This document shows, piece after piece, positions 1 through 64,000 of a DNA stretch of 64,000 nt. The DNA lies in assembly GCA_014905635.1 (NCBI GenBank), contig JABVCE010000010.1, forward strand, positions 868,001-932,000, given 5' to 3'. The position numbers and the translations under genes are program-made. Each line of letters starts with the position of its first letter. Within the stretch, counting starts at the first letter, position 1. The DNA comes from Scenedesmus sp. PABB004. Taxonomy: Eukaryota. The notes beneath the pieces are model-generated. The model did not search any database. It worked only from the letters and a program-made list of their open reading frames with translations, and was not told where the DNA came from.

Positions 1-3000
1 CAGCATGCTCGTGCCCCGCCCGCCCACCTGGCCCGCGCCCTCGTGGAACTGGCCCGCCACCGCCTGCCAGTGCTGCTGCAGCTGCGCCAGCGCGCCGCCG
101 CCAGCGCTCGAGCGGCCGCCGGCGCGGGTCGGCGGCGGCGCGCCGCTGCTGCCGGCAGCCGCCGCCGCGGCCGCCGCCGCCGCTGCGGCCGCCGCGGCGC
201 TGGCGGGGTGGCGGCCGGCGAGGGCGCGCCGCCGCTGCTGGGTCGGCGAGGTCGCCGCGGAGCGGCTCTCCACGGGCCGCTGCTCCTCCTGCGCGGCGTG
301 CGCCTCGGCGGCGGCGGGGTGCGCGGGGCCGTCTGCCTCCTGCTCGTGCGGCCGCCGGCGCCGCCGGGCGGCGCCCTCGTCCCCGGTGCGGTGGTGGCTG
401 CCGGCGCCCTCGCTCAGGCTCTGGGCGGAGCCGGCGGCGCCCGCCTGCTCCGCCGCGGCCGCCTGGGCGCCGGCGGCGCCGCCGCGCCCGCCGAGCAGCC
501 GGTCCGCCTCGGGCGGCGGCACGCTGCCGACGCGGCCCATGCCGAGGGGCGGCGAGCCGCGCGAGCCGTCCTGCTGCCCCAGCTGGCTCATGCAGGGCGC
601 GTCCGCCTCGCCCTGCGCCGCGGCCGGGCTGGCGGCCCGCGGCTCGCTGCCCTGCGCGCCGCCGGCGGTCGCAGCGCCGGGCCGTTCGTCCGCGGCGCCG
701 GGCGGCTGCTGCGGCGGCGGCGCAGCGGCGTGCTGCTGGTCTGCCAGCGCCTGCGGCGGGCCCAGGCCGGGCGTGCCGTCCGCGTCGCCGACCCCGCTGC
801 CGCTGCCGGTGGCGGGCGCAGAGCCCTGGCCCTGCAGCGCGGGAGCGCCGCCAGGGCCGCTGCCGCCGGTGCCGGCCAGCGGCGTGAAGCTCACCGCTGG
901 CGGGCTGTAGTGCGCGCGCGAGTGCACCGCGGCGTGCGGTGCCTCGACGCTGGCCGAGCGCGGCGGGTGCATCGCGTGCGCCCAGCCGCCCCCGTACCCC
1001 GGCGGCGGGGACGCGACGTGCGCCGCGACGCCCGGCGCCGCCACGTGGCTGCTGCCGGCGCCGCCCGCGCCGGCGCCGCCACCGCTCTGGCCCATGCGGC
1101 TGGCCGTCGGGTGCTGCCGGCTGTGGTGGGCGCCGTAGCCCCGGCCGCCGTGGTGGCCGTGCGGCAGCGGGGGCAGGCGGCCCTCTGCCGTGCCGTGCCC
1201 CGCGACCGCGTGGCCGCCATGGCCGTGGGCTGCGGCCGCGGCCGCTGCGAGCTGCGCCTCCGCCGCCGTGCCCGCCGATGCGCCCAGCGCGCCATGCATT
1301 TCCGTCACCTGTGGCTGCTGCACCTGGCCCTGCTGCTGCTGTCGCTGCAGCTGCTGCTGGGGCTGCTGCTGCTGGGGCGGCGGCGGCTGCGGCTGCTGTG
1401 GTGGCTGCTGCTGCGCTGCTGCGGCGGCCGCTGCAGCCGCCATCTGCGCCGCCGCGGCGGTCGCAGGGACCTGGCAGTCGCTGAAGTGGCCGTGAATCTC
1501 AGTGACCTGCGGCACCGCGTCGCGCGCGGGCGCGGACTGCGCCAGGCCTGCGGGCAGCAGCGGCGGCGCGCGCGCGGGGCGTGAACGGCGTCGGGCGCGG
1601 CGCCGGCGGTTGGCGCGCAGCAGCCACGGGCAGGGCAGCGCGCGGCGCCGCGCTCACCATAGTGCCCCGTGTGTGCGTGCGAGCCAGTCGTCACGACAGA
1701 GGCGGGCGGCATCATGCTGGTGCCGACAAAACTGCCGCCGGCGCCGGCGCCGCGCCCGGCACCCGGCACCTGGCGCGTGTGCGCCCGCCGCGCCGCGTGC
1801 GCGGCCGCCGCCGTCGCCTGCCCGGCGGTCGGCGGCGGGTCGTGGTGCGGCTGCAGCTGCGACGTCACGCTCAGCGTGGCCCCAAGCGGCGCCTGCTCGG
1901 TCTGCTGGGCCGTCGCCGGCTGCGGCGCCATCAGCTGCTCCTGCTGCTGCTGCGCCTCCTGCCGCTCCTGCTGCTGGCCGCCCGCCGGCGCCGCCTGCAG
2001 GGAGCCGCCGTGCTGCTGCGCCTCCGCCTGCGCCTGGGCCGCCGCCTGCAGCGCCGCCCAGCCGGCGTGGTGATCGTCGGGTGCGTTGTCGCCGCCGGCG
2101 CTGCTCGAGCGCCGCGCACGCGGGCGCCTGCCGCCAGAGGCGTCCCCAGACAGGCCTCCGCCGCCCGCCATGTTGGAGCTGCTGAAGCCACCCGCGAGCG
2201 AGGGGCTGTGCAGGTGCTGCGCCGGGCCAGGCCCGCCGGGTGCGGCCGCGCTGGCGGCGTGCTGCGGCGCCGCCGCCACAGCTGGCGCCAGCGGCGGAGG
2301 GTTCAGCATCCCCTGCGGCTGCGGCTCCCCGCCGCCAGGGCCGGCGGCCGCGCCCGTGCTCGCGTGGCCGGCGAGCGCGCCAGGCGCCGAGGCCGTGGGC
2401 GGACTGCCCACTGCGGACGGGCCCTCTGCGCGACCGCGCGGCGCCGTGGCCGCATGGCCGCCGCCCGGCGCGGCGTGGTCGCCGGCGTGCGCCGCGTACG
2501 CGGCGCCCGTGCGGCCCGACTCTGCCGTCTCAAAGCCGCCCGGCGGCTCGCCGCGCGCCTCGCCGTCGCGCGAGTTGGCGGCGCCGCCCTGCACGTCGTC
2601 GTCGTCGTCCTCGTCGTCCAGCCCGGTGCCGCCGCGCCAGCCGCGCGCCGCCTCGGGCGCCGCCGCCTCGCCCTGGCTGCCAGCGCCGCTCTTGGGGCTG
2701 CCCGGCCGCACGCTCATGTCGACGGTGCCGCTGTTGGTGCTGACGGTCCCGCTGCGCGTGCCAGCGGCGCCCGCGGTGGCCATGGCGAGGCTGCTGTCGC
2801 GCGGCCGATGCGCCGCCGGCGCTGCGCGGGCGCCGCCGCTGGCCGCCGCGACCGCGCCTGGCGCCGCGCCGCCGACGTGCTGGTTGCTGCGCTGCCCGCT
2901 GTCGCACGGTGCAGCGGCATGCCCCTGCTGCGGCGCCGCGCACGCGGCGGCGGCGGCCGCGGCGCTGCCGCCACCGCCGCTCGGGCCGTCGTCGCCGGGG

Positions 3001-6000
3001 CCCGTGCCGTCCCTGCTGCCGCCCACGCCCGTGCCGCGGCTGAGCGGGCCCGTGGCGGTGGCGGCGGCGGGCATGGATGCCGAAGGCGCGGGCGACGCCG
3101 AGTGGCTGGCGCCGCAGGGCTGCGACACGATTTCGACGTCGCCCGGGTGGCCGCCGCCCGCCGCGGCGGCAGCGTCGGCGCCGGCGGCGCCGCCGGCGCT
3201 GGCGTGGTTGCGCTCGCCCGAGCTGGAGCAGCTGGGCTGGTCGCTGTCGCCGTCGCTGCCCAGCTCTGACGCACCGCCCTCCCAGACCATGGTCGCGTGC
3301 ACCGAGGCCGCAGGGTGCACCTGGTCGCCCGCCTGCTGCTCGGGCTCGTCCTCCTGCGGCAGCGCCGCGGGCAGGCCCTGCGGTGGCTGCTGCGGCTGCT
3401 GCGGCTGCTTCTGCGGCTGCTGTTTCTGCAGCTGCGGCTGCTCCTGACGCTGCTGCTGCGGGCCGTGCGACGGCTGCCCTGGCGGAGGCGCGCCAGCCGG
3501 CTCATCCGGCGCGCCGCTGCCCGGATCGGCTGCTGCACCGGCTGCCTCCTTCATCGCCGCCGTCACGCCGCCGCCAGCTGTCGCCGCCGCCGCCGCCGCC
3601 GCCGCGGCAGCCACGCACGCGCCACACGTGCCAGCGCCTGCGCCGCCGCAGCTGCCGCCCTCGGTGGCGTCTGGCATCGCCGGGTCGGCCTCCGCCTCGC
3701 CCTCGTCGCTGGCAAAGCCCCCGAACGCCCGGCTCGCGCCGCCGGCGGAGCTCACCGCCGCGCCGCCGTCCAGGGCGGCCGCCTGCCAGGGCAGGGCGCT
3801 GCCCGCCTGCGCGCCGGGGTGAATGACCGAGCCGTGGCCCTCGCCCGCCGTGGACGTGCGCGCCACCGCGTGAAACCCAGGCGCGGGCGACGGCGACGGC
3901 GAGCGCCAGTGTGCGCCCTGCCGAAGGCCCGGCGGCGCGCGGCCCGCGTGGTGCGCGCGCGGCGGCTGCGCGCTGCTCGGCCCGGGCGCGCTGCCGGCCG
4001 CGGCGGCAGCCGCCGCCGCCGCCGCTGCAGGCCCCTGCCCCAGGGCCAGCTGCTGCAGCCCAAGCTGAGCTGCTGCGGCCTGCTGCGGCACACCCCCGCC
4101 TGCGGCCGCGCCCGCCTGCGGGCCGGCTGCTGCCGCGCCCGGCCCGGGGCCAGCGGCGGCGCCTGCAGCGCCGGCCGCCGCCGCCGCTGCCGCCGCCGCG
4201 ACGGCCGGGCTGCTGCGCCGCCGCGGGTGTGCTGCAGCGATGCTCGAGTCGCACGACTTGGTCTGCTGCGCCGCCGGTGGCGGCAGCATGCCGCCGCCGC
4301 CACCGCCGCCACTCTGCGACGCCACGCTCGCCAGCAGCAGACCCAGCGCGTGCTGCAGCTGCTGGGCGTACGGCGTGGCCGCGCCGCCACCCGCCTGCTG
4401 CGCGCCGCCCGCGCTTGCGCCCGGCTGCTGCAGCGCGGCAAGCAGCGCGGGGGTCATCTGCGCCTGCAGCAGCTGCAGAAGCTCCGCCGGCGCGCCCAGC
4501 GCCGCCGCCGCCGGCTGGGCGTTGGACAGCCGCGAGGGCGCCCGCGGCTTGCTGCTGCTGCTGCTGGCGCCAGCGGCGGGGCCGCCGCCGCCCGGCGCGG
4601 CCGGCCCATCCAGGGCTGCAGCCGCTAGGGCCGCAGCCATCGCCGCCGCCGCGGCTGCCGCATCAACGGGCGCCCCGCCCGCCGCGGCCGGCGCCGCCGC
4701 GCCGCCGCCGCCGCCGAGCGCCGGCTGCAGCAAGCTCTGCAGCAGCTGCTCCGGCTGGTGCAGCGCGCCGACAGACAGCCCCGTCAGCGCGTTGTGGAAC
4801 AGCTGCAGGTGCGGCGGCAGCGCGCCGCCGGGCTGCTGCGGCGGCGCGCCGCCCCCGCCCTGCGGCGCGCCGGCCGGCTGCGCCGCGCCCCGCGCGGCGG
4901 CCGAGCTGCTGCCAGCAGCCGCAGCGGCCCCCGGCGCCGCCAGCAGCGCCGCGACGTCGGCGGCCGTGAGCGCGCCCGCGCCCGGCAGCTGCGCGCCGGC
5001 CGCGGCGGCGGCTGCCGCCGCCGCGGCCGCCGCCGCGCCGGGTCCGCTGCTGCCGTGCGCGCCCGCGCCGGGTCCGCTGCTGCCGTGCGCGCCCGCGCCC
5101 CGGCCCGGCGGCCCGCCCGCGCGCCCGCCGCCGTTGTCGGAGCTGCGGTGGTGCAGCGCGAGGCCGTCGAACGAGTCGCGGCGCTCCTGCTTCACCGGCG
5201 CGCCGCCGGTGTGCGGCGCGCCGAGCGGCCCCGCGCCGCCGCCGTGCAGCAGCCCGCCGGCGCCGCCGCCGGCGGCGGCAAAGTCATGGAGGCCGGGGAA
5301 GGCCGGCGGCATGTGCTGCCACGCCGGCGGCAGCGCCGGCTGCTGCTCGGCGGCGCCCGCGTGGCGCGCGGGGCTGTGCTGCCGCGGCGCGCGGCCGGGC
5401 AGCAGGAAGCCCGACGCGGGCGTGCCGGCGCGGCCGCCATGCGGCTTGGCGCCGCCGCCGCCCACGCCGCTGTGCGACACCACGCTGTTGGCGCGGTTGA
5501 GCTCCAGCTGCGGCTGCGCCGCCTGCGCGTACGCGTGCGCGTGCCCCGCGTGGTGCCCCGCGTGCGGCGACGCCGGCTGCACCGCCGTCGAGATGAGGCT
5601 GTTGCTCGGCTTCGGCAGCCGCCCGCCGCGCGACGCGCGCTCGCGCCCGGGGGCCGCGGGGTTGAGCTCCGCCGAGTGCGAGCACTCGACTGCGGCGCGG
5701 CGCGGCGGCGGCGGCGCGTGGGCGCGCGCGTGGGGCCGCGCGCCCCGGCGCGGGCCCGGGTGCTGGCACGCACGGGAGGCGGCCGGCCGGCACAAGCACG
5801 CCCCGCGTGCCGGCCCGCCCGGCCGCCGCCGGCGCGCAGCGGCAGCGGCGCTGCCGCCGCCCGCCCGCCCCGCCCCGCCGGCGCGCCGCCGGCTGCGCCC
5901 CGCCAGCGCCCGGGCGCGTGCTGCGGCCGCCCACCGTCGGCCTCGGCCGCGGACAGCGCGCTCTCCTCCTCCAGCGAGCGACTCGGCAGCGCCGCGGAGC

Positions 6001-6269
6001 CGGCAGCGCGCGCGCCCTCGAACGAAACGGCCGTGGAGATCTGGCTCCGGGCGCCCCGCTGCGGGCGGCGGGCGGCGGGGTCGGCGGCGACGCCGCGGCG
6101 CCGGGGCGGGCCCGGGAGGTGCGCCCGCATCCCCTCGCACCGGGCTGACTTGGCCGCCGAAGCTGTGCGGGCCGTTGCCCTCGCTGGAGTGGCTCGCCGC
6201 GCCCTCACCGCTGCCCTCGGCGCCCGACAGCGCCGTGTGCGCGGCGCTGGGCGCCTGCTGCTGCTCCAT
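1..6269 (-). CDS. Very long, spliced, low-complexity (Ala/Gly/Pro/Gln-rich) protein of unknown function; 3' end runs off the window start
   Basis: ATG at 6269 (MEQQQAPSAAH), GT donor near 6139 and a >4 kb open exon with poly-Q/poly-A tracts. Further exons reach a donor near position 27. No recognisable domain; upstream exons at 6.4-7.2 kb are possible. Confidence 0.6.
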
Positions 6270-7344
6270 GTGTCGCGCCGGCCCTCCCGGCCCAGCGACT
6301 CGCCCTAGGCCGCCGCGCCGCCGTGCCCCGGCATAGTGGCCGCTAGCCGCGCGCCCACGGGGCGACGCGGGCCGCGCTGCGATCAGGCGCGCGCTCGAGA
6401 GCGCGGGCGGGTGCAGGTGCGGTGGCGGCAGGCGCCGCGCGTGGCGTGGCGCGGCGCGTGCGGCCCGACCGTGGCGGGCGCGGCGACACTGTGGCGGCGG
6501 CGTGGCGCGTGCGCGGCGAGCAGCAGCAGGGAGTCGCGAGCGCGAGAGAGAGCCCGAGCGTCGGGACGCGCACCGCCCCGCGCGCGCGCCGACGCACGCT
6601 GCTGTCGTGCTGCTGGCGTCGTGCCTGGAACGGCTGCGCGCGCCACGCGCGGCGCCGCCGGCTGCGCGCTGGCGGCCGCCGTAGTGCCCGCCGCGCGCCG
6701 AGCGCCAGGCGCGCCCCTGTGAGTCTCAGCAGCAATGCCAGCGGCGGATCCAGGAGCAGCATCAGCAGCAGCAGCAGCAGCAGCGGCAGCAGCGGCAGCA
6801 GCGGCAGGCAGCAGCGGCAGCAGTGGCGGCGGTGGTGCAGCGCGCGCGCTGCGCCGGCTGCGGCCGCGGACCTCGTGCGTGCAGAGCCGGGAGCTGGCAC
6901 CTGCGGTGGGCACACCAGACCCGGGCAGGGCCCGGCCGGGCCGGGACAGCGACGCGGCGAAGGCGTGCGCGCTGCCGCCGCCGCGGTCGCCGCCGCCGCC
7001 GCCGCCGCGGTCGCAGCCGCCGCCCTGCTGAGTGGGCGTGCCCAAGGTCCACGGCCGCTGCCAGTGGGCCGTCGGGGTTCGGCTGACCCGCGGCCGCCGA
7101 GCTGCCAGAGTGATGAGCCTCCGCTCCTTGGTCCCGCGCCGCGCCCCCGGCCGCCCTCTTCCACCAGCATCTCGGCAGAGCTCACCGCTCTCGGTGCGTG
7201 TGCGCCCCCCGCCCCCGCCTGCGCGGCGCCGCCCCGGGCTCCCCGGCGACGCCGGGGTCGCGCGCTCACGCGGCGCGCCCCCCGCCCCGCAGACCGCCTC
7301 GAGGACTCTCAGACAAGGGAGGCGTTAACCCGCCGAGGACCAAA

Positions 7345-8203
7345 ATGTCTGACGCAGGGTGCGCGACGAGGGGGGGCCGGGCAATCTGCGCGCCCGCCGG
7401 CGGCCGCCTGCGCCGCGCGCAGGCCGATCCGCGCCCGGCAGGCGGCCCTGGCGACCCGCGGAGCCGCACGCGCCAGCAGCAGGCGGCGGCACGGGCAGCA
7501 GCAGCTGAGACGGCGCGCCGGCGGACGCAGCAGCGCCGGTGGCAGCAGCGGCAGCGCCGGCGGCGGCGGGCGGGCGCCGACGCCGCTGGCTCCCCCCTCC
7601 GCCCGCCCTTTCCCTTGCGGCCGCAGAGAGGAGACCCCCGTGGTGGAGGTGGCGGCCCCCGCCCCCGGCGAGCCCATGGACATCAACACCGCCGTGCAGC
7701 TGGTGCTCAAGAAGTCGCTCGCGCACGACGGCCTCGCCCGCGGCCTCCACGAGGCCGCGCGCGCCATCGAGCGCGTGAGCCCCCCCTGCGCGCGCGCGCC
7801 GCCGCGCCGCAGCAGCAGCGCCAGCGCCACCACCACCACCACCACCACCAGCGGCGGCGGCGACGGCGGCGCGCGGGCGCGCTCGCGGCGCGCGCGGCTC
7901 ACGCTGCGACGCGCCCGCTCACGCCGCCTGCGCGCGCAGGGCGAGGGCCAGCTGTGCATCCTGGCCGAGGACTGCAACCAGCCCGACTACAAGAAGCTGA
8001 TCGAGGCGCTGTGCGCGGAGCACAACGTCAACCTCATCAGCGTCCCCGAGAACAAGCAGCTCGGCGAGTGGGCGGGCCTCTGCAAGCTCGACAGCGAGGG
8101 CACCGCGCGCAAGGTCGTGGGCTGCAGCTGCGCCGTCGTCACCGACTACGGCGAGGAGACGGAGGGCCTCGCGATCCTGCAGGACTACCTGAAGGGCCGC
8201 TGA
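7345..8203 (+). CDS. RPS12: 40S ribosomal protein S12 (eS12), 3 exons: 7345-7358, 7627-7774, 7940-8203
   Basis: Spliced product [97 protein letters not shown] junctions are in phase. Confidence 0.97.
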
Positions 8204-8523
8204 GCGAGGACCCCGCGTCACCGCCGCGGGGGGCGCGGCGCGCGCGCGCGCGCGGGCGCCCGCCAGGGCCAGCTCTGGCGCGCGGCGGCGCGCGGCGCCC
8301 GCGGCCCGCGGCACGCGGCAGCCCGCGCCCGCGCCCGCGCGCGTGCCGCGCGGCGCGCCGCCCACGCGGGCGCGCGCGCCGCCGAGGCCACGCGGGCGCG
8401 GCGCGCGCTGGCAGGCGGGGCGATGCCCGCGGGCCAGCAGGGGCTCCGGCGAGGGGCCCGCCGGCGAGGGCGCGCGAGCGCTCGCGCGCGCGTGCTGCTG
8501 CGCGTGCGCGCGCGCGCTTCGCG

Positions 8524-8528
8524 TGTAA
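8524..8528 (+). promoter_or_regulatory. TGTAA polyadenylation signal of RPS12
   Basis: Chlorophyte UGUAA signal about 320 nt after the stop, in otherwise A/T-poor sequence. Confidence 0.65.
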
Positions 8529-8901
8529 CCGCCGGCGGCGATCACGCCCGACCCGGTCGCGCGCGCGCATGTACGCTGTGCCGCCCGCCGCGAGACCGCT
8601 CTCGCTGCCTGCTTGGCCGACCGAGGGCTGCTGACGCGTGAGCTGTGCTGTGGGCGAGAGAAGCCCGACGCGCACAACGCCATGTCGCGACGCGGCCGAA
8701 CCCTGCGCCGCCGCGACGGCGCCGCCTCCTTGTCCCGCTTCCTCGCAGCCGCGCCCACCCGCCATTCGCCCGCGATCGCCACGCCTCGAGCGCCCTCGCG
8801 TCCCTCGAACACCTGCCCGCGCGCCGCCGCGCCGCGAGAGCAGCGGCGCTGCGCTGCGCCGCGCCGCGACAGCAGCAGCGCACATCTGTGCCGCGCCGGC
8901 C

Positions 8902-10155
8902 ATGGACGGCGCCGAGGCCTGGCCCTGGGGCGCGTCGGAGCTGCTGAGCAGCGGCGTGCTGCCTCTGGTGCTGGCGGCGCGGCCGGAGGACAGCGTGCAG
9001 CTGGCGTGCGCGCTGCTCCGCACGAGCAAGGCCGCGGCCGCCGCGCTCCGCCTGTGCGCTGGCGGCGCGCTCTCGGTGCGACCGCCCAGGCTGCGCGTTC
9101 CGCACCAGGGATGGATTCTGCGCAACGCGGGGCTGATGGCGTCGCTGACCGTCGGCCAGCGCTCTATCGGCGCCGCAGCGGTGCCAGCATCTGTGCTGGC
9201 ACACCTGCCCCCCTCCCTCACGTCGCTGGAGGCGGGCGTCTTTTTTGACACCGGGCCGGGGCCGGCCACCGCACCGCTGGCAGCCCTGTCCAGACTCACG
9301 GCGCTGCGGCGCCTCGTGCTGGCGCTGCACTCGCCGCCGAGCCGGGCGGGCGACCGCGCCCGCCCCGCGCTGGAGCTGCAGGGCCTCGCGGGGCTGACGC
9401 GGCTGGAGGTCACCTGGGCGAGTGTTGGCTTGTACGGAGGCGGGGACCCCTCCCTGGCGGCGGAGCTGGCGCGCAGCCCGCTGGCGTTGTTCAGCGTGCC
9501 CGGCGACGCCCTGCCGCCCAGCATCGTCCAGCTGCGTGTTCCTGCCCTGGCGTCGCTGACGCCGCTGCAGGGCCTCAGCGCCCTCCGCTGGCTGACCGTC
9601 GACAGCGCGACCGCGCCGGCGGCAGAGCTGGCAGCGCTGTCGGGCCTGCGCAAGCTGTCGCTGACGTACCGCGCGCGGGGGGCCGCCGACGCGGCGGCGG
9701 GCGCGTGGCCCGCGGTGCGGCTGACGCGGCTCTGCGTGCTGCGCGGAGGCGGCCTGTCTCTTGCGAGCGTGGACCGCCTGCGCGGCCGCGCGGCGACGAG
9801 CCTGCGCGAGCTGGAGCTGTGCTTTGAGCTGGAGCAGGCGGCGGCGGCGCTTGCGGAGCGGCTGCGCAAGATGCGGGGGCTGAAGCGCCTGGTGCTGGTT
9901 GACGAAGAGATTGCACCAGGCGTTCCGGCGCGCCTCGAGCACTGCGACGGCGTGCGGGCGCTGGTCGGCGCCGTGCACAAGCTGCAGATGCGCGGTCAGG
10001 GCGGCGGCGCGCTGCCGTCCTGGGGCACCGCGTGCCGCCTGGCGCTCAAGCCGCCCTACATGCACGAGTTCCTGCCCGGAATGTGCGAGTGTGCGGAGTG
10101 CATGTACGACGACAGCGAGTTTTACGACAGCGAGGGCGAGATGTACGCCTTTTGA
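8902..10155 (+). CDS. Intronless leucine-rich-repeat protein (F-box/RNI-like) with an acidic, Cys-containing tail
   Basis: Repeated LxxLxxLxxLxL units (LSRLTALRRLVL, LQGLSALRWLTV, LSGLRKLSL); continuous ORF from ATG 8902. Confidence 0.7.
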   Translation: MDGAEAWPWGASELLSSGVLPLVLAARPEDSVQLACALLRTSKAAAAALRLCAGGALSVRPPRLRVPHQGWILRNAGLMASLTVGQRSIGAAAVPASVLAHLPPSLTSLEAGVFFDTGPGPATAPLAALSRLTALRRLVLALHSPPSRAGDRARPALELQGLAGLTRLEVTWASVGLYGGGDPSLAAELARSPLALFSVPGDALPPSIVQLRVPALASLTPLQGLSALRWLTVDSATAPAAELAALSGLRKLSLTYRARGAADAAAGAWPAVRLTRLCVLRGGGLSLASVDRLRGRAATSLRELELCFELEQAAAALAERLRKMRGLKRLVLVDEEIAPGVPARLEHCDGVRALVGAVHKLQMRGQGGGALPSWGTACRLALKPPYMHEFLPGMCECAECMYDDSEFYDSEGEMYAF

Positions 10156-10217
10156 TGCCGCGGCCGCGAGTGCCGCCGCCTCGGCGACGGCCTTGGCGGC
10201 GCGGCGGCGATGGTGCA

Positions 10218-10249
<32 letters not shown>

Positions 10250-10389
10250 GGCTGGCAGAGTTGCAGCACCCAGTTGGCAAAAGCTGGCAGAGGTTGCAGG
10301 GGCGCGCCCGTCGAGCCCGCACCCGCTCGCGCCGCGCCCGCCCACGCGCGCCGCCGCCGCGCTCGGCCCGCCGCGCTCCGCGCTCCGCC

Positions 10390-11737
10390 TCACGCGGCGC
10401 CGCGCTCGATGGCGAGCACCTCGAGCTCAAACAGCAGCGTCTTGCCGGCCATCATGTTGTTGGCGTCCAGCTTCACCGCCTCGGGCGTCGCCTCGACCAC
10501 GACCGCCATGCTGCCGTTGGCGAGCTCGACCGCGAGGCCCTCAGCCAGGCCGCCGTGGCTGCGCGGCGCGGCGCGCGGGCGGCGCGGCGCGCCGGGGCGG
10601 GAGAGCAGGTCGGGGCGCGGGGCGGCGGCGTGCTCCGCGGACGCACGGCGCGGCGCCGCCGCCGGGCCGTGCGCTGCGCGCCGGACGCGCCGGCGCGCCG
10701 GGCGCGGCGCGCGCTCACTTTTTGTAGCGCCCCTCCAGGCGCTCCACCTCTGGGTGGTCGCGCGGCACCACAAACAGCAGCTCCTTCTTCCACTCGCCGC
10801 CAGAAATCTGGCGCGCGCGAGCGCCGGTGCGTGGGCGCACGAGCCGCGCAGCAGCTGGCAGCGCCCCGGGCGCGGCGCCGCGCCCACGGCCGCGCAGCAG
10901 CTGGCAGCGCGCGCGACCCGCCCGCCCCGCGCACCTCCAGCTCTATCGACTCGCCCACGCCCAGGCCGCGCAGCGCGCCGTCAAAGGCCTGGCGCGGCGC
11001 GCGGGCGGCGGGCACGTCGCGGCGGCGGGCGGGCGGGCGGGCGGGAGGGCGGCGCGCGCCCCGGCCGGCCGACCCGCACCGCGGGAGCGCCGCCGGCGCC
11101 GCCCGCCGCGCCGGCCGCCCGGCCGCACCTGGAACAGCGGGTTGGCGACGATGTCCCCCGCGCCAACCTCGAAGCACATCGGCTCGTTGTCCTTGGTCGT
11201 GTCCTTGGTCGACTCGAGCACCTGGCCGGCGCGGCGCGGCGCGCGTCGCGCCGCGGCCGCCGAGCGCGCCCGGTGCCGGCCGCGCCGGTGCGGTCGTGGG
11301 CCGCGGCTGTGGCAGCGGCGCACCTTGCCGTCTGGGTCGGTGCAGGTCATGTGGAACGTCACGATGTCCCCCTCGACCACCACCAGCGGCGGCGGCGCCG
11401 CGCCCGGCGCCGGCGCCGGCGCCGGCGGCGTCGCGCCCGGCTCTGCGGCGGGCGCGGCGCGGTCGTGTGCAGCCCCGCCGCCGGCGGCGCGGGCAGCGGC
11501 GCGGCGAGCCGTGCGCCCACCTGCTCCGGCACCGCAGCACACCGGCCGGCGAGCCGCCGCGCGGCGCCGCGCGGCAGCAGCAGCGGCCGCCGCCGGCGCC
11601 GCCGCGGGTGCCGGCACGTGCGGGCCTACGCGCGCGCCGGGAGCCAGCAGCAGCGCGCGTGGGCAGCACGAGACGCCGGGCAGGGCGGCGCGGTGCCCGG
11701 TCAGGGCGTGGGGAGCACGCATGCGGGTGCTGGCCAT
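10390..11737 (-). CDS. FKBP-type peptidyl-prolyl isomerase, SlyD/SlpA-like, probably plastid-targeted (5 exons)
   Basis: GDIVTFHMTCTDPDGK/VLEST..PMCFEVGAG..AFDGALRGLGVGE..VKLDANNMMAGKTLLFELEVLAI; Arg/Ala-rich N-terminal extension. Confidence 0.85.
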
Positions 11738-12191
11738 CCCTGCGCAGCGAAGAGCAGCTGCGACGCCTGCCGCGGGCCCCCAAACAACAGCGAGATCGTA
11801 TATCAGCGCAACGCGCCGGCGCGCTGGCCAATCTGTCCGTCGGCGCGCACGCAGCGGCGGCGCAGCGCGTGCGGCGGCGGGCGGCGGCTTGCTTGAAAGC
11901 GAGCTCGCTTGGGGGCGGTGACTGGCGGGGCAGGCGCAAGTGCCGCCGGCGAGTTGCACAGCGAGCGGCCGCGCGACCGGTCGCGCGTCCGGTCGCGCGC
12001 CGCCGCCGAGCGCACGACGCCCCGCGCACGAACCGTCGGCGGGGCAGCACGCGCCGCCGATCATTCGACCCGTCCATCTATCGTACAAAAAGAATGGTAG
12101 TACAGGCGCGGGTCTCGTCAAAAGCGCCGCCCATGCGTCCGACCCCCCGACACGCGCGCGGCGCGGCGCGCTCGACCCGCCGCCGCGCAGC

Positions 12192-14629
12192 TCAGCGGCG
12201 CGCACCGCCGCGTGGGCCAGCGAGCGCGACCCAGATGGCAGCCAGCGAGAAGCCGATGCCCGTGGCCATGACGGCGAGCGGCAGCACGAGGCCCACGCAC
12301 GCGCGCGCCCACGCGGACACGCACGCCAGCGGCGCGCGCGCGTGCGGCGGCGGCCGCCCCGGCGCCGCGGCGCCGGCCGCCTCCGCGCGCGCGCTGCTGC
12401 CCGCGCCGGGGCTGCCGGCTCCGTCGCCGCCGCCGCCGCCGCCGTGCGGCGGCCACGCTGCGGGCAGCAGCGGCGCCGCGAGGCCGCCGCCGGGCCACAG
12501 CTGCTCCGCGTCGCCGCGGGCGCGCGGCGAGCCGCCCGCCTCTGCCCCCGCCTCTGCCCCCGCCTCTGCCCCCGCCTCAGCCTCCCCCTCGTCAGTCGCG
12601 CCGCGCTGTGCGGCGGCGCGCTGGCAGCGCAGTAGCTTTAGGTGGATGACCACGGGCAGCATGTAGCAGATCACGCACACGCCCGTCGCGCCGACGAGGG
12701 CGTACACCTTCTCCGCCCCGCCCGGCGTCAGCAGCGCGACGCACAGGCTGACGCCAAGCGTCACGCCGTTGATGGCCGCCTGCGGCGCGGCGCGCGCAGC
12801 CGCGCGCGGCGCCGTCGGCGCCGTCGACGCCGGCCCGCGGTGGCTGGCGTGCTGGCGCGCCGGCCCGCGGCGCCCCCGCGCGTGCCCCGCGCGCCGCACC
12901 GAGCGCGCGCGCGTCATCGGGCGCCGCTCCCCCAGCAGCGCGAGGTCGAGCGACGCGCGCAGCGGGAACTGGCACGCCGCCGCGCCAGCGGCGAGGTAGA
13001 GGAGCATCGAGCTGTACACGAGCAGGCAGCCGGGCGTGGAGGAGGTGAGGGCGTTGAGCATGACGTTGCCGGCCGTGCCCGCGCCAAAGAGCGCCGCGCC
13101 AAAGAAGCCGGTCGCGGCGTAGAGCAGCAGGCTGCTGCCTGCGGGGCGGGGGCGGGTGCGGGGTGGCGGCGGGGCGGGGGCGGGGTGAGGGCGGGGTGAG
13201 GGCGAGGCGGGGTGGCGACGGGCGGGGGTGGCGGCGGGGGCGGGGGTGCCAGCGGCGCGGCGCGCACCCAGCAGGCTCGCGTGCACCGCCGACGTGAGCG
13301 CCTCGCGCCCCGCGGTGCCCTCGGGCATCTCCCGTATCAGAGGCATCATCAGCGGCTGCCGGGGGCGGGGGCGGGCGCGGCCGCGGGGCGGCGGCGCGGG
13401 AGATAGGGCGGGGGCGGCGCGTGGGCGGTGAGGCGCGCGGGGCGGGCACGCACGCACAGGCGCGAGCGGCTGGCGTGCGGTGCGGCGTCAGGCAGTGCAG
13501 CGCGGTGCGGCGCGGCGCGGTGCGGGACCTGCAGGTCGGACCTGCAGGTAGAAGGCAAACCCCAGCAGGGAGAAGGCCTCGGGCAGGTCCGACGTGATCT
13601 GCGGGCGGCAGCACGCCGCCAGCCGGGCGAGTCGGCGGCGGCCCAGCTGGCGCGCGGGCAGCGGCGCGCGGCGGGCGGCGCGCAGCTCGCCGGCCGCGCC
13701 GCGGCACCTTGAAGCGCGCGATCGGAAACTCCCCGCTCGCGACGGCGGGCAGGCCGGCCGACACCGCCTGCCACGCGAGCAGCGCGGCGAGCGCGGCGAC
13801 GACAAACACGCCCGCCGCGGCGGCGTGCTCCAGCGAGCGCATGTGGCGCCGGCAGCACAGCGGGTAAACCACGGCGAGCGTGACGACCACCATCGCCGCC
13901 TGCCCGCCGCCCGGCCCGCGGCGGGCAGCACCCGGTCCAGCATGACCTGGGCCACGTCGCCCATGAGGCTGAGGCCGCCGCTGTTGGGCGCCCACAGCAG
14001 CGCGATGAGCGTGGCCTGCGTGAACACCTGCGGCGGCGGCGGCGGGGGCGGCGGCCGTCGGCCGCCGGCCGCGGCGCGGTGGCGCGGCGGCGCTCGCCGG
14101 CCGCCGCCCGCGGGCGCCGCACCTTCCACCACCGCCCGCCCACCCACTCTGCCAGCGCCTCGTACGAGTCGTGCCCCGTCGCCCAGACCGCCTGGACCAT
14201 GAGCATCGTGGTGTAGTCGTTGCACAGCGCGACGAGCAGCGTCGTCGCGAGCCCCGCGAGCGCGCCGGTGTGGGCAAACGCGTAGGGCATCGGCAGCACC
14301 GAGCTGCGCCGGCACCGGCGGCGGCGCGGGGCGTCGTTGGAGCGTCAACGTCGGCGGCAGCGGCGGCAGCAGCAGCGGCGGCGGCGGCGGCGGCAGCAGC
14401 AGCGGCGGCGGCGGCGGCGGCAGCAGCAGCAGCGGCGACAGCAGCAGCAGCAGGAGCAGCAGGGCGCCCGCGCTGACCTGCCCATGACCGCGAGGTTGAA
14501 CGTCCAGAAGGCGCTCCAGAAGGCCTTGCGCTTGCTCGACCGCGCGACGAGGTAGTTTTCGACGTCGAGCTCGACCACCACCACCGCGGGGCCGAGCGGC
14601 TTGACCGCGAGGATCGGCGTCGCCGCCAT
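12192..14629 (-). CDS. Amino acid transporter, AAAP/Aa_trans (SLC38-like) family, multi-exon
   Basis: AFWTFNLAVMG/SVLPMPYAFAHTG, DSYEALAEWVGG, FAFYLQPLMMPLIREM, FFGAALFG..GNVMLN, QFPLRASL, VYALVGATG..YMLP. One apparent frameshift near 13910; start codon uncertain. Confidence 0.88.
14345..14460. repeat. Compound (GCG)n/(GCA)n microsatellite in the transporter's first intron
   Basis: Alternating GCG and GCA triplet runs are directly visible. Confidence 0.8.
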
Positions 14630-15116
14630 CGCGCCGCGCGAGCTGGCGCAGCTCCCGCTGCTGCTTCCGCGGCCGCGCGGCGCGCCCGCTAGCGCCGCCG
14701 CCGCGGCGCGGGGCGCCCGGGCGCCACCGCCAGGCCCATGGCTGCGCCGGGGGCGCCTGGCACGGCCTGCTCGGGCCTCAGGGGGCGCTGGGGGCTACCC
14801 AACGCGCCGCCGCTGCTGCTCCAGCCGCAAACGCCCGCCAAAGCCCCACGGCCGCGACGCGGAGGGTGAACGGAGCCGACGGAGGCGCGCGGAGGTGGCG
14901 TGAGGCCGGCCAGGCCGCAGCGACCGCAGGCGCGCCGCGTCGTCGCCGCCGCCGCTGCAGCTGCCGCTCGTGCGCGGGGGATCGGCGCAGGGCCAGCGCG
15001 GTGCTTGAGCGTGCCGGGCGGACAGCGCTGCTCACAGACATCACGGCCCGCACCAACCGCTGCGGCACGGCCCAAAGCCCCGCGCCCCGCGCCCCGCCGG
15101 CGGCGCCCCGGCTCCG

Positions 15117-18100
15117 TCACAGCTCGTCCTTGCTGGCGGCCTTCTTGGCCGCCTTCTTCTTCTTCTTGCCCTTCTTGGTCTTTTTGCTGCCGCCGCCAGC
15201 CTTCTTCTTGGCCGCCGCAGCGGCCGCGAGCTCCGCGTCGGCCTGCGGGCGTGGCGCGCGGCGCGCGTGAGAGGGCGCGGCCCGCGCAGCGCGCGCGCCC
15301 GCGCCGCGCGCCCGGCGCGCCTCACCCCCGCGCGCCCACCTGCTGCAGGCGCTCCTCCTTGCTCGCCAGGTCGGCGGTGACGCTCTCGGCCATGATGTCA
15401 CCCAGGTCAAACTCGTCCTCCACCGGCGCCCCGACCTCCTCCGCGGGCGCCTCCTCGCCGCCGTCCACCAGCTGCGGCAGCACCTGCACGGCGCGGCGCG
15501 GCGCGGCGCGGCGCGGGGCGGGCGCGCTCACGCGCCGCCGCCGGCCGCGCGCGCTGGCGCCGGCCGCGGCCCCGGGCGCCGGCGCCGCTCACCGGCAGGG
15601 GAAGCGTGACGGCGGCGCCGGCGAGCACCTTGGTGACGAGTGTCTTGGCCGCCTCCTCGCTGAACGGCGGCGCCGCCTGGGCGAAGCGCATGCGCTTGGT
15701 GCTGAGCGCGACGAGGCCGGGCAGCGCCTCGCGCTCGTAGCCAAACGCGGCCCTGACCAGCCAGCCGCGGGGCGCGCGGGGTCGGTCGGCGGGCGCGGCA
15801 GGGCGCGGCGCGGCGCAGAAAGGGCGGCGCGGCGCCGGGCGGGCGCGCCGCACCTGAACGAGTGCTGCCGCGAGACATCGACCGCGACCCACGTGAGCGG
15901 CTGGCCCTCGAGCGCCGTGGCCGCCGCGCGCAGCGTCGCGCGGTGCTTGTTGGACTGCCCGTCCTCGCCGTCGTGCAGCAGCAGCAGGCAGAGCGCGGGC
16001 TTGCCGTAGCACGCGTCCGCGAGCTGGGCCTGGCTGCCAACGTCAAAGTCGGCAGCCGTCGGCGCCGGCGTCGCGCCCGCGTGGGGCAGGTTGTACGTCA
16101 GACCTGCGGCGCCAGGCGGCGGGCAGCCGGGCCGGTCGCCACTGGCGGCCGCCGTGCGCAGCAGCCGTCCGCCGTGCGCAGTAGCACGCGCGCCCCGGGT
16201 GCCCGTGCCGCCGCCGCACCCGAGAGGCCCGACATTGCTCCCAGCCAGACAAGCATCTTGGCGTATTTGAGCTGCCCCTTGTACGGCTGCATCGCCAGGT
16301 CAGCCTCGCCCGAGCCGCCCGTCGCGGCCGGGTCGCCCAGGGGCTTGGGCGGCAGCGGCAGCAGCATGACCATGCCGGGTGCCTTGCGGATCTGCGGCGG
16401 CGCGGGCGCGGCGCGGCGCGGCGGCGGCGATCGCGGCGACCGCGCGGCGCGGGCGCGGCGCGTGCGTGGCGCTGCGGGCGCGGCGGGCAGGGGCGGGGGC
16501 GGGGGCTGGGCCTGGGGCCCGCGCCCAGGTGCGCACGTTTGTCTTTTGCATCATCGCGACCGCCACGTCCGAGCTGGCCGACATCCAGCCAAACATCATG
16601 CGGCTGCGGCCGTGGAAGTGCAGCGCGAGCGCCTTGAACATCGGCGGCACCTGGGCGCGCCAACGCGACGGCGGCGGCGGCGGCGGGTTGACGGCGGCGT
16701 GACGGCGCGCGCGGCAGCGCGACCAAGCCGGCGGCCCGGCGTCATGCCCGGCGACTCCACGCTCAGCCCTAAGCCCTAAGCCCCAGCCCCAGCCCCGCGC
16801 GGCTGGCTGGCTCACCGAGTCCTTGGTGCTGAACAGCAGGACCTTGCCGATGGACCCCGTCCGGTCCGCCGCCGACCGGATGGCCGCGGCCGGCAGCGCC
16901 CGCGCGTCGGCCTCCACAAAGATCTTGGCCCGCTGCTCGTCGGAGAGGTGCAGCGTGACGTCCGGCATCTGTGGCGACGCGCGGCGGCGGGCGCAGCGCG
17001 CGCGTGGGGGCGGGCGCCGGCGCGCAGGGTCGGCGGGCGGCCGCGGCGGGGTGCGGGACGGCGCCGTGCGGCGCGGCGCCACACACCTTGCTGATGATCC
17101 AGTCCTGCAGGGCCTTGGCGTCGTCCAGCTTGCCCCGCCACCTGGGGTCGCGTGCGGCGCGGCGCGGCGTGGGTCGCGCGTCAGCTGCCGCCGCCCATGG
17201 GCAGCCGGCGCGCGGCCGGGCTCTCTCTGCGTGGCGGCAGGCCGCGCCGCGGGGCTCACTTGAAATACTCCTCCTTGGGCGTGCCGTGCGGGAGCAGGAG
17301 CAGCTGCAGGTCGCAGCCCTGCCCCGCCAGGCGCTTGACGTTGACCCCGATGTTGGCGAGCTGCTCGTCGTCCAGGCCTGCAGGGGACGGCGGGAAGGGG
17401 CTCGGCCGTCAGCGGCGGGTGCGCGCGCGCGGGCGCGGCTGCCGGGCCGCTGCGCCGCGCGGCGCCGCGCCTGCGGTCGCGGCGTTGACTTTGCCAAAGC
17501 GCACGATGCTCTGCACGTCGGCCAGCACACCGCGCAGCTCGTCGAGCTCCGCCGCGCAGCCGCCCTCCTCTGCGGCGGCAGTGCGCGGCGGCGGCGCGGA
17601 GGGCGTTGAGCTGCGGGCCCGCCAGCCCCCCGCGCCTGCGCCATGGCGCACGGCCGCCGCCGAGCGCGCCCCGGCGACGGCGGCCCCCGGCGGCGGGCGC
17701 GGCCGGCACAAGGCGCGCCTGTGGTGCGATAGAAGGCGAGCAGCCACATGGGCGCCTCTGCGTCAATGTCAGTCAGGTTGGCGGCGTTGAGGTCGTTCAG
17801 GTCCACGTGCACCAGCGATGCCTCGACGCCGCCCTCGGCCGGCGGCGGCTCGGACGGCGCAAAGCCGTCCAGCCAGGCGCGCAGCGCGGGCGCCTTGAGC
17901 GCGCCGTCGTACGCCACGACCTCGCCGCCGGGCTGCGGCCGCGCGCAGCGCAGCGCAGGCAGGTCGGGACGGGCGGGCACGCCGGGCGCTGCTGCCCCGC
18001 GCGGCGCCGCGCGCGGCCGTGGCCGGCCCCCGCCGGGCGCCGGCGCCGGCCCCCTGTCCACCGCCGCCCCCGCCACCGCCGCGGCCGCTCTCACCTTGAC

Positions 18101-19340
18101 CACCACAAGCGCGGGGAGGGCCTTGACGCCGTAGGCCTCCGCCAGCGCGCCCTCGCCCTCGGCGGGCCGCACCTCGGCAAACGCAAGCCGGCGGTAGAAA
18201 CCCCAGGAGAGGCCCTTGGCCAGCACGGTGGAGGCGGGCTTGTCTGTGAACAGAAGGACCTGGCGGGCCGGGGGCGGCAGACCAGGGGGGCCCGTGGGAC
18301 GCGTGCGAGCGCGCGCGCGGGCGCGGCGGCTGCAGGCGGCGCGGCGCGGCGCGGCGCGCTCGCGCCGCCGCTGGCGGGGGCGCCCGGCCTGCAGGCCGCG
18401 CACCTTTGCCAGCTTGGGCTGCTTGGCCAGGAAGGCGTCACGCTGCGCCACGCTCGTCACGCGTGTCAGCTGCGAGTCGTCCAGGCTCTCGGTCACAGCG
18501 GCGGCCATAGCCTTGGCCGACAGCTTGCCTGCGCGCCGGGCGCGCGGAGCGCGTCGGCGCGGAGCGCGTGGGCGGCCGCGCGGCCCCGTCCAGGCAGCCG
18601 GAGGGGCGGCTGCCCCGCGCGCTCCGCCCCCGACGGCGGCGGCGGCGGCGGCCACCTGTGTAGTCAACTGCGTCCTTCATGGGGCCGCCGGTGTAGGGGT
18701 TGGTGCGCGTGCCCGGCTTGAACAGCTGCGCGGGGCGCGGGCGAGGGTGAGGGCGCCGTGCTCGGTCGCCGCCCCGCCCACGCGCGCGCGCGGCCGCCGC
18801 GCCGGCGCCCCGCCGCGCCCGTGGCCACGGCCGCCGCGCCGGCGGCGCAGGCGCCGCTGCTCGCGCACCACGACGTGGGGGAAGGAGTGCGCGGCAAAGG
18901 CGCGGCAAGTTCGCACGGAGTGCACGTTGGTGCAGTCGACCACGCCCACCGTGGCGATGCCCTTGAGGTTGGTGCCCACGCGCCTGAAGTCGGGAGCCAG
19001 CGCCAGGCAGGCCTGGCAGTCGGGGATGTAAAACTTCACCTGCGCGCGCGTGGGCGGCGAGGGGCGGCGCGGCGCGAGCGCCCCGCGCTCAGCGTGGGCG
19101 GGAACGGCCGGCCGCCGCCGCTGGGCGGCAGTCGCTGTGCTGGCGGCGCACCAGCGCGGGGCCAGGCTGGCGCTCGACCACGTCCGCAAACGTGTCGGTG
19201 GTCAGCACCAGCACGTCGTCTCCCACCGCTCCCACGCCGTCCGGCTCCGGGGCGTCGCAGGCGGCGGGCCGCGCCGCCAGCAGGGCGCACGCCGCCGCGA
19301 GCAGCAGCGCGCCGCGCCAGCGCGGCCGCACCGGCGCCAT
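15117..19340 (-). CDS. ER-luminal multi-thioredoxin-domain (PDI-like) protein with signal peptide and KDEL
   Basis: Hydrophobic leader, VLVLTTDTF..VKFYIPDCQAC..VGVVDC, two VLLF(T/S)xK..LxKxL b-type domains and C-terminal ..AASKDEL-stop; about 15 exons. Confidence 0.88.
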
Positions 19341-20270
19341 GCCTGCACGCGCGTCGCTGCGACCGCGGACAGCGCTAGAGAGGGTCGTTTCGGTCGTGGT
19401 GGCCGGCTGGGCAGGCCACGTTGGTGCCGGCGCGCGCGGGGCGAGGAAGGAGCGCGAAGGATTGCTGCCCGCGCCTGCCCGATCTCGACGAGGTGCGGCC
19501 AGTCGCCCGGCGCGAAGCACCGCGCCGGTCGGTGCCTTGGCGCGGACCGCGGCGCCCGCACGGACTGCTCGCCGCGCCGAGCGCAGCAGCGCAGCGGCGG
19601 CGGGGCGGCGGCGGTGGGCGATTGCTGCAGCGCAGCAGCCGGGGCGGGCTTGGAGGCGTGTGTATGAGCCGGCGTGGCTGGCGGAGCGCTGAGCGTCGCC
19701 CGGGCGGGCGCGGCGGTTCGGCGGGCTGGGCCCTGGACCGCGCTCCCGAGTTGAGTTGCCAGCTGGAGAGAGAGAGCGCAGCGTGCACACGCGATCGCCC
19801 ACATGCATGAAGACAGAGTCGCCGCACATGCGCCAAGCAATTCGGGTGCCCCACCACAGCCGCCGCGCGTGCAATCCCTAGCAGGCGTGCGTGTGCTTGC
19901 GCTTGCCACCGCTGCGCGCGGTTGGACCATTCCGGACGCCCCCCCCAAAGAAGCCTGCCGCGGCGGTAAATCTGCCACACGCGTTTATAGACAGTGCAGG
20001 GAGCCACACCCACTCGCTACGCGCTAGAAGCCGCCGCCGGAGCCCGCTGCCCCTCGCCCGCGCACGCCTGTGTCGGCCGGGCGCCCCGCGATCAGCGCCC
20101 CTAGCCTGGCATGGTCGCCCGCCCGCCGCGCCTCGCCGCGGCAGGTCGATGCTGGCGGCTCGCTGGCGCCAGCTCGCTGGCGCCAGCTCGCTGGCGCGCC
20201 GGCGCGCGCCGGCTGCCCACGGCGCTGCGCGCCGTCGCGCTCGGCGCGCGCGTCAGCGCCTCGGCGCGCC

Positions 20271-23200
20271 TCAGCTGCCGACGACCATGCGGGCCTTCAT
20301 GCCGGCGTTGATGTGGTCCAGTACGTTGCAGTAGTAGCTCCACACGCCCGGCGCGTCGGCGGTCATGTCGAGGGCGTAGGTGTTGGCCGGCATGAGCCCC
20401 ACGCTGTAGCTCGGCGTCCCGCCGTACGTCGCGGCCTGGCCCTCAAACACGGGGCTGTGCATGTCCGCCTCGCTGCCAAAGCCCATGACCAGCCAGCGCA
20501 CCGCGGCGCCGCGCGGGAGGTCGAGCGTGGGGCCGTTGCAGAAGACGTAGCCGTTGACCGCGTGCATGAGGTTTGACTCGGGGAAGCTCAGCGCCGCGGT
20601 GTCGAGCCGCCCCCGGCTCGCGTTGACCGCGGCGGCGAGGTTGGCGTCGTAGAAGGCGGACTGCATCTCGTTCTGGATGTTGAACAGCACCGGCACCTCG
20701 CGCGGCGCGCCGGGCGCGGCCGCCTTGGCCAGGCCGCCGCGGTCGTACACGACGAGCGGGCCGGCGAGGCCGGCGTTGATGTGCTTGATGTGGTCCACGC
20801 CAGACACGTAGGAGTAGACGACCGACGGCCCGTCGCGCGACGCGGGGCCCGCGCCGTCGGGGACGAGCCACTCGTAGCGCCGCGACCCGCCGGGCGGCAC
20901 GCCGCCGAGGGCGTAGATGTTCTCCACGCTCTGCGCGATCACCGCCTCCGCCTCGGCCGCCGCGGCGCTGATCTGCGACAGCCGCCGCGCCGCGCCGCCG
21001 CCGGCGCCGCCGCCGGCGCGCGCCCCGCGCAGCAGGCGGCGGCCGCTGGCCGCGGGCGCGGGCGCGGGCGCCTGCGCGGGCGCGGGCGCCTTTGCGGGCG
21101 CGGCCGCCTCTGCCTCCGCCGCCGCGTCGCCGAGGTTGACCTGGTAGGCGGTGGTGTTGCCGATGGGCGAGAGGCCGCCAAAGACCTGCACGCTCGCCTC
21201 AAAGGGCAGGCGGTTGATGAAGTGGACCACCAGCTTGTCGCCCACCTGGGAGCGCGGGCGCGGGCGCGCGGGGCGTGGGTGCGGGCGTGGGTGCCGGGTC
21301 ACCGGCGGCTAAGCCGGCCGGCGGGCTGGCCAGGGCGACGCGGCGGGCCCGCGCGGGCGCCGCGCGGCGCGCACCTCGGCGCGCAGCGTCGGCCCCAGGA
21401 TGCCCGCCTCGGGCAGGCCCGGCACGCGGCGGGTGAAGTTGGCGTCCTCGTACTGCCGGAACACGGCCTTGCGGTACCGGCTGCCCATGGTCTCGTTGGT
21501 CGCCACCACAAACACGGCCTGCTCGGCCGACCAGGGCTGCCCGGTGCAGCCGTCGTAGCCGAGCGGCGCGTAGTCCCAGTCGACCGGCTCCGCCGCGATG
21601 TAGTAGGTCCGCACCGGCGCGCCGGGCGGCGCCTCGAGCAGGCCCAGGTTCTTCACGTTGTACAGCGCGCTCATGCCGGCGCTGATGTGGTCGTACACGT
21701 GGCACTGCAGCAGGCCCTTGCCTGACACCATGGGCCTGCGGCGCGGCGCGGGGGAGGGGCCGGCGGCGGCGGCGGCGGCGCGGGGCTGTCGGGCGCGCGC
21801 GCGGGGCGGCGGCGCACGGGGCGGGGCGGCGCGCGGCGCAGCGGCCCCGGGCCGGCCAGCGCGTGCAGCGGCGGCGGGGCGAGCGGCGGGGCGGCGCGCC
21901 GCGCCGCGCCACGCTGCGCGCACGTGGTGTCGACGGCCATCATGCTGCCCGGCAGCAGCTGCACGGCCTGGCGGCGGTGCCCCGCGATGAAGAGCTGCGC
22001 CTCGGCGCTGTTGGGCGTGTGCATGTCGGCGCTGCCGCCAAAGGCCATCATGTACAGCCGCGCCGACGCGCCCTGCACAAAGTCGAGCCCCGGCAGGTTG
22101 CAGTACATGTACCTGCGGGCGGCGGCGGCGGCGGGGGAGGGAGGGAGAGAGGGACGGGCAGACAGGGTTGAGGGTTGAGCGCGACGGGCGTGCGCGTGAC
22201 GCGGCGCGCCCGTCAGCCCGCCGGCTCAAGAGGGGCCCGGGGTGGTGCGCGCTGCGCGTGGGTACTGCGCGTGCTGGGCGTGCTGTGCGTGCTGTGCTGG
22301 CATGGTGCTGCACGCCCTCACCCGTTGATGGAGTGCATGAGGTTGGACTCCTGGAACCCCGGGTCGGCCGCGAGCGCGTCGAGCGCGGTCGCGTTGGCCG
22401 CGAGCGCCCGCGGCAGCGCGCGGCGCATGTTGGCGGGCAGGAAGCCGGACACGTTCTCGTCCAGGATCGCAAACGACAGCACGTACTCCCTGCGCGCACG
22501 CGGCGCGGCGCGGCGCGGCGCGGCGCGTGAGGGAGGAGGGCGCGGCGCGGCGGCGCGGCGGCGCGGACGCGCGGCGACCGCCCGGGCGCGCGGGCGCGCG
22601 GCGCGCGCGCGGGCGCGGGCACGGCGCGGCGCGCGGCGCGCGCCTGTCGACGTCGCGCGGCGAGGCGTCGTCGTTGGCGTTGCCGCGGGCCGTGATGATG
22701 ATCGGACCCATGAGCCCCGCGTTGGGGTCGGCCGCCTCGTCGACGTGGCTGTGGTACATCCACATCACGCTCCCAGGGTCGGCGGGGCCGGGGCCCGCGC
22801 GCTCCGGCACGAGCCAGGTGTACGTCACGGTGCCGTTGGGCGGCACGCGGTCGGCGGGCGCGGCTGCGGCGCGACGCGGCGGCGGCGGCGGCGGCAGCGT
22901 GGGCGGGCGCGCGGCGGCGGCGCGCGCGGGGCGCGCAGCGGGGTGCTGCGCAGAGAAGAGGCCCCTCGCCGCGCCGCGCGGGCGGCACACGTGGGCGGCC
23001 GTCGTAGTAGGGCGAGCCCTCGCTGTCCTTGTCGTACCACACGCCGTGCGGGTGCATGCTGACGTTGCGCTGCGGCAGCATGTTTTTGAACGTCACCTCC
23101 AGCCTGTCACCCACCACGCCGCGCAGCACCGGCCCCAGGATGCCCAGGTGCTCCCACTGCGGCGTGCGGCGCTGCGCGGGCGGCGGCGAGCGCGCAGAGC

Positions 23201-25543
23201 GGGCGGCGGGCGGCGCTCGGGCGGGGCGCTGCGGGCCGCGGGCTGCGCGGCGCGCGCGCTGCACAGGGCCGCGCGCGCGCGCTGCACAGGGCCGCGCACC
23301 TTGCGCGTGGTGAAGGTGGCGTCCTCGTACTCCACGTAGCGGGCCTTGAGGTACTTGGCGCCGACGCGGTCCGGCCCGGGCGCGACAAAGGTCTTGGCGT
23401 TGTCGCTGAACGGGACGCGGCTCCCGCCGCACATCTCGCCCCCAAACGGCACGTAGTCCCACACCTCCTCCACCGCGGCGACGTAGTAGCGCCGCGTCTG
23501 ACGGCCACACGCAAGGGGGGGGGGACGCGGGCGGCGGGCGGGGCTTGGGCGCGGCCCCGCGCGGCGGCTGCGAGGCGGCGCGCGCGCGCCCGCGCCGCAC
23601 CGCGCCGTCCGCGGCCGGCTTGTCGGCGGCGCCGCCGACGTTGAAGAGCGCGACCATGCCGCCGTGGATGTGGTCGTTGAGGTGGCAGTGGAGCAGCCAC
23701 GTCCCCGGGTTGTCCGCGTAGGCGTCCAGCACGGTCATGCTGCTCGCCTGCACCACGACCTGGTCCGCGTGCCGCCCCGAGACCAGGAAGCTGATGCCGT
23801 GCCAGTGCGCCGTGTGGATCGAGTCCTCGCTGCCCAGCGAGGTCACGTACCAGCGCACGCTGCGCGCGCGCGCGCGCGCGGCGGCGGGGCGTGAGCGCGG
23901 CGGCGCGTGGGCGGCGGCGGCACGCGGGCGCGGGCGCGGGCGCGGGCAGCCAGCAGCCGCGCGCGCGGGCCGCCAGCAGCCGGCAGCCGCGGCAGCGGCG
24001 GCGCGGGCGCCTCACCGCTCGCCGGCGGTCATGTTGAGGCCGGGCGTGTTGCAGAAGGTCCCGCCGTTGATGCTGTAGCGCATGAGGCTCTCCGCCAGGT
24101 CCTCCTCCGCCATCGCCGCCAGCGCGGCGCCGGCCTTGGGCGGCAGCGCGGCGACGTTGGCGTCGTAAAAGGGGCTCGCCGCCTCGTTGAACACCTGCGC
24201 GCGCGCCGCCACGCGGCGGCGGCGGGGCGGGGCGGGGCAGGGCAGGGCAGCCCGTCAGACGCGCGGCGCGGCGCGCCCGCGCCCTGCCCCGTGCGCCCCC
24301 GCGCCACGCCCGCCGCCCTCGCTCGCGCCCCGCCTCCCTGCCGCCGCGCGGGGCACCTGCAGCATCACAAACAGCTCGCGGTCGACGTCGCTCGGCCGGC
24401 CGTCGGCGCCGAGCGCGCCGCGCCGCGCGACGACGAGCGGGCCGGCCAGGCCCGCCTGCGTGTCGCGGATGGGGTCGACCGTGCTGCGGTACACCCAGAG
24501 CGCGGTGGAGGGGCCGCCCTCGGCGGGGCCCGCCGACGACGGCACGAGCCACCTGCGCGGCGCCGCCGCGCGGCGAGGGTGGGCGGCGAGCCGCGGCCGG
24601 CCCCGGCCGCCGCCGCCGCTGCTGGCCGACGCTCGGCGCGCGCGGCCGCTGCGCGACCGCGGCCGGGCGCGGGGCGCGGGGCGCGGCCGCGCGCGCACCG
24701 CGCGGTGTACGTGTCGCCCGGGTTGACCGCCGGCGCGTCGTCGGGGAAGCCGCCGGGCATGATGTTTACGGGGAAGCGCAGGTTGTTGCGCAGCACCACC
24801 ACCACCGTGTCGCCGACCTCGGCGTGCAGCGGCGGGCCTGCGGCGACGCGCGCCCGCGCAGCGTGGGTATGCTTGCACGCGGCGCGGCGCGCCGCGCGGC
24901 CGGCAGCGGGCCCGCCCGCGCGCGGCCGCGCGCGCACCCAGCAGGCCCAGGTGCTCGTCGGCGGCGCCGCGCTCCTTGAGCTCCTGCAAGCGGCGCGGCG
25001 CGGCTGAGGGGGCGGCCGCGGCCTGGCGCTCCCCCCGCGCCTGCACGCCCGCCGCTGCTGCTGCGCGGCCGCGCCGGCGCGCGCCCGCCGCGGCGGCTGT
25101 GCCGCGCACGCGCTGCGGCGCACCGCAAACGTGTCGTCGGTGTACTGCCGATACACGGCCTTGCGCACGCGGCTGCCCAGCCCCGCGGTCGTGTAGAGCG
25201 CCTCGGGCTCGCTCCAGGCGCGGTTGGCGCACAGGTTGCGCCCTGCCGGCGCGTAGTCCCAGTCGATCTCGTCCGCCGCGAGGTAGAAGCGGCGCGTGGC
25301 GCCCGGCGGCGGCGCGGCGCGGGCGCCCGCGTCGAGCTCCACCGCCGCGCCGCGCGCCCGCGCGTTGCGGGCCGCCAGGCCCAGCGGCAGCCCGATGGAC
25401 AGGCCCGCGAGGGCTAGGCCCAGCAGCAGGCCGGCGCCGCCGGCGAGCAGCCACAGCCGCCGCCGCCCGGCCGCCGCCTTGCCGCCCTTGACGACCGGCG
25501 GCGGGTCCTGCAGCATCAGCTTCGCGTCCGCGGGGTCGGCCAT
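20271..25543 (-). CDS. FOX1: Six-cupredoxin-domain multicopper ferroxidase (FOX1/ceruloplasmin-like) with N-terminal membrane anchor
   Basis: Three (F/Y)YxAAxExxWDYxP repeats; HTAHWHG, HCHLNDHIHGGM, MHPHG, WMYHSH, QCHVYDHISAGM, YCNVLDHINAGM; TM segment LWLLAGGAGLLLGLALAGLSIGL. FOX1 versus paralog is not resolved. Confidence 0.9.
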
Positions 25544-26300
25544 GCCGCCCGCGCGGCGCCGATCGCGTGTGCGGGGCGGCCGCTCGCGCGAGCTGCTCTC
25601 GCCGGTGACCGGCCGCGGTTGGGCGGGCCGCTGCCGTGGTTGGATCTGATCCGTCTATGCGGGCGCATAACCGCGGGCGCAGAAGCTGGCCCGCGGCCGC
25701 ACGACGCGCACGAGTGCGCCCCGCGTGTGCTGGGCGCGTGCCCCTCGCGCGCCCCTGCTGAGTGCGGCGCCGTGTGTCAGTGATTGCGCGAGTGATTGCC
25801 GCATTCAGGAAGCGCACGTGCGCCGCGGCAGAGAGCAGCACAGCGCGCGCCGCCGCCGGTCAGCGCGCGCTGCGCGGCGCGCGCCCGTTGCTCTCGTGCG
25901 TGCGGACAAAGGCGGGGAGGCCCGCAACGCAGCCTGTACACCGACGCAGCACGCCAGCACAGGGGATTGACGGATCGCAGCACCACGCGCCACCCGGCCT
26001 GCCTCACGAGGGCGATCAACGCAAACACCGCCCCAAAATCAGTCGGCCAGCCAAGAAGTGCAAGTGAGACCAAGAGAGACCAGTGCGGGCCGCGCCTGGT
26101 GCCGTCGAGAATAGAGGACAGACAGCCTTGTGTGTGCCCAGTCCGAGCAGCTCGTAGGAAGCCCTGCGCACGCAGCGATGCCACGCACGCACAACCCGAG
26201 AGTGTCGCCCATGCCCCCGAGTGCCGACCGCGCGTGCGCGCCGAACCACCTCAACCAGCTCAACGCCCGTGCTGAACCACCGGTGCGACGCGCGCCCGCA

Positions 26301-28136
26301 TCAGCCGGACGAGCGCGGCGCAGGCCCGGCCGCCGCCGCCGAGCCCGCCGCCGTCGGCGGCCCCGCTGCGCAGCACGGCGGCGACGCGCCCCGCCCGCCG
26401 CCGCCCGGCGCGGCCTGCGCGCCGCGCGCCGCGTCCGCGTCCGCGTCCGCGCCGGCGGCGCGGCGCTTGACCATGACCTCCAGGAGCGCGGGCGGCTGCG
26501 AGATGAACGGCCAGGCGTGCACCGCGCTGCGCGCGAGCTGCAGCGGGTCCAGGGTGTTTATGAACTGGAACACGAGCGTGCGCGAGCTCTCGCGCAGCCG
26601 CCACACCAGCCGCCCCAGCTCCACGAGCAGCGCGTCCGTCGCCTCCACTGCCTCGAGCTGCTGCCAGCTCAGCACGCCGCCCGCGCCGCCGCCGCCGCCG
26701 CTGCTGGGGCCGGCGCTGCCGGGGCCGCCGCTGCCGGAGTCGCCGCTGCTGTGACGGCCATCGCCAGTCGCGTTGCTGCCCTGCGCGCTCGCAGGCGCGT
26801 GGCCGCCCGTCAGCAGCACCTGCAGCTGGGCCACAACCTCCTGCATCTGGCGCGTGAGCTCGCTACGCTTGGTGTTGTACCTGTTGGCCCACAGCGGAGC
26901 GGGCTGGTGAGCGGGCGGCGCGGTCCGGGTTGCGCGGACATCCACGCCGCCCCAGCGCTGCGCGGGCCGGGAGCACCGCGCGCACCAGACAAAGCCGGTG
27001 TGCAGCCGCTGCTCCTGGTCCGGCCGCAGCCCGAGCGCCTCATCCACCACCTGCGCGCACGGCGGCAGCGGCGCGCGGTCGGGGCGCGCCGCGGCTCGTG
27101 CGCACCCCCCGCCGCGGGTGCTGGCGCTGCGCCCTCAGCCCAGCAGCCCGCGCTGGGCCCGGCGCCCCGCTCACAGTCCAGAGGCCTGGGTCGGGCGCCT
27201 CCTGCGCGAGCGTCTCGAGGTTGTGGCAGCTGAGCTGCAGGATCTTCTTGTCCTGCATGCGCGGCAGCGGCGGCGGCCGATCGGGCGCTCGCGGCGCGCG
27301 CACGCGCGCGGCGGAGGCCGGCGCCGCGCCCACGCGCGCGCGCGCACGCGCCGCACCTGGCTGAGGTGCAGCTGGAGAATGAAGGACGTGTACTCATCCA
27401 GCACGGCGCACAGCTCGGCGCGCGACCGCTTCAGCCGCGCGGCGCGCTGCGCATCGGGCTGCGGTGCCGGCGGCGCGCCGCCCCCGGACGCCCCGCCGCG
27501 CGCGGACGCCGCGCCGGGCGCAGCGCGGCGGCATCTCGCGTGACGCGGCGGACCATGCTGTTGTAGGCGCCCGCGAGCTCCTCCAGCGACGCGGTCTGGA
27601 TGTAGCGCACGCGCGCCGCGCAGTCGGGGCTGCTCAGAAAGTCGTGCAGGATGCGCGTCGTCGTGCTCAGCGGCGCCGCGGCGGCGGCCGCGTGGGCGCT
27701 GTCGGCGGCCTGCAGCAGCTGCGCCACGTCCATGTCCCGCAGCATCGCCTCGACCGCCGCGCCCTGCTCCTCCGCCGCATCGCCCTCGCCGCGCTGCTCG
27801 ATCTGCTCGGTCTGCTGTCGAAAAAGCAGCCGGCCCAGGTGGTAGAGCAGGTCCGCTTGCTGCAACACCGCGCCCGACAGCACCTGCGGCGCGCGGCGGT
27901 GGCGGTGAGTGGCGAGCAGCGCAGCAGCGGCGCTGCCGGGAGGCCGCCGCCGTCGGCGCCGCTGTCGCCGCCGCGTGCACGCGACCGCACCTGGTCACGC
28001 TGGCGCAGCAGCTCGTTGGCGCGCCCCAGCCGCCGCTGCTGCTGGAGCTTCTTTTCCAAAGCAGATTCCAGCGTCTGTATCGTGTGCTTGAGTGATCCCG
28101 GCCCGCCTGGATCACGCGCGCCTTCCTGAGCGGCAT
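26301..28136 (-). CDS. Coiled-coil (bZIP-like zipper) protein with a helical C-terminal domain, about 6 exons
   Basis: LKHTIQTLESALEKKLQQQRRLGRANELLRQRDQ heptads; WT/VVDEALGLRPDQ and LDPLQLARSAVHAWPF segments; apparent frameshift near 28100. Confidence 0.65.
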
Positions 28137-28426
28137 GGGGCCAGGGGATGGGGCCGGCCGCTGCTCCGGCCCGCGCCGCGCTGCTCCGGCCCGTGCGGGC
28201 GGCGCCGAGATGCGCGTGCGACGCCACAGGTCATGATGATGGGCCGGCCGAGCTGTGCGCCCCGGGGCAGCGCTGGGGCTGGGGCTTGTGGAGGCCCGCT
28301 GCGACGCAGCGGCAATGACGGCCGGCGGCGGCGCTGCGTGTGCATTCTGTGGCGCACCATACGCGGTGACGGTCTGGCCCCAGCGGACCGGTCGCGGCGC
28401 AGCAGCAATTCCACGCGCGTGGCGCG

Positions 28427-29931
28427 TTACGCGTCGGCGCCGGCGCCGCCGCCCGCCTGCTCGCCCGCGCCGTCCGCCCCGTCCTCGTACTCCGTGTCTG
28501 CCTCCTTGCTGCCCCCGCCGCCGTCGGCAGCGCCGGCCGCGCTGCCTCCTGCGCTGCCGCTCGCGCCCCCGCTGCCGGACGCCGCGCCGCCGCCCGCGCC
28601 CGGCTCGGCCTTGGCGCACGCGCAGAGCCGGCGCATGTAGTTGGCCGCGGCATCGCAGGCAAACGCCTCGGGCGGCGAGTCCTGGCCGACGAGGCAGAGC
28701 GCGGGGCGGCTGGCCTTGGGCGCCTCCTCGTCCACGATGGCGGGCATGCTCGGCGCGTGCGCCTCAGCGAGGCAGCCCGCCTCGCAGTCGTCGACCTCGC
28801 GCAGCCGGTCGCAGCTGTTGAGCAGCGTCAGGTGCCGCGCCGAGCAGGCCAGGCCCTTGCCCGCGCACGCCGCCGCGCACGACGCGCCCGACGCGCCCAG
28901 CAGCACCGTCACGCCGTCGAGGCTGCCCGGCGGCAGCGGCGGCGACAGCTGCGGGGCGGCGGCGCGCCGCGCGAGCGTCTCGTCGACGCGTGCGACCCGC
29001 GTGCGGACTTGCGCTCAACTCGCGCACGAATCGCGCGCGCCTCCCGCCCGCCCCGGCCCCGCCCGGCCCCGCCCCCACGCCCCCACGCCCCCGCGCCGCC
29101 GCACCATGGGCTTGCCGAGCTTTGAGAAGCAGTGGTGCCGCGGCCCGATGTAGGCGTTCTCGTGCGACGTGCTGCGCCCGTGCGTGCGGCAGGCGGCGAG
29201 GCAGTACTCAAACGCGTCGGCCCACACCCCGCTCGCCTTGTTGTTGGGCGCGCGCGGCGCCTCCTTGCGCCGCTCGTCCGCCTTGTTCGCGGGCGCCATG
29301 CAGCACGACACGCAGTGCTCAAAGCTCTCGCAGCAGCTGTCCAGCTCGTTGCACCTGCGTGCGCGCGCGCGCGGCGCGGCCGCGCGCGTCGAGCGGCGGC
29401 AGCGCGGCGCGGCGCGGCGCGGTGCGCTCGGCGGCGGCGCCCGCCCGGGCGCCGCTCGGTCGCACATGTCACAGTGGAACTGCTGCCCCCCGGTGCAGCA
29501 GCCCGTGCCGTAGTCCAGCTGCTGCGCGGCGCAGACCTTGCCGCGGTCGTCCGCCATGAACCACCTGCGGCGCGGGGGCGCTCGGGGCGCGCAGCCCAAC
29601 GGCGCGCCCGCTGCTGCCCCGGCGCGGCGCTGCCCGCCGGGGCGCGCGCCGGCACTCACGGCCCCTGCATGGTGTTGCGGCAGGTGTTGGTGCCCTGCGG
29701 CGGCATCGCCCTGCGCGGCGGCGGGCGGCGGCGAGCAACAGCGGCGGCGGTTGGCGGGGCCGCGCCGGCGCCGGCGCGCGGCCCCGCCGCCTGCCTCCGC
29801 GCGCACCGAATGAGCAGGCGCCGTCCCAGCGCCGACGGCGAAGCCTGCGCGCCCGCCGCGGCCGCCAGGAGGAGCGCGAGCCAGGCGGCGCACGCGCGCC
29901 GCCCGCTGCCGCCGCCGCGCCGCCGCGGCAT
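28427..29931 (-). CDS. SPRING1: SPRING/C12orf49 (UPF0454) family Cys-rich secretory-pathway protein with an extra C-terminal Cys-rich domain
   Basis: [56 protein letters not shown] matches the family cysteine pattern; signal/anchor at the N-terminus. Confidence 0.85.
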
Positions 29932-30492
29932 GGTGGCGCCGCTGCTGCCGCGTCGAGGAGCGCCTATGTGTGGGGCTGGGCAAGCTCTCTGCACGCTCCG
30001 AGCGGGGGAAAAGGAAGGCCGCTGCGGGGGCGAGAAGCGTTCTCGCCAGCACTGCTGCGTGCTGCCAAGGGCTGCGCCGTGGTGCCGGAGTGCGCTGGGA
30101 CTGGCCAGGGCGCGGCTCCTGGACCTGGCAGCTCGGGAGCGCGATGCCAGGGTGGTTTTTTTCCGCTCTGGGCCCCGCTGGGATGAGGCGTCGCGTCCCC
30201 TCGCTCCCTCCAGTCGCCACGGCCACGCAGCCGCGCTCCCAGGCCTTGCACAGCAGCCAGCGCGACTTTTCGCGGTCTCCGTCTCTCGCCCGCCGCTCCC
30301 GGCCAGGTGGGCGGTCGTGCGCGGCCCGAGCGAGTGCAGTCCTGGCAGGCGTGGCAATGAGCGCGGCCCTGGCGGCGGTGCTCGCGCCGGCGCCGGCGCC
30401 GCTGCCCGCCGGCCGCCGCCGCTGCCGCCAATTGCCGCGCCGCCGCCGGCCGCGCCGCGGCGCCATGCAGGCGCGCAGGCCGTCGTCGCAGC

Positions 30493-32987
<2,495 letters not shown>

Positions 32988-33109
32988 CGCGGCGGCGCCG
33001 CGCGTGAGCGTCGAGCACCGGGCGGGCTCTGTGGCTGCCGCAGCTGCCGGCGGCGGCTGTGGTAATCGTGGCACCGCAGTCTGCGTCGCGGCACGTGCCG
33101 CCGCGTATG

Positions 33110-33114
33110 TTACA
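33110..33114 (-). promoter_or_regulatory. TGTAA polyadenylation signal of CPN10
   Basis: ttaca on the + strand, about 63 nt past the CPN10 stop. Confidence 0.6.
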
Positions 33115-33176
33115 GCGCCCCCGCCCCAGCCGCTGCCGCTGCGCAAGCCAGAGAGCCAGCTGCGGGCTGCAGCGCG

Positions 33177-34151
33177 TCACTCCAGCTTTGCCAGGATGCT
33201 CTTCTCCGCCACGAAGATGATGTCGCCGTCAGGCACCTCCACCTCTGCGCCGCGCCGCGCGGGGCCGGGCGGGCGGCGGTGAGCGGTGAGACGCGGCGGG
33301 CAGGGGCAGCGACCGGCGCCCGCGGCGGCGCGCCGCGCGGCCGGGGGCGGGTGCCGTGACGGCGCGCGCCGCCGGGCGTGCGCCGCTGCTGTGGCCCGCC
33401 GCCGCCGGCGACGGCGCCGGCACCGCGGGCCGTGCGCGCTCGTGCGGGCGCGTCTCACCGGCCATGGCGTACTTGTTGAAGATCACCTTGTCGCCAGCCG
33501 CCAGCGCCAGCTTCACCTCGCTGCCCACCGCCAGCACCTCGCCAAAGTGCGCGTCCGAGTTGGACTTGGGCGGGCCCTTGGGCAGCAGGATGCCGGCGGC
33601 GGTCTTCTGCGGGCGCGCGGCGGGGGGCGGGCGCGCAGGGCGCGTGGGCGCGCCGCCGCCGCCGCCGCCACTGCCGCCGTCGCCGCCGCCGCCGCCGCCG
33701 CTGCCGCCGCTGCCGCCGCCGCCGCCGCCGCCGGCCGCTCTCGACCCGGCGCGCGTGCGGGCGATGCCACCGCGTGGCCAGCAGCCCCAGCGCGCCCCAC
33801 GCACCGGCTCCTCCTCAATCGGCTTGATCAGTACGCGGTCGTGTAGCGGCTCCATCTGCGGCGGCCGGCGCTGCTGTCAGCGGCGGCCGGCGCTCGTTGC
33901 GGCGGCGCGGCCGGCGCCCATTCGGCCGCGCCGCACCTTCTTGATGTCCATGCTCGCCTTCTCCGCCGTCAGCGCGGCGCGAGCTGCCAGCGGCCTGCGG
34001 GCTGCGCAGCGGGGCTCAGCTGCGAGCGCGCGCTCGCCCTGCGCGCGCCCGGCGCGGCGCACTCACCAGCCACGCGCGGCCGCTGCTGCTGCGCGCGTTG
34101 GCTGCCGCTGCTGCTGCACGCGCCGCGCTGCTGGCCGAGGCAGAGCGCCAT
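33177..34151 (-). CDS. CPN10: Chloroplast co-chaperonin 10 (GroES-like), 5 exons
   Basis: MEPLHDRVLIKPIEEEP/KTAAGILLP..GEVLAVG..GDKVIFNKYA..ILAKLE; transit peptide MALCLGQQRGACSSS. Confidence 0.93.
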
Positions 34152-34661
34152 CGTGGCTCCTGGCGGGCGGCTGGCGGGCACAGGTGGCGCGCGATGGGCG
34201 GGCAGGAGCGGGGGGTAGAGGCAGACCGCGGGGCTGCGCGTCGCGGGCCCGGTGGCGCGGCCCGGCAGCGGCGGCGCGCGGCGGCGCACGCCTCCGGAAG
34301 CGTGGCGGCGCAGGGCTCGGCGGCCTGCTGACAACGGGCTCAATTCAGCCGCGCGTCAGCCCCGGCCGCACGCACCTCTCCTCCTGTGAGCCGAACCGCC
34401 CAGCCGCCCTCGCAGCGGGCCGTGCAGCCGCGCGCGAGCGGCGGCGGCGCGACTTCAAAATCGCGAGCGGCCCCTGCGACCGCCCGCGCTGCGTCCGGGC
34501 GCGCGGATAGTTGTGCCGCGCCGACGACCGGCTCGCGCAGCGCCCCTGCTCTCTCTGCGCGCCGCCACAGGCCGCCGCGCGCTGCTGCTGCGTTCGCGCC
34601 GCGCGCCGCCCTCTGCACGGCCCGCCCCGGCCCGCCCCTGCCCGCACCTGTCGTCCCGAGC

Positions 34662-35833
34662 ATGGCGGCGACGGCGTTCCACTTTGCGCCGCCGCTCGGC
34701 GGCGCGGCGGCGGCGGCAGCAGCAGCGTCGCCGCCGGCGGTGGGCGCGGGCGGCGGCAGCCGCCTGGGCGGCGGCGGCGCCGCCGCCGCGCCCCCGGCCG
34801 CCGCCCCGCCGCCGGCGGCGCCCTCCGCAGCGGCGGAGCTGGCGCGGCTGACGGAGGAGTACGAGGGCGAAGGTCGGCGCGTGCCGCGCGGCGGTTGGCG
34901 CGCGGCGGCGGCCGGCGCAGCCGCATGCCCCAGCCGCGCCGCGCTGACGGCCCGCGCGTGCCTCCATCCCCGCGCAGCGGCGCTGGTGGGGGAGCAGCTG
35001 GAGCTGGTGGGCGTGACGCGCGACAGCCTCACCGCGCGGGGGCGGCTCGCGGTCGCGCTGCTGGCGGGCATCGCGAGCGCGCTCGGCCTCTCTACCGCCA
35101 GCCCCGCGCTCGTGCTGGCGGCGTGGGCGGCGCTGGCGGTGCGCGAGAGCAAGCTGGCGGCGCTGCAGGTGCGCGCTCGCGGCCGCAGCGCCCGCCGCCC
35201 TGCAGCGCGCCGAGCACGTGCGAGCCGTCCCGCCGACCCCCTCCTCGTCCCCGCTCCTCCCGCCGCGCACGCACACAGCACCAGCTGGAGCAGGAGGCCG
35301 GCGTGCTCGCGGCCAAGCGGCTCGCGGCGCAGGCCAAGCTCAAGGCGCTGCAGGGCGTGCTGCACGACGTGCAAGCGCAGCAGCGCCGCTGGGGCGCGAC
35401 CGTCGCGGAGGGCGCCAAGACCGCGGCGGCGATGCGGCAGAAGCACCAGGAGTACACGAGGCAGTGCGGCAAGCACACAAAGCGCCTCGCCGCCAACGGC
35501 TTCGCACCCGAGGCGCGCTGCGCGCGTCGGCGAGGCGGAAAACGCGGCGCGCGCGCGCATGCCCGCGCGGCGGTGGCTGCCGTGGGAGGCGCCGCCGACG
35601 CGCCGCGCCCGCGCGCGCCGCCGCCGCGGCAGGTGACGCACGGCGCGCTGGTGGCGCGCGCCGCGCGCGTGGAGGAGCTGGGCGCGCGGTTGGCGGAGCT
35701 CCGCGGCGAGCTGGCCGGCTTCCACTGCCTGCCCGACAGCGTGCTGGGCGCGCGCATGATGCTGGACCAGGAGTCCGAGCGCCTGGCGGAGAAGCAGGCG
35801 AGGCTGACCAGCCGGCTGGCCGACATGCACTGA
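34662..35833 (+). CDS. HAUS1: Augmin/HAUS complex subunit 1-like protein, 4 exons
   Basis: EEYEGE/AALV..LAGIASALGL, coiled coil, and a C-terminal VTHGALV..LAGFHCLPDSVLGARMML pattern like HAUS1/AUG1. Confidence 0.75.
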
Positions 35834-36277
35834 GCGCGGGCCAGCCGCGACCGAGCGCCGGCCGGTCGCGCGGGCGGCGGGGGGGGGGGGGGGGGGGGCG
35901 CGCGCCTGCCCGCCGAGCCGTGCCGTGCCCGGCGTGGTGGGTGGCTGAGATTCGAGAGCGCCTCGCACGTCGCACGGCCGGGAACATTGCAACACCGGCG
36001 GCCGCGCGCGAAACCGCCGCCGACAGGTGACGGCGGAAACCACGCCGCGCAGACCGCGGTGGGCCGCACGCGCCCGTCACGTGTGCTCGCGCGCCCCCGC
36101 AGTCTCGCTCTCGCCGCCCAGCTGCCAGCCGCGGGCCGGCAACCTCACCAACAGCAGATGGCCTCGCGCCGCCGCGCCGCACGCTGCCTGCCCGGCCTGC
36201 CCTGACACGCACACGTGCCTCACGCTTTTTCCGCGATGCCGCCGCACGCCTCCCGTCGCGCCGGCGCCGGCGGCGGC

Positions 36278-39168
36278 ATGGACGACGCGCTGCGGCAGCA
36301 CCAGCACCTGCAGTTCTGCCGCCAGCTCGAGGCGCTGCAGGCGCAGCTGTGCGAGGAGACCTACCTCTCCGGCGAGCTGCTGGCGTCCGTGTACGCCCTG
36401 GGCAAGTACTGCGCCACGCCCGCGAGCCCGCTGGCGCAGCTGGCGGCGGCGTTCCCTGAGGTGCGGGGCGCGCACGCGCCGCGCCGCGCCGCGCCGCGCG
36501 CAGTGCGCGGCGGAGGCCCGCCCGCCGCCCGCCCGCCCGCCAGTTCGCGGCCAAGCTGCAGCGCTTGCCGCTGAAGCCGCACCCGCTCAAGGAGCTGCAC
36601 ATGGAGCAGGTGTGTGAAGGGGCGAGGACCGCCTGGCTGCCCGCCTCAGTCGGCGCGGCGTGGCGCGGCGTGCGCCGCGCCACGCGTCAGCTGCCGCCAC
36701 GCGCGCGCCGCCGCAGATGGAGGGCGAGGCTGTCGGCACGATCCTGGCCAACGCAGAGGCGCTGGCGAGCGTGCTGCAGCCGATCTACCGCGAGCTGCAG
36801 GTGCGGGAGCGGTTGCACCTCCACGGGCCGGCGGCCGCGCTGCCATGCGCACGGGCGCCGCTGCCCCCCCCCCCTGCCGAGCTCGTGTGTGCGCGCCGCA
36901 GGACCTGGGCAAGTTCCTCGTGCGCGCCACCGGGCTGCTGGCGGACCTGCACCAGCTGCTCATCACCGTCACGGTGTGGCGTCGCCGCCGCGCCGCGCCG
37001 CGCGCTCGTGCGGGCGCCCCCGCTCCATCAGCTGCCGCTCCCTCCTGCCGCCGATCCCTCCCTCGACCGCCTCGCCCCGCCCCTCCCGCCGCGCAGATGG
37101 CGACCGCGCCGGGCGTGATCGAGTTCTTGATGACCCTCTTTGCCAACACCGCCCGCATCGCCCTGCTCGCGCCCCGCGTGCCCTGGCGCCTGCTCGTGCA
37201 GGTGCGGCCGCGCGGCGCAGGCGGGCCACGCGGCGGCGCGCGGGCGCGCGCCAGCGCGCGCCGCCGTGCGCGCGAGGCCGCGCCCGCCGCGCGTGGCCGC
37301 CAGGTGTACACCATCGTCACGACCGGCCTCGACGGCTCGTCGCCGCCGGGGCGCACCGCGGTGTGCGAGCTGCTCGAGCGCCTGGCCGAGCCGGTGGCGT
37401 ACCTGCAGGAGGTCTTTGCGCCCATCGCGCCGCGCGTCTCACAGGCGCGCCGCGCCGCGCCGCGGCGCGGTCGCCCGCGCGGCGCGCCGACGCGTGCTGT
37501 GCCGAGCCCGGCGCGCCCGCCCCGTCCCTCTCACGCCTCCCCCCATCCCTGGCGGCGGGTGCAGATCCTGGAGCTCGCCGTGAGCGCGGCGCTGGACCAC
37601 GTCGCGTGCGCGGCGGTGCTGGAGCGCAGCAGCGTGTTTGACGTCTCCCGCCTCGGGCAGACGCAGCTGGGCGTGACGGGGCTGTCGCCGGGCCGGACCT
37701 ACGCCTTCCTTACGCGCATAGACGACTTCCGGGCCTGGGCGGCGCTCGGGCTGCTGGCCTGCCCCGCGGCGCTGCAGGGCGTGCACGCGCAGCCGCTGCT
37801 GACCTCCCTGCTGTCCGAGTCCTTCCTGCTGCCCCTGCACGGCGACGTGGCGCTGCCGCTGCACGCGCTGTTTGCGGCCCACGTCACGCCCGCGCTCGAG
37901 GGCATCACCGCGGCGCGGCTCGACGCCGCCGGCGCGCGGCGCGGCGAGCGGAGCGCGGCGCTGGCCGACGCGCGGGCGCTCGTCGCGCGCTGCTACGACG
38001 CGGCGGCGCGCGGCGCCGAGGCGGAGCACGCGGCGCGGCGGCGCTTCGCGGCGCGCGTGCTGGGCGACATGCTGGCAGTGCTCAACGTGCGCGGCGGGGG
38101 CGGGGCGCGCTGCTGCGCTGGCAGCAGTCTCCCTCGCTCTCCCGCCCATCCACCCTCTCACCGCCACGCCGGCCCGCCCGCCCGCCAGGACGACGCGGGC
38201 CTGCTGCCCGAGGCGCTGCCCATGGCCCTCGCGGCGGCGGCGTACGCCAAGAGCGAGCTGCTGTGGTACTTCCGGCACGCGGGGGAGCGCCTGCCCGGCC
38301 CGCCGCCGCCCGCCGGGGGCGCCCCAAAGCTGGGCCTGCTCGGCGGGGACGGCGGCCCCGCCGCGGCGCCGCTGGCGGAGGACGGCCACGTCGCGGTGCT
38401 GGCGGCCGCGCTGACGGGCCTGGTGGACCTGCTGGAGGAGCACGCGGCGCTGCTGCAGGGCCACCAGCTCGCCACGATGCGCGCGCTGCTGGAGCAGCAG
38501 GTGCTGCCCGAGACGGCTGCGGTGCTCGCGGCGGCGGACCGCAGCGCGGCGGCGGTGCCGGCGACGGGCAGGGAGCGCCTGGTGCCGCGCATCCTGGTCC
38601 CCCTAATCAAGGTGGGCGCCAGTGTGTGCATGGGTGGGTGGGCGGGCGGGTGTGGGGTGCGGGGGGCTGGCTGGCGGGCACGCCGCGCCCGTGCGAATGT
38701 GTGCACGCAAACACGCACGCCCCCTGCATTGCCCCCCTGCCAGGGCGTGGTTTACCCCCTGGCTGAGCTGGCGGGCGCGGAGGACGCTGCGGCGGCGGCC
38801 AAGGCCGTGGCGGCCGGCGCCGGCGCCGGCGGCCAGCCCGGCCCCAGCAGCCGCGCGGCCGCGCAGGGCGACGCTGGCGCCGGCGGCTGCGACGAGGGCG
38901 AGGCGCCGCACAGCCCCGCCGCGGCGGCGCGCGCCGCGGCGCGCGTGGAGGGCCCCGCGGTGCTGGCGAGCGTGCAGCGATGCATGGTGCACCTCACGAT
39001 GCTGCTCTCCAGCCGCAACCTGTGGATGCGCCCCGCCGTGCTGGAGGCGCCAGCGCAGGACCCGCAGTATCTCGAGGCCCTGCACAGGGTGCGGGCCCCG
39101 CCCACGCCGGCGCCGCCGCGCCGCGCCGCGCCGCGCCGCGCCGCGCCGCGCGCCCCCCTGCCAGCACT

Positions 39169-39218
<50 letters not shown>

Positions 39219-42104
39219 GCCGCGGCAGCTGCTGGAGCTGGTGCCGTTTGCGACCGCCTTCCTGCCCGCGCTGGAGGGGCCGTGCGGGCTGGGGCAGCTG
39301 GTGCACCACCAGCGCAAGCTGCTCGCGCTGGCGCAGCACGTGCTCGCCGCCCCCAGCCTGGACGCAGCGGAGCAGCTCGCCGCGCTGCCGGCAATCGTCA
39401 AGGTCCTGCCCTGGTTTGAGCACAACCCGCCGGTCGTGTCGGCGGACGGCGAGGCGCGGCGCGACTACGGCGGCGAGGCGCGCGCGCTGGCGAGCCGCCT
39501 GCTCGAGGAGGCGTGCGGCACGGTGGCGGTCTTCCTGACCGACATGGCACGCGTGAGCGCACAGCAGCACGGCCACGGGCGCGGGAGCGGGAGCGGGAGC
39601 GGGCGAGAGGGAGGAGGCAGGGGAGGGGGGAGGGGCTGGCGCAGCAGGGAGGCCGCGGCGCCGAGCGCCGGCGGGCGCCGCGTCACGCGCGCGCTCTGCT
39701 GCCGCCGGGCGCAGGAGCTGGGCGCTGGGCTGTACGTCACGCACGACCCGCCCAAGCCCAGGGCGGCGCTCCCGCCGGCCGCCGTCGACGGCGGCGACAC
39801 CGCGGCGCAGCGCGACGACGGCGGCGGCGCCGGGCTCGCGCGCGCGCGCGCGCGCCGGCGGCGGCGACGCGCCCGCGTCGGCGCGCGCGCGCGCGGTGGC
39901 GCTCGCGGCCGCGCTGGACGCGCTGGGGCCGGTCGCGGTGGCGCGGGACCGCGTGGTCGTGCCGGGCGAGTACCTGCGCGGCGCGCTGCAGCAGTGCCTG
40001 GTGCTGGCGGTGGACGACATGGTCGCCGCGGCAGAAGTGCGCGCGCCGCGCGGGCGGCTGGCTCGCCTCGGCCGGCGCCGCCGGCGTGCGCGGCAGCCCG
40101 CGCCGGAGCGCGCCACCAGCCCGCCGCCGCCCCGCGCGCGCCGCGCAGGTGCCGCCCGTGCCGTCGCGGCTCGCGCGCAGCCTGAGCGACCTGCTGTGGG
40201 CGGCGGGCGAGCTGTCGGCGGTGCTGCGCTTTGACGCCCGCCCCGAGCTGTGGCAGGTGCTGCTCAACCATGCGCAGCCGGGCTGGGTGCTGCCCCCGCG
40301 CGGCGCGCCGCCTGGCAGCGAGCCGGGCGACGACGGGGACGCGACGGGCGGCGGCGCCGGCGCCGGCGCCGGCGCGGGCGTGCCGATGCGCGTGCGCAGC
40401 GTGGTGGCGAGCTATGGGTCATGGCTGCTCTCCGCCGTCGTGCGCGACGTGCACGGCCTTGGCGTGATGTACGCGCCCCAGGCGCGCCGCTTCACCTGCG
40501 TCAGCCCCGGCGGCCGCCAGCTGCTGCACAGCCGCGCCTCGCTGCCAGAGCTGGCGGCGCTGCTGCAGGCGCGGCGGCGGCGGCGGCGGGGGGGCGGCGG
40601 CGGCGGCGGCGGCGCACGCGCACGGGCTGGCGCGGCCGTCGAGGCGGCCGCAGGCGCGCGGGGGGCTGACGTGCGCCGCGCCGTGCCCCCCCCCCCCCCC
40701 CCCGTGCCGCCCTCGGTCGGCCTTTGGTCGCAGGTGTTTGGCCCCTACGCAGCGCAGCAGCTGGCGGAGGCGACCGAGGGCGCGGTGCTCGACGCGCTGG
40801 CGGGGCTGGACGAGAGCCTGGCGCGCTGGCAGGAGGTCCTGGACCCCGTGACGATGGCCGTGGTGGTGAGCGCGGGCGGGCGGAGCGCGGCGGCGCCGCC
40901 CGCGCGGCCGCCGCTGACCGCCCGCCGCTTGTGCGCCCGACGGCCCCGCCGCCGCCCGAAGCGCGACGACAGCTGCGCCGACGCGGTGGCGGCCGCCTGC
41001 TCTGCGCTGGCGGACGAGGCGGCGGTGCTCACGCACGCGCGCGCGCTCAGCCGCTGCCTGGCGCTGCGCCAGCTGCTGGGCGAGGCGCTCGCGCAGGCCC
41101 TGGGCGCAGCCTTCCCCGTCGCGGCCGCCACGATCGAGGCGGTCGCCGCAAACGCCGCGCTCGACGTCACGGGCGGCGCCGCCGCAGCCGCCGCGCCGCC
41201 GTTCGCCGCCACGCCGGCCGCCGGCGCGCCGTCGCGGCAGCACGGCGCGAGCGAGCTGCTGGCGGGGCGCCACGTGTGCGACGTGTTTGAGCTGCCCCGC
41301 CCCGGCCTCGGCGGCGTGGGCTCGCCCGTGGTCGCCGACCCGCTGGTCGTCGCGACCCTGGTCGGTGCGTGGCGCCGCGCGCGTCGGTCGCCGTGGCCGC
41401 GCGCGCCACCGCTCGCCCGTCGCCCTGCCCCGCCGCCGCCCCTGCGCGCGCTGGCGAGCCTCCCTTCTCGCCCACCCGCCCGCCCGTCCACCCGCCGCCC
41501 GCGCGCGCGCCGTGTGCCCGCCCGCCCGCCCGCGCCGCAGGCAGCAACAACTATGAGCGCTACCGCGCGTGGTACAACCTGCCCGCGCTGCTGGGCCTGT
41601 GCCTCAACAGCGCCGCGCTCGGCGCCTCGGCGCTCAGCGTGCCCGACCACGCGCTCGCGAGCGAGCTGCACGCGCTCGTGCACGCCGCCAAGTGCCTCGT
41701 GCTCGCGCAGCAGCAGGCTGCCAACCGCGTGCTCACCTGCGGCAGCGCGTTCCTGCACCGGACGCGGACGACCAGGCGGGCGACATGCTGGCCTGCTTCG
41801 CCAAGGTCGCGGCGACCACGCTCTTCCTGCGGTGCGCGCCGCCCGCCGCGCACCCGGCACGCGGCGCCCGCGGGCGCGCCCCGCAGCCCAGGAGCCCTTG
41901 CCGCGGGCAGATAGCGCCGTGCCGAGCCCCGCTGCGCGCGCGCCGCCCGCCTGCGCGCGCAGGGACGACCCCGTCGCGGTGCGCACCTCGAAGCAGCTGC
42001 TGCTGGAGAGCCTGGCCTGCCCGCAGCTGCCCACCGGCCAGCTGGCGGACGCGTGGCTGCCGGCCAGCCGCATCCGCAGCGGGCTGTGCCAGGCGGTGCT
42101 GTGA
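36278..42104 (+). CDS. NAP1: NAP1/NCKAP1 (Hem family) subunit of the WAVE/SCAR regulatory complex, divergent, about 16 exons
   Basis: VPWRLLVQVY, LQEVFAPIAPRVSQILE, FRAWAALGLLACP, LLSESFLLPLHGD, EHAARRRF and AYAKSELLWYFRH are colinear with plant NAP1 motifs as I recall them; apparent indels near 39.8 kb and 41.77 kb. Confidence 0.82.
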
Positions 42105-42184
42105 GGCCGGGCGGGCCTGCGGCCGAGGGGCGGTCCGAGGGGGGGGGGGGCTGCAACTCGGGGCGCCGCCGCTTCGCACGCGAG

Positions 42185-42189
42185 TTACA
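42185..42189 (-). promoter_or_regulatory. TGTAA polyadenylation signal of AMMECR1
   Basis: ttaca on the + strand downstream of the AMMECR1 stop. Confidence 0.55.
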
Positions 42190-42422
42190 CCGCCGCGCCC
42201 AGCTGTTGTACACGCGCCGCGCCCGCCTGCAACTGCCTCGCCGCTCGGCGTGCCCCGTCGGCCGGTCAAAGGAACGCCGCAGCTGCAGCAGGTGTGCGGC
42301 GAAAAAAAGAACAAGTACATGCGGCCGCCGTGGCCAGCCCTGGTGCTACAGTCAAGTGCTGTTGTGCCGGCGCCCCGTCCGGACGGCGCCCGTGCGCGCG
42401 CCAGCGTCGCAGCTGGCGCGCG

Positions 42423-43497
42423 TCACGCGAACAGCAGGCGCCCGAGCCTGCTCCCGCTGGCGCCGCCGCCCGCAACGAGCCCCTCCACGTCGCCCAGCTG
42501 GCGCGCGCTGCTCGCCGCGTAGTCTGCGAAGCTCAGCGCCGCCTTGCTGCTCTGGTAGCGCGTCACGCGCAGCCCCGCGAGCAGCTCATCGCTCGCGCGG
42601 CCCTGGTAGCCTGCGCACAGCGGCGGCGCGGCATCGGCGGCGGCGTCAGCGCGGCGCTGCGCGCCGCACCCCCGCGCCCCCCGCGGCGCGTGCGGGGCGG
42701 GGCGCACCGGCCTTGCGGACGAGCGACTCGATGCACTGCCGCTTGCTCCAGCCCTGGTCGGCGGCGACCTCGGGCAGGAAGGTCGCGGTGCGCCGGCAGG
42801 CGAGCTGGGGGTCGGTGAACTCGATGATCAGGCCGTGCCGCCCGACGGTCCAGTCGGACCAGCCGCCCGCCTCCTCAAACGCGCTCAGCAGCGACACGCC
42901 GCAGCTCAGGCCCGACACCTCGCGCAGCGCGACGGGCGAGAAGCGCGAGTCGCGCAGCGCGCTGCGCCGCGGCCGCGGCGGCGGCGGCGGCGGCGGCGGC
43001 CGAGTGAGGTGGTGGGGCCGAGCTGGCGGGCCGGCGCCGCGACCGCGGCAGCGGCGGCGCGCTGCCGCCGCGCCCGCGCCGCCCGCCGGGGCGGCGCCGC
43101 GCGTGCCGGCGTGCTAGGCCGTGTCGCCACGATTGCGGGCGGGCCTGGGCGCCCCGCACCTGGTGAGGGCGTAGTCCTTGAGCGCGCTGTGCAGCTTCCG
43201 CGGCTCCAGCGTGCCGATGCAGCCCCGCAGCTGGCTGGAACCGTCGGAGCACTTGCTCCAGGTCACGAACAGCGGGCTGGCGCGCGGGCGGGCAGCGGCG
43301 TGAGGCGGGCGCGGCGCGGCAGGCTCTTCATCGTGCTGCTGCTCGAGCGCCCACCAGTGCGCGTCCCCGAACGCCGGCGCGGGCGGCACCGCGCCGGTGA
43401 GGTGGGAGATGAGCTGGTCGAAGCAGAAGGCGCAGTGGTCGGCCGTCGCGGTCACCGCAGCGGCAGGCGCCGCCGAGCGCTTGCTGCTGCTGCGCAT
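42423..43497 (-). CDS. AMMECR1: AMMECR1-domain protein, 4 exons
   Basis: PLFVTW..LRGCIGT..ALRDSRFSP..VSLL..DWTVGRHGLIIEF..ATFLPEVA..QGW..SLVRKAGY..TRYQS. Confidence 0.95.
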
Positions 43498-43732
43498 CGC
43501 GGCGCGGCGCCCGCGCGCGGCTGGCGTGGCGGGGGCGGGAGGCGGCACCCGGGCTGGCGGGAGCGCCGGCGGTGTAGCGGCGCGCCAGCGCCGGCCGGCG
43601 CCAGATTGCCGTCAGGGCGAGCAAGCGAAGCGGTTCAGCGTCAGCCCTGACGCTGAACCGCCCAGGGGTCGCTTGCCGCGGCGGCGCGGGCCCCGCAACT
43701 CCCGCAACCGTCCCGGCCGCCGCGGCCGCACG

Positions 43733-44189
43733 TCACGCCTCGCGCGTCGCCAGCGACACGCGGCGCTCGCCGGGCTGGTGCGCAAAGAGGGCGTCGCAGG
43801 CGGGGCAGAGCAGCATCACCTCCTCGGGCGCGTCGCCGTGCCCCGCCAGCAGCGTCATGGCGCCCGTGCGCCGGCACAGGCTGCAGGTGAAGCGCCGGCG
43901 CAGCGACGCGCGCAGGAGGCAGCGCGGGTAGGCCGACGCCGCGCCCGGGTCGGGCCCCGCGACCAGGCGCACGTCGGTGACGGCCACCGCGTGCTCGCAG
44001 CAGCCCTGGTGGCTGAAGATGCCGGTCGGCCGGTTGGACACCGCCAGCACGAGCTCGCCGACGCGCGTCGCCGCCATGGCGCGCGCCGGCGGCGCCGCCG
44101 CTTGCTCCGGCGGCCCCGCCTGGGCCGCCGCCGGGTCGGGCGGCCCCGGCGCGAGGTGCGGCTGCTGCTGCGGCTGCGGCTCGCCCTCT

Positions 44190-44228
<39 letters not shown>

Positions 44229-44258
44229 GGCTCGTCCTGCTGCGGCTGCTGCTGCTGG

Positions 44259-44306
<48 letters not shown>

Positions 44307-45480
44307 GGCTGCGGCGGCACTGGCGGCAGCGGCAGCGGCGGCGGCGCCGCCTGGCCCAGCAGCGGCGGCTGCCCCGGCTCGTCCGGCGGCGCGTCGTCGG
44401 GCAGCAGCGCGCGCGGCCGCGCCAGCCCCACGGCCGCCGCCCAGCGCAGCAGCAGGGCGGAGCACTCGTCGGGCGGCGCGGCGCGGGTGTCGTCGAAGGC
44501 GGCGCCGCCCAGGTAGAGGTAGGACGCGGGGTTGGGGCAGCCCAGGCCCGCCGCAAGCGCGTCGAGGGGGCAGTCAATGGCGTCCCGCAGCTCCGCGAGC
44601 GTGTTGCTGCCCAGCACCTGTCCAGCGCGCGCGGCGCGGCGCACGCGGTGCTGGGTCGGCGCCGCGCGCGCGCCCCCGCACGCCCGCCTCCACGGCCGCG
44701 CCCCGGGCGCGCTGCGCTCGCGCACCTGCACCTCCTGCATCACGCTGTGGCAGTGCTCCGGGCCCGCCTCGTACACCGCCAGCGTGACAACCACCTCGCC
44801 GCCGCCGGGCAGCAGCGCCTGCTCTGCGGCCGCGCCCGGCGCGGGCGCCAGGGCCGGCAGCCCTGCCCCGGCGGCGCCGTCGCGCCGCGCCGCCGCGGCG
44901 TCGACTGCGGCGACGCTGCCGCGCGCCGCCGGCACGGCCGGCAGCGGCACCAGCAGGCCGCCCGCCTCGGCCTCGCAGCACGCCGCCAGCCGCGCGCCGC
45001 CCAGCGGCGCGGGGCCCAGCGGGTCGCGAGGCGGCCGCGCAAGGTCGGACGCGTCCACCGCGTTGAGCAGGTTGGGGTCGGTCGCCAGCCGCTCGCCGAG
45101 CTGCGCGCGCGGCGCAAGGGGGGCGAGTGAGAGAGGGAGCAGAGGGCGGCGGCGGGCAGCGCTGCTGGCGCTCCGCGCCCGCGCGCGCCGCGCCACGCAC
45201 GGCCTCCAGCAGGCCCCCCTCCACCTCCTCCGCCAGCCCCGCGAGCGCGCTCGCCGCCTGCGCCCCAAACTCTGACACCCTGCGCGGCGGCGGGCGGCGC
45301 GCGTCAGCGCGCGGCGCTGCGAGCGCCGCGGCGCGGGCGCGCCGCCGCCCGCTCGCACCGCTGCCGCTTGCCCACCGCCGCGCCCGCGGCTGCGGGCGGG
45401 CCGCCAGGCGCCGCGGAGGGGTGGGACAGGCGCTTCGCCACGTCCGGCTGCTTGAACCACGCAGTGTGGCGCGCCGCCAT
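43733..45480 (-). CDS. SNAPC3: snRNA-activating protein complex subunit 3 (SNAP50) with a poly-Q insertion
   Basis: QEVQ/VLGSNTLAELRDAIDCP, HQGCCEH..TDVRL..YP..CSLC..LCPAC (zf-SNAP50_C pattern). Confidence 0.88.
44190..44306 (-). repeat. Coding (CAG)n tracts (poly-Q) within SNAPC3
   Basis: Runs of ctg on the + strand, in frame with the SNAPC3 exon. Confidence 0.85.
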
Positions 45481-45811
45481 CACGCGCGGCGGGCGCCGCG
45501 GGCGCGTCGGTCGCCGCTGCTGCTGTGCGGTGCGCGCGCCGGCGCGGAAGCTGCGGGCCTGCGCGCCCTCCGGTGTGGCCCGGAACAAGGGCTGCGGAAC
45601 GCGGCGCTCGCCAGTGGAAAGGAACCGGGGAGCCGCGCGGTTCTGGGCCTGAAGCGCGAGCTGCTGCTGTCGACCCCTGCTGCCCGCCCTGGGGCGCGCA
45701 GTACTGGGACGCTCCCCGCTCGTGGGGGCGTGTGACGGCCGCCCTGCGACCCAGCGCGCCGCGAGAGCCCGCGAGCGCGCCGGCGCCGCGCAGCGCCGCC
45801 GCGCACAAGCA

Positions 45812-46756
45812 ATGAGCGCCACGGCGGCGCCCATGCCCGGGCGCGGCCCGCCAGAGCGCGCGGACTGGCGAGCCCTGCCGTCAGAGATCGTGCAGGCGCG
45901 CGCCCAGGGCGGGCTGTTTCCGCCGCGCGGCGCGCCGCTGCCGCCGCCGCTGCCGCTGCCGCTGCTGTGCCGACGCGCCGCCGCACCCGCGCACCCGCCG
46001 CACCGCCCGGCGCGCAGGAGCTGGGCCTGTACCTGGACGCGCAGGGTTGGGCCGCTGCGCGCGCGACCTGCCGCGCGTGGCGCTGCGTGACGCACGCGGT
46101 CACGGTGCTCGAGGTGGACGTCGAGCCCGCAGCGCACCGCTGGATGATGGTGCTCTGCTGCGTCGCCCGGCTCTTCCCGCGGCTCAACGCGGCGGTGCTG
46201 CTGCTCGGCTCCCGCGTGACCGCGCCGCTCTTCGCGGAGCGGCTCGCGGCGCTGGCCATCACTGGCATGGCCCTGCAGGAGCTGGAGCTGCGCTGCATCT
46301 ACGCGCCCGCGCCGCTGCTCGGCGGCTGGCTGGAGGACGCGTCCGCCGTCACGGCGCTGCGCGGCCTCACGGCGCTGCGCCTCGCCGGCGGCGCGACGCC
46401 GCCGCCGCACTTCTTCGCCGCCCTCACCGCGCTGCGCCGCCTCGCCGTGCTGGAGCTGCTGCCCGGCAGCTGGGCGGCCAGCTCGGACGGCGGCCTGCTG
46501 GAGCTGCCCAGCCGTGAGCCGGCGCGCGGGGCGGGGCGTGCCCGCGGCGCCGCGCGCGGCGGGCCGGCCGGCCGAGACGCCGCCGCCGCCGCCGCCGCAA
46601 CCGCGTCTGCGTCTGCCGCCGCCGCAGAGGGCCGGCCGGCGACGGCGGCGGCGTGGCGGACGAGCACCTGGCCGCAATTGGTTGCCTGACGCAGCTGAAG
46701 CAGCTCACTCTGCGGGTGCGTGGGCGCCGCTGCCGCCACCATGCCGCGAGGCCGCG

Positions 46757-46806
<50 letters not shown>

Positions 46807-47631
46807 GGCCGCGCAGGCTTGCCCCGGCGAGGTGACGCCCGCGGGGCTGGCGGCACTTGGCGCGGGGGGCTGCTGTCGCAGCTCGACTCGCTGGCGCTCT
46901 ACGACGCAGAGATGCCTGCGGCCGCGCTCGGCGAGGCGCTGCGCGCTGCGACGCGGCTGAGCAGCCTGCAGGTGGCGCGAGCGGCGCGCGGCGCGGGGCC
47001 GCGCCGCGAGCCGCCGCCGCCGCAAACGGCCGCCGCGCGCGCGCGCCAGCGCCCAAGCGTTGCGCCCTCGCCCGCCGCGCGGCCGCAGGTGGGGCTGAGC
47101 AACGTGGACGACCTGGCGCCCCTCGCGCGCCTGCCGCGCCTGCGGGTGCGGCGGCGGCCGGCGCGCGGCTGGCGCGGCGCCGCCACGTCGGCGCGGCGCG
47201 GTGGCTCACGCGCGCGCGCGCGCGCGTGCCCTGCCCCACCCACGCTGTGCGGCCCCAGGACCTGAGCCTGGACGCGTGCGGCGTGGCCGACGTGCGGGAG
47301 CTCGTCTACGCCGCGGCGCGCGGCGGCCTGCCCGCGAGCGGCCCCGGCGCGGTGACTGGGCTGTGCCTCATCGACCAGCGCCTCTGCCCGCTGCAGCTCG
47401 CAAGCCTCAGCCAGCTCGCCAGCCTGTCGGGTGTGTGCGCCCGCCGGCGGCGCGCGCGCGCACGGGCCGGGACGCGGGCGCCGGGCGCGCCGCCGCGCTG
47501 GGCGCGCGCGCTCGCGCGCCACCCACGCCCCCCCCCTCCGCTGCGCTGCGCCCCGCAGAGCTGGTGCTCGTCAACCCGCTCGCCCGCGACGCACAGGAGC
47601 ACGCCGACGACGGGCACGAGGGCGCGGAGCA

Positions 47632-47668
<37 letters not shown>

Positions 47669-48992
47669 GTCGACGCCTCGGCGCTGGCGGGCCTGCGGGG
47701 CCTCGCGCTGCTGCAGATTGACGTGCGCGGCGCCGGCGCGCCCGAGTACGAGCCCTGGGGCGCGGTGCCGCTGCGCCTCGCCTTCTCGGGCCCGAGGACG
47801 GCGTCGGCGCTGCGCGACGCGTGGGGCGCGCTGGTCAGCCTCGACCTGCACGGCTTTGCCCCGGACCTGCTGCCGTCGTCCGCGGTAGCGGTGCTCTGCG
47901 GCCTGCCGCGCCTGAAGAGCCTCGCGATCACGCGCGAGGTGGCCCCACCGCACCCGCACCCGCCGGGCGGCGGCGCGCAGCCGGCCGCAGCGGCTCAGCC
48001 GCCATGGTGGCGGCTGCCGTGGTGGCGCCTGCCGCGCGGCCTCGTGTCGTTGGCCCTGACCGGCTTCGACCTTTCGAGCACCGGCGAGGGCGGCGGCACG
48101 GACGCGGCGCCCTGCGTGGCGGCAGCGCCGCCTGGCCGCGGGCAGGCGCAGCAGCCGCAGCAGCCCTCCCTGCCCGCCCTGGCGGCGCTGGGCAGCCGCG
48201 TGCAGCAGCTCATCAAGCCCGGCGCGCCGCCGCTCGCGGCGTCGCAGCACCAGGCGGCCCGGGGCGACGCCGACGCCAGCGCGCGCGCGCGGCGCCGGCG
48301 CGGGCGCAGCGGAGAGCAGGGATGTAGCATCATCGCGGCCCGACGCTCCGGTGGAGTCCTGCTGCGCGAACAGCGCGGCCGGCCACTTCTCCGCCCTGCA
48401 AGCGCTGCTGCTGGAGCACTGCGTCGTGCCGCGCAGCTTTGTGGCGCACGTGCTGCCCGCCGCCGCGCACGGGCTGAAGAGCCTGGCACTGCTGCACGTG
48501 TCTGGCACGGCCGGCGCGGGCGAGCTGCGGGCGGTGTCATGCCTGGCGGGGCTCACCAGCCTGCGGTTGGTGCCGCAGCAGCACGGGCTGGATGGCTTTG
48601 AGACCATGGGGCTGCCCTACCTGCGGCACCTCAAGAAGCTGGGCGTCAAGTGAGTGTGGCCTGCCGGCCCGCGCGCACAAGGCTGGCTGGCGGCGTGCGC
48701 GCTTGCGCGGCGGCGGCGGCGCTGGCGAGCGCAGGGTCTGAGCGCGCCCATGCTCAACCGCCCGGCCTTGCGCACGCCTCGCAGGCTGGCTCACCTGCTG
48801 CCCTCGGACCTGGCGGCGCTGCCCAAGCTGCGCAACCTGTTTGTGCTCACCCTGTCCGCCCCTCTGGCGGAGCAGGGCCAGCTGCGGGCTGGCGCGACGA
48901 CTGCGGTGCAGCTGTCGCAGGTGCTGGAGATCGTGCGCGACAGCCTGCCGTACTGCGACGTCGAGCTGACACACTGCGACGAGGATGGTTGA
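45812..48992 (+). CDS. F-box/LRR-repeat protein, multi-exon
   Basis: DWRALPSEIVQ/ELGLYL..AARATCRAWR F-box, then many LRRs (LTALRRLAVLEL, LTQLKQLTL, LPRLKSLAI, LAGLTSLRL, LPKLRNL); several apparent indels. Confidence 0.8.
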
Positions 48993-49120
48993 GCTGAGGG
49001 CGGCTTGGTTGGTTGGTGGTGTTGGCGGTCGAGAGTTGCAATCGAGCAGGGTGCTGGCCGTTGCAGAAGCGCGCCGCCCCAGCGCCGGCGGCAGCCTTCT
49101 CCGAGTGACGCGCCCCAGGC

Positions 49121-49330
49121 AAAAAATAAAAGATAAAGATAGTTACACCACAGGCTCGCGCCCATTGGTCCCGCGCCCCTTAAGGACGGTGTCCCGCATC
49201 TTCCAGATGTCCATCACATAATCTGCCACAGAGTGAGCAGCAAGCTGATCCTGCAGCAGGTCACCAAGCAGATAACACCGAGCCTGCTCCAGTGCTGCAC
49301 ACCGACTCGCCGCGCCGGTAACGGGCAGGC
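49121..49330 (-). mobile_element. Probable 3' fragment of an unrelated non-LTR retrotransposon (RTE/RTEX-like)
   Basis: Lower-GC segment encoding ..VADYVMDIWKMRDTVLKGRGTNGREPVV-stop, followed directly by a TATCTT/T-rich simple tail. Family call is from memory of ORF ends; left boundary is clear, right boundary is not. Confidence 0.45.
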
Positions 49331-49794
49331 CCCTCTCCCGCCAGTCCGCAGAGGAGGAGGCCCCCAGGGGCCGCACGCAAAGCAGCTGGTGGGGCCGCTG
49401 CGGGCCCAGCCGGAGCGCATCATCGATGCAGGGCGCCGACCAGCACGCGCAGGCGCCCCCAGGCCCGGCCGCGGCTGGTCGTGAGCCGGACCTGCTCGGC
49501 AGCATGGCGCGCCAGCCGGCGCGCTCCACGTCCGGAGCGAGACGGCCGTGGCCGCCGAGGGTTGCTGCTGCTGCTGCAGCAGCAGCTGCAGCTGGCGCCG
49601 GCCCCAGGAGCGCCAGGAGCGCTCGTTCGGCCCGGCGCTGGGATGGAAGCCCTGCTGACGGCCCCGCATGGAGCCTTTCTCCCGACGTTCTGCTGCGGCT
49701 CCGGCCGAAGCGGGGCCCCATCCCCATGGGCCCGGAGCTGAGGCCGGGCGGCCAGCGCACGGTCGTTCTCTCCCTGGGGCGGGCCACCCAGCCT

Positions 49795-49925
49795 TTTTTT
49801 TTTTGTTTGTTACAACGGGTGACCAGACAAGGACCGAGGCCCAGGGGCAGCCCATTGAAAAAAACTCCAACGGGAAGAGCGCAGCAACCCCTCGTGAAAA
49901 ACCGCGCCCCGGCGCCCCCGAGAGG
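49795..49925 (-). mobile_element. 5'-truncated L1 3' end with poly(A), 14-bp TSD
   Basis: TSD gggccacccagcct at 49781-49794 and 49926-49939. Confidence 0.92.
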
Positions 49926-50021
49926 GGGCCACCCAGCCTGCCGGCAGCACTGCGCAGCAGCAGGCGGCGAGCCGGGCGGAGGAGTACGAGGCCAGCCTCG
50001 CGCAGCTCGACCAGCTGCTGC

Positions 50022-50089
50022 AATGGGCTGCCCCTGGGCTTCGGTCCTTGTCTGGTCACCCATTGTAACAAAAACAAAACAAAAAAAAA
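50022..50089 (+). mobile_element. 5'-truncated L1 3' end with poly(A), 12-bp TSD
   Basis: TSD accagctgctgc at 50010-50021 and 50090-50101. Confidence 0.92.
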
Positions 50090-50114
50090 ACCAGCTGCTG
50101 CTGTCGCCCAGTGA

Positions 50115-52828
50115 GAGGTCGGCCCGGCGGCCGCGCCGCGCCGCGCCGCGGGCCGCGCGCCGCCGCGCGCGCGCGCTCGGCGGCGCCGCGGCGCGGCGCT
50201 GCCGGGCGCCGTTTCCCCTGCCCCGCCGCCCCTGCGGAGCGGAGGTGCGGGGCTCCAACGTGCTGCCCCGCCACGCGCTGCGCCGCCGAGGTGGGCCGCC
50301 GGCGGCCGCGCCGCGCCGCGGGCCGCGCGCCGCCCGCGCGCGCGCCGCTCGGGGGCGCCGCGGCGCGGCGCTGCCGGGCGCCGTTTCCCCTGCCCCGCCG
50401 CCCCTGCGGAGCGGAGGTGCGGGGCTCCAACGTGCTGCCCCGCCACGCGCTGCGCCGCCGAGGTCGGCCGCCAGCGGCCGCGCCGCGCCGCGGGCCGCGC
50501 GCCGCCCGCGCGCGCGCCGCTCGGGGCGCCGCGGCGCGGCGCTGCCGGGCGCCGTTTCCCCTGCCCCGCCGCCCCTGCGGAGCGGAGGTGCGGGGCTCCA
50601 ACGTGCTGCCCCGCCACGCGCTGCGCCGCCGAGGTGGGCCGCCGGCGGCCGCGCCGCGCCGCGGGCCGCGCGCCGCCCGCGCGCGCGCGCTCGGGGGCGC
50701 CGCGGCGCGGCGCTGCCGGGCGCCGTTCCCCTGCCCCGCCGCCCCTGCGGAGCGGAGGTGCGGGGCTCCAACGTGCTGCCCCGCCACGCGCTGCGCCGCC
50801 GAGGTCGGCCGCCGGCGGCCGCGCCGCGCCGCGGGCCGCGCGCCGCCCGCGCGCGCGCCGCTCGGCGGCGCCGCGGCGCGGCGCTGCCGGGCGCCGTTTC
50901 CCCTGCCCCGCCGCCCCTGCGGAGCGGAGGTGCGGGGCTCCAACGTGCTGCCCCGCCACGCGCTGCGCCGCCGAGGTCGGCCGCCGGCGGCCGCGCCGCG
51001 CCGCGGGCCGCGCGCCGCCCGCGCGCGCGCCGCTCGGCGGCGCCGCGGCGCGGCGCTGCCGGGCGCCGTTTCCCCTGCCCCGCCGCCCCTGCGGAGCGGA
51101 GGTGCGGGGCTCCAACGTGCTGCCCCGCCACGCGCTGCGCCGCCGAGGTCGGCCGCCGGCGGCCGCGCCGCGCCGCGGGCCGCGCGCCGCCCGCCGCGCG
51201 CGCGCTCGGGGCGCCGCGGCGCGGCGCTGCCGGGCGCCGTTTCCCCTGCCCCGCCGCCCCTGCGGAGCGGAGGTGCGGGGCTCCAACGTGCTGCCCCGCC
51301 ACGCGCTGCGCCGCCGAGGTGGGCCGCCGGCGGCCGCGCCGCGCCGCGGGCCGCGCGCGCGCCCGCGCGCGCCGCTCGGGGGCGCCGCGGCGCGGCGCTG
51401 CCGGGCGCCGTTTCCCCTGCCCCGCCGCCCCTGCGGAGCGGAGGTGCGGGGCTCCAACGTGCTGCCCCGCCACGCGCTGCGCCGCCGAGGTCGGCCGCCG
51501 GCGGCCGCGCCGCGCCGCGGCCGCGCGCCGCCCGCGCGCGCGCCGCTCGGCGGCGCCGCGGCGCGGCGCTGCCGGGCGCCGTTTCCCCTGCCCCGCCGCC
51601 CCTGCGGAGCGGAGGTGCGGGGCTCCAACGTGCTGCCCCGCCACGCGCTGCGCCGCCGAGGTCGGCCGCCGGCGGCCGCGCCGCGCCGCGGGCCGCGCGC
51701 CGCCCGCGCGCGCGCCGCTCGGCGGCGCCGCGGCGCGGCGCTGCCGGGCGCCGTTTCCCCTGCCCCGCCGCCCCTGCGGAGCGGAGGTGCGGGGCTCCAA
51801 CGTGCTGCCCCGCCACGCGCTGCGCCGCCGAGGTCGGCCGCCGGCGGCCGCGCCGCGCCGCGGGCCGCGCGCCGCGCCGCGCGCGCGCCGCTCGGCGGCG
51901 CCGCGGCGCGGCGCTGCCGGGCGCCGTTTCCCCTGCCCCGCCGCCCCTGCGGAGCGGAGGTGCGGGGCTCCAACGTGCTGCCCCGCCACGCGCTGCGCCG
52001 CCGAGGTCGGCCGCCGGCGGCCGCGCCGCGCCGCGGGCCGCGCGCCGCCCGCGCGCGCGCCGCTCGGGGGCGCCGCGGCGCGGCGCTGCCGGGCGCCGTT
52101 TCCCCTGCCCCGCCGCCCCTGCGGAGCGGAGGTGCGGGGCTCCAACGTGCTGCCCCGCCACGCGCTGCGCCGCCGAGGTCGGCCGCCGGCGGCCGCGCCG
52201 CGCCGCGGGCCGCGCGCCGCCCGCGCGCGCGCCGCTCGGCGGCGCCGCGGCGCGGCGCTGCCGGGCGCCGTTTCCCCTGCCCCGCCGCCCCTGCGGAGCG
52301 GAGGTGCGGGGCTCCAACGTGCTGCCCCGCCACGCGCTGCGCCGCCGAGGTCGGCCGCCGGCGGCCGCGCCGCGCCGCGGGCCGCGCGCCGCCCGGCGCG
52401 CGCGCCGCTCGGGGGCGCCGCGGCGCGGCGCTGCCGGGCGCCGTTTCCCCTGCCCCGCCGCCCCTGCGGAGCGGAGGTGCGGGGCTCCAACGTGCTGCCC
52501 CGCCACGCGCTGCGCCGCCGAGGTCGGCCGCCGGCGGCCGCGCCGCGCCGCGGGCCGCGCGCCGCCCGCGCGCGCGCCGCTCGGGGCGCCGCGGCGCGGC
52601 GCTGCCGGGCGCCGTTTCCCCTGCCCCGCCGCCCCTGCGGAGCGGAGGTGCGGGGCTCCAACGTGCTGCCCCGCCACGCGCTGCGCCGCCGAGGTCGGCC
52701 GCCGGCGGCCGCGCCGCGCCGCGGGCCGCGCGCCGCGCGCGCGCGCCGCTCGGCGGCGCCGCGGCGCGGCGCTGCCGGGCGCCGTTTCCCCTGCCCCGCC
52801 GCCCCTGCGGGAGCGGAGGTGCGGGGCT
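50115..52828. repeat. Tandem satellite array, ~172-bp monomer, about 16 copies
   Basis: The marker gtttcccctg recurs at 50211, 50383, 50554, 50725 (variant gttcccctg), 50896, 51068, 51239, 51410, 51581, 51753, 51926, 52098, 52270, 52443, 52614 and 52784 (spacing 170-173). Confidence 0.97.
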
Positions 52829-52830
52829 TT

Positions 52831-53256
52831 CCGGCGTGGTTGGCGGCTGCACGCGCTCCGTGCGCGGCGGCCGGCGTGCTGCCTGCCCGGTGGGGCGGCT
52901 TCTCATCGGTGCGCGGCTTTCTCAGGGGTTTTTGCAGCACAGCCAACTGCTGCCCCTGGTGTGTGCGTGTGTCGTCGCGCGGCGGGGGGCTGATGCCGCT
53001 GAGGCCGGCCCCTGCCGCCGCCAGCGTGGATGGCGTTTGCGCGTGATCTCTGCGCGGAGGCTTGGAGCCGGTGCACCTCGCTGCACCGATGCCCGGTGCG
53101 GCTCGCCGCACCGGAAGGGGGGTGTGCGGCCTGATCTGCTGCTGCCCTTTGGTTGCGGGCATCACCTGGTCTCCTTGGGGCGCCCGTTGGGCGTTGGCCT
53201 CTGGCTGTGCCGTTGGGTGATGTGTGGGCCCCCTCTCGGGGGGCGCCGGGGCGCGG
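52831..53256 (+). mobile_element. L1 3'UTR fragment abutting the satellite, interrupted at its T5 tract
   Basis: Reverse complement of about 53374-53803; ends at gcgcgg|tttt, where the antisense copy's tail begins. Confidence 0.9.
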
Positions 53257-53995
53257 TTTTTTTTTTTTTTTTTTTTTTGTTACAATGGGTGACCAGACAA
53301 GGACCGAGGCCCAGGGGCAGCCCACTGAAAAAAAAACTCCAACGGGAAGAGCGCAGCAACCCCTCGTGAAAAACCGCGCCCCGGCGCCCCCCGAGAGGGG
53401 GCCCACACATCACCCAACGGCACAGCCAGAGGCCAACGCCCAACGGGCGCCCAAGGAGACCAGGTGATGCCCCGCAACCAAAGGGGCAGCAGCAGATCAG
53501 GCCGCACACCCCCCTTCCGGTGCGGCGAGCCGCACCGGGCATCGGTGCAGCGAGGTGCACCGGCTCCAAGCCTCCGCGCAGAGATCACGCGCAAACGCCA
53601 TCCACGCTGGCGGCGGCAGGGGCCGGCCTCAGCGGCATCAGCCCCCGCGCCGCGCGACGACACACGCACACACCAGGGGCAGCAGTTGGCTGTGCTGCAA
53701 AAACCCCTGAGAAAGCCGCGCACCGATGAGAAAGCCGCCCCACCGGGCAGGCAGCACGCCCGGCCGCCGCGCACGGAGCGCGTGCAGCCGCCAACCACGC
53801 CGGCGGCGCCAGGGGCCGTCCCATCGGCTGCAGCCCCCTCGCCGCGCGACGACAAACACGCAGACACCAGCCCCGCGGCACGGGCGGACACCGCCCAACC
53901 TTGCACGCTGCAGAAGAGGCGCGACACGCAACCAGCCGGGGTCGCAGCAAGCCCGGCCGCGGACCCCCCCGGCCCCTGCAGCTAGCCGCCGCGCT

Positions 53996-54029
<34 letters not shown>

Positions 54030-55499
54030 GGGGTCCTGCGCCGCCGGCGGGGCCAGCGCCGGCGCCGCCGGCAGCGCCGGCACGCCCGCTGCGGTGAGCC
54101 GGAACTCCATTGTGAAGCGGCCCCCGTGCTGGCCCGTGCGCGCGATGACCCCTCGGTGGCACCACCGGCGTTCGAAATCTGCCTGAGCGAGCTCCTTGCC
54201 GGAGCCCGACAGCCAGGAGCGCGGCACGCCCGCCAGCGCGCGCACGTCCATCGCTGCCTTGCGCCAGTCCAGCATGACTGCGTCGCGCACCGAGTACACA
54301 AAGATGCGAACCGCCGCCACAGGCGCGTGCCCGGGCTGGCCGCGCCGTGCCGCGCCGCGCGCGGCGAGCAGGGCGCGCAGCAGCAGCAGGCGGAGGTGCG
54401 TCCAGAGCTGCTGCAGCTCCGGCGCGACGCCCGACCTGGCAAAGTCGTCCGCCAGCATCACCCTGGGCGGGGGCGGCGCGCGCGGGAAGCCCGGCTGCAG
54501 CCGCGCCCAGAGGTGAGCAAACCACTGCAGCACCGCCGCCGCCACGGGGCATCCGCCGAGGACGTGGCCGAGCGTCTCCAGCGGCGGCTGCTGCTGCGCG
54601 CGGCAGAGCGGGTGCGGGCACGCCAGCTCCGCCAGCTCCGGCGCCGCGCGCTGGTAAGAGAAGACCCTGTCGCCGCTGACGCGCACCCCGCCGTGCAGCA
54701 GGCTCCAGCCAAAGTGTCGCAGGGCGCGCGGCATGCGCGCCTGCTGCGCGCGCGCGCGTAGCAGGCGGCCCAGGCGGGCGGCTCCGCGCGCTCGCCGGCG
54801 CGCGGCGGCGCAGTCGCACCAGTGAGCGGGTCGACGAGGTCGTTGGCCGCCGGCTCCTGAACCAGGGTCCTGCGCTGCTCCAGCTGCTGCTCCCGCCGCT
54901 GCTCATGCTCCTCGCGCCGCGCCGCGGCGGCAGCGGCCGCCGCCGGCCCGACGCGCTCCATGACGTGGCGCCGCGGGGGCGAGACTTTCTGCCACGCCGG
55001 CAGCCCAGGCTCCGGGTCTGGCGTCTCGGCTCGCTGCCGCTCCGCCCAGCTGCGCTTCTGGCCCGCCTCCCGCCGCGCGATGGCGCTGGCCGGGCATGCC
55101 TGGCCGTAGCCGGCGCGCCAGAGGCCCGGCACGCAGCCAACGCCGGGCGTCCAGCCCCCTGCCGGCGTGACCTCGCGCGCGCAGCGCAGCTGCAGCAGCC
55201 GCAGGGTCGCGCCGCGCACCGTAAACTGCATGACCGTGGCCGCGTGCCCGAGCCCCCACACGGAGGGGTCGACGCGGACGTCAGGCCAGAAGCCCACGAG
55301 GAACCATCGCCGCGCCCTGCTGTGCAGCTCCGGCTGCTCCGCCGGCGCCGCTGCCCCGGGCGCTCCGGCCGCCGCGCGCTGCGCGCCCGCCGCTGGCCGC
55401 GGCGCCTGCGCCGCGTCCACCACGCAGCAGTCCTCCCACCCCCCGCCGCGACTATCTCGGGCGGGGGCTCGGCGGTGCGGAGCCTGCTGTCAGGCCCCA
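53257..55499 (-). mobile_element. 3' part of the L1 LINE: ORF2 C-terminus (CCHC/zf-RVT-like), ~700-bp 3'UTR and poly(A)
   Basis: LRHFGWSLLHG..CPHPLC..ETLGHVLGGCP..LWTHLRL; stop at 53982-53984; T-run at 53257-53278. Confidence 0.92.
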
Positions 55500-56473
55500 A
55501 CATGCTGCCCGACACCCCCGCTCCGCACGCACGCGCACGCACGCACGCACGCACGCTCACTGCCCCGGGCGGCAGCAGCAGCGGCAGCGCGCGCTCGGTC
55601 GCGGCAGGCCGCGCAGGGCTGGCCGGAGCGGTTCGGGAGCCTCTGGGGAGCTTGTTGCTGGTGCGGGGGTGCAGGGCGGGGCCTGGCCGACTTGGACGGG
55701 AAGCATCGATGCGGCAGGCTGCTGGCCGCAGCGTGCAGGCGCCCGCGGGCCTGCCCGCGGCCCAGTTTGGCCGCGGGGCGGGCTTTCTGGGCGCGGGGGC
55801 CCGCCGGCCGGTGCAGCCCGGCCTTTGGCGCGCCCCCCGGGCGACCGGGCAGCAGCGGGCGGCCCGCGCTGGCCCGTGGGGCGCGGGGGCCCTGTCGGCC
55901 GCCCGGAGGGGGCCGTTGCGGGCCCCTCGGGCCCCGTCTGGCTCCTGCCCCCGCCCGGCTGCTGCGGGACCGGCCGCAGCGGGCGCCCATCCCCATGGCG
56001 CCGGCTCTCGGGCCGGGCGGCGACCGGCGCGCGGTCGTGCTCTCGCTGGGGCAGGCCGTGCAGCCTTCCGGCCGCACGACGCGCCAGCGGGAGGCGAGCC
56101 GCGCCGCGCACTTCCAGGCGGGCGTGCGCGGCGTCGCGCAGCTCGGGCAGCTGCTGGTGCAGGGCGGGCAGCCGCTCCCCTGGGCGGCCGGCTACACCAC
56201 GTGCGACCGCGACGGGCAGCGCACCCCCGGGGCCACCGTCGCGATCGCGGTCAAGCCGGACGAGCAGTCGCGCGCGGCGGCTGCGGTCGCCGCCGCGGGC
56301 GTGCTGCAGCTCGGCGGCTGCGCGGTGCCGGCGGCATGGGGCAGGACGGCCGCGCCGGCCGGCACCGTCAAGGTGCTGGTGCAGGGGCTGCCGGAGGACC
56401 TGTGGGAGCGCGGCCAGGGCGTCATGGCCGCCCTGCTGGTCGCCGCGGGTTACGGCCCTGACCTCGCGGTGTC

Positions 56474-56639
56474 TTTTTTTTTTTTTTTTGTTACAATGGG
56501 TGACCAAACAAGGACCGAGGCCCAGGGGCAGCCCACTGAAAAAAACTCCAACGGGAAGAGCGCAGCAACCCCTCGTGAAAAACCGCGCCCCGGCGCCCCC
56601 CGAGAGGGGGCACACACATCACCCAACGGCACAGCCAGA
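56474..56639 (-). mobile_element. 5'-truncated L1 3' end nested in ORF1, 14-bp TSD
   Basis: TSD gacctcgcggtgtc at 56460-56473 and 56640-56653. Confidence 0.95.
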
Positions 56640-57163
56640 GACCTCGCGGTGTCCGAGCACTGGGGCTGCAGCAGCGCGTTCGGCGACGCGCCGGCGGCGC
56701 TGCCCTGCGCGGACACGCTCGTCGCGTACGTGCGGACGCCGCCGGGCGAGCCCATGCTCAGCCGCCTGCCAGACGACTTTGTGTCCGACGGCCGGCGCGT
56801 GCGCGTCTACGTCGCCGGCCGCGCGGCCGGCGAGTGGCGCGGCTGGCGTGCGAGCGAGCAGACCTACGAGCGGGCGCTGGCGCGGCTGGAGGCGGACGCG
56901 GAGGGGGCCGAGGCTGCGCCGCAGCGTGCGCAGGCCCGCGCGCCCGCGCCCCCCGTGGCGCCGCCGCCCGCGCAGGGCGTGCCGGGCGCAGGTGCGGCGC
57001 GCGCTGGCGGCGCGCGAGCCGGCGGCGCGGCGCGGGCGGCCGCGGGCGAGGCGGCCAGGGGCCGCCCCGCGGCGATGGAGCAGGGTCAGCAGCGGCAGCA
57101 GCAGCGGCAGCCGCAGGACCTGCCCGGCGGCGGTGCCGGCGACGCGGCGACAAGGATCGGGCC

Positions 57164-57908
57164 CGCCTGGGCCGCCTGCTACGCGCGAGCGCAGCAGGCG
57201 CGCATGCCGCGCGCCCTGCGACACTTTGGCTGGAGCCTGCTGCACGGCGGGGTGCGCGTCAGCGGCGACAGGGTCTTCTCTTACCAGCGCGCGGCGCCGG
57301 AGCTGGCGGAGCTGGCGTGCCCGCACCCGCTCTGCCGCGCGCAGCAGCAGCCGCCGCTGGAGACGCTCGGCCACGTCCTCGGCGGCTGCCCCGTGGCGGC
57401 GGCGGTGCTGCAGTGGTTTGCTCACCTCTGGGCGCGGCTGCAGCCGGGCTTCCCGCGCGCGCCGCCCCCGCCCAGGGTGATGCTGGCGGACGACTTTGCC
57501 AGGTCGGGCGTCGCGCCGGAGCTGCAGCAGCTCTGGACGCACCTCCGCCTGCTGCTGCTGCGCGCCCTGCTCGCCGCGCGCGCGCGGCACGGCGGCGGCC
57601 AGCCCGGGCACGCGCCTGTGGCGGCGATTCGCATCTTTGTGTACTCGGTGCGCGACGCAGTCGTGCTGGACTGGCGCAAGGCAGCGATGGACGTGCGCGC
57701 GCTGGCGGGCGTGCCGCGCTCCTGGCTGTCGGGCTCCGGCAAGGAGCTCACTCAGGCAGATTTCGAACGCCGGTGGTGCCACCGAGGGGTCATCGCGCGC
57801 ACGGGCCAGCACGGGGGCCGCTTCACAATGGAGTTCCGGCTCACCGCAGCGGGCGTGCCGGCGCTGCCGGCGGCGCCGGCGCTGGCCCCGCCGGCGGCGC
57901 AGGACCCC

Positions 57909-57939
<31 letters not shown>

Positions 57940-58543
57940 AGCGCGGCGGCTAGCTGCAGGGGCCGGGGGAGTTTTTTTCAGTGGGCTGCCCCTGGGCCTC
58001 GGTCCTTGTTTGGTCACCCATTGTAACAAAAAAAAAAAAAAAAAAAAGGGGCCGGGGGGTCCGCGGCCGGGCTTGCTGCGACCCCGGCTGGCTGCGTGTC
58101 GCGCCTCTTCTGCAGCGTGCAAGGTTGGGCGGTGTCCGCCCGTGCCGCGGGGCTGGTGTCTGCGTGTCGGTCGTCGCGCGGCGCGGGGGCTGATGCCGCT
58201 GAGGCCGGCCCCTGCCGCCGCCGGCGTGGATGGCGTTTGCGCGTGATCTCTGCGCGGAGGCTTGGAGCCGGTGCACCTCGCTGCACCGATGCCCGGTGCG
58301 GCTCGCCGCACCGGAAGGGGGGTGTGCGGCCTGATCTGCTGCTGCCCCTTTGATTGCGGGGCATCACCTGGTCTCCTTGGGCGCCCGTTGGGCGTTGGCC
58401 TCTGGCTGTGCCGTTGGGTGATGTGTGTGCCCCCTCTCGGGGGGCGCCGGGGCGCGGTTTTTCACGAGGGGTTGCTGCGCTCTTCCCGTTGGAGCTTTTT
58501 TCAATGGGCTGCCCATGGGCCTCGGTCCTTGTCTGGTCACCCA

Positions 58544-58573
<30 letters not shown>
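57164..58573 (+). mobile_element. 1.4-kb 5'-truncated L1 nested in ORF1, 14-bp TSD
   Basis: TSD acaaggatcgggcc at 57150-57163 and 58574-58587; the empty site is seen in the ORF1 copy near 63690 (- strand). Confidence 0.95.
57970..58046 (+). mobile_element. 77-bp L1 3' end nested in the 3'UTR of the nested copy, ~12-bp TSD
   Basis: TSD aggggccggggg at 57958-57969 and 58047-58058; the empty site is in the copy near 53970. Confidence 0.92.
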
Positions 58574-58574
<1 letters not shown>

Positions 58575-59790
58575 CAAGGATCGGGCCGGCGGCGATGGAG
58601 CTGGACGAGCGGCCGCGTCGGAGCCCGCGGCAGCGGCGGCCGGCGACGCAGCTGCCCGGCGCCGGGACGATGCCCGGCGGGTGCGACCCGATGCAGGTGG
58701 ACGCAGACGGCGGCGGTGGGGAGCAGCCCGCTGGCAGCCCGCCGCCCGACGGCGAGGGGCGCAGCGGCGCGGCGCGGGCCAACGCGGCGCGCGCCAGCGC
58801 GGGGCGCGGCGCGGCGCGCGGCGCGCGGCGCGGCGCCCCGCGCGGCGAGCAGCGCACCGCAGGGGGCAGCACGGCACGCAGCACCGCGTTCCGGGCCTGG
58901 TGTGACGGGCCGGACACGGACGACCTGATCGCTGCGGCCAGGAGCGCCTGCGAGGAATGGGGCGGCGGCGACCTGGGCGGCAGCGACTGCGAGCGGCTGC
59001 GCGAGGAGTACTGGGCGGCCATGCGACAGAGCCTGCCGGACCCCGTCGGCGGTGCGTGCGCCTGGCCCGCGCGGCGCGCGTGGCTGCGCCGCCGTTTCGG
59101 CCTGCCGCCAGACGCAGGGTACGGCACGGACGACGAGGGCGGGCCTGGGCCCGGTGCCGCCGCGGCGGCGCGCGCCGAGGCCGGGCCGGCTGTGGCGGCG
59201 CAGTCGGCGGCGGCGGAGGCGGCAGCGGCGGCGGCGGGGGCCGAGGCCAGCCCCGCGGCAGCGCGCCCGGCCCGCTGGTGCCGGACGGCAGCCGACGCCG
59301 CGCCGCCGCCGGCGGCGGCGCGCGCCCCCGCGGCACGCCCGCGCAGCGTGCCGCGGCAGCAGGGCGGCGCTGGCGCGTCAGCGGCGGCGGCAGGCGACGC
59401 CGCGGAGAGCTCCGGCCACCCGGCGCGGCGGCACGGCGGTGCGAGCGGGCTGGCGGCGGCGGCGCGCGCCGCCGCGGAGCGCTCGCGCAGCGCGTCGCGC
59501 CGGCGCGCGAGCGCCGGCGCGCCGGTGGCGGCGCGCTCGCGCAGCCCGGACTGGTGCGGCGGCGCGCGCGCGCCGGCGGCGGCGGCGAGCGCGGCCGCAG
59601 CGCGCGCGCGCAGCGCGCCGGGGCAGCGGGGCAACGAGGTCGCCGCGGAGGCCGCCGCGGGCGGCCCGAGGCGCTCACAGCGGCCGGGGCTGGGCACCTG
59701 GAGCGAGGCGAACCGCGGCTTCGCCCCCGGCTGGCAGGCGGGCGAGTCGCCCGCGAGCCCGCGGCGGCGCCGCGGGCAGCCGCAGTAGCC

Positions 59791-62700
59791 ATGTCGCGCG
59801 CGAGCGCGGCCTGGGGGGGGCTCAAGGTGGTGGCCGTCAACGTGAACGGCCTCAACCACAAGCCCAGCCGACAGGCGTTCTTCGCCTGGCTCCTGGCCTC
59901 CCGCTACCACGTGGTCGTCCTCACAGAGACGCACGCGCAGGGCGACGGCCAGGCCCGCAGGCGCCGAGTATCGAGTACTGCGACACTGTAGGTAGGCTGC
60001 TGCGCGTGGGCTGGCGCACGCAGCATGGCGACCGCCTCTCGGTGCTGGGCGTTTACGCGCCGTCCGAGCGGGCAGAGCGCCCTGCGTTCTTCGCGGGGCC
60101 GTACCAGGAGGCCCTCCTGGCAGGGCCGGCGGGCGCGCTGCTGCTGGCGGGCGGCGACTTCAACTGCGTCGTCTCGCCGGCTGACGTCCAGCCCCTGCCG
60201 GGGCAGGCGGCGGCGCGGTCTGGCAGATGCCACGGCGGCGCGGACCTCGCCCGCGCCAACGCGGCGGCGGGCGTCGTCGACGCGCTGCTGCGCGTGGCGC
60301 CGCAGCTCCGCGCGCAGCCCACGCACTACCAGCGGCGCGACGGGGCGGTGCACGGTGGCCGCATCGACGCGTGGTTTGTGGCGCAGGAGCTCGCCGACCA
60401 CTGGCTGGTCGGTGCGGCGCACCACCCGCTGTGCCACAGCGACCACAGGCCGGTCAGCGTCAGCCTGCAGCGGCCGGGACAGCCGCTGGCTGGGCGGCGA
60501 CGCTGGACGTTCCCCAACGACCTGCTCGCCTGCGCCAGCCGCCGGGCCGAGCTCCGCGACCGTGTAGCAGCTGCCGCGCGGCAGCTGCGGGACGCAGGGC
60601 TGGACCCGGGCGAGCTGTTTGAGCAGCTCAAACAGAGTGTGCGGCGCATCGCGGCGGAGCTGCGTGCGGAGATGCGGCAGCAGGAGCAGCAGGAGCTCCA
60701 CCAGCTGCGGCACGCGCTGCGCGCAGCGCGCTGGGCGGCAGGCAGCCAGCAGTACGGCTGCCCCGAGGCCGCCGCTAACGCCCTCGCCGCAGAGCGGGCG
60801 CTCGCCGCGGCGGAGGCGGCGCAGCGGCGGCAGCAGGCGGACGCTCTGGAGGCGGTATGGGACGAGTGCGGCGAGGGGCCCAGCCGCTGGTTCCACCGCC
60901 TGGGCCGCGCGCCGGGCGGCGCGCAGCCAATTCACGCGCTCGCCCGCCCGGGCCAGCCCGCCGTGCCGCTTACCTCCAGGGCAGGCATCCAGGAGGGCGG
61001 CCGCATCATCGCCGACTTCTTCGACGCGGACGTGCCGGGCGGCATGTTCGGCGTCCGGCCGACCGACCAGCAACAGCAGGACTGCATGCTGGACGCGCTG
61101 GACCGGCAGCTCTCGGCAACCGAGCAGCGGGCCTGCCGCGGGCAGGACCCCGAGGGGCTGCTCACGTTCGCCGAGGCGACGGCGGCGCTGGCCAGCCTAC
61201 CGCGCGGCGCGGCGCCGGCAGCGACGGCCTCACCTGCGAGGCCTACGCGGCCCTGTGGGAGGTGCTGGGCGAGCCGCTCGTCCAAGCCTTCAACTATCAC
61301 TACCTCAACCAGGCAGCCGGCGCGCCGCAGCTCGCGGCGACGCAGCGGCTCGGGCTCATCACGCTGATCCACAAGGGCGGCCAGCCGCGCGAGGCGGTCA
61401 GCAGCTACCGCCCCATCACGCTGCTCAACACAGACACCAAGATCGCAGCCAAGGCCATCGTGCAGCGGCTCGCGCCCGCGCTCGGCTCCATCGTCGACTG
61501 CACGCAGACGGCGTTTGTGCCGGGCCGGGACATCGCCGACAACGTGCTCATGCACCTGGAGGCGATCGACCACGCGCGCGAGACGCGCGCGCCGGGCTGC
61601 CTGCTGTTCCTCGACTTTGCCAAGGCCTACGACCGCCTCGACCGCGGCTGGCTGTTCAGGTGCCTCGCGCGCATGGGCCTGCCCGACGCAACCACGCGCT
61701 GGGTCCGCCTGCTGCTCGCAGGCACGCGGGCGCGCGTCGCCTTCAACGGCGGCCATGTCAGCCGCGAGTTCAGCGTGGCGTCGGGCTGCGCGCAGGGCAG
61801 CCCGCTCAGCCCGCTGCTGTATGTGCTGGCGGCGCAGCCGCTGGCGGCCATGTGCCGGCGCGTGCAGCGGCAGCCCGGCTTTGCCAGCCTGCAGCTGCCC
61901 GGCGGCGCAGGGCCGGCGCCCTGCTGCCACCAGCACGCAGACGACACCACCCTGCACGCAGCGTCAGTGGAGAGCGCCAAGCGGCTGCTGGACGGCGCCG
62001 TCGCGCCGTTCTGCCTGGCCAGCGGCGCGCAGCTCAACCTGGCCAAGTGCAAGGGCATGCTGCTGGGCGACCACCCGGCGCTGCAGCTGCAGCCGGATGG
62101 CAGCGGGCAGCTGGTCGAGTGCAGCACGGGCGTGTGCTTCCCGGACACAGAGCAGGCGCCGATCAGGCACCTGGGCGTGCTGCTCTCTGCCACCGGCGTC
62201 GAGCGGCACGCGGCGCAGCTTTACCGCGAGCGGCTGCGCACCATCACCTGCCGCATCGCGCACTGGTCGCGGTACGCGCTCACGCGCCCGGGCCGCCGGC
62301 ACGTTGCGCGCCAGGTGCTCGCGGCCTGCGTGGGCTGGCACGCGCAGTTTGTGCCGGTGCCGGCCGACCTCCTGCGCCTCATCCAGCGGCGCGTCACCGC
62401 CTACATCGTCGGCAACTGGTGCATCCGCGAGAGCGACAACCGCATTATCAGGCAGGTTCCGCGGGCGGCCATCGCGTGCCTGCCCGCGAGCATGGGCGGC
62501 GAGGCGCAGGTCGACGTCGCGGCCTTCACCACGGCAATGCTGGCCAAGACGGCCGCCAGGCTGCTGCACCCGGTGGGGGCGGCCTGGAAGCCACCCGCGG
62601 CGGCGCGCTTCGCGCGCGCGCTGCCTGGCCGGGGCACCGCCGCCCTCGTGCAGGGCACCGCGCTGGAGCTGCGGGCGCAGCTGCCGTGGCGGTGGGGCGC

Positions 62701-63171
62701 GATCGCCTGCGCGTTTGCGGCTCTCGGCGTGCACCGGGTGATCCCCCACGGCAGCATGACCGTGGAGCAGATCAGGGTGGAGGCCCTGGTGGGCAACTGC
62801 AGCGTCGGCGCGGCCCTGGGCGGCGCGCGCATCGCGTCGCTCGAGGACCTGCCCGCGGAGCTGCGCAGCGACAGCCTCGGGCAGGCGGCGCCGCGCCTGC
62901 CGTGGCGGCCGGCCGCCGACGGCGTCGTCATGCCGGGTGAGTGGCAGCAGGCGCTCGCGCGCAGCGGGCCGAGCGCGCCGGGTTGGCAGGCGCTGCGGCC
63001 CAGCGCGGCGCCGCCGTCGCCGGGCGGCGGCGTGGTGCAGCAGCCCCAGCAGCCGCTGGCGGCGCTGCCGGTGGAGCAGCCGCCGCAGCCGCCGCCGCCG
63101 CCGCCCGCCGTGCGGTGGGTACGGCGGTGGGCGCTGGGCGCGGCAGCGGCGAGCTTCTTCGAGGTGGGGCC
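59791..63171 (+). pseudogene. L1 ORF2: AP endonuclease plus reverse transcriptase, disrupted
   Basis: APE: VAVNVNGL, LTETH, VYAP, GGDFN, RID, SDH. RT: GSDGL, YRPITLLNTDTK, QTAFVPGRDIADN, LDFAKAYDR, GCAQGSPLSPLL, HADD, HLGV. Apparent deletion and frameshift near 59960, frameshift near 61215. Confidence 0.93.
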
Positions 63172-64000
63172 TTTTTTTTTTTTTTTTTTTTTGTTACAAT
63201 GGGTGACCAAACAAGGACCGAGGCCCAGGGGCAGCCCACTGAAAAAAACTCCAACGGGAAGAGCGCAGCAACCCCTCGTGAAAAACCGCGCCCCGGCGCC
63301 CCCCGAGAGGGGGCACACACATCACCCAACGGCACAGCCAGAGGCCAACGCCCAACGGGCGCCCAAGGAGACCAGGTGATGCCCCGCAATCAAAGGGGCA
63401 GCAGCAGATCAGGCCGCACACCCCCCTTCCGGTGCGGCGAGCCGCACCGGGCATCGGCGCAGCGAGGTGCACCGGCTCCAAGCCTCCGCGCAGAGACCAC
63501 GCGCAAACGCCATCCACGCTGGCGGCGGCAGGGGCCGGCCTCAGCGGCATCAGCCCCCGCGCCTCGCGACGACACACGCACACACCAGGGGGCAGCAGTT
63601 GGCTTTGCTGCAAAAACCCCTGAGAAAGCCGCGCACCGATGAGAAAGCCGCCCCACCGGGGCGGCTTTCTCAGCTCCATCGCCGCCGGCCCGATCCTTGT
63701 CGCCGCGTCGCCGGCACCGCCGCCGGGCAGGTCCTGCGGCTGCCGCTGCTGCTGCCGCTGCTGACCCTGCTCCATCGCCGCGGGGCGGCCCCTGGCCGCC
63801 TCGCCCGCGGCCGCCCGCGCCGCGCCGCCGGCTCGCGCGCCGCCAGCGCGCGCCGCACCTGCGCCCGGCACGCCCTGCGCGGGCGGCGGCGCCACGGGGG
63901 GCGCGGGCGCGCGGGCCTGCGCACGCTGCGGCGCAGCCTCGGCCCCCTCCGCGTCCGCCTCCAGCCGCGCCAGCGCCCGCTCGTAGGTCTGCTCGCTCGC
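63172..64000 (-). mobile_element. Antisense L1 copy: poly(A) plus ~490 bp of 3'UTR joined directly to ORF1 sequence; continues off the window
   Basis: T-run from 63172 and 3'UTR to about 63660; 63674-64000 is the reverse complement of ORF1 (..GDAATRIGPAAME). Confidence 0.92.

Follow-up and report, generated by a model that had tools for sequence, protein, structure and literature searches.

A probable Zepp-like nest of LINE copies in the alga Scenedesmus sp. PABB004

Why should many copies of one LINE lie crowded at one end of a stretch of algal DNA that is otherwise filled with ordinary genes? The question is raised by a window of 64,000 nt from Scenedesmus sp. PABB004 (contig JABVCE010000010.1, positions 868,001 to 932,000; coordinates below count from the window's first letter), whose G+C content is approximately 78%. 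Ordinary host genes fill the first 49 kb, where a scan of 113 open reading frames (ORFs) yielded seven Pfam families above the cut-off, none of them from a transposable element. Eight copies with the 3' part of a single LINE family are found in the remainder, from 49.4 kb onward. The segment from 49421 to 64000 is approximately 80% LINE and 19% satellite, and the cluster, which is cut by the window's end, measures at least 14.6 kb.

A first-pass annotation of the same DNA had counted eight such 3'-end copies in less than 15 kb, seven of them with poly(A), and had seen none in the preceding 49 kb. Both statements hold. With up to three mismatches allowed, the element's terminal 28-mer occurs seven times in the window, always within 49810-63221, where shuffles lead one to expect 0.00 occurrences, and a tailless copy completes the eight. 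Positions 1-49000 contain no LINE copy by BLASTN or by TBLASTN with ORF2 proteins, and no LINE homology was found upstream of 49421. Under uniform placement, simple arithmetic that ignores selection gives P ~3e-5 for finding seven of seven termini in the final ~22% of the window.

The LINE has repeatedly inserted into its own older copies and into those of a diverged sister element. We read the locus, with a probability of roughly 0.7, as the margin of a LINE nest of the Zepp type, in a scenedesmacean alga of very high G+C content, built by self-insertion together with homing to the region or its chromatin. This would be a new lineage instance of the already known Zepp pattern rather than a new mechanism. 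Nested clusters of mostly 5'-truncated copies are described for Zepp and ZeppL in PMC8226300, PMC3446292 and PMC9940879, and insertion of Zepp into existing copies is a published mechanism (Higashiyama 1997, as cited in PMC8226300).

The element and its relatives

Judged by its encoded proteins, the element is an L1-type LINE of the L1 clade, as had been proposed. The reverse transcriptase (RT) of ORF2 matches RVT_1 (PF00078) with an E value of 1.3e-28, and among the clades with solved structures its best relative is human L1 ORF2p (~1e-19), with R2 at 6e-8. The AP endonuclease in the window is a remnant with a ~38-aa deletion and a frameshift whose Exo_endo_phos match (E 0.03) lies below the cut-off. 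The same region is 40-59% identical to that of a relative, P0007, in which the domain is recognized clearly (PF03372, 1.3e-14). The estimated element size is ~8 kb, including a 3'UTR of ~620 bp and a poly(A) tail. A Cys/His motif, CPHPLC...H....C, can be read directly at the C-terminus of ORF2, which is colinear with the end of the Chlamydomonas reinhardtii protein P0122 (27% identity over 186 aa, E 5e-9, same CPHPxC start).

ORF1 has no Pfam match. A ~185-aa domain within it is conserved in relatives, likewise ahead of ORF2; about 20 of 79 loci gave HMM matches, and no ORF1 homolog was found outside its own cluster. A structural model from a 14-row alignment has pLDDT values of 67-93 over residues 80-215. 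All 50 of the VIA-align matches listed for it are RRM-type RNA-binding domains or RRM-containing chains, at middling Z scores of 5.5-6.5 (<8), and its best Foldseek matches are tandem RRMs (E 7e-4). This model suggests that ORF1 carries an RRM-like, predicted RNA-binding domain. Atlas scores for ORF1 reach at most 0.84, and P0229, a public gene model from the cluster, gave a pLDDT of 40 when folded alone. No chromatin-reader domain was seen in the folded portions, which end before the C-terminal ~400 aa of ORF1 and before the part of ORF2 downstream of the RT.

Paralogous proteins are encoded on four PABB004 contigs (1269, 796, 784 and 87 kb). Beyond this strain, metagenome contigs from three studies reproduce segments of the LINE at 99% identity or more. 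The matching sequencing runs are freshwater, sludge or unspecified metagenomes, with shares of at most 0.22 and no RNA run among the matches listed. An exact scan for the terminal LINE motif gave no hit in metagenome contigs or in genome contigs. Metagenome relatives are themselves clustered: six of the eight loci of at least 10 kb hold at least two separate ORF2 fragments, and seven of the eight hold multiple fragments when C-terminal matches are counted. LINE fragments also surround the more distant relatives in metagenome contigs.

In C. reinhardtii the window's RT finds its best matches (37-40% identity, E down to 4e-58) in a family of nearly identical RT genes that occur on chromosomes 3, 4, 5, 6, 7, 8, 9, 12, 14 and 16 as well as three unplaced scaffolds. 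A literature search with the identifiers of these genes returned nothing relevant. From chromosomal distribution only, we infer that the family is ZeppL-1_cRei, whose published ORF distribution, as given in PMC9940879, fits these sites.

Nested copies and their target sites

The left edge of the cluster belongs to a diverged, older sister element on the forward strand, whose 5' part, comprising the 5'UTR and the beginning of ORF1, is present (49421-50114). It aligns with 55704-56159 of the large element described below, at 76% over 139 bp by BLASTN, and a longer local alignment was also obtained. The sister is cut off by the satellite and hosts two inserts. Insert #1 (49794-49930, reverse strand) consists of the terminal ~135 bp of the LINE and an 11-A tail. 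Its 12-bp target site duplication (TSD; 49782-49793 and 49927-49938) reads GGCTGGGTGGCC in element orientation, and 4 nt of it are microhomology with the element's 5' end at the junction. Insert #2 (50021-50090, forward strand) is the last ~70 bp with poly(A), flanked by an 11-12 bp TSD, (A)CCAGCTGCTG(C).

Beyond the satellite, copy #3 (52831-53261, forward strand) is a 3'UTR fragment that is 5'-truncated against the satellite. It stops in the T5 run of the UTR, without the last ~110 bp and the tail, and is 98.6% identical to 53369-53803 in inverted orientation and 96.8% identical to 58153-58462. That T5 run is the priming site of copy #4 (53258-55480, reverse strand, 5' end approximate), which comprises the C-terminal third of ORF2, the 3'UTR and a ~21-A tail and is frameshifted by a 2-bp GC expansion near 54752-54763. 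Copy #4 is taken to reach past 55334 because the conserved W...CVV motif of its relatives is still present near 55440.

The remainder of the cluster is dominated by one large element (55704-63171, forward strand) that was probably once full-length. Its ORF1 (55995-59788) is an open reading frame after removal of the inserts. ORF2 (59791-63171) includes the damaged endonuclease, two frameshifts in all and the RT, and is cut at 63171 by copy #8. An overlap between this end of ORF2 and the start of copy #4 was considered, but the alignment was not above shuffles; a stretch of ORF2 is thus missing from the window.

Three inserts lie within the large element. Insert #5 (56474-56639, reverse strand) is the last 150 bp with a 16-A tail and a 14-bp TSD, GACACCGCGAGGTC (56460-56473 and 56640-56653), and is 99.4% identical to copy #8. 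Insert #6 (57164-58573, forward strand) carries the ORF2 C-terminus, the 3'UTR and a ~27-A tail between copies of a 14-bp TSD, ACAAGGATCGGGCC (57150-57163 and 58574-58587), and is 98.4% identical to 53963-54779. Insert #7 (57970-58047, forward strand), the last ~57 bp with a 20-A tail, has an 11-bp TSD, GGGGCCGGGGG (57959-57969 and 58048-58058), and is 100% identical to 56474-56549; these last three identities are from BLASTN. Insert #7 sits within #6, and #6 within ORF1 of the large element, so that nesting is three deep, as the first-pass annotation had read it. Finally, copy #8 (63172-64000, reverse strand, running off the window) is an internally deleted element with a 21-A tail, in which the 5' part of ORF1 (63661-64000) is fused without a gap to the final 489 bp of the 3'UTR. 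BLASTN puts the identity of 63684-64000 to 56850-57166 at 99.7% and that of 63172-63660 to 53258-53747 at 98%. P0229 reads through the deletion junction.

The five clean TSDs measure 11-14 bp, a slightly wider range than the 12-14 bp first reported, and all five TSD-bearing inserts sit in LINE sequence, in ORF1 or UTR of the same element or its sister. The TSDs and their flanks share no obvious common sequence, again in agreement with the earlier reading; the five nick sites show a C-R|R pattern, noticed post hoc (n=5). Targeting of A/T runs was rejected as the cause of self-insertion, since a T5 run occurs only at #4 and the five TSD sites are GC-rich.

Paralogous empty sites exist for three of the five TSD-bearing inserts. 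The target of #6 is intact in the ORF1 copy at 63661-64000, that of #7 in copy #4 (53963-53990), and that of #5 in P0229, the protein of the copy that runs off the window. Three sequence variants can be told apart among the copies. Variant CAAT/GTC occurs in #1, #2 and #6, CAGT/GTC in #4, and CAGT/GTT in #5, #7 and #8, the youngest copies, which are 99-100% alike (BLASTN). This order agrees with the nesting order: young #7 lies in old #6, and old #1 (92-96% identical to other copies) and #2 lie in the most diverged host. The seven tailed copies have tails of 10-27 A and seven different 5' ends. Poly(A) tails, TSDs, variable 5' truncation, empty sites and the match of variant order with nesting order are together the marks of repeated insertion by target-primed reverse transcription. 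TSDs are absent at copies #3/#4 and #8, where target deletion, internal deletion or rearrangement is needed. The TSD junctions rest on a single assembly, since none of the metagenome pieces among the matches listed bridges one.

A 172-bp satellite inside the cluster

Within the LINE cluster lies a satellite that had gone unmentioned in the first-pass annotation (50115-52828; TRF: 172-bp unit, 15.8 copies, 98% matches). Its G+C content is about 87% (0.869 in 50001-52000). Derivation of the satellite from ORF1 or ORF2 of the LINE was rejected, as scores stayed within the range of dinucleotide shuffles and the likeness is one of composition only. Likewise, 55335-55560 is not a significant match as a diverged monomer (score 56 against a shuffle mean of 53); only a ~45-nt piece, 55471-55520, resembles the monomer around the satellite break. 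An exact scan of genome contigs for the satellite gave no matches.

The satellite meets copy #3 after ...GGGGCT (52828). In a contig from run X2, a freshwater metagenome, the same monomer position is joined to another point of the LINE, one equivalent to 55334 and lying on the opposite strand, although the shorter side of this joint is 43 letters and it may be the same locus rearranged. The monomer position shared by both joints may point to some sequence preference. It is conceivable, if quite doubtful, that satellite and LINE together are this alga's centromere repeat and that the LINE enters the satellite at a preferred monomer position, after ...GGGGCT. Such an element would unite a landing pad specific to one satellite site with nesting in its own copies regardless of sequence, a hybrid of Tx1-like site specificity and regional homing of the Zepp kind; the only centromere described for the alga's order in the literature found is Copia-based.

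Competing explanations and known systems

The element has copied itself by target-primed reverse transcription into older copies. On the preferred reading, new copies would land preferentially in or beside existing ones, to judge from this one window. What guides homing would be the region or its chromatin rather than a fixed target sequence, and the LINE cluster and the adjoining satellite may grow as a gene-free, possibly centromeric domain. Against targeted integration, a single window with a gene-dense left flank also fits loss of insertions elsewhere. Integration might be random, with selection clearing insertions from a gene-dense genome and a gene-free repeat patch tolerating them. The presence of at least seven host gene families within the 45 kb directly left of the cluster, the five TSDs without a shared target, and the enlargement of the cluster as a target by each insertion all suit this account. 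Yet the youngest copies, #5, #7 and #8, left selection little time, and each of the three has landed in LINE sequence; three levels of nesting fit into 15 kb; in other organisms, too, relatives lie among LINE fragments; and PMC8226300 describes ZeppL as essentially absent outside its own clusters in Chlamydomonas. We consider retention in a tolerant patch unlikely.

The Tx1 group comprises sequence-specific L1 elements with a fixed target, and close paralogs of the window's proteins carry the name "transposon TX1 protein". Were the element of this kind, its real home might be the satellite, for example one position of the 172-bp monomer, as the two joints at 52828 could indicate. That name is only NCBI's automatic product name, however, and the sites of the five TSD-bearing inserts, all in ORF1 or UTR of the LINE, are unrelated in sequence, only one insertion is present across 15.8 monomers, and tRNA and Rfam searches found no tRNA, snRNA or other RNA-gene target in the window; together with the possible rearrangement behind the X2 joint, this makes a sequence-level landing site improbable. 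Still less probable is an origin of the copies mainly in segmental duplication, inversion or assembly error within the repeat. The 431-bp inverted repeat (52831-53261 and 53369-53803, 98.6%, with a 107-bp loop), the near identity of 56850-57166 and 63684-64000, and the differing 52828/55334 join in a metagenome contig would be expected under it. Five inserts, however, each have their own TSD, 5' truncation point and tail length, three have empty sites, and the metagenome contigs from three studies reproduce LINE segments.

The Zepp/ZeppL trait of nested self-insertion with a 3'-end-rich cluster is found in the window. As in published accounts of Zepp in Chlorella vulgaris and Coccomyxa subellipsoidea C-169, copies here are nested and mostly 5'-truncated, which upholds the earlier description of a Zepp-like island (PMC8226300); Coccomyxa clusters are reported as 1.5-42 kb (PMC3446292). 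The likeness to Zepp is drawn from published descriptions. Zepp hosts are Trebouxiophyceae, whereas this host belongs to the Scenedesmaceae within the Chlorophyceae, and the satellite here is inside the cluster; PMC9940879 reports satellites flanking some ZeppL clusters. The inferred ZeppL-1_cRei counterpart has an ORF2 colinear with that of the window to the very C-terminus and a similar size (an 8334-bp insertion is described on chromosome 2, compared with ~8 kb here), but RT identity is only about 37-40%. Association with CENH3 is published for ZeppL. Chromochloris zofingiensis, of the same order as Scenedesmus, likewise has a TE-built, gene-poor domain, although its centromere repeat is LTR/Copia rather than an L1 LINE; it is the only alga of the Sphaeropleales with centromere repeats described in the literature found.

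Craig et al. call it important to search newly contiguous chlorophyte genomes, and the question behind such searches is whether centromeres built from LINEs are an ancestral trait or arose by repeated recruitment. With a Zepp-like nest in Scenedesmaceae there would be a second chlorophycean lineage, one that shares its order with Chromochloris, an alga whose centromeres are Copia-based. If the cluster is centromeric, this order would hold both LINE and Copia types. The suggestion that the instance is undescribed is plausible in that no literature linking ZeppL or centromeric LINEs to Scenedesmus was found, although the proteins are already in NCBI. Young near-identical copies and LINE pieces of at least 99% identity in wild freshwater metagenomes suggest recent activity, so that tests for de novo insertion would be feasible. 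The public gene models P0229 and P0232 are chimeras of LINE fragments, and such models should be masked.

Organization of the LINE cluster

By our own count, the DNA from 49421 to 64000 is about 80% LINE and 19% satellite, and it includes eight copies (#1 to #8) of the 3' part of one L1-type LINE. The cluster opens with the 5' part of an older, diverged sister element (49421-50114, forward strand), which matches the large element of the cluster at 76% over 139 bp by BLASTN and holds two short 3'-end inserts, #1 on the reverse strand and #2 on the forward strand. A satellite occupies 50115-52828 (15.8 units of 172 bp, 98% matches), and it is followed by a forward-strand 3'UTR fragment, #3 (52831-53261), and by #4 (53258 to about 55480, reverse strand), which comprises the ORF2 C-terminus, the 3'UTR, and a tail. 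After a spacer of about 220 bp to which no element is assigned comes the large element (55704-63171, forward strand), with ORF1 and a damaged ORF2. It carries #5 on the reverse strand and both #6 and #7 on the forward strand. Copy #8 (63172-64000, reverse strand), an internally deleted element, truncates the large ORF2 and extends beyond the end of the window.

The G+C content is 72-87% along the whole length of the window. Host genes in window 1-49000 have roughly 78-84% G+C and are rich in long triplet runs of the GCN/CAG type (repeat families D2-D13), and stop-free frames are so common there that ORF length is uninformative. Bases 1-49500 contain 191 stop-to-stop ORFs of at least 180 aa, and a domain scan of 113 of them recovered ordinary host domains to the left of the cluster (L7Ae, amino-acid transporter, multicopper oxidase, SPRING1, PCRF, Nckap1, and SNAPC3), with HAUS1 scoring under the cut-off. 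None of these 113 ORFs yielded a transposable element domain. No tRNA or Rfam family was found within or near the LINE cluster.

Repeated insertion into resident LINE sequence

The first-pass annotation had proposed that LINE 3' ends are confined to the cluster. A search with the terminal 28-mer (up to three mismatches) bears this out, as its seven occurrences all fall in 49810-63221 and shuffled sequences are expected to give none. Clean target-site duplications (TSDs) had been claimed for five inserts, and five were indeed found, at 11-14 bp. All five inserts also proved to sit in LINE sequence as described, with #1 and #2 within the sister element, #5 and #6 within the large element, and #7 within #6, such that nesting reaches three deep. 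The target sequences vary among the five, in keeping with the proposed lack of a shared TSD consensus.

Uninterrupted paralogous sites exist for #6 (at 63661-64000), for #7 (in #4), and for #5 (in P0229, a public protein model on LINE sequence). When #5 and #6 are excised, ORF1 of the large element is open and in frame by frame arithmetic, an observation that carries little weight at 80% G+C. The copies also fall into variant classes, namely CAAT/GTC (#1, #2, and #6), CAGT/GTC (#4), and CAGT/GTT (#5, #7, and #8, which are mutually 99-100% alike). These classes agree with the nesting order, with young #7 inside old #6, and old #1 and #2 inside the most diverged host. Such agreement is as expected from successive waves of retrotransposition, and not from block duplication. 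The cluster thus records repeated target-primed reverse transcription into LINE sequence that was already there.

LINE sequence borders the satellite on both sides. The satellite has a G+C content of about 87% and a unit length not divisible by 3, and it resembles the LINE in composition alone. To its right lies a 431-bp inverted repeat (98.6%, 52831-53803), with #3 as one arm, the 3'UTR of #4 as the other, and the terminus of #4 as the 107-bp loop. Copy #3 is without its last ~110 bp and tail. In the simplest reading, #4 would have been primed at the T5 run of #3, with a target deletion of about 135 bp. A contig from a freshwater metagenome run (X2) joins the satellite end at 52828 to the LINE equivalent of 55334 on opposite strands, a join that is absent from the window, where #4 itself extends beyond 55334. 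The join arose either when a LINE inserted independently at this monomer position or when the cluster locus was rearranged. A contig from another metagenome run (X1) ends at 55337. The spacer between #4 and the large element includes a (CACG)n microsatellite at 55528-55560, and the segment immediately preceding it (55471-55520) resembles the part of the satellite that surrounds the break point.

Relatives and the origin of clustering

In Chlamydomonas reinhardtii, the best reverse transcriptase (RT) matches (37-40% identity) are to a single family of near-identical RT genes, which are closely grouped on chromosomes 3, 4, 5, 6, 7, 8, 9, 12, 14, and 16 as well as on scaffolds 21, 25, and 27. This family is probably ZeppL-1_cRei, the LINE of C. 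reinhardtii centromeres. In JGI metagenome contigs, a profile scan revealed relatives at 79 loci, with at most 56% identity. Six of the eight loci of at least 10 kb have at least two distinct fragments of ORF2, which often occupy both strands, and the count rises to seven of the eight when C-terminal matches are included, in a sample that was picked for containing RT, includes two near-duplicates (L024 and L025), and comes from assemblies that break at repeats. At one locus (L069:710-13770, 48% RT identity), two copies in head-to-tail order, spaced 7863 bp apart, follow a 5'-truncated third. Clustering thus appears to characterize the wider LINE group.

Integration is probably biased toward the existing cluster or its chromatin. 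Selection alone is a live rival explanation for the cluster, because host genes abut it. Causation in the reverse direction is raised in a Chlamydomonas preprint, according to which ZeppL sequence might itself recruit CENH3. Nested self-insertion by Zepp and centromeric ZeppL clusters have already been published, as excerpts of the reports describe (PMC8226300, PMC3446292, PMC9940879). Among the literature matches listed, there was no relevant report on a Scenedesmus centromere, LINE, or retrotransposon, nothing on Scenedesmus in the ZeppL literature, and, judged by title, nothing on repeats under the strain name; no description of the PABB004 LINE family was found in these three sets. We file the PABB004 nest as a new lineage instance of the published Zepp/ZeppL-type nesting.

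Proteins encoded by the element

The RT of ORF2 matches RVT_1 at 1.3e-28, and its best solved relative is human L1 ORF2p (~1e-19, versus 6e-8 for R2). The large-element RT is 88% and 84% identical to two Scenedesmus sp. PABB004 entries named “transposon TX1 protein.” The N-terminal endonuclease, which aligns with PF03372-bearing relatives, is damaged in the large element; a deletion of ~38 aa is located at window 59934-59973. The X1 and X2 contigs match the window up to this deletion site (59959) and then continue into unlike sequence, and therefore other copies appear to be without the deletion. The ORF2 C-terminus carries a CPHPLC...H....C motif and aligns colinearly with the C-terminal 186 residues of P0122, a C. 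reinhardtii RT-family protein (E 5e-9). A (GC)n run at 54752-54763 is 2 bp longer in #4 than in #6, which shifts the ORF2 frame of #4.

ORF1 has no match in Pfam, and a search with it recovers only its own protein cluster, among whose members are a PABB004 protein and two proteins marked as encoded on the window's own contig. About 20 of the 79 metagenome loci share a conserved domain of ~185 aa encoded upstream of ORF2. Residues 80-215 were modeled with pLDDT values of 67-93 from a 14-row alignment. All 50 rows listed by VIA-align are RRM-type RNA-binding domains or RRM-containing chains (Z 5.5-6.5), and the best Foldseek matches are tandem RRMs (E 7e-4). With moderate confidence, the ORF1 product fits a predicted RNA-binding protein. 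Imperfect 72/144-bp tandem repeats (59296-59591, 70-76% matches) lie within the stretch that codes for its Ala/Arg-rich C-terminal half.

Two public gene models consist of LINE debris. P0232 (window 55995-58573) splices out #5 but retains the duplicated “DLAV,” and it continues from ORF1 into #6, and P0229 (window 63172-64000 and beyond) reads across the internal deletion of #8.
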